Shown: positions 1 through 64,000 of the stretch, one piece after another | Layout: the number at the start of each line of letters is the position of its first letter | Position numbering within the stretch: position 1 is the stretch's first letter | NCBI GenBank assembly: GCA_951406725.2 | Contig: OX597826.1 | Location: forward strand, 8,928,001 to 8,992,000 | DNA from: Octopus vulgaris | Lineage: Eukaryota | Length of the DNA: 64,000 bases | Direction: 5' to 3' | Notes under the pieces: model-generated | Database searches by the model: none | What the model saw: only the letters and a program-made list of their open reading frames with translations | What the model was told of the DNA's origin: nothing | Made by a program: the position numbers and the translations under genes

Positions 1-170
1 ATACGACGGGCTTCTTTCAGTTTCCGTCTTCCAAATCCACTTACAAGGCTTTGGTCGGCACGAGGCTATAGTAGAAAACACTTGCCCAAGGTGCCACGCA
101 GTGGGACTGAACCTGGAACCATTTGGTTGATAAGTAGCTTGCTTACTTACCACACAGCCACTCTTGCGCC
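1..170 (-). mobile_element. SINE family A, 5' half (tRNA-derived head plus CORE-like motif)
   Basis: Reverse complement reads GGCGCAAGAGTGGCTGTGTGGTAAG...GGTTCAGTCCCACTGCGTGGCACCTTGGGCAAGTG, matching the full copy at 34210. The 3' half follows at about 185-395 on the opposite strand. Confidence 0.85.
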
Positions 171-537
171 TATATATGTGTATAAATTTATGTGTGTCTT
201 TGTGTCTGTATTTATACCCCATCCACCATCGCTTGACAACCGATGTTGGTGTGTTTACTTCCCCATAACTTTGCGGTCCGATAGAATAAGTACTAGGCTT
301 ACAAAGAATAAGTTCTGGAGGCGATTTCGTGGACTAAAACCCTTTAAGGTGTGCTCTAGCATGGCCGCGGTCAAATGACTGAAACAGGAAAAAGTAGTCG
401 AAACTGCGAGGATGATCCGGTTCTTGACTGAAGATTAGAGGCTTCGAATGACCCGTCCGTTTTCGTATCGTCTATTTGAATGTTTTGCGTTCTTGTCCCA
501 TTTTATATATTTTTATACATATATATATGTATATATT

Positions 538-746
538 CGGCGAGCTGGCAGATACGTTAGTATGCCGGGCGAAATACGTAGCCGTATTTCGTCTGTCGTT
601 ACGTTGTGAGTTCAAATTCCGCCGAGGTCGACTTTGCCTTTCATCGTTTCGGGGTCGATAAATAAAGTACCAGTTACGCACTGGGGGTCGATGTAATCGA
701 CTTAATCCCTTTGTCTGTCCTTGTTTGTCCCCTCTATATTTAGCCC
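538..746 (+). mobile_element. SINE family B (tRNA-derived)
   Basis: CGGCGAGCTGGCAGA head, B-box GAGTTCAAATTCC, body GCCTTTCATCGTTTCGGGGTCGATAAA; more than 10 copies in the window. Confidence 0.85.
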
Positions 747-1954
747 GTGACCTCGTGTGTACCGTTGGCGATTTTTTTTTCCTCTGTCTTCTCTTCTATG
801 GATCTTTCCTTCTATGTTTTCGACGAAGAGCTCCGTTCAAAACGTTAAACCCTCCTTCTTTCCTGAGCGTCCAATAATACTATATTTGTTCCACGTCCTC
901 GCGTTTTTTTTTTTGTGCTTTCTTGTTTGGATTAACTATATATATATATATATATATCGATAGAATTTTTAGCGAACGTTCTATTGTGATATTCGATTGT
1001 AAATGCCTTGTATTTATACATATTGCTTCCTGTGCTGGGATTTCTGTATTTGATTGTCACTTTATTTTATCGACTCTGGAACGATGAAAGGCATATTTCA
1101 CCTTGGTACGATTCGAACCCAGAACGTTAACATCCCAAAATATTGTACAGATACTCAACCGACTCCGCCAATTTACCGCCCTGTCCTCTTTAAAATTAAA
1201 TTTTAAGGTGATATATTGATTGAATTGATATTTTCTATGTGATGTATTGACTGAATCGTTAGAACAGCAGAGACATTGCTTCGGTATTAGTCTACAGTGT
1301 GTCGATATGAACAGACGACGTCATTCACCTTATACTTTAGCCTAGCCTCTTTACCTATGTCATAAGGGAAAGCTGTATGGATGAGAGACGTCATATACCT
1401 ATATCGAAGTATAGGTATCGCAGCAGACGATAAAGAAATACACTGAGGTATTTACTTTGACATTTTGCGTTTTGAGTTCACATACCATCAAGGTCTATTT
1501 TACTTTTCATCCTCCCGGGGTCGATAAAATAAAGTAAGCACTTTCCTACTATATAGACAGACATTTCCTTTTTTTTTTATAAAGGGTTAGTAAAATAATA
1601 AAATAAACTATTACAATGGTAAGACAGGCATAAAAGAAAGGAAAGAGCAAGGAATTTGGTAATTGTTTCCTTCTGAGAAAGAAGAATTCTATGTCCAAAA
1701 CATGCCCTTTAGCATTCAGATTATTCTGTCAAATGTAATACAGCTGTACCTCGGTTTACGAACGTCTCTGATCAAGAAGGAATCGTGCTTTATATATATC
1801 TATACCAAACAAAACTGTCCGACGAACGGGAACGTGAAACTCCGAGTAACAACTTGTGTTAAATTTCTGATGCTTTTAAATAAAGCATACTACTCTGCCT
1901 CTGGTATTTGAGTACTCTTTTTTCCACCTTGTTTCACATTTATGTGTTTACTCC

Positions 1955-1991
<37 letters not shown>

Positions 1992-1994
<3 letters not shown>

Positions 1995-2673
1995 GCAGTA
2001 TAACCCGGCGTTGTTCGGGTTCTGAGATATGACAGAATCTGCTTCAACCCACAAGTTCGTATCCAGAATTTTGCAACTCAAATTAAAAAATGAGATGTAA
2101 ATGTTTTAGCATGAAAGGAATTTCCTGTTTCCTGTTCCAGTTTGCCCTTCCACAAAAAGGGGTCAGCACAGCCTGCATGTGGTCAGTGTATGGCCATCTT
2201 TTGCTGACACTAACATGGAAATGAAATTAGAAAATACATTAACAAAAAAAAAAATAAAAACAAGAGAAAAACAAATAAGGAAAATCCTCCCCACTTCCTT
2301 TTTGACCCTCTAGAATTGGAATTTTTGAAAAGAAAAAATTTTTCATTATGTAGCTTGTTATTCTCTTTAAGTGAACATTTTCCTGGTTGAAATATACCGA
2401 AAAATGGCGACACAGCAGTAAAAAAATCGTAAAAGTTAGGGATTTTCATAGAAAAAAAGCACCTTTTTGATGTAAATAATTTTTGGTCCTAACATGGTCC
2501 GATTTGAATTTTTTCTTCTCCGGAATAAAGAGCAACCCTACTTCTATCATACTTTCTATTATGGTCAACTTGCGCTGCAGGCTCTCGGAAGAGATAGTGT
2601 TAGTTGAAGACTACCAAACCTGCCACACACACACACACACACACAGACAACTTCAGCTTTATATATTTCTAGA
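1992..2673 (-). mobile_element. Non-autonomous Helitron-like element
   Basis: Minus strand starts 5'-TCTAGAAATATATAAAG and ends with hairpin CCCG-AACAACGC-CGGG followed by CTAA (CTRR), inserted in a TA tract. Confidence 0.65.
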
Positions 2674-2685
2674 TATATATATATA

Positions 2686-2948
2686 TATAATGAAAATAAG
2701 TATCAAAGATATCCAGAGGTAATGCAGTACGATCGTTTCATGTGAATCCATTTAATTGAACAATACAACCATTACATCAATTTAAAATGTAGAGCAATCT
2801 TCAGCTGCACAAAAAACATAGAATTTCAGCTGAAGATTGCTCTACATTTTAAATTGATGTAATGTTTTCATTGTTCAATTGAATGGAGTCGCATGAAACG
2901 ATCGTACTGCATTACCTCTGGATATCCTTGTTGCTTATTTTTTATTAT
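2686..2948. repeat. Fold-back (about 120-bp arms, about 20-bp spacer) of a hammerhead-bearing Penelope-type terminal repeat
   Basis: 2686-2806 is the reverse complement of 2827-2948. Each arm has CTGAAGA...GAAAC-GATC-GTA. Related pieces at 6376-6475 (-) and 12755-12875 (+). Confidence 0.8.
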
Positions 2949-3065
2949 AATCACCTTGTTTTAAATTGTATGGATAATACCATACTAAATTCTGGTGCCT
3001 CAAGTACCGTATTCATCTGAATCTAAATTTTTACTGAACTTATCTACCATACCTAGCCTATATAT

Positions 3066-3103
<38 letters not shown>

Positions 3104-3856
3104 ATGTATGTATGTATGTATATGTATGTATGTATGTATGTATATATGTATATATGTATGTATGTATGTGTGTATATGTATATATATATGTGTCCCACCT
3201 TGCTGAATCATGTTTTTCATTAGGCATTATAAGTTATCTCTGCTTTAACACACCAGTGTCTGTCAAATCTTAATTTATTTTGTCCAAGCAAAACAAAACA
3301 AAGCCAAAAATTACTAATTTTAGTAGGGAACGAACCATTGATGATTGAATCAATTTTACTATATTACTGCTGGTATTTATTTTATCGATTTATGTGCGAT
3401 GGAAAGCGATGTCTGTGTCCTGAACGAAAATAATGCACTAAAACTTAAGATACAACTCTAATATCTAATCTGGCGCACAGCCATTTACACTCACTCCACC
3501 GTTCTGTATCGTTCCATAATGGAACTAACGTTTCTTGGGGAGATTACTGATGTTGGTTCTAGTAGTGTTCTTTGTTGTTGTTGTTGTTGTTACTCTGTAG
3601 CCCCAGGTTAGATGTGATGAGCAGATCTATTATTAAAAGCATTCCAGTCGGAACTATCCAACTTCTGTCTTGTTTTTTGTTTTTGTTTTTCGTAGGTTTT
3701 TTTTCTTCCAAATATAGCTGCTGACGTGGTTGTATGGTTAAGAATTTTGCTTCCCTACCAGGTGGATTCAGGTTCTATCCCACTGTTTGGCACACCTTTC
3801 CCGAATCAAGCCTTGTGAGTGGATTTGGTAAGCGGAAACTGAAAGAATCCCGTCGT

Positions 3857-4990
3857 TGGGCATGCCGTGGTAGATGATGCGCAGACACGCGCTGAAACTG
3901 CGACATCTCCAGCTCTACGTAGACGACGGTGAACAGATGTGGTCGCCGTTTGTGAGGCACGTTTTCCTGCAGTCGTAGATCAAAAAGAGGCCGAGGAAGG
4001 GCAAATGGCACCGCAAGTGTCGCGTTGCTCTCAAGCAACTATGCCGTTTGTGAGGCACGTTTTCCTGCAGCTCGTCTCTATGACCGAACTGCAGTCGTAG
4101 ATCAAAAAGAGGCCGAGGAAGGGCAAATGGCACCGCAAGTGTCGCGTTGCTCTCAAGCAACTATGCCGTCCCAGGTCGACCTTGAGCGACTACAACACAA
4201 TCAAAGCAATCTATATGGGATTAGTGAAGGGGAGGAACGACGACGATTTCAGGGCGAACCCTTGGCGTCGACGAGGAATACCTGACCCGCCTGTTCAAGA
4301 CGACTTTCGGGCCGGGACCTATGGACAACTTCCAGAGATCCCTGACCTGGCAGTGCTACCGAGAAGCGCTACCCGTTCAGGATAAGTTCTACAGACACGG
4401 CTCGCGAAACACAGGGCCGACCTGCCGAGATGCGGTCAGAGCGACGAAACCGTTCTGCATACACTCGTGCAGTGTCCAACCATTTCCGACCTGTGGGCTT
4501 ATGTCGAACGACTGCTGTCACGTGTGGGACGAGTCGGTTTATCAGCCGAGTCTATCGTCAATATCGTCACGCCTCCTTCCTTCAAACGGGAAGGAAGAGC
4601 TATTTTCATCTTACTTGCGAAAGAATGTGTCTGGTGGACGCCTCTGAAAGGATTAGAGATAAACACTTTCTTCTCTGGTCAATCTCTCATCAATTTCTTC
4701 AAGTATCACTTGAAAAGGAAAGTGAGAGTAGAGAAGCAAGTTTTGTCTAGCGAATGTTTCAAAATAGATGGGTGAATGTAGCAAGGATGGCACGTATGAA
4801 TGACGAAGCCACCTTGAGCATAATCCTATGAACCCGGGAAAATTTAAAACAGAGTTACTTACTTGCAAATAAATGTGTTTACATGTGACATTATTGACCG
4901 AGGTCACATTGGTCTTTTCCGTAGGCTTTTCTTTCCACGGATAAACCTTATTTGTTTCCCCCTTTACACTTTACATCATGACATTTCTGT
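3857..4990 (+). mobile_element. 5'-truncated L1/Tx1-clade LINE: frameshifted ORF2 C-terminus plus 3' UTR
   Basis: Across frameshifts it reads LGMPW*MMRRHALKL...NFQRSLTWQCYREALPV...TC(P)RCGQSDETVLHTLVQCPTISDLW, i.e. the post-RT (GG)LGxP motif and the zf-RVT CCHC knuckle. Stop near 4830. Confidence 0.85.
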
Positions 4991-5060
4991 GATACACGAT
5001 CCCTGTACCCCAAGAACACATACACACATATATATATATGTGAGTATGTGTGTATGTATG

Positions 5061-5094
<34 letters not shown>

Positions 5095-5116
5095 TGTATG
5101 TATATATGTGTGTATG

Positions 5117-5890
5117 TAACACCAGGGACCATCCGGACTCCCGTCCTCGCCGTGAACAGGAATTAATCTTCTCTCTTCACTCCTTTGCACCACATGGGCT
5201 CAACTCTCCTTCCCTCTTCATCTAACCCCCTCCTCTCTCCTCCCTTCACTCCTACCCACCTCTTCTGTCCTCTCTTGTTCTGACACCTACTTCCTCTCTT
5301 CACTCCTACCCATCCTCTCCCTTCATTGTCACCCCAGCACTAAACGCCCTTCCCACTCTCCTTATACATCCCATCCCACACATTTCACTCCCACATACGC
5401 CACCCCCACCCTTACACCCACTCTTGCTTCCTCACCCTCGCCTCCCCCACACTCCAACGCCACCACACCACACCACTCCGCCCACACTAGCACTGACCAC
5501 TTCCCAGCACCCACACCATCATCCACACGCTACACATGCACACACGCACACGTCAAGGTCACCAGCCCTTATCCACACGCACATACACGCTCTCACATAC
5601 ACACGCACGCGCACCTTCATTTTGGGATCACCACGACTTTTCTATCTCCACTTCTTCCCAGCTCTCCTGTCTGACCACCTCTGACCGGCATTCGCCATAA
5701 TTGATCGCAAACCACTAAATCTTTTAAATTTTCTCTCTCTGCTTATTTCTGTGTTCTTTTCTGTTGAAAAGCGTAGGCTCGCAACGTAAAAGACGTTCTC
5801 ACTTCTCGAGCGTTAAACTAATGCATCTGTTTATTGTTTACACACCCGTCTTCGTCTTTTGTTTTGTTTTATTGTATATTCCAACTATAT
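5117..5890 (+). mobile_element. Penelope-like element (Neptune-type) 3' remnant: GIY-YIG C-terminus, simple-sequence UTR, pLTR
   Basis: RREQELIFSLHSFAPHGLN* (ends 5225) fits the E..I..L....P.GLN end of PLE GIY-YIG endonucleases. A C/T- and CA-rich tract and a degenerate hammerhead at 5755-5793 follow. Confidence 0.75.
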
Positions 5891-6086
5891 ATATTTATAC
5901 ACACATATATGTATGTATATACGTATAGCAGTTAGGAACAGCCATATCTTGGTCAGTCAGTGGAAGGACTTCACTACCTCATATGTTCTTAAAATTTAAA
6001 TCCACATCTTTGTCTATATATCTACCTTCTCTATAATGTTGCCACTTGATTTGAAAACTTTTGTATTAATGTAAAACCTCTATAAT

Positions 6087-6170
6087 TGGCTGATGAGTAC
6101 TCAGCATCTTAAATCTGTTGTAATACTTACAACATTTAATAAAATGATGTAGTACGAAACGATTGTACCA
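6087..6170 (+). ncRNA. Type-I hammerhead ribozyme, canonical core, long helix II
   Basis: TGG-CTGATGA-GTACT...AGTAC-GAAAC-GATT-GTA-CCA: stem I TGG/CCA, stem II GTACT/AGTAC extended by TGTTGTAA/TTACAACA, stem III AC/GT, GUA cleavage triplet. Confidence 0.8.
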
Positions 6171-6197
6171 CATTACCGGAGTCATTCTTGTTGCTTA

Positions 6198-6378
<181 letters not shown>

Positions 6379-7131
6379 TTCAGCAAAATTTAGATTCAAA
6401 TGAATATGGTACTTAAGTCAGATGCACCAGAATTTTGTACGGTATTATCCATATAAATCCATGGGATGATTATATACATATATATATATATAAAATACAA
6501 AATGGGACAAGAACGCAAAACATCCAGATGACAGGGACGTAAGTATATATTTATCTAAATCTTTTACGACTCCATTCTTTCTTTCTATCAGCCCTTTCAC
6601 GCTTATTCGTTCATTCCACTCTTCGTTCTTTTGTTCCCCATCTCTCACATTTCTCTGCCTTCTCTTCTTGCTCACTTTCCCTCCTCTTTCCACTTCACTG
6701 TGTCCCTATTATTTTTTCTCGCCCCTCCTTAATTCTTCTGCCCCTCAGCCTCTACCTCTCTCTCTTCTCTCCCCACATGACCGGTGTTCGGCCAAGCCTA
6801 ACCTTTTCTTTTATGGAACCATGTTGTTGGGAAGCAAGCTTCTTACCACACAGCCACGCCTGCGCCTAATGTAAATGCTATTTTTAGCAGGTCGAGTATC
6901 TACGTAGAAACGATGAGATAGATACATTATCTGTTGATGATGCTAATCACTGTGATACGAAGCTGTTTTTTGAATTGCCTGATCTAAACAGTTGCTTTGT
7001 CAATGGCAACAACGTTGCTTCGGTCGTCTGCAGAAAATGACACAAACTGTTAGTTTTTGGTTTAGTTGCTTCTGTACCTGTGGTTGATGTTGTTGTGCTG
7101 CTTTTGCTGTTATAGTTGTTGTTGTTGTTGT

Positions 7132-7162
<31 letters not shown>

Positions 7163-7185
7163 GTTGAGCTGTTGCTGTTGATGTT

Positions 7186-7552
7186 GAGCGAAGCGGTCTT
7201 CGTCCCAAAGCTCGCAAGATGGGAGAAGTCCGAAACGTGGTCCTTTGCTATTCGTAAGACCCGCAGAAGAGAAAGCAGGTCAACCCCCCGACACCGAGAG
7301 CATCGACGGATGGATGAATGCGCATCCAGGCTCCGCGGTTGCGTATGAAGTCGGGGACAAGGAACAGGAAGAAAGAGTGAGAGAAAGTTGGAGCGAAAGA
7401 GTACAACAGGGGTCGCCACCCCACCCTTGCCAGAGGCTCGTGGAGCTTTAGGTGTTTTCGCTCAATAAACACAACGCCTGGTCTGGGAATCGAAACCACG
7501 ATCCTCCAACCGCGAGTCTGCTGCCCTAACCACTGGGCCATTGCGTCTCCAC
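7186..7552 (-). mobile_element. SINE family C (tRNA-derived head) ending in a CAA/CAG microsatellite
   Basis: Minus strand GTGGAGACGCAATGGCCCAGTGGTTAGGGCA...GTTTCGATTCCC (A and B boxes). Shares its first about 180 bp with the copy at 15127. Confidence 0.8.
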
Positions 7553-8009
7553 TTTGCTGCTGCTGCTGCTGACATTGCTGTTGCTGTGTTGTTTGTTGTT
7601 GTTGATGATATTAATGTTGTTGAAGTAGTTCTTGTGTTGTTATTTTCGTGTTCTTGTTGTATTGATGCTGTTGTTTAACTTCATATCAGCTTTGATGAAG
7701 CAGATCAATGATCAAAGTCATTTCAACCGTGACCATCCAGTTTATTTTTGTCTTGTTTTTTTTTGTTTTTTTGCCTTTTCTCGCTTTTTATTTTTCGTGC
7801 ATTGTTCACTCCGGACTACATAACCCAGTGTTATGTAGTCCGGATATAATTTGAGGGAGATTTGGTAGCTATTTCTAGTAGGGGCTCTCTTCTTGGATAG
7901 GTTCACAAGGAAACCGGATATGGGACAGGAGTGAGCGCTCTCTATTGGCAAATGTGTTTTGATTGCTTAAGTTCTTTTATCACTGCTCGCTCGGTTTCAC
8001 TGTAAGGCT

Positions 8010-8400
8010 AAGACATGGCTGTGTGGTTAAGAGGCCCGCTTTACAGCCACGAGGTTTCAATTTCAATATCACTGCGCAGCACCTTGGACAAAGAACTTCC
8101 ATATCCCCGGGCTAATTTATGACTTGCGAATGAATCTGGTGAACGGAGGCTTTGTGGAAGCCTCTCGTGTGTGTGTGTGTCTGACTTTGTGTTTGTGCTT
8201 GTACTCCCCACTGCTTGAAACCAGAGTTGGTTTGTTTACGTCCCTGCATCATGTGCAGTTCGGCAAAATAGACCGACAGAATAAGTAGCAAACATTAAAA
8301 AAAAATAATAATAAGTACTGGGGTCGATTGTTCGACTAATCCTTCAAGGTGAGGCCCCCAGTATGACCATACTCCAATGACTGAAAGAAGTGAAAAATAA
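8010..8400 (+). mobile_element. SINE family A, diverged near-full copy
   Basis: TGGCTGTGTGGTTAAG head, GCACCTTGGACAA motif and 3' half similar to 34210-34657. Confidence 0.7.
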
Positions 8401-8784
8401 AGATAGAAAAAGGTAAAATGTGAGAAATAAAGAGGGAAACTGAAAACCAAAAAGTACCATACTCTATTGCTCCTACTTGGGCGGATGCCAAACTACACTC
8501 ATATGTTATATATTCGTTGTGACTCCTTTGCAATCCAAGTTCAAATCACGCTAAAATCAATCATCACTTCCATCTTATCAGAAATGGTGGATTGGTGAGG
8601 ATCGTTAGTAGAACGGACGAATTGCTTTGCAGTGTTTGTCCTTGTACTTATTCGTTCTGAGGATTTCAATTCTGACTGAGGATTTTCAAATCCTATCGAT
8701 GGCCAGAACTAACTGCGAGACCACAACAGCTAATTATGAAAGCTGCGATGGGCGAAGAAGGATTGTAGCTGCCTGTTACTACGA

Positions 8785-8957
8785 GAAGAAGAAGAAGAAG
8801 AAGAAGAAGAAGAAGAAGAAGAAGAAGAAGAAGAAGAAGAAGAAGAAGAAGAAGAAGAAGAAGAAGAAGAAGAAGAAGAAGAAGAAGAAGAAGAAGAAGA
8901 AGAAGAAGAAGAAGAAGAAGAAGAAGAAGAAGAAGAAGAAGAAGAAGAAGAAGAAGA
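8785..8957. repeat. (GAA)n microsatellite
   Basis: Uninterrupted GAA tract of about 57 units. Confidence 0.98.
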
Positions 8958-9566
8958 ATATGAAGAAGATGATGATGAAACAGTGATGATAAAATTGGTG
9001 ACGATGACGACGACTGCAACAAAGATGATGATGGTGGTGATAATAAGGATGATGATGATGATCATAATCACGATGATGATGATCATAATGATAATTATGA
9101 CAAAGGTGTTGATGATGATAATGATGATGCCAAAGGTGATGATGCCAAAGGTGATGATGATGAAGATGATGACGATGATGATGACAACGACGATGATGAT
9201 GATGACGATGACGACAACAATAAAGATGATGATGATGACAACGATGATGATGATGATGATGATGACAACGGTGATGATGATGACAACGGTGATGATGATG
9301 ACGACGACGACGACGAAGATGATGATGACAACGGTGATGATGATGATGATGATGACGACGACGACAAGGACAAAGATGACGATGATGATGAGAATGACCA
9401 CGATGATGATGACCACGATGTGCCATGTAGCTAGGGGAACCTCATGATACTACGACATCCATATTCATCCGTTGCAAAGGGACAAACATCTTGTCTTAAT
9501 TGATTTTTCTGAAGCAAAGAATCAGCCGACGACTCTAAACACCATCGCCGCCGCCGCCACCACCAC

Positions 9567-9613
<47 letters not shown>

Positions 9614-9752
9614 ACATCACTACCATCATCTTCATCATCATCGCTATCGTCTTTACTATTACCACCACCACCAACACCATCGTTATCATCATGCATGGAT
9701 CATTGTCTTCATTCTAACAACCACACTCCACCACCACCACCACCACCACCAT

Positions 9753-9784
<32 letters not shown>

Positions 9785-9841
9785 CTGTTACAGCCATTGT
9801 GTTCGTCTGTTATCTCCATAATACTCCTTATCTTCGTCATC

Positions 9842-9875
<34 letters not shown>

Positions 9876-10251
9876 TTAACCGTCACCATGAATGGAATGG
9901 CAGTGGTATCCGTATCATCCAAGTATTTCAGTGGTTGTGACCATTGAGATTCACCATTCTTTTAAAGCTCCGTATTTGCTCCCTGGCCGACGAATTTATC
10001 ACGTCTTCTTTAAAGGCTGTGTTGTGTTGTTTTTCATCACCATGGCATAGAATTAATGATACCTACAGGGACACCGCGGATGCTGATGCTGCTGCTGGTG
10101 ATGATGCTATTGTTGGTGATGATGATGATGATGATGATGATGCTGCTGCTGATAATGATGATGATGACGATGATGATGATGGTGCTCGCTGTCGTCGTCA
10201 TCGTATAATAGTGTTGATAGGCCGTGGCGGTGATGGTGCTGGTGCTCTTGT

Positions 10252-10300
<49 letters not shown>

Positions 10301-10428
10301 GATGTTGATGCTGCTGCTGATAATGATGATGATGACGATGATGATAGTGGTGGTGATCATGATGCTGCTCGCTGTCGTCGTCATCGTATAATAGTGTTGG
10401 TAGGCCGTGGCGGTGCTGGTGCTGTTGT

Positions 10429-10463
<35 letters not shown>

Positions 10464-11010
10464 GTCATGGTGATGATGATGATGATGGTGATGAGGATGA
10501 TGATGGTGGTGATGGTGATGGTGATGGTGGTGATGGTGATGGTGATGATGGCAGTAATTGGGTGAGTAATGAGTGATGATAGCAACTGCACGAGGACGAA
10601 ATGATGAGGAGGATGTGGATGCAGAGGAGGAGAGTGGAGACGGACAGTGTTCGGTGATGGTGGTGTTGGCAAGTAGTGATGAGGTGGTTGCGAGGAATAT
10701 TGTCTGAAGGGAGTCCGGTGATAACAGAGGTGGTGGAGGCGGCGGCGGTGGTGGTGACGGTGGTGGTGGTGGTGACGAGCTGTTGACGGTGGTGGTGGCG
10801 GTGGTAGTAGTGGTGATGGTGGAAGTGGTGGAAGTGGTGGACGAGGTGGTGGTGGTGGCGGTGGCGGTGGCGGTGGTGGTGGCGGTGGTGGCGGTGGTGG
10901 TGATGGCGGTGGTGGCGGGGGCGGTGATGGTGGTGGTAGTAGTGGTGATGGTGGAAGTGGTGGCAGTGGTGGCAGTGGTGGACGAGGTGGTGGTGGCGGT
11001 AGTGGTGTGA
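8958..11010. repeat. Compound trinucleotide region (GAT, CAT, CAC, GGT) with an about 180-bp tandem duplication at about 10130-10460
   Basis: Degenerate triplet tracts. GCTCGCTGTCGTCGTCATCGTATAATAGTGTTG occurs twice, 183 bp apart. Unique islands at about 9420-9540 and 9890-10080. Confidence 0.9.
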
Positions 11011-11509
11011 AAGCGTGGGGGCGTGATAGTACTAATGGTATTATTGGTGGTCAGGGTTAGTTTTTACTACAATTTTATAGTCATGGTGGTGGTAATAGTT
11101 ACGGTGGTGGGGGAGAGGAAAAAAAAAATAGATAGATTGATAGATAGATAATTAGTTGATGATGATGGTTAGAGCTGAAATGGTTAATGTATGATAGCAG
11201 TGTGGGAGGAGTTAAATAATAATAATGAAATTATAGTGCTCGGGTGCAGTACAACAGTTGTTGATCATCTTTACTAAGCAAAGGCATTCCAGCCGTGACA
11301 ATCTCATTTATGATTATGAATTCATTGTAGGGTTTGATTTGAAAGAAAACTGGCTGCTATTTCTTCTAAGTTCAGCTCCAGCGTAAAGGCTCCCTTGTTG
11401 GTTCGGTGTTAGTGCAGTAGTTGTGGTTTTGGTGGTGGTGGTGGTGGCGGCGTGTTACGTTTGGGTCGAGAACCTATTGGGATTTTGGTGCTCATTAGAT
11501 CCTCCTTTT

Positions 11510-11696
11510 CTTACAAACATTATTTACATTATTTACATTGGACGGATATTTGTCCTCATCTTGTTTGTTGTTACCACAATGTTTCGGCTGATTTACTCTC
11601 CAGCCTTCATCAGGTGTCCTGGTGGAATTTTGATCCCAACCCGGGGTTCTCATTCCTAAGGTATTTTTGATGTTGTTGTTATTATTATTATTATTA

Positions 11697-11773
<77 letters not shown>

Positions 11774-12036
11774 TTCAAATTATTATTATTACTATCATTA
11801 TTATTATTATCATCTACATCATCATCATCATCATAATCATCATCATCATCACAATCATCATCATCATCATCATTATTATTCATTCAAGGCACTGCCTGGA
11901 TTTGAACTTGGAATCTTGTGGTTAATCCGAGGTAGCGTTTAAAAGCGTGGGCTACTAACCCCAAGATTCCGAGTTCAATTCCAGGCAGTGCCTTGAATAA
12001 ATAATAATAATATTAATAACAACAACAACAACGATG

Positions 12037-12114
<78 letters not shown>

Positions 12115-12275
12115 TTAATCACAACAACAACAACAGCAAAAAATAACTTATGAACGAGAACTCAGATTTGGGTTCAAAATTCCACCAGGACACCTGATGA
12201 AGGGTGGAGAGTAAATTAGCCGAAACATTGTGGCAACAACAAACAAAATGAGGACACATAACTCATCTCAAAAAT
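11510..12275. mobile_element. Head-to-head palindrome of a tRNA-Ile-like head + (AAT)n + hammerhead element
   Basis: 11882-11924 is inverted at 11956-11998, the (ATT)n and (AAT)n tracts mirror each other, and 11550-11660 is inverted at 12145-12256. Each arm holds CAC-CTGATGA-A-GG(C/G)TG...AGCC-GAAAC-ATT-GTG. Confidence 0.75.
11575..11616 (-). ncRNA. Minimal type-I hammerhead motif (further copies 12191-12232 + and 50600-50641 +)
   Basis: CAC-CTGATGA-A-GGCTG-GAGAGTAAAT-CAGCC-GAAAC-ATT-GTG. The 50600 copy has palindromic AACGTT at helix III. Confidence 0.65.
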
Positions 12276-12284
12276 ACAGAACAG

Positions 12285-25355: not shown

Positions 25356-25619
25356 ATCAACCCCTATCTTTCACTACACCAGAAATGGCGGCATTTCACA
25401 AGCATCAATAAATCATTATTTTGCCTCTCCCTAATGACTGTCCCCTTCCTGCTCTTTTCCCTACGCTCCCCTCACTTCGTCGCTCACTTCCTCCCTCCCT
25501 TCCTCCCTCCCTCTGCATAGAGATAACCAACTGTCGATAAAGGCAGTCAGTGAGGGGAAGAGGGGTATATTTAGCAGAAGGCGAGGTGAAGGGCTGCGAT
25601 GCAATGGAGCTTTGTGTCG

Positions 25620-25633
25620 GTCACCTAGGTAAC
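25620..25633. promoter_or_regulatory. Candidate RFX X-box
   Basis: GTCACC-TA-GGTAAC matches GTNRCC(N0-3)RGYAAC, in a unique GC-richer island with GGTATATTTAG about 55 bp away. Confidence 0.4.
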
Positions 25634-25725
25634 AGCATCCCGTCACAATAATAAGCCCTAACTCCCTTCTCTCTTTGCTTTTACATCTTCAGATTACATC
25701 CCTTAGCGCTCGTTTGTGTTTGGAT

Positions 25726-25756
<31 letters not shown>

Positions 25757-26243
25757 ACACCCTCCCTCTCTTTCTCTACCTTTCTCTTTACACACCCTCC
25801 CTCCTTCCCTCTCTTTCTCCACCTCTCTCTTTACACAGACACACACACACACACATACATACATACATACATATATATATATAGAGAGAGAGAGACAGGG
25901 GTTGTATACATATTCTTTTATTCTTTTATTCTTTCATTCTTGTACTTGTTTCAGTCATTTGACTGCAGCGATGCTGGAGCACCGCCTTAAAGGGTCTTTT
26001 TTTTTAGCCGAAGAAATCAACCACAGATCTTATTCTTTGTAAGTTATGGGGGGCATAAACACACCAACATCGGTTGTCGAGCGATGTTGGGAGTACAAAC
26101 ATAGACAGAAATACATACACACACACACACACACATATATATATAACGGGAAGCTTTATGAAAATAAACAAAAGACGAAGGCAGGTGGAAAACAAACGAA
26201 CAATTGTATTAGTATGGCGCTCAGGAAATATAAATAAAACAAG

Positions 26244-26281
26244 TCTTTAACGTTTCGAGCCTACGCTCTTCAACAGAAAGA
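26244..26281 (-). ncRNA. Minimal hammerhead-like motif of the Neptune pLTR family (CUGUUGA core variant)
   Basis: TCTTT-CTGTTGA-A-GAGC-GTAG-GCTC-GAAAC-GTT-AAAGA. Sister copies at 5755-5793, 19374-19412, 44747-44782; more distant ones at 816-850 and 49133-49166. Confidence 0.6.
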
Positions 26282-26388
26282 TACACAAGAGAGAAAAACA
26301 CAGAAAGAAGGAGATATATATATATATATTATTGGTGAATTGAAGAAATGGAGCTGAACGAAGATTGAACAGAAATCGTTTTATTTCA

Positions 26389-26471
26389 TTCTACACGTGT
26401 TTCGAAAGGCACAATTTACCAAAATCCGATTGAATAATGAGACCATATTGTGTCTTTCTCTTCAGGAAGAA
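26389..26471 (-). ncRNA. Degenerate hammerhead motif with 12-bp helix II
   Basis: TTCTTC-CTGAAGA-GAAAGACACAAT...ATTGTGCCTTTC-GAAAC-ACGT-GTAGAA. The cleavage-site nucleotide appears lost. Confidence 0.55.
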
Positions 26472-26545
26472 ATAGGAAATCCGTTGGAAAAAACAAAAAC
26501 AGAACAGAGGCGGAGCAAAACAAATCGAATGCAAACCTATTTCAC

Positions 26546-26588
<43 letters not shown>

Positions 26589-27347
26589 TAATAAATAAAA
26601 TATATGCATACAATACATATATGTACGTACCTACATCTACATGTACATATACATGCATATATAAAGATATACGTGAGTACAGGACACCACAACTAGTCGT
26701 AGAACTCAACGAGAAACGAAAATGGAAAAACAAGCATGGAACAAACCATTTTTTTTACAACAGAAAAACAGAATACAAGACAAACTACACAAGGAAAAAT
26801 CCCCTTCATCAGCTGTCTCTAGTTCGACTCTAGCGTGTTTCGAAGGTAAGATAGAACACGACTCGTCGAAACTAGCCCTTCCTGCGAGAGAATTAAAATA
26901 AAATTACTTCGCAGAGGGGTAAAAACAAGAAAGAAAAAATATATAAAATGTAACACAAACAGGACGTAAAAACGATACAAATAAAAATACAAAATAAAAT
27001 ACAAGATAAAAATACATGTACAAGAAAATACAATACGAGAAATAAAAATAAACATGAAAACAAACGAAAAAGCCTTTTTCTGGCTTAGACGGAGGAGATT
27101 CTGGCAGCGCAAGGGAAAGCAAATGTGTGTTCACAGTTTGAAGGCCGCATGTAAAAAGGAAGTAGTTTTGGCTCGCAGTGACAAAGACACACACGCGACG
27201 GGCTTCTTTCAGTGTCCGCCTACCAAATCCACTCACAAAGCTTTGGTCGGCCCGAGGCTAATAGTAGAAGAAACTTCCCAAAGATGTCATGCAATGGGAT
27301 TGAACCCAGAACCATGAGACTGGGAAGCAAGCTTCTTACCACACAGC

Positions 27348-27420
<73 letters not shown>
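27348..27420. repeat. (AG)n microsatellite
   Basis: Direct inspection; preceded by a minus-strand SINE A 5' half (about 27195-27346). Confidence 0.95.
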
Positions 27421-27425
<5 letters not shown>

Positions 27426-28664
27426 CACACGAATGCATACACAGATACACACAGACACGGAAATGACAGAATTACTCATTTTATTTGAATTTTATTTCGT
27501 TTATTAGAATAATGGAATTAATTTTCGATAACATTCCTGTATTCCAGATTGTAAATTTACACCCGTTTAAAAGTTAATTAAATACAATAAAATAACTTTT
27601 TAGAAAATTTCTATGAGATGAAAGTAGTAACCACACAGAGGAGACTTAGACATCTGACTTCCTTGTTAATGTTAATATTTAGCCCCAGGTCAGAAACCGA
27701 TCGAAGATGGACTCGTCATGCCAATTCCGGCTTCAAAATCTTTTTGATACTAACCGCCCAAAATGTGTGTGTGTGTGTGACCCCCATCCCCACTATTTGA
27801 CGATAATTTTGACTTTCATTCGTTATTTTTTCCCCCTTTTCTTGTTCTAGTCATTAGACAGTAACGAGCCCTGAATTTTCTTTCTTTTTTATTTGCTGCA
27901 GTTACTAGACTGCGGCCATGCTGGGGCACCACCTTGAAGAATTTTTATGTATGGAATCCAGAATGTTTTTTTAAGCTTGATATATTTGGGTTTTTCTTTT
28001 TCCTTTGAACTTGTTAAATGAGTAGACTGCGGCCATGCTGGGACACCGGCTTGAAGAATTTTTGGTCGAATATATCGACCACAGAATTTTTTTTAGATGA
28101 TTTTCAACCAGCGCATGCACTTGAGCCTATGAGGTCTCTCCACATGCTAGAAATAACAGCCAGATCTCTTGGATTTTTTAAAATAATTTCACGTAAACAA
28201 AAACGGAAACCGCGATTACAAAAATAAAAAAAAACTTTTATTTTCCAAAATTCCAATTTTGAAGTAAGCAAACATATATTGAATCGAAAATAAATAAGTA
28301 GAATAGAATAACAAAACACAAGACTCTTTGTACATATTGCCTGGATTGTAACAAAATGGAAAGCATTTATTTCAAGAAATGTGTAGAAAGATAGAAACGA
28401 TAAGAAGTACGTTTGAACGACCAACCTTCGGCGCCATAATTCTGTTGGACCTTCAATGGTAGTCTATTTCATTCGCAAAATGAGCCCCCTTTATTTTGCT
28501 CAGATTGCTTTCAATTTTGGTGTATCGACGCAACTCTGAATTTTGATTACGATCAACCAATTACTTTATTGCGTAAATTAAAGAATATGATGTTATTTGG
28601 AATTAAAGTTGGGGAAATTTGGGTAATTTTAATCAATCAACAGACAGCGTGACATTAGCAGCTT

Positions 28665-28678
28665 GTTACCATGACAAC
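28665..28678. promoter_or_regulatory. Candidate RFX X-box
   Basis: GTTACC-AT-GACAAC, a near-palindromic X-box in unique CpG-containing sequence. Confidence 0.5.
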
Positions 28679-28811
28679 TGCACGCTGTGTTGTGTTTCAT
28701 TTTACCCGTGTCTGTGCCGCACGTTGCTCGGTGTTGATTCTTTACACCACGAGATTCTTTTCACTTGCGTATTTTGTTTTAATTTTTCTTTGTTAGTATA
28801 TTACATATTTT

Positions 28812-29239
28812 GGATCTTTTCGGTTTGAACGGCAGTTTTTTCTAGCGGTGTCATATGAAATTGTTACCCATAATTATGACCCTAGTATCGATCTATTGCA
28901 TTTCAATCTCTTTTAGGGTTAAGATTAGTTAGGGTTAGGGGTGGGGGGAAGGGTATCTTTTTTCTTCACAAATGTAAATAAACCTAATCTGTTTCTTAAA
29001 CGAGGGACATATTCATACGGCACAGAATGTTTTTTTACCTCAATAGACGTCAGTGAGTGGTTGAAATTGCAGAAATTGAAGGGGAAAAAACAACAAATAT
29101 CTTACAATCTATAGAATTTTCTCAATAAAGCCAAGAGAAAAAGATGTTTTATAAACACATTCTACCAGTATACGAAGTTTAAAATTTTTTAGTTACCTAG
29201 AAATTATGTTAAAAACTGCCGTTCAAACTGAAAAGATCC
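28812..29239. mobile_element. Merlin-like TTAGGG-containing MITE (second copy)
   Basis: Highly similar to 23021-23439 with the same TIRs. Confidence 0.85.
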
Positions 29240-29549
29240 ATTTTTGGGACTCATTGACTCAGATAGTTGGATTTATAATTTCACTAGGTATCTATTCATT
29301 AAAATTTAGCTTCACATTTCAACAGTTTGACTGAAATTTAGCCCACGTAGCAGGAACTGAGAGAGAGAGATATCATGGAACAGAGAAACTGTGGGTGATA
29401 CAAATAATTTGACATTATTTCTGAATTCTGCATGCAAAAACATATAGGATACAGGTATTCTTTTCCTTGGGACAAATTCTTTGTTGACCAGTGTTGAAAC
29501 GCTGTTTGATTTTTCTTTTCAGCGTTGAATGTTCACCATTCCACTTCCA

Positions 29550-29591
<42 letters not shown>

Positions 29592-29898
29592 TCACACAGA
29601 GTTGAAATGCTGTTTGATTTTTCCCACCCTTCCCTTCCTTTATTCATCTATCACCCCTTCCTTTTTCATTCATATGTTGTGACGGAGAAAAACACAAGAG
29701 TATAATTATAGTAGATGTATATATTATTTTCGATAAATAATATACAAGTATAATTTATAGAATATAATACATGAACACGCTAAAATCATGTCTGCATAGT
29801 AATGTGTACCTTATTGGGAGGGAAATGTACCACGAAATCAGGAAGCAAAATGTGGTGGGGAAAATTTGAAAAGAAAGAATTTTGTTTAAAACCAAACT

Positions 29899-30645
29899 TG
29901 ATCTTCTCGGTTTGAACGGCAGTTTTTAAAAATAATTTCTATGTAACTAAACACTTTTAAACTTCGTATACTGGTAGAATGTGTTTATAAAACATCTTTT
30001 TCTCTTGGCTTTCTTGAGAAAATTTTGTAGTTTGTAAGATATTTTCTTCAATTTTGGTAATCTCAACCAATCAATGACGTCTATTGAGGTGAAAACATTA
30101 TCTACCGTAAAATTTTCTGGCGGTGAAATATGAAAATGTCCCTCGTTTAAGAAACAGATTGGGTTTATTTACATTTCTGAAGAAAAAAATATACCCTTCC
30201 CCCCACCCCTAACCCTAACATTAACCCTAACCCTAACCCTAACCCTAAAACAGATTGAAATGCAATAGATCGATACTAGGGTCATAATTATGGGTGGACA
30301 CTAAAGAGGGAGCGGTTTTGTTATCCAGCTCTGTTTACGAGTGACCCCTCAGTTTATGGCCACAGGGTATCTTTTTTCTCATAAAAAACAGGGACATTTT
30401 CATATGACGCCGCCATAAAATGTTACGGCAGAAATCGTTTTCATCTCAATAGACGTCATTGATTGGTTGAAATTGCCAAAATGCAAGAAATTAAAGACGA
30501 AATATGTTACAAACTATAGAATTTTCTCAAGAAAGCCGAGAGAAAAAGATGTTTTATAAACACATTCTACCAGTATACGAAGTTTAAAATTTTTTAGTTA
30601 CATAGAAATTATTTTTAAAAGCTGCCGTTAAAACCGAAAAAATCC
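29899..30645. mobile_element. Longer member of the same MITE family with about 250-bp inverted arms
   Basis: 29900-30150 is inverted at about 30390-30645; internal (CCCTAA)n at 30206-30248. Confidence 0.8.
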
Positions 30646-31307
30646 CACAAATTTTTCACAATCGTAATTCTTATTGCATGAAACACAAGAAATACTAAAA
30701 AAAAAAATGAAGGAAGTGAGATAGTCTTTCCGAATGTCCTTCCATGTTATAGTTTGTGTGTATAGTATTAAGGTCAACCCTGTATTCTTCTGATTTCATT
30801 GAGAGAAAACCACTTCTCTTTATCTCTCGTACGCACGCACGAAGGCACACATGTGGGCGTTGAACCTACTTGAAATAACAGTGAAACTCTTTTAAATTAA
30901 ACTCTGCAATTTTAAAAATATGAAAGGCACATTAAATGCTAATGGTCGAAAGTCATAGCTATTTCTGACGTAAGTTGGTTGTTGTCAGTAAATCTAGCAC
31001 ATGGGTTAATCTTTGCTTTTGTGAGTGTGTTATTAGATTTGGAAACGAATCACGACCAGGTTATATCAAGATACTAAAAGAACAGAATTAGTATGAAGAA
31101 AATCAGTTTCAGGTGAGGAATTTTTCACCAACGAACACAGAATGTGATTTCGTGGAATGCCGTTGATTACCCTGCCGTTATCACGCCATCTGTCCGGTGT
31201 CATATCATGATGCAATTATAGTGTGCACTACTAATCACAATATTTCATAATACTGAAAATTAGTTTCCCATTATGATCTTCGAGCTTTAATATTTATGAC
31301 GATTATA

Positions 31308-31490
31308 AAGTGGCGAGTTGGCAGAATCGTTAGCTCACGTCCGTCTTTACATTCTGAGTTCAAATGCTGCCAAGGTAGACTTCGCCTTTCATCCTTTCGG
31401 GGTCGATAAAATAAGTACCAGTTCAGCCCTGGGGTCGATGTAATCGACTTACCCACGAAATTCTTGGCCTAGTGCCAAAATTTGGTATTA
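31308..31490 (+). mobile_element. SINE family B
   Basis: GTGGCGAGTTGGCAGAATCGTTAGC head and CCTTTCATCCTTTCGGGGTCGATAAA body. Confidence 0.8.
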
Positions 31491-32109
31491 ATATTTATGA
31501 TGATTATACTGTCTTTGGTAGGTAAGAGCCTAATCAACATACCTAACACATATACATAGCAGGAATGTAAAACCCTCTACCTAGTCGCTCGGCCGACAAA
31601 ACATAAAAGCTAACTTTTCCTCAAACCACACCATATTGTCCTAACAAGAAGAGGAAAAGAACCATTGGATAATTTTGTCCAGGATGTACGATACCAGATC
31701 CTTACGATTTCGTTAGCTTTGTCTGATTTTGATATACCTGTACAAGTGTGCTTCCTCACCCCTCGACTTTGTTTCCTCATAACTTCCAGAAAAATGGATA
31801 TTTTTTTAAAATGAAATTTTCTAGAAATGCTTTTCAGTTCAGATAGTGTAGATAACCACAGTGATTACATCGCATTTTAATATGAAAAAAAAAAGAAAAA
31901 TAAGAAAATAAATGGTGGTCACACATAAACACTCATGACATCATATAATCATCTACAAAATGAAACTTAACATTTTGAAACATGCGATGTGTGTCAGTGT
32001 ATCCAGGTAAAAAAAAAGTCACAGGGAAGAACTCAAATGTAATGCTATCGTATATAAAGTGTTGACAATATGTACAAGTCATGTATTATCAGTTAATAAC
32101 TGATTTAAA

Positions 32110-32482
32110 ATATTTTCTGTTTTATGGTACTTTAATAAATAATTTTCGTTTATGGTTCTTTAATAAATATTTTTGTTTATGGTACTTTCGTTTGTGGTAC
32201 TTTAATAAATATTTTCGTTTATGGTACTTTCGTTTGTGGTACTTTAATAAATATTTTCGTTTATGGTACTTTCGTTTGTGGTACTTTAATAAATATTTTC
32301 GTTTATGGTACTTTCGTTTGTATTTAATAAATATTTTTATGGTACTTTCGTTTGTGGTACTTTAATAAATATTTTCGTTTATGGTACTTTCGTTTGTGGT
32401 ACTTTAATAAATATTTTCGTTTATGGTACTTTCGTTTGTGGTACTTTAATAAATATTTTCGTTTATGGTACTTTAATAAATT
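32110..32482. repeat. 42-bp minisatellite built from 15/16-bp subunits
   Basis: Unit TTTTCGTTTATGGTACTTTCGTTTGTGGTACTTTAATAAATA repeated about 8 times. Lies between inverted arms at about 31755-31840 and 32720-32800. Confidence 0.95.
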
Positions 32483-34209
32483 GTAATTGACTTGGATAAT
32501 TTTGTTTGATTACCTGACTTTTTTTCTTAGACAAAATTGTGACCTTTTTTTCTATGACTTTAGTATCGGCTACCATAAATTAATTGTAACATTTTATTTC
32601 CAAGTCAAAACTGTGACATTTTCCCGTGACTTTATTACCGGTCACGGTGTCAGTATGAATGTACTGATTCACGCCATTTTTTTTTCACTTTAAATTCTGG
32701 TAGAATCGTAATCTACATTATCTGAAAATTATTTGTAGAAAATATCGTTTTAAAATATACATTTTTTTCTCAAAGTTATAAAGAAACAAAGTCGGTGGGA
32801 GCGCTTTAAAAACACTTATAACATATTCAGAACGCTATTTCAGAAAATTATTTCCGTTCTCTTTGAGCATACAATTATTAGGGCAAAATGAATAAGACGA
32901 GATAAAGTAAATCTACCTCTTTATTTCTTCAGAATTACATTTGAGAAAAGACTCATACATGTCAATATTCATCCTTTGGACATCAGAAAGATCAGAAATG
33001 CAACAAAAATTTCAAATATCTAAGTCAAATGAGAGGATCACGGAAAAATGGCACATATGAAATTTAAGGAAACTGAATAAATCTAAAAACTCAACATAAA
33101 ATATTCTCTATAGCTTCTTCCCGATCTGCTGAAATGGCTCTCTCTCTCTTCGTGATATATTTACGTCTCATGCAGTTAAATGGACAAAATTATCGAAATT
33201 AATCATTACTCATTTTACCCCACATTCGACATGTTTAGGAAATTAACAAAATTTGCATGAGTGTGTGTGTGTGGGGGGGGGGATGAGTTGGAATCCAACT
33301 AAGAAAAGAATTTTGATTGTAAAAAACCAAAAATATCCAGATATTTTATTAGCAACCTCAATTACAATGGGGGTCAAAGTTAAGGGAAAATTTCTTGAAA
33401 AAAAATATGAAAAATATCTGTCATTCGACTGTTTCGAACTCTCAACCTCAACATCATCTATGCCGACTAGTTTTTACTTCTAAATATGATGCAACAGTAC
33501 AAAATAATGATGCAATACTTGCAAACAAATAGGGAGAAAATAACAAGAAATCAGAAATTTCTCATTTTGTCCCAGTTACTAATTTTGCCCCACCTCCATA
33601 TATATATTTGAGGGAATATTAATCCTAACTTACAAGGGAAGAAATTCAATTTAGAAATACTAAATCAAATTTCACACAATATAATATATAATATAATATA
33701 TATATATATATAAAATTAGAAGAAAAAAACACCTTTTATCAATTCAAAAGGAACAATTAAATTACACCATCTAGAAAATTAAATATTAAAATTAAAATAA
33801 CAATAAAATACCAATGATCAAGTAAATTGCAAAAAGATAATATAAACGTATATAATTGGTGCAATTGTCGTCTGCTCCAATGGAAAACAATGGAGTCGAT
33901 ACAAGCGCCGGAACATCCAGATGACCGTCACATGTACCACACACACACATACATACACACATACACACATACACACACACACACACACTCTCTCTCTCTC
34001 ATCATACGCGAGTATTCATACTTGGTACATACGACCGTCAACTAAATTGAGCCCTTTGTAATTGAGGTTGCTAATAAAATATCTGGATATTTTTGGTGTT
34101 TTACAACCAATTATATACGTTTTTATTATTTTTTTTGCAATTTACTTAGTCATTGGTATTTTATTATTATTTTAATTTTAATATTTCTATTATATAGGAG
34201 TATTATATA

Positions 34210-34371
34210 GGCGTAGGAGTGGCTGTGTGGTAAGTAGCTTGCTTACCAACCACATGGTTCCGGGTTCAGTCCCACTGCATGGCACCTTGGGCAAGTGTCT
34301 TCTACTATAGCCTCGGGCCGACCAAAGCCTTGTGAGTGGATTTGGTAGACGGAAACTGAAAGAAGCCCGTC

Positions 34372-34440
<69 letters not shown>

Positions 34441-34657
34441 GCGTGTGTATGTGTTTGTGTGTCTGTTTGTCCCCCTAGCATTGCTTGACAACCGATGCTG
34501 GTGTGTTTATGTCCCCGTCACTTAGCGGTTCGGCAAAATAGACCGATAGAATAAGTACTGGGCTTACAAAAAAGAATAAGTCCCGCGGTTGAGTTGCTCG
34601 ATTAAAGGCGGTGCTCCAGCATGGCCGCAGTGAAATGACTGAGACAAGTAAAAGAGA
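34210..34657 (+). mobile_element. SINE family A, full-length reference copy with internal (TA)n
   Basis: A-box TGGCTGTGTGG, B-box GGTTCAGTCCC, CORE-like ACCTTGGGCAAGT, internal microsatellite, 3' GCTCCAGCATGGCCGCAG...ACAAGTAAAAGAG. Confidence 0.9.
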
Positions 34658-35319
34658 ATATATATATATATATACATGTATGTATGTATGTATGTATGTA
34701 TGTATGTATGTATGTATGTGCGTGCATGTGTGTGTGTGTGTGATACGCTGTGCAATATATGCGAGTGTATGTGTTTGAGGAAGTATATGTATGTGTGTGT
34801 TGTTCGTATTTACATTCGGAAGCGTGGGTAAATATACTTGTGTGTGATAATGTCTGTATATACGTGCCAGCCTGTTTAAATGGGTTTTCTCGCAGCGGTG
34901 TGTGCGTATATTTGTGTGTATGTGTGCGAGAGTGTACGTATGTATGTATGTAATGTGTGTGTATTTGTGATGGTGTGACTGTGCATACATGTGTTATTCG
35001 AATGTGTGAATGTGTATATATATATATGTGTGCGTTTGTGGTACTTTACATATATGTGAATGTGTATATATGTGAGCATGTATACATGCGTATGTGCTAT
35101 GTATGAATCCGCACGTATGAGTGTGTGTGTGTGTATGTGTATGTATGAGTGTGTGTGTATGTGTGCGTGTGTGTATGTGTATCTATGAAAGTGTGTGTCT
35201 ATGTGTATGTATGTGTATGTGTGGTACATGTGACGGTCATCTGGATGTTCCGGCGCTTGTATCGACGCCATTGCTTTCCATTGGAGCAGACGACAATTGC
35301 ACCTGTCACATAATATATA

Positions 35320-35992
35320 CACTCTTCCCTCTACCCTATTACGCCCTCCTCATTTTCTCTGCTTTTGACTTAAGAATCACATCAATCACTCATGTGATTT
35401 TCCTCCTCCTCTTTCTCTCCTCCCCCTCCTCATTCTCTTTTTTCCCCTCCTCTCTTCTTCCTTTCTTCTTCCTCTCTTTCCCTTTCATCTCGTCTTCTTC
35501 TTTCCTTGTCCTTCTTTCTCTCCTTCTCCTCCTCATTCTCTTCCTTTCCCCTCCTCTCTTTTCCTTTCATCTCATCTTCCTCCTGCCTTGTCCTCCTTCC
35601 CCTCCTCATTCCTCTTCCTCTCCTTCCCTTTCTTCTCGTCTTCCTCCTTCCTTGTCCTTCTCCATTCTCTCCTTCTGCTCCTCATTCCTCTTCCTTTCCC
35701 TTCTCATTCCTTTCCTCCTCCGTCCTTCTCTTCACTCCTTGCGTTCCCCATTCTTCCTCCCCCTTCCTCCTCCTCCCATCTTCCTTTCCCCCAGCTCCTT
35801 CGTCTCCTCCTCTACTTTCCCTCTTCCCCCAGCTCCTTCGTCTCCTCCTCTCTTCTTCCTCCTCCTTTCCATTTTCATCCCTTCCCCCTCCCTTCTTCCT
35901 TCCTCCAGCTCCTTCGCCTCCTCCTCTACTTTCCCTCTTCCTCCAGCTCCTTCGTCTCCTCCTCTACCTTCCCTCTTCCTCCAGCTTTCTCT
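35320..35992. repeat. Polypyrimidine (CCT/CT) tract with internal duplication
   Basis: About 670 bp, almost purine-free; CCAGCTCCTTCG(T/C)CTCCTCCTCT occurs four times. Confidence 0.9.
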
Positions 35993-36669
35993 AATGTCGA
36001 CAGTTTAACGCGAACCTCCATTTTATCTCTCTTTATCCATTCCATACAAACCAAACGACATACTTAAGGAGTTTATTTATTGACTATTTGTTAATGGCAT
36101 TGATCAAGAATATTACCAAATTGGAACGTTCTGCAGTTAGTTGACTTTTAAGTCCTTTTCCTCCGCGAAGACTGCATGAAAAATGTCGGTAAGTAATAAT
36201 TGAATATTCTAACTTATTCTAAATTCCACTCATTTTAAATTCTACCTGTTCAAAATTCCGTCAATTCTAAATTCTACCAAAGTGTAAATTTTGTCTGTAA
36301 ATTCTATAATTACCAATTTTAATATATTTTTAAAGTATGAGAAAAAAATTGGTGCTTGTCCAATATAGCAGCAAATCAAAATGTCCTTTGATTAGATAAT
36401 CCATGAATTAAATGGCTAAGTTCAGTTTCATACGAGACTGAATTGAACGTAGAAGAAAACCTTTCGATTTTCTTAATACCGTAAAAGAAAAACGAAAAAG
36501 AAAAAACCAAGTTTGTCTCCTCCCGAATTTTAATAAATTAATTCCCAGATAAATCATTAGATCAGACATGTTGGTTAGTGACTTGGAGGAATTTCGAACA
36601 TTTAAGATTTGATCGTGGGACTCGCTAATTACTTGAGATATTTTGTTAATATGTTAAGTGTAATATATA

Positions 36670-37564
36670 TTTCTTTACTACCCACAAGGAGCTAAACATA
36701 GAAGGGACAAACAAGGACAGACAAACGGATTAAGTCGATTACATCGACCCCAGTGCGAAACTGGTACTTTATTTATCGACCCCGAAAGGATGAAAGGCAA
36801 AGTCGACCTCGGCGGAATTTGAACTCAGAACGTAACGACAGACGAAATACCTATTTCTTTACTACCCACCATAGGCTAAACACAAGGGATAAACAAGGAC
36901 AGACAAACAGATTAAGTCGATTATATCGACCCCGAAAGGATGAAAGGCAAAGTCGACCTCGGCGGAATTTGAACTCAGAACGTAACGACAGACGAAATAC
37001 CTATTTCTTTACTACCCACCATGGGCTAAACACAAGGGATAAACAAGGGCAGACAAACGGATTAAGTCGATTATATCGACCCCGAAAGGATGAAAGGCAA
37101 AGTCGACCTCGGCGGAATTTGAACTCAGAACGTAACGACAGACGAAATACCTATTTCTTTACTACCCACCAGGGGCTAAACACAAGGGATAAACAAGGAC
37201 AGACAAACGGATTAAGTCGATTATATCAACCCCAGTACACAACTGGTACTTTATTTATCGACCCCAAAAGGATGAAAGGCAAAGTCGACCTCGGCGGAAT
37301 TTGAACTCAGAACGTAACGACAGACGAAATACCTATTTCTTTACTACCCACAAGGGGCTAAACACGGAGAGGACAAACAAGGACAGACAAACGGATCAAG
37401 TCGATTATATCGACCCCAGCGTGAACCTGGTACTTTATTCATCGACCCCAAAAGGATGAAAGGCAGTTCGACCTCGGCGGAATTCGAACTCAGAACGTAA
37501 CGACAGATGAAATACCGCTAAGCATTTCGCCCGGCGCGCTAACGTTTCTGCCAGCTCGCCGCCC
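36670..37564 (-). mobile_element. SINE B concatemer: one head plus four headless units, bounded by one 16-bp TSD
   Basis: Junctions near 36851, 37001, 37151 and 37333; TTAAGTGTAATATATA at 36654-36669 and 37567-37582. Confidence 0.92.
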
Positions 37565-37821
37565 TATTAAGTGTAATATATACAAAGTCAAATGGTGGGA
37601 AGCAAAAAGCAATTTTAAATCTATGAAGGAATGGGCAAGCTGCGATGTTGAGGACATGTAGATTCAGAAATTTAGTGCTGAATCCTTTTTTCTGTTGTAC
37701 AACCAAATTGCTTTCGCAGTTTATCCTTTGTAACAAGACATTTTTTTTTACCTCTTTTTAAATAAATTTTAAGCGATCTTTAAGGAGATTTAAGTATCAA
37801 AATCAAATTAGCTGATTTATC

Positions 37822-38063
37822 GGTACTACTTAAGACGAGTGGTCCCGGTGCGCGCACTCGCGTATTGGCGCATCCGCGCTAGCTAGTCGTGACTAGTCGA
37901 TCCTACAATGACTACCTAGCAAAGAAAATATTACACAAAATAAATAATTTTTTTTACACAAAGTAAATAAAACCCAAAAACCGAAAGTAAGGATCAACTA
38001 GTCACGACTAGCTAGCGCGGATGCGCGAGTACGCGAGTGCGCGCACTGTTCTGAAGTAGTACC
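37822..38063. mobile_element. Young CpG-rich fold-back MITE, Merlin-like
   Basis: Ends GGTACTACTT/AAGTAGTACC, about 60-bp internal inverted arms, perfect 8-bp TSD GATTTATC (37814-37821 and 38064-38071). Confidence 0.88.
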
Positions 38064-38307
38064 GATTTATCTGCTTGCTTGCTTGTTCGGCAATTTCCGT
38101 AAGAATATTTTTCTTTCTTTAATTTATTTTTACCATGTTATTTCGAAGCTGACAATTACCTCCGTGTGGCAGTTGAAAAGTGAAGCATGCTCTCGCGTGC
38201 ACACACATTTACTTGCACCCATTGACTTCCATGTCCACTCTCTTTCTCACACACACATACATAAACACGTGTCTCTTGTTTTTTTTTGTTCTCACGAATT
38301 GCTTATA

Positions 38308-38705
38308 CTCTTTTACTTGTTTCAGTCATTTTGACTGCGGCCATGCTGGAGCACCACCTTTTAGTCGAGCAAATCGACCCCAGGACTTATTCTTTGTAAG
38401 CCTAGCACTTATTCTATCGGTCTCATTGCCGAACCGCTAAGTTACGGGGAACGTAAACACACCAGCATCGGTTGTCAAGCGATGTTGGGCGGACAGAGAC
38501 ACACAAACATATACACACGCATACATATATATACATACATACACGACGGGCTTGTTTCAGTTTCCGTCTACCAAATCCACTCACAAGGCTTTGATCGGCC
38601 CGAGGCTATAGTAGAAGACACTTGCCCAAGGTGCCACGCAGTGGGACTGAACCAGGAACCATGTGGTTCGTAAGCAAGCTACTTATCACAGCCACTCCTA
38701 CGCCT
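38308..38705 (-). mobile_element. SINE family A, full length
   Basis: Reverse complement of 34210-34657. Similar copies at 49620-49945 (-), 55765-56130 (+) and 58650-59026 (-). Confidence 0.88.
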
Positions 38706-38827
38706 ATGTACTTACCACACAGCCACTCCTTACGTATTTTTGTGTATGTATATTAATGCATGGATAGTCTGTACGTATGTACAAAATATTTTTGTGTATG
38801 CATATATGTTTTGTATGCATGTAAGTA

Positions 38828-40059
38828 CAAGGGTGGGCTGAAAGGTCCGTAGACAACGAAGGAGTGATGCTAGAGCTGTGAAATGTTGCATACATTGATT
38901 TCAACCCTTATTATTAATAACAGCATTGCTTCTTTCCAGGTAAACTGACACCTGACTGTTCAAAAAAGGCTTCATAAGTTACTAGCTGCGGCTTCTCTTG
39001 AAAATGGACAAAATTTGGCATCGTGGTGGTATCAAGTACCTGTAGGAAAAGGGTTTAGCCCCAAAGGACATTCATGCTGCCATGGTTATTGGGAGAATGA
39101 TGCTCCAGCTTTAACGATAGTGCCGTAGTGGTCAGCTGAATTAAGGAGAGGAAGGGAAAGTCTTGAAGATTACCCAATGTCTGGACATCTTGCAACTGCC
39201 ACCACCGAGGAAAACATTGATCGTGTTCACCACATGGTGATGGATGACAGGCAGTTGACTATAAATAAAATAGCCAATGCTATTAGCATGTCCTGTGAGG
39301 GAGTTGAGAATATTCTGCGCAATGAACATGGTATGACAAGGATTTCTGCTTGGCTGCCACGTCTTCTGACATCAAAAGCGCACCGGACTGATCATATTGC
39401 AGGAAAATCTGACGTTGTTTGAGACAGATGCAGTTGGTTTCCTTGAACGCTTCCCAACGGAGGATAAGTGTTGCTTCATTACTTGGGCCAGAGAGACAAT
39501 CCAGGTAGTGGAAACATTTCTCCTCACCTGCTCCAAAGAAGGCCAAGATTGTTTCATCTGCAGGGAAGTTGATGGCTTCAGTTTTGGGGGATGGAAAAGG
39601 TATGGTGTTTATTGACTATCTTCAAAGGGGCCACACAATCAAAGGAGAGTATTATGTAAACTTCCTGAGGCAGTTACGAAAGGCTATGAAGACCAAACGC
39701 TCAAGAAAACTGGCAAAATAGGTCTTATTTCATCAGGACAGTGCTCCAGCAAATAAGTCATTGGTTTCAATGGCTGCTGTGCGCTTTGAATGGGTTGATC
39801 ACCGTCCTTAATCTCTTGATTAAACTCCCGCTGACTATCATCTGTTCCCCGACATGAAAAAAACACAAAAAAACATTTGGCTAGGAAGCAGTATCACTGT
39901 GGTGATGACGTCATATCTCTGTTGACTTTTTTTAGCAACCAGATGAAACCTTCTTCACCGATGGAAGAAGTGTGTGGGCCGCAAAGAAGATTGTTAAAAA
40001 ATAAACTTCATTTGGTCACATTCCAACGGTCAGCTTATGAACTCTTCAGCCAACCCTCG
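38828..40059 (+). mobile_element. Decayed near-full-length mariner transposon
   Basis: TA-flanked TIRs C(A/G)AGGGT(G/T)GGCTGAA. Broken transposase from ATG 39004: MDKIWHRG.IKYL...SGHLATATTEENIDRVHHMVMDDRQLTINKIA...WLPRLLT...FHQDSAPA...PADYHLFP. Confidence 0.92.
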
Positions 40060-40314
40060 TATATACATTGTACATAAGATATACATTGTACATAAGTACT
40101 CAAACAGGCCTGTACATATATACACAAATATACATACATACATGTATGTACACATAAATACGGCATACACAAAAACAAGCGATTCGTGAAAACAAAATAG
40201 ATGTGTGTGTATGTATGTGTGTGTTTCATTATTCAGCACGTGGATATGAAAGTCAGTGGGTGTAGTATATGTGGGAGCGCGTTTTACTTTTCAACTGGCA
40301 CACGGACTTTTACA

Positions 40315-40588
40315 GGACCTTTTCGGTTTGAACGGCAGTTTTTTCTAGCGGTGTCATATGAAACTGTCACCCATAATTATGACCCTAGTATCGATCTATT
40401 GCATTTCAATCTGTTTTAGGGTTAGGGGTGGGGAGAAGGGTATCCTTTTTTTCTTACAAACTATAGAATTTTCTCAAAGCCAAGAGAAAAAGATGTTTTT
40501 TAAACACATTCTACTAGTATACGAAGTTCAAAATGTTTTAGTTGCCTAGAAATTATGTTAAAAACTGCTGTTTAAACCGAAAAGATTC
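40315..40588. mobile_element. Internally deleted Merlin-like MITE
   Basis: Same TIR family as 23021; perfect 8-bp TSD CTTTTACA (40307-40314 and 40589-40596). Confidence 0.88.
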
Positions 40589-41059
40589 CTTTTACAGAAC
40601 CTGAAAAAAAAAAAAAAAATATTGTCTATTCATTTTTTTTCTTTATTTTGTTTTTTAGAAGCTTGTCATAAACTCTTATACTTGTTTTCAGACTTGTATT
40701 TAGCCTTTGTTTCATACGTTTTGTGTAATATAAAGTTTTCCTTTCATACATCGTAAGTTACTCTGGTGGTTGCTTAATAAACCATAGGAAACTAATTATC
40801 AATTCTTACACCACTGCCTTCTGTAAATACAACATAGATTTTTCGGAACCTTTGGTTCCAAAGCCATTCTGGATTATTGATTTTTCCAAACCAGAGGTGG
40901 TCACCTTGATCAACACACTAAATTATCAAATTTACCTAAATTATGAAAACAATACTGAAACCGTATTTTCGACAATAGTCATGAGTTTTCCATATTATAA
41001 GATAATACAAAAAGAAAGACGATGAAAAGAAAAAGGAACAGGAAAAAAAAGAAAAGGAA

Positions 41060-41395
41060 ATAACAAAAAGCAACAATGTAGCACCGAGTGCTTCAACTGG
41101 TCGCACACCACAAGGTTTAATGGAACTTGCTGAAGCAAGCATTACCACGGGCGATGGCGAGACTAAGACGTTGGAAAAGACAAGTGCCCTGACGGGCATC
41201 ACCTGATTCCTCGGTGAGGCGAACTGCCAAAGATGACAAGAACTTCGGTTAGTGGTCCCAGTCCCTCCGAACGTCTCAAACGCCATAGGTTGAAAGAGGT
41301 AGTTCACTGTCAGGTCCCGATACTTGAGGGATTTGGTTCCTTTCGGCTACAGAGGCAGTGACCCTCCCATTTACCGCAGCATCCAGGATGTGGGG
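41060..41395 (-). mobile_element. 3' remnant of a restriction-like-endonuclease non-LTR element (CRE-like)
   Basis: Frameshifted ASVAE...KYRDLTVNYLFQPMAFETFG...GDARQGTCLFQRLSLAIARGNA fits the C-terminal RLE motifs (AE..K..KY, ET.G, QR.S.A..RGNA). Confidence 0.75.
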
Positions 41396-41757
41396 AAATA
41401 CCTGTACATTAGTATAAATGATATAAGTTTATTGACACTACTGTGCAAGGTACCAGTAAACTAGTCAATTTACTCGTAAATTAGTGCGGATTATAAGAGA
41501 TTACGAATCGTCAGTTTCCAGAGAATCCGTGTTGTACCTGTATTATATTTCCTTTCACATCAAGGATGTTTTATAACAATGCTTTCCTAATGTTTTCGAC
41601 TTTGCGATGTCCTGGTGATCAAATAAAAACAAATTACTAGTTCGCTCGCATGCAACCCCGCTTTTTTTTTTTATAAAAAAGGTCGTTTTATGGTTCCAGG
41701 TTTAGCAGAAAATATGGAAAACTTATTGCTTTTGTTGTTTTATTAATCACATTTGTG

Positions 41758-41947
41758 CAATGCCGGATTTACCATTGTGCTTAGGTGCGCTTAGCACAGG
41801 GCCCTCTATTGAGCAGGGCTGGATCCCATCTTCTTGCCCCCTAATTTTTTTACAATGAATTTCCTGAACATGTATGCCTGACTAGCCAAGTAAGGGGCCT
41901 CATAGCTTAACTAACACCGGGCCTCAGTTGTCCTAAATCCGGCGCTG
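41758..41947. mobile_element. hAT-like MITE
   Basis: Ends CAATGCCGGATTTA / TAAATCCGGCGCTG; degenerate 8-bp flanks CATTTGTG/CACTTATG. Confidence 0.6.
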
Positions 41948-43083
41948 CACTTATGTATAAACTAAATTATTATTCAAGAATTTTTCAAGTCGTTCAGTTC
42001 TTAAATATGAATTGTCATATTTTTAAAAATTTGTGGTGCGCCTATAAACCTCTTGGGAGCATCGTTGGAGGGAATAGTGATGGGTAAACTGCGGCATACG
42101 GGACATTGTGAAAGCACACCTAACGAAAAATTACCTTAATTTTCTTAGTACTGCGACCCGTTTTGATGATGGAAAATGTCTTATACAGCTGGTAGCGAAA
42201 TTTTTTTAATCGAAGATGTTAATGGCACGAAATCGTACATACTTTGCAAAGAAAGACAAAATTTGCACACGAGCAAATATCTGCGTTCAACGACCGCAAA
42301 ATATTGGCAGAAACATTGTTTGACTTTGTATCGACCTTGGAAAGATGAAAGAAAACGTTGATCTCTGTGGGATTTGAACTCGGCACTTAAAAGGCTATAA
42401 CATTATAACTGCTGACGGTACAATCGATGCCCTAATGATTCTGTCAATCCAAATTGATTTATTCTGGATATTTTAGTGATATATAAAGTTTTAGCAATGG
42501 ATGTTTCCTTTATCTCGACTGTCTTAAGCTGAACGAACAATGAATTAGATTGAGATCAGTTCTTCTGTTAGCTGCATGTTCTCTCCAAGGAATACATCTC
42601 CGCGAAATTGTTTCTCAGTAAAGCCTATACATTTATATTCTCATATAGAATCTATTGGCGGAGTTTCAGAACTAACACCTCACAGAAACACTTGTTTTCT
42701 TTTTCCCGAAACACTTTTTTTTTTTATCGTAATTTTGTTTTCAAAATATTCGGGAAATATATAAGCGTTATGAAGTTTGTATATTCTAAAACGAAGATGA
42801 GCGAGGGAGGTTTAAAATGGAGAAGAGGGGAATGGAAATTTTGGAAAAATATTTTTTTTAGTCCCAGCTGTTTAAAACAAAGAAACCCCCCCCTCCAAAA
42901 AACTTTCCAAACATGTACACACACACACACACACAAATAAATAAATAATAAATAATATAAAGGTTACGCTGAAAGGGTGGTACTTATTCCGAAACTTCGC
43001 CAATTTGTTAATTCAAAATCTCTTACACTAACGTACACACACATAGGTATCTATGTTTGTCTCTCTCTACATATAAGTGTGTG

Positions 43084-43115
<32 letters not shown>

Positions 43116-43159
43116 TGTATGTATGTATGTATGTATGTATATATATATATATATATCAC

Positions 43160-43414
43160 ACACACGCGAGCGCACGTAGCAAATCCCGCCAACGTTGGTA
43201 TCTAAGAAAACACGATATCGGTTGAAGCGGATGTATTTTGTTGATATTTCAAGACTCGTGTGTATATGTTCGGATATGGGTAGACAACGCAAGTCACGTA
43301 TTCATGGCCTTCTAATCAACACCACCATACGGATAAATCCATATCCAATCCCAGCTAACATATAAGTATTAATTGTTAAGCCCCGAACACTTTCGGCCTG
43401 TGATAGACGTATGT
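43160..43414 (+). promoter_or_regulatory. Candidate promoter and first exon of a rightward gene
   Basis: Unique CpG-containing stretch, E2F-like ATCCCGCCAA at 43183-43192 and donor-like AC|GTATGT at 43409. Sequence to the right looks CpG-decayed. Confidence 0.3.
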
Positions 43415-43605
43415 TATTTTCTTTTCTGTTAGCGCTTCTTTGAATCGTTTTGTTTACATTGAGGACTATCTTATTTGTTTAAAGTCCTTTGGTGACGACA
43501 GTTCCCTCTTTTCGTGCTGATCATTGATATTAACATCGTTCTCTGACCGTTTTACAAATCGTATAACTACAGTTTAGTACCCCCAACACGTCTTCGTTTC
43601 TTCCC

Positions 43606-44000
43606 TATTTCTTTACTACACACAAGGGGCTAAACACAAAGAGGACAAACAAGGACAGACAAACAGATTAAGTCGATTATATCGACCGCAGTGCGTAGCT
43701 GGTACTTAATTTATCGACCCCGAAAGGATGAAAGGCAAAGTCAACCTCGGCGGAATTTGAACTCAGAATGTAACGGCAGACGAAATACGGCTGACTATTC
43801 ACAAGGGGCTAAACACAGAGGAGACAAACAAGGACAGACACACGGATTAAGTCGATTACATCGACCCCAGTGCGTAACTGGTACATAATTTATCGACCCC
43901 GAAAGGATGAAAGGCAAAGTCGACCTCGACGGAATTTGAACTCAGAATGTAACGGCAGACGAAATACGGCTACACATTTCGCCCGGCATGCTAACATTTC
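43606..44000 (-). mobile_element. SINE B dimer
   Basis: Two tandem copies with a junction near 43790. Confidence 0.85.
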
Positions 44001-44879
44001 TAAAAAAATTGAATGTAAGTTGTCCCAAAAATATTGAGTGTACTGACATACATGTACATTAATTGAACTATTGTCGGTAGAGTGAAATGGCACTTTTCAA
44101 AAATGGAATTGTCTCTTAAAGACCGAATGAACCCACAGGAGCAACTTCCCATCAGTTCTTTCTCTATAGCTCATTTATAGTGCAGGATTATTGCATTGCT
44201 TACATGTAGTTGTGTTGGCTATCCATGATTGTCACCAAAGGGGTGTACTGGACGGCAGTGGCCCCTCACTATTTAATGGTACACCCTCAGATTTAGAAAA
44301 TACAGTTTACAAAAATCTTCCTGCGATACAGATTAGTGCACACCCAGAATATACTGAAGCATCCCCAGGCTCCAAAGTCAGGTGACGGGCTTGTGGCTAT
44401 AATGCATCAACATGCAAACACTGACCGAATTGCCTTCTCAAAGTGTTCGTTACAGTGTCCACACTGTAAGAGCTCATCTTTTGATGCAAGTCTGTAGTGA
44501 CACTACATAACTTTTCACATAGAATTTTTTGCATGCAATGGCGTTAAGAATGGTGTCCTGAAGCAATTGCAACTAGTTATTAAAGATGTGCTAAGCTTTT
44601 TCTTTGTTCTATGTGAATGTCACGAAATGTAGCAAAATATCAGTGCTAGCTATAATTTCTGTAGAAATAACCTGAACAAAACTATATATATATATATACA
44701 TCACTATACCTTTTTCTATTTTCTCTCCCTGTTTATTTCTGTGTTCCTTTCTGTCGAAGAGCGTAGGCTCGAAACGTAAAAGACCTTCTCCTTTCTCACT
44801 TCCCGAGCATTAAACTAATACATCTGTTTGTTGTTTACACACCCTGTCTTCGTCTTTTGTTTTTTTGTAAATTCTCACA

Positions 44880-44914
<35 letters not shown>

Positions 44915-46115
44915 TACATATGAGGGTATTTTGAAACTACCTCACAGTGATGGCTGTGCCCTGCATAGTTATGGGCTGCCCTTTGGCAAGGCATTGCACC
45001 TGTCCAGTCACCCTGCCAGAGATATAGCAAAGTGGGATTGCAGCATGGCAGATTGTGGAGAGGCAGCAGAAGAGCTCAGCTGAGCCAAAAATGCTTCTTA
45101 CATTGATGCTGAGCAGAGGAATCTTAAATCAACGGTCAGGGTCACCCAGCCCTCTCAGATGGCATCCATGGTTGTGTAATTAGCTAATGAAAAATTCACT
45201 ATGATTCAAGCTCCCAATTCGAAATTCATAATAATGGAATTAGACGGGGATAAAGTCATGGGAATTTGTGAAAGCCGGGAAATATCTGGTGAGGGATAAA
45301 TGTTTAATAAATAAAATGTTTTTATGTGCTACTATTAGTTGCATGTGCTGAGAACAGACCAGTGTTTTTTAACACATCTAGTGTCCGAGCACAATCATCA
45401 GACACTGCCCACATGGCATAACAAAGTTAGTTCTCATCATATGAAACTAATAGCGCATAAAAACATATACTGTGCTTATTAAATATTTCTCTCACCAGAT
45501 AGTGTACTTTTTGTTGATCTTAACATCATGGAACATTACACCATATATCTCTTTCTTCTCCTCTTTAATTCCTATTTCTCTATATATATTTGGTGCCTTT
45601 GTCCCTCTTTTTCTCTCTTTCTTTGATTCCTTTGCCCCCTTTTTTTCTCTCTCTTCTCTCACGTGACCGCCGGTCAACTAGCCTTTCGGCTTCTGACCAC
45701 CGCCACAACAACATCGTTTTCTTCGTCTGCCGCAAAGGCATTTTTTTCCAAATACGCCAGCTAAGCTAAGTTGAACTGTCTAAAGTCGAAAGACACCCGC
45801 TGTTTTTGTCCTGTTATTACTATTATTGTTTTTTGTATTTATATTCATGTGGCATCGTCCGTTTTTCTGTCCTTGTTTCATATACATTCGATCCTTTTTC
45901 CAAGAAATCTAATGCTCGTAGCTTAGTTTTTCCTTGGGGCTGGCTGGATCAGAGCGATCTCAAGATTAATCAGTCAAAATTGCAAGGATGATCCGGTTCT
46001 TGACTGAAGATTAGCGGCTTCGAATAACCCGTCCGTTTTTTGTGTCGTCTCTTTGAGTGTTTTGCGTTCTTGTCCCATTTTGTATTTTTATATATTTTTT
46101 TTATACATATATATA

Positions 46116-46174
<59 letters not shown>

Positions 46175-47437
46175 ATTACTATTATTAGTAGCAATAGTGG
46201 TAATAGTTACCCTTGAAACATTTGATAGCATTGCTCTAGATAACCCTAAACAGATGAAGTGGTCAGGGTTGGAATGCCTTTCACTGGAACCTTACTTGAT
46301 CAGGGCTGACTTGGAGCTAAACACTATCAACAATAACAAAGTTGTACATAAAGAAGGTGATTAGAAACATGAATTGACATGAAAATATTCCATTCCTAAA
46401 GAAAGCCATGATGGCTAAAAGAAACCGCTTTCCAATAATTTCTGAAAAAGATAAGATGGTGAGGTGACAGAAATGTTAGCATGCCAGGCAAAATGCTTAG
46501 CGGCATTTCATGTCTTTACATTCCGAGTTCAAATTCCACTGGGGTTGACTCTGCCTTTCATACTTTCAAAGTCGATAAAATAAGTACCAGTTGAACACTG
46601 GGGTCAAAGAACTCAATTTACCCCCTCCCAAGAAATTGCAGGCCTTGCGCCAAAATTTGAAACCAATAATTTCTGGAAAAGTTGTCAACTACCAACCTTC
46701 TAAACTGATGAATAAACCTCTGTTATTGTATTCTGTTAGAAATAGCAACCAAATCTAACTTAAATCATACAAAATCATCTTAAAAAAATGGGAACACAGT
46801 ATTACTTTTGATCATAGATTATAGTTCACCTGACCTGGATGACACCTAATCCAAAGCTAAAGAGCAATTAGAACTAATGTTTCTGTTACTGTCCACCAGT
46901 GATATATGGGAAATTACAATCCCTGCGGAATTTGAGCTCAGAATATAGACCAAAGTAACCATGTGCTACAAGACATTTATTTATGAACTGGCCTTCTAGT
47001 ATTTCTGTTATTTCTTCTGCTCTGACTGAATATAAGTTAATTATTATAATTTATTTTCCCACTGATCAAATGCATTGCATTTCAATAGATTTGTATTAAT
47101 GTGAAGGTAGCTGTTCAGATATTTCTCAAGTTCATATTCCCTCTGTTAACAAGGTGAAATATGAAACCAACAGCACAGTCTCTGTGGGGTCTTTTGACTT
47201 GTTACAAATAGCAACTAGATTTCTCAAATTCTACCAAACTTCCTTAAAAAGAAGGGGAGGAGTCAATGGGCAATGTAATCTTAAGATATATAGAGTGGCT
47301 GTGTGGTCATAAGAACATGGTTCTGGGTTCAGTCCCACTGTGTGGCACTGTGGGTAAGTGTCTTCTACTATAGCCTCAGACCAACCAAAGCCTTGTGAGT
47401 AGATTTGGTAGACGGAAACTGAAAGTAGCCTGTCGTG

Positions 47438-47705
47438 TACATTGGGTCATTCCATAAATAATGTGTTTTTTTATACTTTTATTTATCAAAATTAAGGTAA
47501 ACAAAGTTCTTTTTTAATCTCAGATATACTTTCCTTGATTTTCTACGATGCTCTTTCATCTATTTGCTAGACTTGCAAGGCCCCTCTTCCAAAATTCACT
47601 TGTCCGTGATGAAAAATACTCCTCCAGTAGTTCTGACTTCATCTACAGAATTCATATTTTTTCCATCCAAAGGATTTTGAAGACTGCAAAATAAATGATA
47701 ATTAC
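47438..47705 (-). mobile_element. Mariner transposase C-terminal remnant with TIR
   Basis: YHLFCSLQNPLDGKNMNSVDEVR..LEEYFSSRTSEFWKRGLASLANR*KSIVENQGKYI; ends at a TA. Confidence 0.8.
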
Positions 47706-49944
47706 ACAACCATGGATTTAAAGTTCAAAGTGGACTAAACCTTTCATAACCCACGAAACAGATAATAATATCTTATGTGGGTGAAGATCTTTAGCCTGGA
47801 GTGCTGGTGTTTCTCTTTTTCCTACCCACTGTCTTTGGCACTTGGACAGTTTGATCAGAGCTAGGGAACTGCACCAGACTCCAATTTGATTTAGTATGGT
47901 TTCTATGGCTGGGTGCCCTTCCTAACGCCAACCATTTTACAGTGTGTACTTGATGCTTTTACATGGCATCAAACTGGTGCTTTTTTGGGGCACTGCATGG
48001 GTGCTTTTACATGACACCACACAGGCACTTTTATGTGACACTGCCATGAATGGTTTTCCCCACCAGAGGGGCTGGTCATAACACTTCTGCTGAAGAGTAT
48101 GGGTCTTCTTGAGTACAGTAACATATATACATATGTATGTAAAAAAGCTATCTTTAGGTCTAACCTAACACAAATGTTTTGTCAGAATACCAAATACTGC
48201 ATTATCGCCCTTGAGAGATCTTCTCATTATTGGTGTTTGGTGTATAACAGTACAGAAATCATCAATGGACAGCATCCGGTTACTGCATGCCAGTTAAATC
48301 GCATTGCTATGATATATACAATATGAGTATCTTTACAGACACTGTCACAAATAGTCAGCAAGATTATTAAAAATTGATTATTAGTGATGGAAGTAATATC
48401 AATTATAAAAGATAGTCTTTATGGCCAACGTGCCATGGATGCCTTCTTGGAACTCTGAATATTGAGTTATTGTCCTTGGGTGATCTCCTATTGGTACTTG
48501 TTGCATAGAAGCACACATATACACATAGATTGTAGTAGCTGAGAAACATCTGTTATAGGCACTGGATTTCCTGTATCACATGATTTCATTCTGTTGGAAA
48601 TTATCAGTGGGAAGCATCTTGAATTCTGGTATCTATGACAGACAATTCTCATCAGCTACAATCTATGTGTATGCTTTTGTGCACCAAGTGCCTATATGAA
48701 AAGATCTCTCAAGTTTAACAATGCAGCATTTGATGTTCTACCAAAACATCGATGTTAAGTTGGATATAAAAATTGTCTTTAGGTATTAATACCATTTCAA
48801 GCAATAATAATAATAATAATAATCTTTTCTACTCTAGGCAGAAGGGCCCGAAATTTTGGGGGAGGGAGCCAGTCGATTAGATCAATCCCAAGTATACAAT
48901 TGGTACTTAATTTATCGGCCCCGAAAGGATGAAAGGCAAAGTCGACCTCGGTGGAATTTGAACTCAGAACGCAACGGCAGACGAAATACGGCTACGCATT
49001 TCGCCCGGCATGCTAACGATAATAATATATACATATACATACATACATACGTAATGTAATGTAACAGCAATGCAACTACACATGTGCTGTTGGTGTTTTT
49101 TCTTTTTACTTTCTTTGGACGTTTCTGTTTTCTTTTCTGACAAAGCTAGGCTCAAAACATCAAAAACTCTCTCTTATTACCGAGCGTCAAATTGATACAT
49201 GTCCATCTATGTCCTTCCAACTGATTTGGAGTACCAGATTCATGGATTTTTTACTCTACCCTTGGATTATGTTACCTTTAAATTCTTTTGGACTACGTCA
49301 TTTCTGCATCTTTGATTTTATTTATATATATATATAATTTCAATCATACTTAATGTATAATATACAGATTGCTATTAAACTCTAATACTGCACATAATGA
49401 GTGAGTGTATAAGGGCTTCTGCACTGTTACTGTCTACCAAATTCTAAGCATGAGATACTAGTCAACCTGAGACTATAGTAGAAGGATGTTACCCAAAATG
49501 TATGCTGTAGGATTGAACCTGGAATCAGATAGTTGAGAAGTAAACTTAACTAGACAGCCATACGTGAACCTTACACTTCACAAGTGTGCAAATTGGATGA
49601 AAGTTGGTTTTATTTATTTTATTCTTTTACTTGTTTCAGTCATTTGACTGTGGCCATGCTGGAGCACTGGCTTTAGTCGCACAAATTGACCCCAGGACTT
49701 ATTCTTTGTAAGCCTAGTACTTATTCTATCAATCTCTTTTGCTGAACTAAGTTATGGGGACGTAAACACACCATCAGTTGTCAAGTGGTGGTGGGGGCAC
49801 ACACACACACAATGGGCTTCTTTCAGTTTCCATCTGCCAAATCCACTCACAAGGCTTTAGTCATTTGCCTAAGGTGCCTGTAGTGGAACCGAACCTAGAA
49901 CCATGTGGTTGGGAAGCAAATTTCTTACCACACAGCCACTCCTG

Positions 49945-49975
<31 letters not shown>

Positions 49976-52499
49976 TTTCCTGATGCCATAGCAGAATGGA
50001 GACCTTAGTACACTCACACACACATATCTTTACTGCTGACATTATTTTAAAGATAATGAGAATAGAAAAAAAGAACATGGTAAAAAAAAATCACTGAAGA
50101 AATATTATGAACATAAAGATTGTCATTTTTCAGATTCATAAATTGAAAAAGAATTTTCTTTTGATAAATTTTCTTGTCAGTCATAAATAAATGATATTGT
50201 AATATATATATATATATTGATTTTTATATTTTTTCACTTATAATTCAGACATTATTTTGCAGCCTTACCAGGGCACTGTCTTCAAGGATTTTGTTTTTCC
50301 CTTTTATTTATTTATTTTCTTTTAGTCAACTATATTAACACTATTTCAGTTAGGTACTTATTTTATAAGTGTGAGGGTTAGCAGAAGGAAAGGCATCAAG
50401 CTGTAGAAACCCACCACAACAAATTCTGTCCAATCAATGCAAGCATGGAAAAGTGGACATTGAAATGATGAGGTTATGATTTGTGGGGGATTTGGCTACT
50501 GTTTTTGGTAGGTTAAACTGTTACAGAATCTCCCTCATTAGCTGTTTTTCTGTCTTAGAATCACCATTAGTCAAATAAAGGTTTGAAATTCCCCAAGAAC
50601 ACCTGATGAAGGCTGGAGAGTACATCAGCTGAAACGTTGTGATAACAACAAACAAGATGGGGACACCTATCCATCCATTATAAATAATGTACATAATTTC
50701 TCATCTCAAAAATATAGAAAGAGTAACGTGTTTTAATGAAACTATGGTAACAGAATTACAGTGTAAAATAGCATCAAGTTGCATTCTTTTATGTCAAAGA
50801 TTATTGAGCTATTTTATAAATGCTGATTATTAACTGTTTAAACTGGCCATATCTGACCAAAATATTTTACCTGTTTTATCTTTGAACTAGCCATATCTGG
50901 TCTCTCATACTTACCCAACAATATTATTCTAAAAATAAACAATTATGTCTCTGGAATTTCAAAGCTACAAGGAAATACTAACTCATATCAATGTGAATAA
51001 ATAAGCATTATATTGACAGAGAAATCTGAGTGCTAAAGGGTTAAAATAAGCACTGGAAGTCCAATAAGATCAACTAAAAACTCTTTGAATGTGGTACCTT
51101 AGTGTGGCCACTGTCCACTGACTGAAACAGTCTGTCAGTCCTATATCATTATTACAAAATTGTAGCATATATGCTTATTTAACATTTAGAAATAGTAGTG
51201 AAATTATGGCAGGGACTGTAGTGTACCTGGCTATATGTGCCTTGATGTATTCCGTTTTAACTTTATCAACTGGATTACCTTTTTCAGCTACAGAAAGAGC
51301 CTCTCAGTGGTTGTTTGACATGTTAGAAATAGCTGTTGAATCTACCTTGAATCAAACCCTACTGTTTTAGGTTTTAAATGCTAAATAATGTAGTCCCAGA
51401 TGTGAAAGGATATGATGGGCATGGTTGGAATGCATTTGATTGTAGGTTTGCTCCATCAAAATTGACTTGAATTTGATCAGCTTTGCTTTCATCAATAAAA
51501 AGAAAAATCTTTATCTGACAATGAAGCCTCTATATAGTTACTTGAACTGCTAGGAATAGCAGCCAAATCACAACATAATGGTTTCAAGTTTTGACATTAG
51601 GCCAGCAATTTCAGGAGAGGAACTACGTTGATTACATTGACCCCCACCAGTGCTCAACTGGTACTTATTTTATCGACCCTTGAAAAGATGAAAGTTAAAG
51701 CCGACCTCAGTGGAATTTGAACTCAGAATGTAAAGATTGAAGAAATGCCACTTGGCATATTGCCTGGCATAAACGATAAGATACATTGGAATCATGAAAA
51801 TGTTCAGAAATATTGTCTAACATAAGGTGGGGAGGATCATAGCTAGAATGCCTTGGATCATAGGTTTACCTGATCAGAGCTAACCTTGGGCTAAATAAAA
51901 ATAACAGCAACCACGAGAATTAATTGAATATAAATACATCATATCATGTAATATATTGCTTAGTTAGCGAAATGTAATAAAACACCAGCCATGATTTTGA
52001 TAATAAAATGTGAGTCATATCATTCTAAAATGAGAGAGAGAAGAATGTAATTCTTTCAATTTTCCCAAATGATTTGATTGAATTCAAGCTTAAATTAAGT
52101 TTACCTGATCACTTGATGTCATATTTCAACAGAGATAATTCCATATGCTATGCTCACTTTCTTTTTCTGTAAACTAGAAGATTTAAATACAAATGCAAGA
52201 AAACATTGATCAGTTATCACTAAAAAATGTTTACATTAGAGAAATGACATAGAAACATTTTTATATACTCATCATTGTATTTATCTTGGATAATAAGAAT
52301 TTATCTTCAGCTTTTGATTTAAAATTTCTGTTTATTCATTGTGTTTGACATTGATATATGTATAAAAGCTAATGATTACTCTTGGCTGTGTGGTTAAGAA
52401 GTTTGGTTCAGAATCAGGTGGTCCTTAGGTTGTTCAATGCCCTATGAATAGAAATGGAAGATGGACACATGAAAGCCTGCTGTGTGTGTGTGTGTCACG

Positions 52500-53630
52500 G
52501 AGTGGTTGGCGTTAGGAAGGGCATCCAGCTGTAGAAACACTGCCAGATCTGACGGCCTGATGAAGCCTTCCGGCTTCACAGACCCCAGTTGAACCATCCA
52601 ACCCATGCTAGTATGGAAAACGGACGCTAAACGATGATGATGAGGAGGAGATATATATATATATATATATCTCACATCATCCTCGTTTAACATCTGTTTT
52701 CCATGGTGGCATGGGTTGGATGGTTTGACTGGAGACTGGTAAGCCAGGAGGCTGCACCAGGCTCCAATCTGATCTGACAATGTTTCTACAGCTGGATGCC
52801 TTTCCTAATGCTAACCACTCTGAGAGTGTTGTGGGTGCTTTTTTAACCAGCCCATTTAAGAATACCCTTCAATCATTAGGCAATAAACTGTGCTTACAAA
52901 GACCTGTTGAGGCAAGTGAAGTCATTGTTGTGGCTGGTAACAGTTCCGTCTGATTGGCACCCATGCCTGTGGCACGTAAAACACACCATTCGCGCATGGT
53001 CGTTGCCAGTGCCACCTGAATAGATCTCATGCCAGTGGTATGTAAAAAGCACCATTCAAGTGTTGCCGATGCCAGTGCTGCCCAACCGGCCCTTGTACTG
53101 GTGGCATGTAAAAAGCACCCACTACACTCTCAGAATGGTTGGTGTTAGGAAGGGCATCCAGCTGTAGAAACATTGCCAGATCAGATTGGAGCCTGGTGCA
53201 GCTTTCAGGCTTGCCAGCCCTCAGTCAAACTGTCCAACCCATGCCAGCATGGAAAGTAGACATGAAACGATGATTATGATGACATACAACAGGTTTCTTT
53301 CAGTTTCTATCTACCAAATCCACTAATGAAGTTTTGGTTGGTCCAAAGCTATAGAAGACATTTGCCCAAGGTGTCACACAGCAGGACAAACCCAGAACCA
53401 TGTAATTAGAAAGCAGACTTCTTACCACACCTTTATATTTACAAGTGTGTGTATATCATCATCATTTAACATCTGTTTTTCATGCTGGCATTGAATAGTT
53501 TGACAGGAGCTGGCTAGGCAGAAGACTGCATCTAGCCGCAGTGTCTGTTTTGGCATAGTTTTTATGGCCAGGCGCCCTTCCTAACACCAACTACCCTGTA
53601 GAGTGGACTGAGTGCTTTTTATGTAGTATC
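52500..53630. mobile_element. Cluster of family D retroposon copies in alternating orientation
   Basis: Motif GAGTGGTTGGCGTTAGGAAGGGCATCCAGCTGTAGAAAC...GGACG(C/T)TAAACGATGATGATG at 52500-52645 (+), 52675-52842 (-), about 52870-53285 (+) and about 53455-53630 (-). Also at 47830-48000, 57860-58377 and 59808-59990. Confidence 0.8.
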
Positions 53631-53659
53631 AGAACTGGTGATCTAAGAGGCTGTGTCAA

Positions 53660-54400
53660 GGGGTGAACATGATCATGGAGATTGGCATGCTTGGGTTGTA
53701 CAAACTTGATGGTACATTGCAGAGTCTTGTTGAAAGATGTATGATCTTCCATTGCATACTATGTCTACTCAAGGCTTCCCAACTTCTCCACCTTTGTGTA
53801 GAGTGGCATTGACTCAAGGAGGTATGACATCTCCCTCATTGCTGATGACTCACAGAACCACTACAATTGCTGGGAACTTAGCATGCATGACTGCTGGAAT
53901 CTCATTTGAGTCTCTGCATAACCATCTGTTGTTCCTTCAGTTTACCTTTTGGTCCTGATTAAAGTTTTTCTCATTGGAGAAAAGCCCAAAAGCATTCCAG
54001 CCTCTTGGTGTTTTAACTTGTTTAGCAAGCACTTTGCACAGATTGAATAATTCTCTCTTGTCCCATCTGACATAATCTGATTGACCTCTCTGCATCACAT
54101 CTTGTACTTAATGTCCTAGTGCGCAACTCTTTTGATGGTGCATTCTGAAAATTAGAGGTCCTTTGCAATGGCTCTAATTTTCCAAGGATTTTATCAATTA
54201 TTTCTTGCACTTTTGGTACAGAGTTATGTGTTTTGATTTGGCTGTTGATCTTGGATCCTCATCAGCAGCTTCCTGCTCCTTTTCAACTTTGACAACGAAG
54301 GCTCAGGCAACTCTCAGGAACTGAGCTATCTTTGTATCACTATGCTGCACTTTTAATGCAACGATTACAACATGCTTTTTTATTTACTGAGTCAACCTGA
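53660..54400 (-). mobile_element. Decayed maT (DD37D-like) Tc1/mariner transposase
   Basis: FSNEKNFNQDQKVN*RNNRWLC...VMHAKFPAIVVVL*VISNEGDVIPP...GRSYIFQQDSAMYH. Confidence 0.8.
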
Positions 54401-55314
54401 TGTTTGATATTTATATGAAAAGTAAAGCAAAAATAATTAAGAATTTAGAGCTCTTGAGAGCGACATCCTCAAAAAACTGGCACACCATTTATATTGCTGT
54501 CTGTGCTTGTGTATCTATGAAAGTTATCATTTCTGCTTCTCACATGAGCTTGTCTGAGAGAAAAACTAAATGTTTTTATATTTGCATTCCTGGTGGACTA
54601 TATATCCCATGGCTCTGTTCTCCTGAAGTAGTGGAATAAAAAAAATCCCATGGTAAAACAGGTAAGAATTGGCAACAAGAAAAGTGTACCTGTCCTATAT
54701 TTGCCAGCATTGAAAAAAGGACTTTCAAAATATGGATAAACATATATAGAAGCAAATATGACCATGTGGTTAAGAAGTTTGCTTTGGATCCATGTGGTTA
54801 ATGATTCATTTCCATTGTATGGATACTATTGGCTGGTGTCTTTTATTGTAGCTATGGTTTGACCATTGCCTTACTAGCTAAATTTGACCAATGGAAGCTG
54901 TAATAAATTTGTATATGTGCATATATCTTTGTAGGTGCATGCTAATTGTAATTCTCCAGGAAAGCATATTCAGCCTGTGAGCTGTTTGTTGCTTGATGAA
55001 TTAAGAAGCATTACCTTATTTGGAAACAAGTTAGAATTGATGACAGGATGTGCATTAGGCAGTCGAAAATCCTGCCTAAAGTTTGACCCATTGCAAGCAT
55101 GGATAAGTGGATTTTTATTTATCCTATGACCCTAAAAATATGAAAGATCCATAAGAAAATTGCCTTATATACAGTCTTCTGATTCTAAAATCATTGATTG
55201 GAAAGGGATATGTGAAAGATGAAATTAGTTCATATGATTTTTGACAATATAAGGTGAATAACAAGCATCCATATGTCAAAATATTTTCTATGTTACAAAT
55301 TATCAGAATAGATA

Positions 55315-55650
55315 TGTGGTTTTCATAACTTGGTGTTCTACTACATCTTGCTATTAGTTTGAGAAAGTATTTCAGTGAAATCCTTCCAAGAAGGTAGGTC
55401 AGAAAATGAGGCCCAGTTGAATGGCTACCTAGGTTTCCAGGCCATGACACCCTTTGATTTTTCTCTTAAAAGGGCCATGTTAAATCAACACTCTGTATGA
55501 ATTAACTTAGAACTATCAATGCATTAAAAGAGGCAATCATATCTACTAATGATAATGAGTTGAGATACCCTATGAAAGGTTCAAATGTCATGTATTTAAT
55601 GGGAGCATAAAATGCTTTAGTGTTAAAAACCTTCAACTAATTCAAGCATC
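55315..55650 (+). mobile_element. Tc1/mariner-type transposase C-terminal remnant
   Basis: LRKYFSEILPRR*VRK*GPVEWLPRFPG.TPFDF...GHVKS resembles RWIGR.GP..WPPRSPDLTPLDFFLWG.VK. Confidence 0.65.
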
Positions 55651-56599
55651 TGTTGTAATTTCAGACTTTAAAAAAAAAAGTTTTCTTTCTATGGATACAG
55701 ATTTTGGGCTACTCTGTGTGTGTGTGATATAATGTGAGTGTGTGGTTAAGCAAAGGCATGGTTATATGTTTAAGAAGCTCGCTCTGCAGCCAAGCAGGTT
55801 TCAGCTTCAGTCCAACTGTGTGGCACCTTGGGCAAGTGTCCTCTACTGTTGCCCTGGCCCAACCAGTGCCTTGTGTTGAACTTTGTTGATGAAAACAGTA
55901 TGGAAGCCCAACATATGTGCATATATGTGTCTGTCTGTCTCTGTTTGTCCCTCGCCACTGTTTGATAACTGGTGTTTGTTTGTTCATGTTCCTGTAACTT
56001 AATGGTTCAGGAATAAAAGATTGATAGAATAAGTGCCAGACTTTGGAAAAACAGTACTGGATCGATTTGTTTGCTTAAACTCTTCAAAGCAGTGCTCCAG
56101 TGTGGCCACAGTCTAATGAAGGAACAAGTAAATGAGGAAACAAATAAATAAAAGATAAACGATATACATACACACATAAATAATTTGGGGTGGGACCAGA
56201 TTTTCTATGTAAGATATAATTATCTTCTTCCTGTTGATAATTTTCTAGCAACAGAGACAAATGTGTCTCTCATTTCATAAACAGTATCAGCTACCAACTT
56301 TTGTTAGAAGTTACAATATAGCTAACACAAAGGAAATGAAAGCAATTGCCCCCACCACAGTTATTATGCAAGCTAAACCTTGTATTATCTTCTCCCTTAT
56401 TCTGTTTAAATTATGATGAGGGATTATCATTGGCTTTAAACTCTGCTTTTTTTTTATAAAAAGATCCTTCTTAGCAGGATTATAATTCCATGTGATATTT
56501 TGTAATGTTTAAGAATGGAAGGCGCAGTGACCGGCCGTTAGATAGCATACCAGATTCTTTAACTCTGAGATGATTCTCTGTTTCTGCCTCGATGCTGAT

Positions 56600-56960
56600 G
56601 TTGGCATTGTTGTTGTTATTTAGTCTCCAGCTCATCCCTGATCGAGCAGACGCTTTAGTAAAAGTAGTTCTCCAACCATGACTATCATATCATTTTCTGT
56701 TTTGTACAGACGTAGTGTTCTCATTATTAAATATATCCTTCCTTGTTGTTTAGCCCCAGGTCGGCACTGATTGAGTAGTCCTATTTCTAAAAGTGTTCCA
56801 GTTGTCATCATTCCATCATCTACAGCCCCACCCTCACTCATGAGATATAACACATCTAAGACTATATTAATCCCTGTTTCTTTCCTTATTATTTTGCCCC
56901 AGAGTCAGTCTTGATTGAGTAGACTTATAATCAAAAGAATTCCACTGATGACCATTGTTT
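56600..56960 (-). repeat. Three tandem tails of an old dispersed repeat (family E)
   Basis: TTAGCCCCAGGTCAG.CCTGATCGAGCAGAC...TTCCA...ATGACCAT consensus. Also near 3590, 7690, 11260, 15530, 27680, 46260, 51840 and 63540. Confidence 0.6.
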
Positions 56961-57065
56961 GTGTATGTCTTAGATGAATTTCCCAATCTGCCACCCCTTT
57001 TTTTAAGTGAAAATCTATGCCATTTTGTACTATCAGAAAAATATTTTAACTAATTTACAACTGTT

Positions 57066-57300
57066 TTCACTAAAAAGAAACCGTACCTCTTATATCCATG
57101 GTAAAACTTTCACCTGAAGTAACTGTATAGTGAGAAATCATATCCTTGTGATCTCTGTGATAGGATTTTCATTCAAAGTAATAGATTCTCTCACAGAGGT
57201 TTCGACATAGGTGAGCGACTCCAAGCTCCGTTATAGTAAAAGTTTGTCATAAACAGACGCCACAGTACTGAGAAAATCTCATCTGCAAAGCAGTTTCCTC
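57066..57300 (+). pseudogene. Degenerate C2H2 zinc-finger fragment
   Basis: KKPYL..IHGKTFT*SN..SEKSYPCDLCDRIFIQSN...IGER resembles GEKPYxCDICGKxF repeats, with stops and frameshifts. Confidence 0.5.
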
Positions 57301-58489
57301 AAACCCTCTTTGATCTGTGGACAGATTTTTACTACTAAAAAAAAAAACTTTGAAAGAATTTTGGACAGCATAATTTACATACTTACAAAAAGTGAGCTAA
57401 AGGAAATAATTCTAGTGGATCAATGATATAGATTTGGGTATTTCAGGTAGAGCAGTATTGAATGATGTATGCCAAACATTATAAATGTATTATATCGATA
57501 GGTGCAGACACAGCTGTGTGGTTGAGAAGTTTGTTTTCCAGCCACATGATTCAGTCCCGTTGTGCAGCACATTAGGCAAGTGTTTTCTACAAGGGCCCTG
57601 GGCTGGCCAAAGCTTTGCAAATGGATTTGGTAGACAAACTGAAAGTTTATATATAATTTAAAGATCCAATAGAGGTAGAATCAACAAAAAAAAGTACTCC
57701 ATCCAGTGAGAGACAAATATCAATTTAAATACACAACTGATAAAGCTATTAAGTTTCATGCTTTTATGATACTTGAACAGGCATATTACAAAATACACCA
57801 CATATCTTAAAGCAATCAAAATTTGTATATATATGTATATATATATCCTGCTGTGCTTACCTTGGACCGTAGGGCAACATGCTGTGCTTGAGGAGATCTA
57901 TTGAGTCAAGTATATCAACTTCAAAATAAAAATCAAATGGAAATTGTAGTTGTGATCCCTGTGCCGATGGCACGTAAAAAACACCATCTGAATGTGGCCA
58001 ATGCCAGCGCCGCCTTGACTGGCTTCCATGCTGGTGGCACGTAAAAAGCACCCACTACACTCACTGAGTGGTTGGCGTTAGGAAGGGCATCCAACTGTAG
58101 AAACACTGCCAGATCAGACTGAAGCCTGGTGCAGCCTCTTGGCTTTCCAGACCCCAGTCGAACTGTCCAACCCATGTTAACATGGAAAATGGACGTTAAA
58201 TGATGATGATATATATATATCATCATCGTCGTTTAACGTCCGTTCTCCATGCTAGCATGGGTTGGACGGTTCGACCGGGGTTCTGGGAAGCCAGAAGGCT
58301 GCACCAGGCTCCAGTCTAATCTGGCAATGTTTCTACAGCTGGATGCCCTTCCTAACGCCAACCACTCCGTGAGTGTAGACATATATATATATATATATAT
58401 ATATAATGTGTTTGTGTCTCTGTCTCAACATTGCATGAGAGCTATTAATGAGTGTCAGTCATACAAGCAATGTTATTGCACAAAACCTG

Positions 58490-59335
58490 TTTTGTCATGC
58501 AATCTAGACCTCTCACATCAAGTCTCCATGAATAAAGACTTTGAAAGTATCCCCCAAATGGATTATGCCAATCTTGTCTCCTTCAGTGGCACTAAAATAC
58601 ACTCACTATACACATCAATATGACTGTATCCTCCTGTCCCTGTTCACTCTCTTTTACTCTTTTCAGTCATTTGACTGTGGCCATGCTGGAGCACCACCTT
58701 TTAGTCGAGCAAATTGACCCCAGGACTTATTCTTTGGAAGCCTAGTACTTATTCTATCGGTCTCTTTTTGCCGAACTGCTAAGTTACGGGTACATAAACA
58801 CACCAGCATCGATTGTCAAACGATGTTGGGGGGGGGGGCAAACACAGATACATACATATATACGACAGGCTTCTTTCAGTTTCCATCTACCAAATCCACT
58901 CACAAGGCTTTGGTCGATTTGAGGCTATAGTGGAAGACACTTGCCCAAGGTTCCATGCTGTGGGACTGAACCTAGAACCATGTGGTTGGTAAGCAAGCTA
59001 CTTACCACACAGCCACTCCTACGCCTACACATGAACAACACACAAATGGAACTCACAGGGTCCATTACAAATACAAAGTCGTACCACTGCAGTGTGAATC
59101 TGTTTTTGCAAATGCACTTCAAGATAAGCAAAGACTGCATTACAGAAGTGGCATTTCTCTTCAGTGCTTAACATTTACTGTCTACTAGCCCCTAACTCCA
59201 TACAAAGCTCAGGTGAGACCTGTAATGAAATACTGCACCCATGTTTGAAATGGTACTGTTACTCCACACCTTCAATATCCTAGACTGCATTCCAAAACAA
59301 AAATAATAAAAAAAAACATTTGACTGATTGGCATG
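58490..59335 (+). mobile_element. CR1/Jockey-group RT remnant interrupted by a SINE A
   Basis: NKDFESI...ANLVSFS.TK before the SINE and YKAQVRPVMKYCTHV*NG...ILDCI after it. Confidence 0.6.
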
Positions 59336-60594
59336 AAGTCACTTTTTTAAGACGTTAGAGTGTGATTTGAACGAGATTTTGGTTGCTAATTCTAGCCTTT
59401 AATTTATGCAGACTTAATGATGCCATAAATAAAATTTACTTTACAGTCATTTGTGCTTCATTAATTAATTAGTGATTAATTAATGTAGAATAACAAAAGT
59501 AGTATGTTTGTTGCAAATCATGTATCAGTCCACTTTTACAGTGTCAACATTTTTGTTGCTTCTTTGTCCTCGATTCAAAAGTTATGGTTGTCTGACTTGG
59601 CCTTTTCTTCCATCTATATTGTCAATAAATATATTCTGAACCCACGTCCTTTACAAAATGTCATCTCATACTGGCATTTGATTGTAAGTCTGTAGCCACA
59701 TGACAGTTTTGTTTCCATAAACAAGTCTACAGGAATTGATAAAGTTAATTTACATAGCGGAAGAATTTATAAATGTTTTGAATGAAATGGAACACATCAC
59801 CACGTAATCATCATCATCATCATTTAATGTCCGTTTTCCGTGCTAGCACGGGTTGGACGGTTCGACCAGAGTCTGGGAAGCCAGGAGGCTGCACCAGGCT
59901 CCAGTCTGACCTGGCAGTGTTTCTACAGCTGGATGCTCTTCTTAACACCAACCACTCCGTGAGTGTAGTGAGTGCTTACGGAGTGGTTGGCTGTCCACTG
60001 TCCAAAGCATTTTCATAAGTTTGCCCTGAATGTCCATGCTTGTTTTCAGACTTTTAGTTAACCCTTGTCTTATACATTCTGCATAATATAAAGCTTTCCT
60101 TTCAGAAGTCCCAAGTTACTTAATCAGTTGAAAAAAAAATTGGGAATGCATATCATATATGATGCTTGGATGACAGGAAAATATGTCTTTGGTGTCACAT
60201 GTGATACACAGGACAGGCTAAGGATACAATAATAAACTTGTAAGAATGCCACATTAAATAGGGATTTCAGGGTATAGTTTGCAATAGAGAAGTTTGGTTT
60301 ATAAGGATATAAAAAGACATTCTTTCATCCAACATATACACAACTTTCTTTTTCTCTTTCACTGATGAAAACTAAACATACAAAATACTAATTAATGTCT
60401 GAAGCAATTTTAATTACACATTAATTTTAATATCAATTATACATTGTGTAGTTCCCAGTTTATTTAGATGCATAACTGTATGCATATTTCCAAAACTCAT
60501 ATGATTATTTTGAAGCAGTACCCATCATCTTCATAGCATAATCACTATTTTAAAGGTACCATATTGTATCTATTGTTATCTATATATATATATA

Positions 60595-60783
60595 TGGTGG
60601 AATTCAACTCATGACCGAGTAAGACCACTTCCTAAACTCATTAAGTCTGTGCAAATGTTCCAGGAATCCAAGAAGTTCCTGTGCATGAATTTTTTTCGAG
60701 CAGATGAAATATTTCGCAGCACTGAACCCATTTTTCAGGACAATCAGCTATTAAAAGCAGAAGCACAACAGTGTTTGAGATAG
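60595..60783 (+). mobile_element. Possible hAT transposase fragment
   Basis: Open frame WWNSTHDRVRPLPKLIKSV resembles the hAT TRWNST..ML..L motif. Confidence 0.35.
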
Positions 60784-60884
60784 CCAGAAACCAACTGCAC
60801 TTTAAGTTGGGATTTTTTTATTATTTAGTTTACCTTCTCCTAGAAGAAAGTTCTAATGCAAAGTAGGGGCACCCATACAGTCAC

Positions 60885-61118
60885 CCACACATACCAGCCT
60901 CTCCTCTCCATGCCACAAATGATATCCAAGGGAAAAGCAAAGGCTGATACAGCTTGGCACCAGCAATGTCACAATTCCTTTCTACAGCTGAGTGAACTAG
61001 AGCAATGTGAAATAAAGTGTCTTGCTCAAGAACACAACACAGCCTGGTCCAGGAAATGAATTCACTATCTCATGATAGTGAGCCTGGTGCTCTAACCACT
61101 GAGCCATGCACCTTCACA
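60885..61118 (-). mobile_element. tRNA-derived SINE with V-domain-like body (second copy about 61765-61978)
   Basis: TGGCTCAGTGGTTAGAGCA head; GTGTTCTTGAGCAAGACACTT...TTGCTCTAGTTCACTCAGCTG body. Confidence 0.7.
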
Positions 61119-62005
61119 CTATTGTTGGTAGATAGGTAGGTAGAGAAAAATATTTGTTTTTACGTCCAGTTATGATAGAAGTAATTTAACATGAAACATA
61201 AGGATTACTTAATACTTTCATAGAATGCACACAGACCGTCTGATGATGGCTTAGCTGGCCAAAACTTCAGAGTCACACTCAATATTATTCTTGTTACAGA
61301 ATAAAATATATTTGTGTGTGTCTCTGTGTGTACACAATTTACAATTCCTTAAAAAAATTACAATTTAATGAATGAATTTCAGTGTGCGTAATTCAGTGAA
61401 AGGTTACTATTTTGATGTTAGTAACTATATCCACTGCCTTTCAAATTTAATGTAGTTGTCATGAAAGCAGAATTTGTTCTACTTCCTGCTGTCATTACAA
61501 ATGTGTGCTTTCCAGAGGATGTGATAGGAGGAGGAAGAAAAAGCTGTTGGTGCAGTTTTTTTTTCTCCCTCCAGCTGTTGCATCCTCATTGTTGCCCTGG
61601 GCCAAGTGTGGGAGGGCCGAGAGTGTGTTTATGTCTACTTGAAGCTACATAAACACTTAAAAGAATTAGTGAAAGCATGATCAGAGCTGTCTCAGCCACA
61701 TTTTAGGCTACTGAACAAATCAGTACACTGGCCCCTATAGTTAGTCCACATTACCCCATAAGCATCATAGGGCTGGTTTCTCTGGCATATATATTCCTCC
61801 CCAAACGGGACACCAGTCTATCACAGGATTACTAATTTTTACCAGCTGAGTGGACGGGAGCAATGTGAGATGAAGTGTTTTTGCTAAAGAACACAGTGCG
61901 TTGTCTGGTCCTGGAACTGAAACCGCTATCTTACAATTGAGAGTCCAACACTCTAACCACTAAGCCATGTGTCTCCCATGTAGAGCCCTATGATATTTAT
62001 TATTA

Positions 62006-62237
62006 CGGCGGTGAGCTGGCAGAATCGTTAGCACGCCGGGCGAAATGCATAGGTGTATTTCGTCTGCCGTTACGTTCTGAGTTCAAATTCCACCGAGGTC
62101 GACTTTGCCTTTCATCCTTTCGGGGTCGATAAATTAAGTACCAGTTACGCACTGGGGTCGATATAATCGACTTAATCCGTTTGTCTGTCCTTGTTTGTCC
62201 TCTCTCTGTTTAGCCCCTTGTGGGTAGTAAAGAAATA
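62006..62237 (+). mobile_element. SINE family B, young full-length copy
   Basis: Complete from head to TGTGGGTAGTAAAGAAATA tail; GATATTTATT repeated on both flanks. Confidence 0.92.
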
Positions 62238-63039
62238 GATATTTATTGATAGCAACCTGCAGTATACATAGACCTGAACTGGGCCTCTAAAACTCTGAGG
62301 ACCACTGTTCTCATTGTCTTAAGTGTGGCACTGAGCATGAATCATGCTGCCTAGTTATGCTCGAGAGTAATGATGGCTACAGTTATGTTTGATTACAAGC
62401 ATAGAAAACCTAATGAACTATGTTTTTTTTTAGTCAAACATATGTTTTTATGCATGTCTATATCACAGGGGTTCATAAATGATGCATTGCAGCAGATTGT
62501 ATGCTGCAGAGGTTATCTAAATATGTTCTCAGGCTTTAGAAAATTTGTATTAATACTTGAGCTTCGTGAAATGTCTGTTCATAATTTTGTTATATGGAAG
62601 TATGATCAATAAGGCAAAGTAAGCAATAGTTTTATATGTTCTGATTTTTTTGCTAATTTTCAACAATAAAACGGTTTTGTTTAATTTTCCATGTGATAAT
62701 TTTTTTGATATCCATTGCTCTTGTAATTTTTGTTATTTCATCTGTGAGCCATAAAGTCTTTTGATTGCAAACCACAGGTTGTGTGCGTGCGTGTGTTTTA
62801 ATGTCCATATTTCCAAACTTGCATAGATCAGTTGGAATTCATTGAAGCAGGTTTTTCTATGGCCAGATGCCCTTCCTGTCACCAACCCTCACCTGTTTCC
62901 AAACAAGGTAGAAGTGTTTCCTCATGGAAATACTATCCAGGCATGTTTTCACTGAAGATTAAAAATGAACAACACTGCTTGTATGACAGTGGCACTTAAT
63001 ACTATCATGTGATGTCAAGACAAGAGACAAACACGTGTG

Positions 63040-63275
<236 letters not shown>

Positions 63276-64000
63276 CTGTATTTTATGGCAAGGAAGATGT
63301 ACCCTGATTTTGGGACTATAATTCTAGGAAAATACATCTTCTTGATTTTAAGGTGATGAGATATGGTTTAAGGGGAATTTGGCAGCTATCTTTAGCAGAT
63401 TGAGTGACCTACTGTCTTAACTGAAGTGGTTCTACAAGAAATTTTCTTTTTGTTTTGAAGTTTAGGAGAATATTTATATGTAAGTGGAATGTGAGGATAA
63501 TGATGATAGACAGGTGATTGCTTTCCATATTGGTGATTGTGTTTAGTCCCAGATCAGTCTTGATTGAGCAGATTTATGACCAAAGGCATTCCATTACTGA
63601 CCATTCCACTTTTTTTTAAGGGAATCTAGGACTATGTTGTCTAATGTGTCCTATTAATCAAGAAAGTGGGTTATAATTTGGAGATTTGGTTGCTATTTCT
63701 AGCAGTTTGAATGACCACATAGATGCTCCTTTATTTGACTTGTTTATTGTGTGGGTATGGCAGCTAAGTGTGTAAAAGAGGAGGTGGTATATTGCAAACA
63801 GTTATTGTTGTTAACTTGTTGATGTTTTGTTTAAAATGTAAGAGCAGGGTGTCTATTATATTGTTTTTTGCCAGGAATATGTGGTATGCAATGAAGTCCT
63901 TTTTTAATTATAGCATATGTGTTGTGTATTGAGATGTTGTAGTTTAGGGAGTAACTTATCGGACAGCTAGTGTGATTGAGGGTGATGTCAGCATCCCATA

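What the first reader, a model, noticed from the sequence alone, without database searches (positions are those of the whole stretch)
11510..12275. tRNA-Ile-headed element carrying a hammerhead tail, inserted as a head-to-head palindrome
Seen: 11931-11985 (GTTTAAAAGCGTGGGCTACTAACCCCAAGATTCCGAGTTCAATTCC) closely follows eukaryotic tRNA-Ile(AAU) (GGTTAGAGCGTGGTGCTAATAACGCCAAGGTCGCGGGTTCGATCCC, recalled). It is followed by (AAT)n and then a hammerhead at 12191. The same head-(AAT)n-hammerhead order is mirrored on the minus strand, so the composite was copied as a unit. Known: 5'-inverted insertions are typical of Penelope elements, and Schistosoma SM-alpha is the precedent for SINE-like repeats with hammerheads. 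Inference: a Pol III SINE mobilised by Penelope machinery rather than by a LINE.
Basis: partly seen in the sequence, partly recalled or inferred. Interest (0 to 1): 0.8.

Follow-up and report, generated by a model that had tools for sequence, protein, structure and literature searches.

The report
Penelope retrotransposon end with tRNA-type promoter
This palindrome is two back-to-back, decayed copies of the end repeat of a protein-coding Penelope-type jumping gene; unusually, that end repeat carries a tRNA-derived segment that likely acts as the element's promoter, which would mean it is read by RNA polymerase III rather than the usual polymerase II.

Summary
The palindrome is real: a tRNA-like head, an (AAT)n tract and a minimal hammerhead on each strand, with tens of thousands of relatives in the genome. 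It is not a free SINE. The same unit flanks an RT + GIY-YIG ORF on both sides in full-length copies (L362), and the "tail" is the ORF's own ATG and first codons. It is therefore the pseudo-LTR of an autonomous Penelope/Poseidon-type element. The window copy is a dead, 5'-truncated, inverted insertion. The head fits tRNA-Arg(ACG) better than tRNA-Ile.

The unusual part is the head. Both subfamilies keep an A and a B box. Copy 5' ends pile up at the tRNA start (18 of 33 arms within -19..+3; the head 16-mer is about five times commoner than one 60 nt upstream). The column-majority of the ~2.8-kb element has no TTTT terminator. None of 33 related elements showed an A+B box pair, though that test is weak.

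Best reading: a captured tRNA-type (Pol III) promoter drives the element, and internal reverse-transcription starts produce the SINE-like short copies. The promoter role is inferred; RNA data did not test it. The rival is a relic tRNA plus a fold-back hairpin.

The parts
11517..11924 (-). Inverted arm: 5'-truncated pseudo-LTR copy (subfamily B), ending at the family's short 3' end
11880..11924 (-). 3' part of the tRNA-like head (B-box region; no A box)
11669..11879 (-). (AAT)n/(GAT)n tract
11517..11653 (-). ATG (11653) and first codons of the Penelope ORF; matches the N-terminus of the 847-aa relative P0003
   Evidence: (15/26 identical, pairwise E 2e-05)
11573..11618 (-). Minimal type-I hammerhead; helix II intact, helix-III palindrome broken (CG to CA)
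   Evidence: features from PMC4209133
11925..11930 (.). 6-nt filler at the inversion junction
   Evidence: sequence
11931..11999 (+). tRNA-Arg-like head; A box truncated or partly deleted, B box at 11973-11982
12000..12138 (+). (AAT)n tract
12139..12288 (+). ORF-start segment (start codon decayed to ACG at 12154, in-frame stop, internal deletion); by eye reaches the family's long 3' end, the ~30-nt Penelope tail
   Evidence: the automatic end call stopped at the deletion
12189..12234 (+). Minimal hammerhead, decayed (mismatch in helix II, CG to CA at helix III)
50579..50697 (+). Third, solitary tail-only copy of the same family

Best explanation
The palindrome is a decayed, 5'-truncated, head-to-head insertion of the pseudo-LTR (tRNA-like head, AAT tract, ORF start with hammerhead) of an autonomous Penelope/Poseidon-type retrotransposon, and the tRNA-derived A/B-box head likely serves as that element's internal Pol III-type promoter. 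Shown: the unit flanks an RT + GIY-YIG ORF on both sides; copies end at two fixed sites about 120-130 and 150-160 nt into the ORF; 5' ends crowd at the tRNA start. Inferred: transcription starts at the head of the upstream pseudo-LTR. The element's RT starts internally at those two sites (shown in vitro for an anole Poseidon, PMC11167929). When it copies from the first pseudo-LTR it runs off the RNA's 5' end at the head, giving SINE-sized head-AAT-hammerhead copies without any separate SINE. A second, inverted strand is added by fold-back or template switch, often at the small palindrome at the head's 5' edge. The window copy has lost its A box and its hammerhead helix III and is predicted to be inert. 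Odds: pseudo-LTR identity about 0.95; Pol III-type promoter role about 0.55.
For: Architecture: L362 = ORF end, UTR, head, AAT, ATG/hammerhead, ORF, UTR, head, AAT, hammerhead, end. L332/L361 begins at tRNA position +2 and runs into the ORF. L200 has a 569-aa open frame with Pfam RVT_1 at E 2.7e-06, below the curated cut-off, and the GIY-YIG-type motif CVYSIP...YKGET; 2,989 homologs, a few carrying PF01541. 24 of 30 RT-selected loci continue into head/tail. 3' ends are bimodal: 59 and 49 of 119 arms. 30 of 37 two-armed insertions pair one long with one short end, none long-long (4 more pairs run on into the ORF). This is the tail signature of PMC11167929 and PMC8557442. Promoter: both subfamilies fit A-box and B-box consensus (recalled consensus), and their two A-box differences fall on purine-degenerate positions. 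18 of 33 arms start within -19..+3 of the tRNA start, 0.060 per nt versus 0.012 inside the head and 0.007 upstream (P 4e-05 against the head alone, arms not fully independent). The pile-up remains in 13 of 20 non-inverted arms (22 flagged, 2 dropped by eye as mis-flagged). Exact 16-mers: 1,291 just upstream versus 6,368 in the head, with similar retention, 16/35 and 23/49. No run of 4 T on the sense strand in the column-majority of 65 subfamily-A copies (2,778 columns, 17 T3 runs) or 9 B copies (1,766 columns). All 30 of 30 relative ORFs have such runs, and 60 of 232 T3 runs extend in relatives of like T content (P about 0.006).
Against: There is no direct evidence of transcription from the head. 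RNA reads from three runs of one study, whose species label may not be the window's, lie equally in both directions and show no sharp start; in the one run laid on the ORF's N-terminal part, depth there is 1-12 against about 2,400 in the repeat. Many 5' junctions sit exactly on the TGCCC-AC-GGGCA palindrome, which could by itself cause stops and fold-backs. The 5' ends spread over ~20 nt, not one base. The T-run test is modest: synonymous shuffles give P about 0.03 (0.21 x 0.14); runs of 4 G are also absent; single decayed copies do have T4/T5 runs; and a column-majority was compared with single relative sequences. Pol III is held to be too poorly processive for autonomous elements (PMC10886601 discussion), and its RNA is uncapped (recalled), so translation needs explaining. 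Drosophila Penelope uses a LINE-like TATA-less internal promoter (PMC2377424, abstract only). Hammerhead helices show no two-sided covariation within the family.
Confidence: 0.58

Rival explanations
1. Same Penelope pseudo-LTR, but the tRNA-like segment is a passenger (an old tRNA or SINE insertion). A Pol II promoter drives the element, and the 5' pile-up comes from RT stalling or folding back at the palindrome and tRNA-like fold.
For: Head-to-head junctions cluster on the palindrome at -7..+4 (loose ends at L190:2491). The one mapped Penelope promoter resembles TATA-less LINE promoters (PMC2377424, abstract). Pol III processivity argument. Runs of 4 G are absent too.
Against: The pile-up persists in non-inverted copies (13 of 20). 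The boxes are kept in two subfamilies about 6% apart (103 of 1,741 columns) while the anticodon arm has diverged from tRNA-Arg. No T4 run over ~2.8 kb, against 30 of 30 relatives.
Confidence: 0.27
2. One reading: most short copies come from a self-propagating SINE-like lineage (Pol III head plus Penelope 3' end) mobilised in trans.
For: About four in five head-bearing copies lack upstream sequence. Short copies hold both the boxes and the RT start sites, so they could act as templates. SINE-like elements with a promoter and hammerhead are described in Schistosoma (PMC6765202, passages).
Against: The whole unit is collinear with both ends of the autonomous element and includes its ATG. Both subfamilies have ORF-linked and short copies, and no short-only subfamily appeared among 85 copies.
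Confidence: 0.13
3. Chance juxtaposition of a tRNA relic and a hammerhead-like sequence, later inverted locally.
For: None found; Rfam and ARAGORN are silent on the window copy.
Against: 25 of 29 heads are followed by the tail; 15 of 28 tail-selected and 8 of 14 randomly sampled insertions have an inverted partner.
Confidence: 0.01

Closest known systems
Penelope/Poseidon-clade PLEs, e.g. PAc (Poseidon of Anolis carolinensis; PMC11167929)
   Same: Single RT + C-terminal GIY-YIG ORF, pseudo-LTRs, hammerhead at the ORF start, two internal RT start sites giving a ~30-nt tail, inverted 5'-truncated partner; PAc prefers to cut ATT, and this element carries an (AAT)n tract.
   Different: A tRNA-derived A/B-box segment sits in the pseudo-LTR just ahead of the ATG; no such segment is mentioned in the parts read, and 0 of 33 related elements showed a box pair.
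Minimal hammerheads of metazoan PLEs (PMC4209133)
   Same: Core, extra nucleotide before helix II, G10.1-C11.1 pair, palindromic 15.2/16.2, no loop 3; inverted pairs 100-700 bp apart and many single truncated copies are described there.
   Different: Nothing essential; the hammerhead itself is ordinary.
Helenus, Ajax, Cassandra (TRIMp3; PMC10886601)
   Same: A small-RNA-derived Pol III-type promoter placed inside a terminal repeat, probably by SINE insertion.
   Different: Those are non-autonomous LTR elements of 311-1,263 bp; here the repeat belongs to a ~2.8-kb coding Penelope element.
Schistosoma SINE-like hammerhead repeats (SM-alpha/Sj-alpha; PMC6765202 passages)
   Same: Pol III promoter followed by a hammerhead; tandem copies needed so that the upstream promoter transcribes the next unit.
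   Different: Described as non-coding tandem SINEs; here the unit is part of an ORF-bearing element.

Membership tests
EN+ Penelope-like element (Penelope/Poseidon type) | Single ORF with RT and C-terminal GIY-YIG endonuclease | tested here: met
   L200 569-aa frame; RVT_1 below cut-off; GIY-YIG by motif and by homologs with PF01541, no direct Pfam GIY-YIG hit
EN+ Penelope-like element (Penelope/Poseidon type) | Pseudo-LTRs from partial tandem copies flanking the ORF | tested here: met
   L362, L349, L354
EN+ Penelope-like element (Penelope/Poseidon type) | Minimal hammerhead in the pseudo-LTR | tested here: met
   91% of cells paired versus 16-50% when slid, but no covariation within the family; the same motif with different helix II sequences in 20 of 33 relatives, some near-duplicates; cleavage not tested
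EN+ Penelope-like element (Penelope/Poseidon type) | Optional 30-40-nt tail at one end; inverted 5'-truncated partner | tested here: met
EN+ Penelope-like element (Penelope/Poseidon type) | CCHH and DKG motifs present, no zinc-finger linker (excludes Neptune, Nematis, Hydra, Naiad) | tested here: met
   read by eye from translations against PMC8557442
EN+ Penelope-like element (Penelope/Poseidon type) | RT groups with reference Penelope/Poseidon sequences in a tree | not tested
   no named reference set was at hand
tRNA-derived SINE | tRNA-related head with A and B boxes | tested here: met
   family level (relaxed ARAGORN copies); the window copy's A box is broken
tRNA-derived SINE | Independent non-autonomous lineage distinct from its partner except at the 3' tail | tested here: not met
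   whole unit is part of the autonomous element; no short-only subfamily in 85 copies
tRNA-derived SINE | Discrete 5' end at the tRNA start | tested here: inconclusive
   cluster over -19..+3, not one base
tRNA-derived SINE | Transcribed by Pol III | not testable with these tools
   RNA runs uninformative
tRNA-derived SINE | Target-site duplications | not tested
   no systematic search was made

The most novel reading that the evidence does not exclude
An autonomous, protein-coding retrotransposon of about 2.8 kb is transcribed end to end by RNA polymerase III from a captured tRNA-Arg promoter, has purged TTTT terminators, is translated without a cap, and spawns its own SINE-like short copies.
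Probability: 0.35. Interest if true: 0.87.

Novelty: new variant of a known kind. Interest (0 to 1): 0.62.

Why it matters
Autonomous retroelements are expected to need Pol II (stated for LTR partners in PMC10886601). A coding Penelope element with a tRNA-type promoter would be an exception and would link SINEs, Pol III-driven miniature LTR elements and Penelope elements. Whichever polymerase is used, tens of thousands of near-identical 5' and 3' ends may mark where a Penelope transcript starts and where its RT initiates, which is poorly known in vivo. Practically, such short copies would be annotated as tRNA SINEs when they are Penelope ends. The window copy itself is ordinary and dead.

Tried and rejected
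Rfam scans gave no tRNA or hammerhead hit and ARAGORN none in the window. Single-strand folding does not recover the hammerhead (z 0.25 to -1.96), as expected for a motif that needs a dimer. tRNA-Ile origin was rejected. Within-family covariation: none (an earlier alignment had two rows on the wrong strand, and one search left out those two and three other gapped or offset rows). No RNA holder was listed on record. Raw RNA reads gave no start sites or strand. A short-only subfamily was looked for by diagnostic columns only; no tree was built. The A+B box pattern caught only 2 of 5 decayed own copies, so 0 of 33 in relatives is a weak negative. The random sample is 114 stretches of 10 kb, and a planned enlargement was not obtained, so 5'-end counts stay small. 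Literature searches: searches returned nothing; some searches listed papers, and none that I opened describes a tRNA-derived promoter in a Penelope element. Repbase and Dfam could not be consulted. Ohshima and Okada 1994 on octopus tRNA-derived retroposons was seen only as a reference title and may describe this head. Three look-ups in earlier scan findings were empty.

Full report
Setting. The window is G000:C13:8928001-8992000 in a 2.8-Gb genome. Its repeats look like octopus; that is recalled and comes from no call.

Observation. Two arms lie head-to-head: minus 11517-11924 and plus 11931-12288. Each has a head remnant, an (AAT)n tract and a ~150-nt tail, and the tails are 89% complementary. 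The tail holds a minimal hammerhead with the features listed by Cervera and De la Pena (PMC4209133; parts 1-2 of 4 read): the conserved core, one extra base before helix II, a G-C first pair and a palindromic helix-III stub. In 21 copies 91% of helix cells pair, against 16-50% when slid, but there is no two-sided covariation. The same motif with different helix II sequences follows the ORF in 20 of 33 related elements from metagenomes, some of them near-duplicates. Both window copies have lost the helix-III palindrome, and the plus arm also has a helix II mismatch. Rfam and ARAGORN see nothing here.

It is a large family. 25 of 29 head-selected loci carry the tail downstream and 14 of 28 tail-selected loci carry the head upstream. 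In 114 evenly spaced 10-kb stretches there were 14 insertions, 8 with an inverted partner, or about 34,000 genome-wide (19,000-58,000). Exact 16-mer counts corrected for decay give about 41,000 hammerheads, 13,600 heads and 2,800 copies of the sequence just upstream of the head.

Which tRNA. tRNA genes were taken from the same genome. Over five heads and ten tRNA types, Arg(ACG) ranked first three times and second twice, and Ile(AAT) ranked 6th-8th. The panel is incomplete, so 'Arg-like' is the best of those tested.

It is the end repeat of an autonomous Penelope element. Walking upstream of the head leads, after a ~45-nt UTR, into a GIY-YIG and RT ORF. L200 has a 569-aa open frame, and 24 of 30 RT-selected loci continue into head or tail. 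The tail translates as the ORF's own N-terminus and matches the start of an 847-aa relative. In 15 of 30 loci selected on the N-terminal domain the tail runs straight into the ORF, three of them with the head in front. L362 shows the full layout with the unit on both sides. L332 starts at tRNA position +2 and runs into the ORF, though its 3' half is missing. Motifs read by eye fit Penelope/Poseidon rather than Neptune, Nematis, Hydra or Naiad (PMC8557442, passages and section 11); no tree was built.

The 3' ends fall at two sites, about 120-130 and 150-160 nt after the ATG (59 and 49 of 119 arms). 30 of 37 two-armed insertions pair a long with a short end. The window was scored short-short because of an internal deletion, but its plus arm reaches the long end by eye. 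This matches the two internal RT start sites shown in vitro for an anole Poseidon (PMC11167929; parts 1-2 of 4 read). Both subfamilies include ORF-linked and short copies. A separate SINE is therefore not needed.

The unusual part is the tRNA-like head. It keeps A-box and B-box consensus (recalled) in both subfamilies. 5' ends crowd at its start: 18 of 33 arms lie within -19..+3, five to eight times the rate on either side, and so do 13 of 20 non-inverted arms (2 of 22 dropped by eye). The column-majority of subfamily A has no run of four T over 2,778 columns, nor has B over 1,766 thinly covered columns. All 30 long relative ORFs have such runs. No A+B pair was seen after the ORF in 33 relatives, with a pattern that caught only 2 of 5 own decayed copies.

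Against this reading: many junctions centre on a small palindrome at the head's edge; runs of four G are absent too; the codon-shuffle P is only about 0.03; single copies have T runs; and Pol III is thought too poorly processive for autonomous elements (PMC10886601; abstract, passages and discussion read). RNA reads lie equally on both strands without sharp starts and barely cover the ORF's start, which fits passive transcription of dead copies and tests nothing.

Mechanism (inferred). Transcription begins at the head of the upstream pseudo-LTR, most likely by Pol III. The RT starts internally in the first 130-160 nt of the ORF. Starting in the downstream repeat gives 5'-truncated or tandem copies. 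Starting in the upstream repeat runs off the RNA's 5' end and gives head-AAT-hammerhead copies. Fold-back or template switching adds the inverted arm. How an uncapped RNA would be translated is open.

Prior work. Ten searches turned up no description of a tRNA-derived promoter in a Penelope element among the papers I opened. Also seen: passages of PMC7229834, PMC6765202, PMC13282606 (plus a term search of its one held supplement) and PMC8967140, and the abstract of PMC2377424. Repbase, Dfam, subscription papers and the other papers' supplements were not seen and may already hold this family.

Verdict. The family behind it is a new variant of a known kind with a testable and possibly surprising promoter. 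Interest 0.62.

Noticed in passing
random stretches L123-L180 versus L211-L250 and L255-L270: The family is uneven across contigs: 13 of 58 stretches on C1-C8 hold a copy but 1 of 56 on C9-C27 (Fisher P about 0.001), although this window on C13 has two insertions.
   Followed up: partly
L363:541-661 (G000:C5:92346300-92347600, minus): A palindromic copy whose head has an ACG anticodon and a T-arm closer to true tRNA-Arg(ACG) than the family majority; older state, reversion or conversion.
   Followed up: partly
window 12293-12752, 36774-37233, 43621-43971: Tandem arrays (periods 184, 150, 179) of another abundant repeat sharing one core; one abuts the plus arm's end.
   Followed up: no
G000:C2:211.89-211.91 Mb; G000:C4:51.99-52.04 Mb; L096: Dense single-isotype tRNA arrays: Arg(ACG) at about 206-bp spacing, Ile(AAT) cluster, Cys(GCA) at about 177-bp spacing.
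   Followed up: no
window 2773-2860, 52594-52723, 58155-58278: Long near-perfect hairpins picked up as weak microRNA-family matches; possibly miniature inverted-repeat elements.
   Followed up: no
window 32144-32474: 42-bp tandem array, 8 copies, 93% matched, with a 160-bp higher-order period at 100%.
   Followed up: no
L121:2011-2847 (minus): A 278-aa frame that looks like a mariner transposase (recalled resemblance) directly upstream of a truncated Penelope copy.
   Followed up: no
P0003 and P0119 N-termini: In two distant relatives the hammerhead core appears to be encoded in the first codons of the ORF, in P0119 with a frame shift between its two halves (inferred from the peptides).
   Followed up: partly
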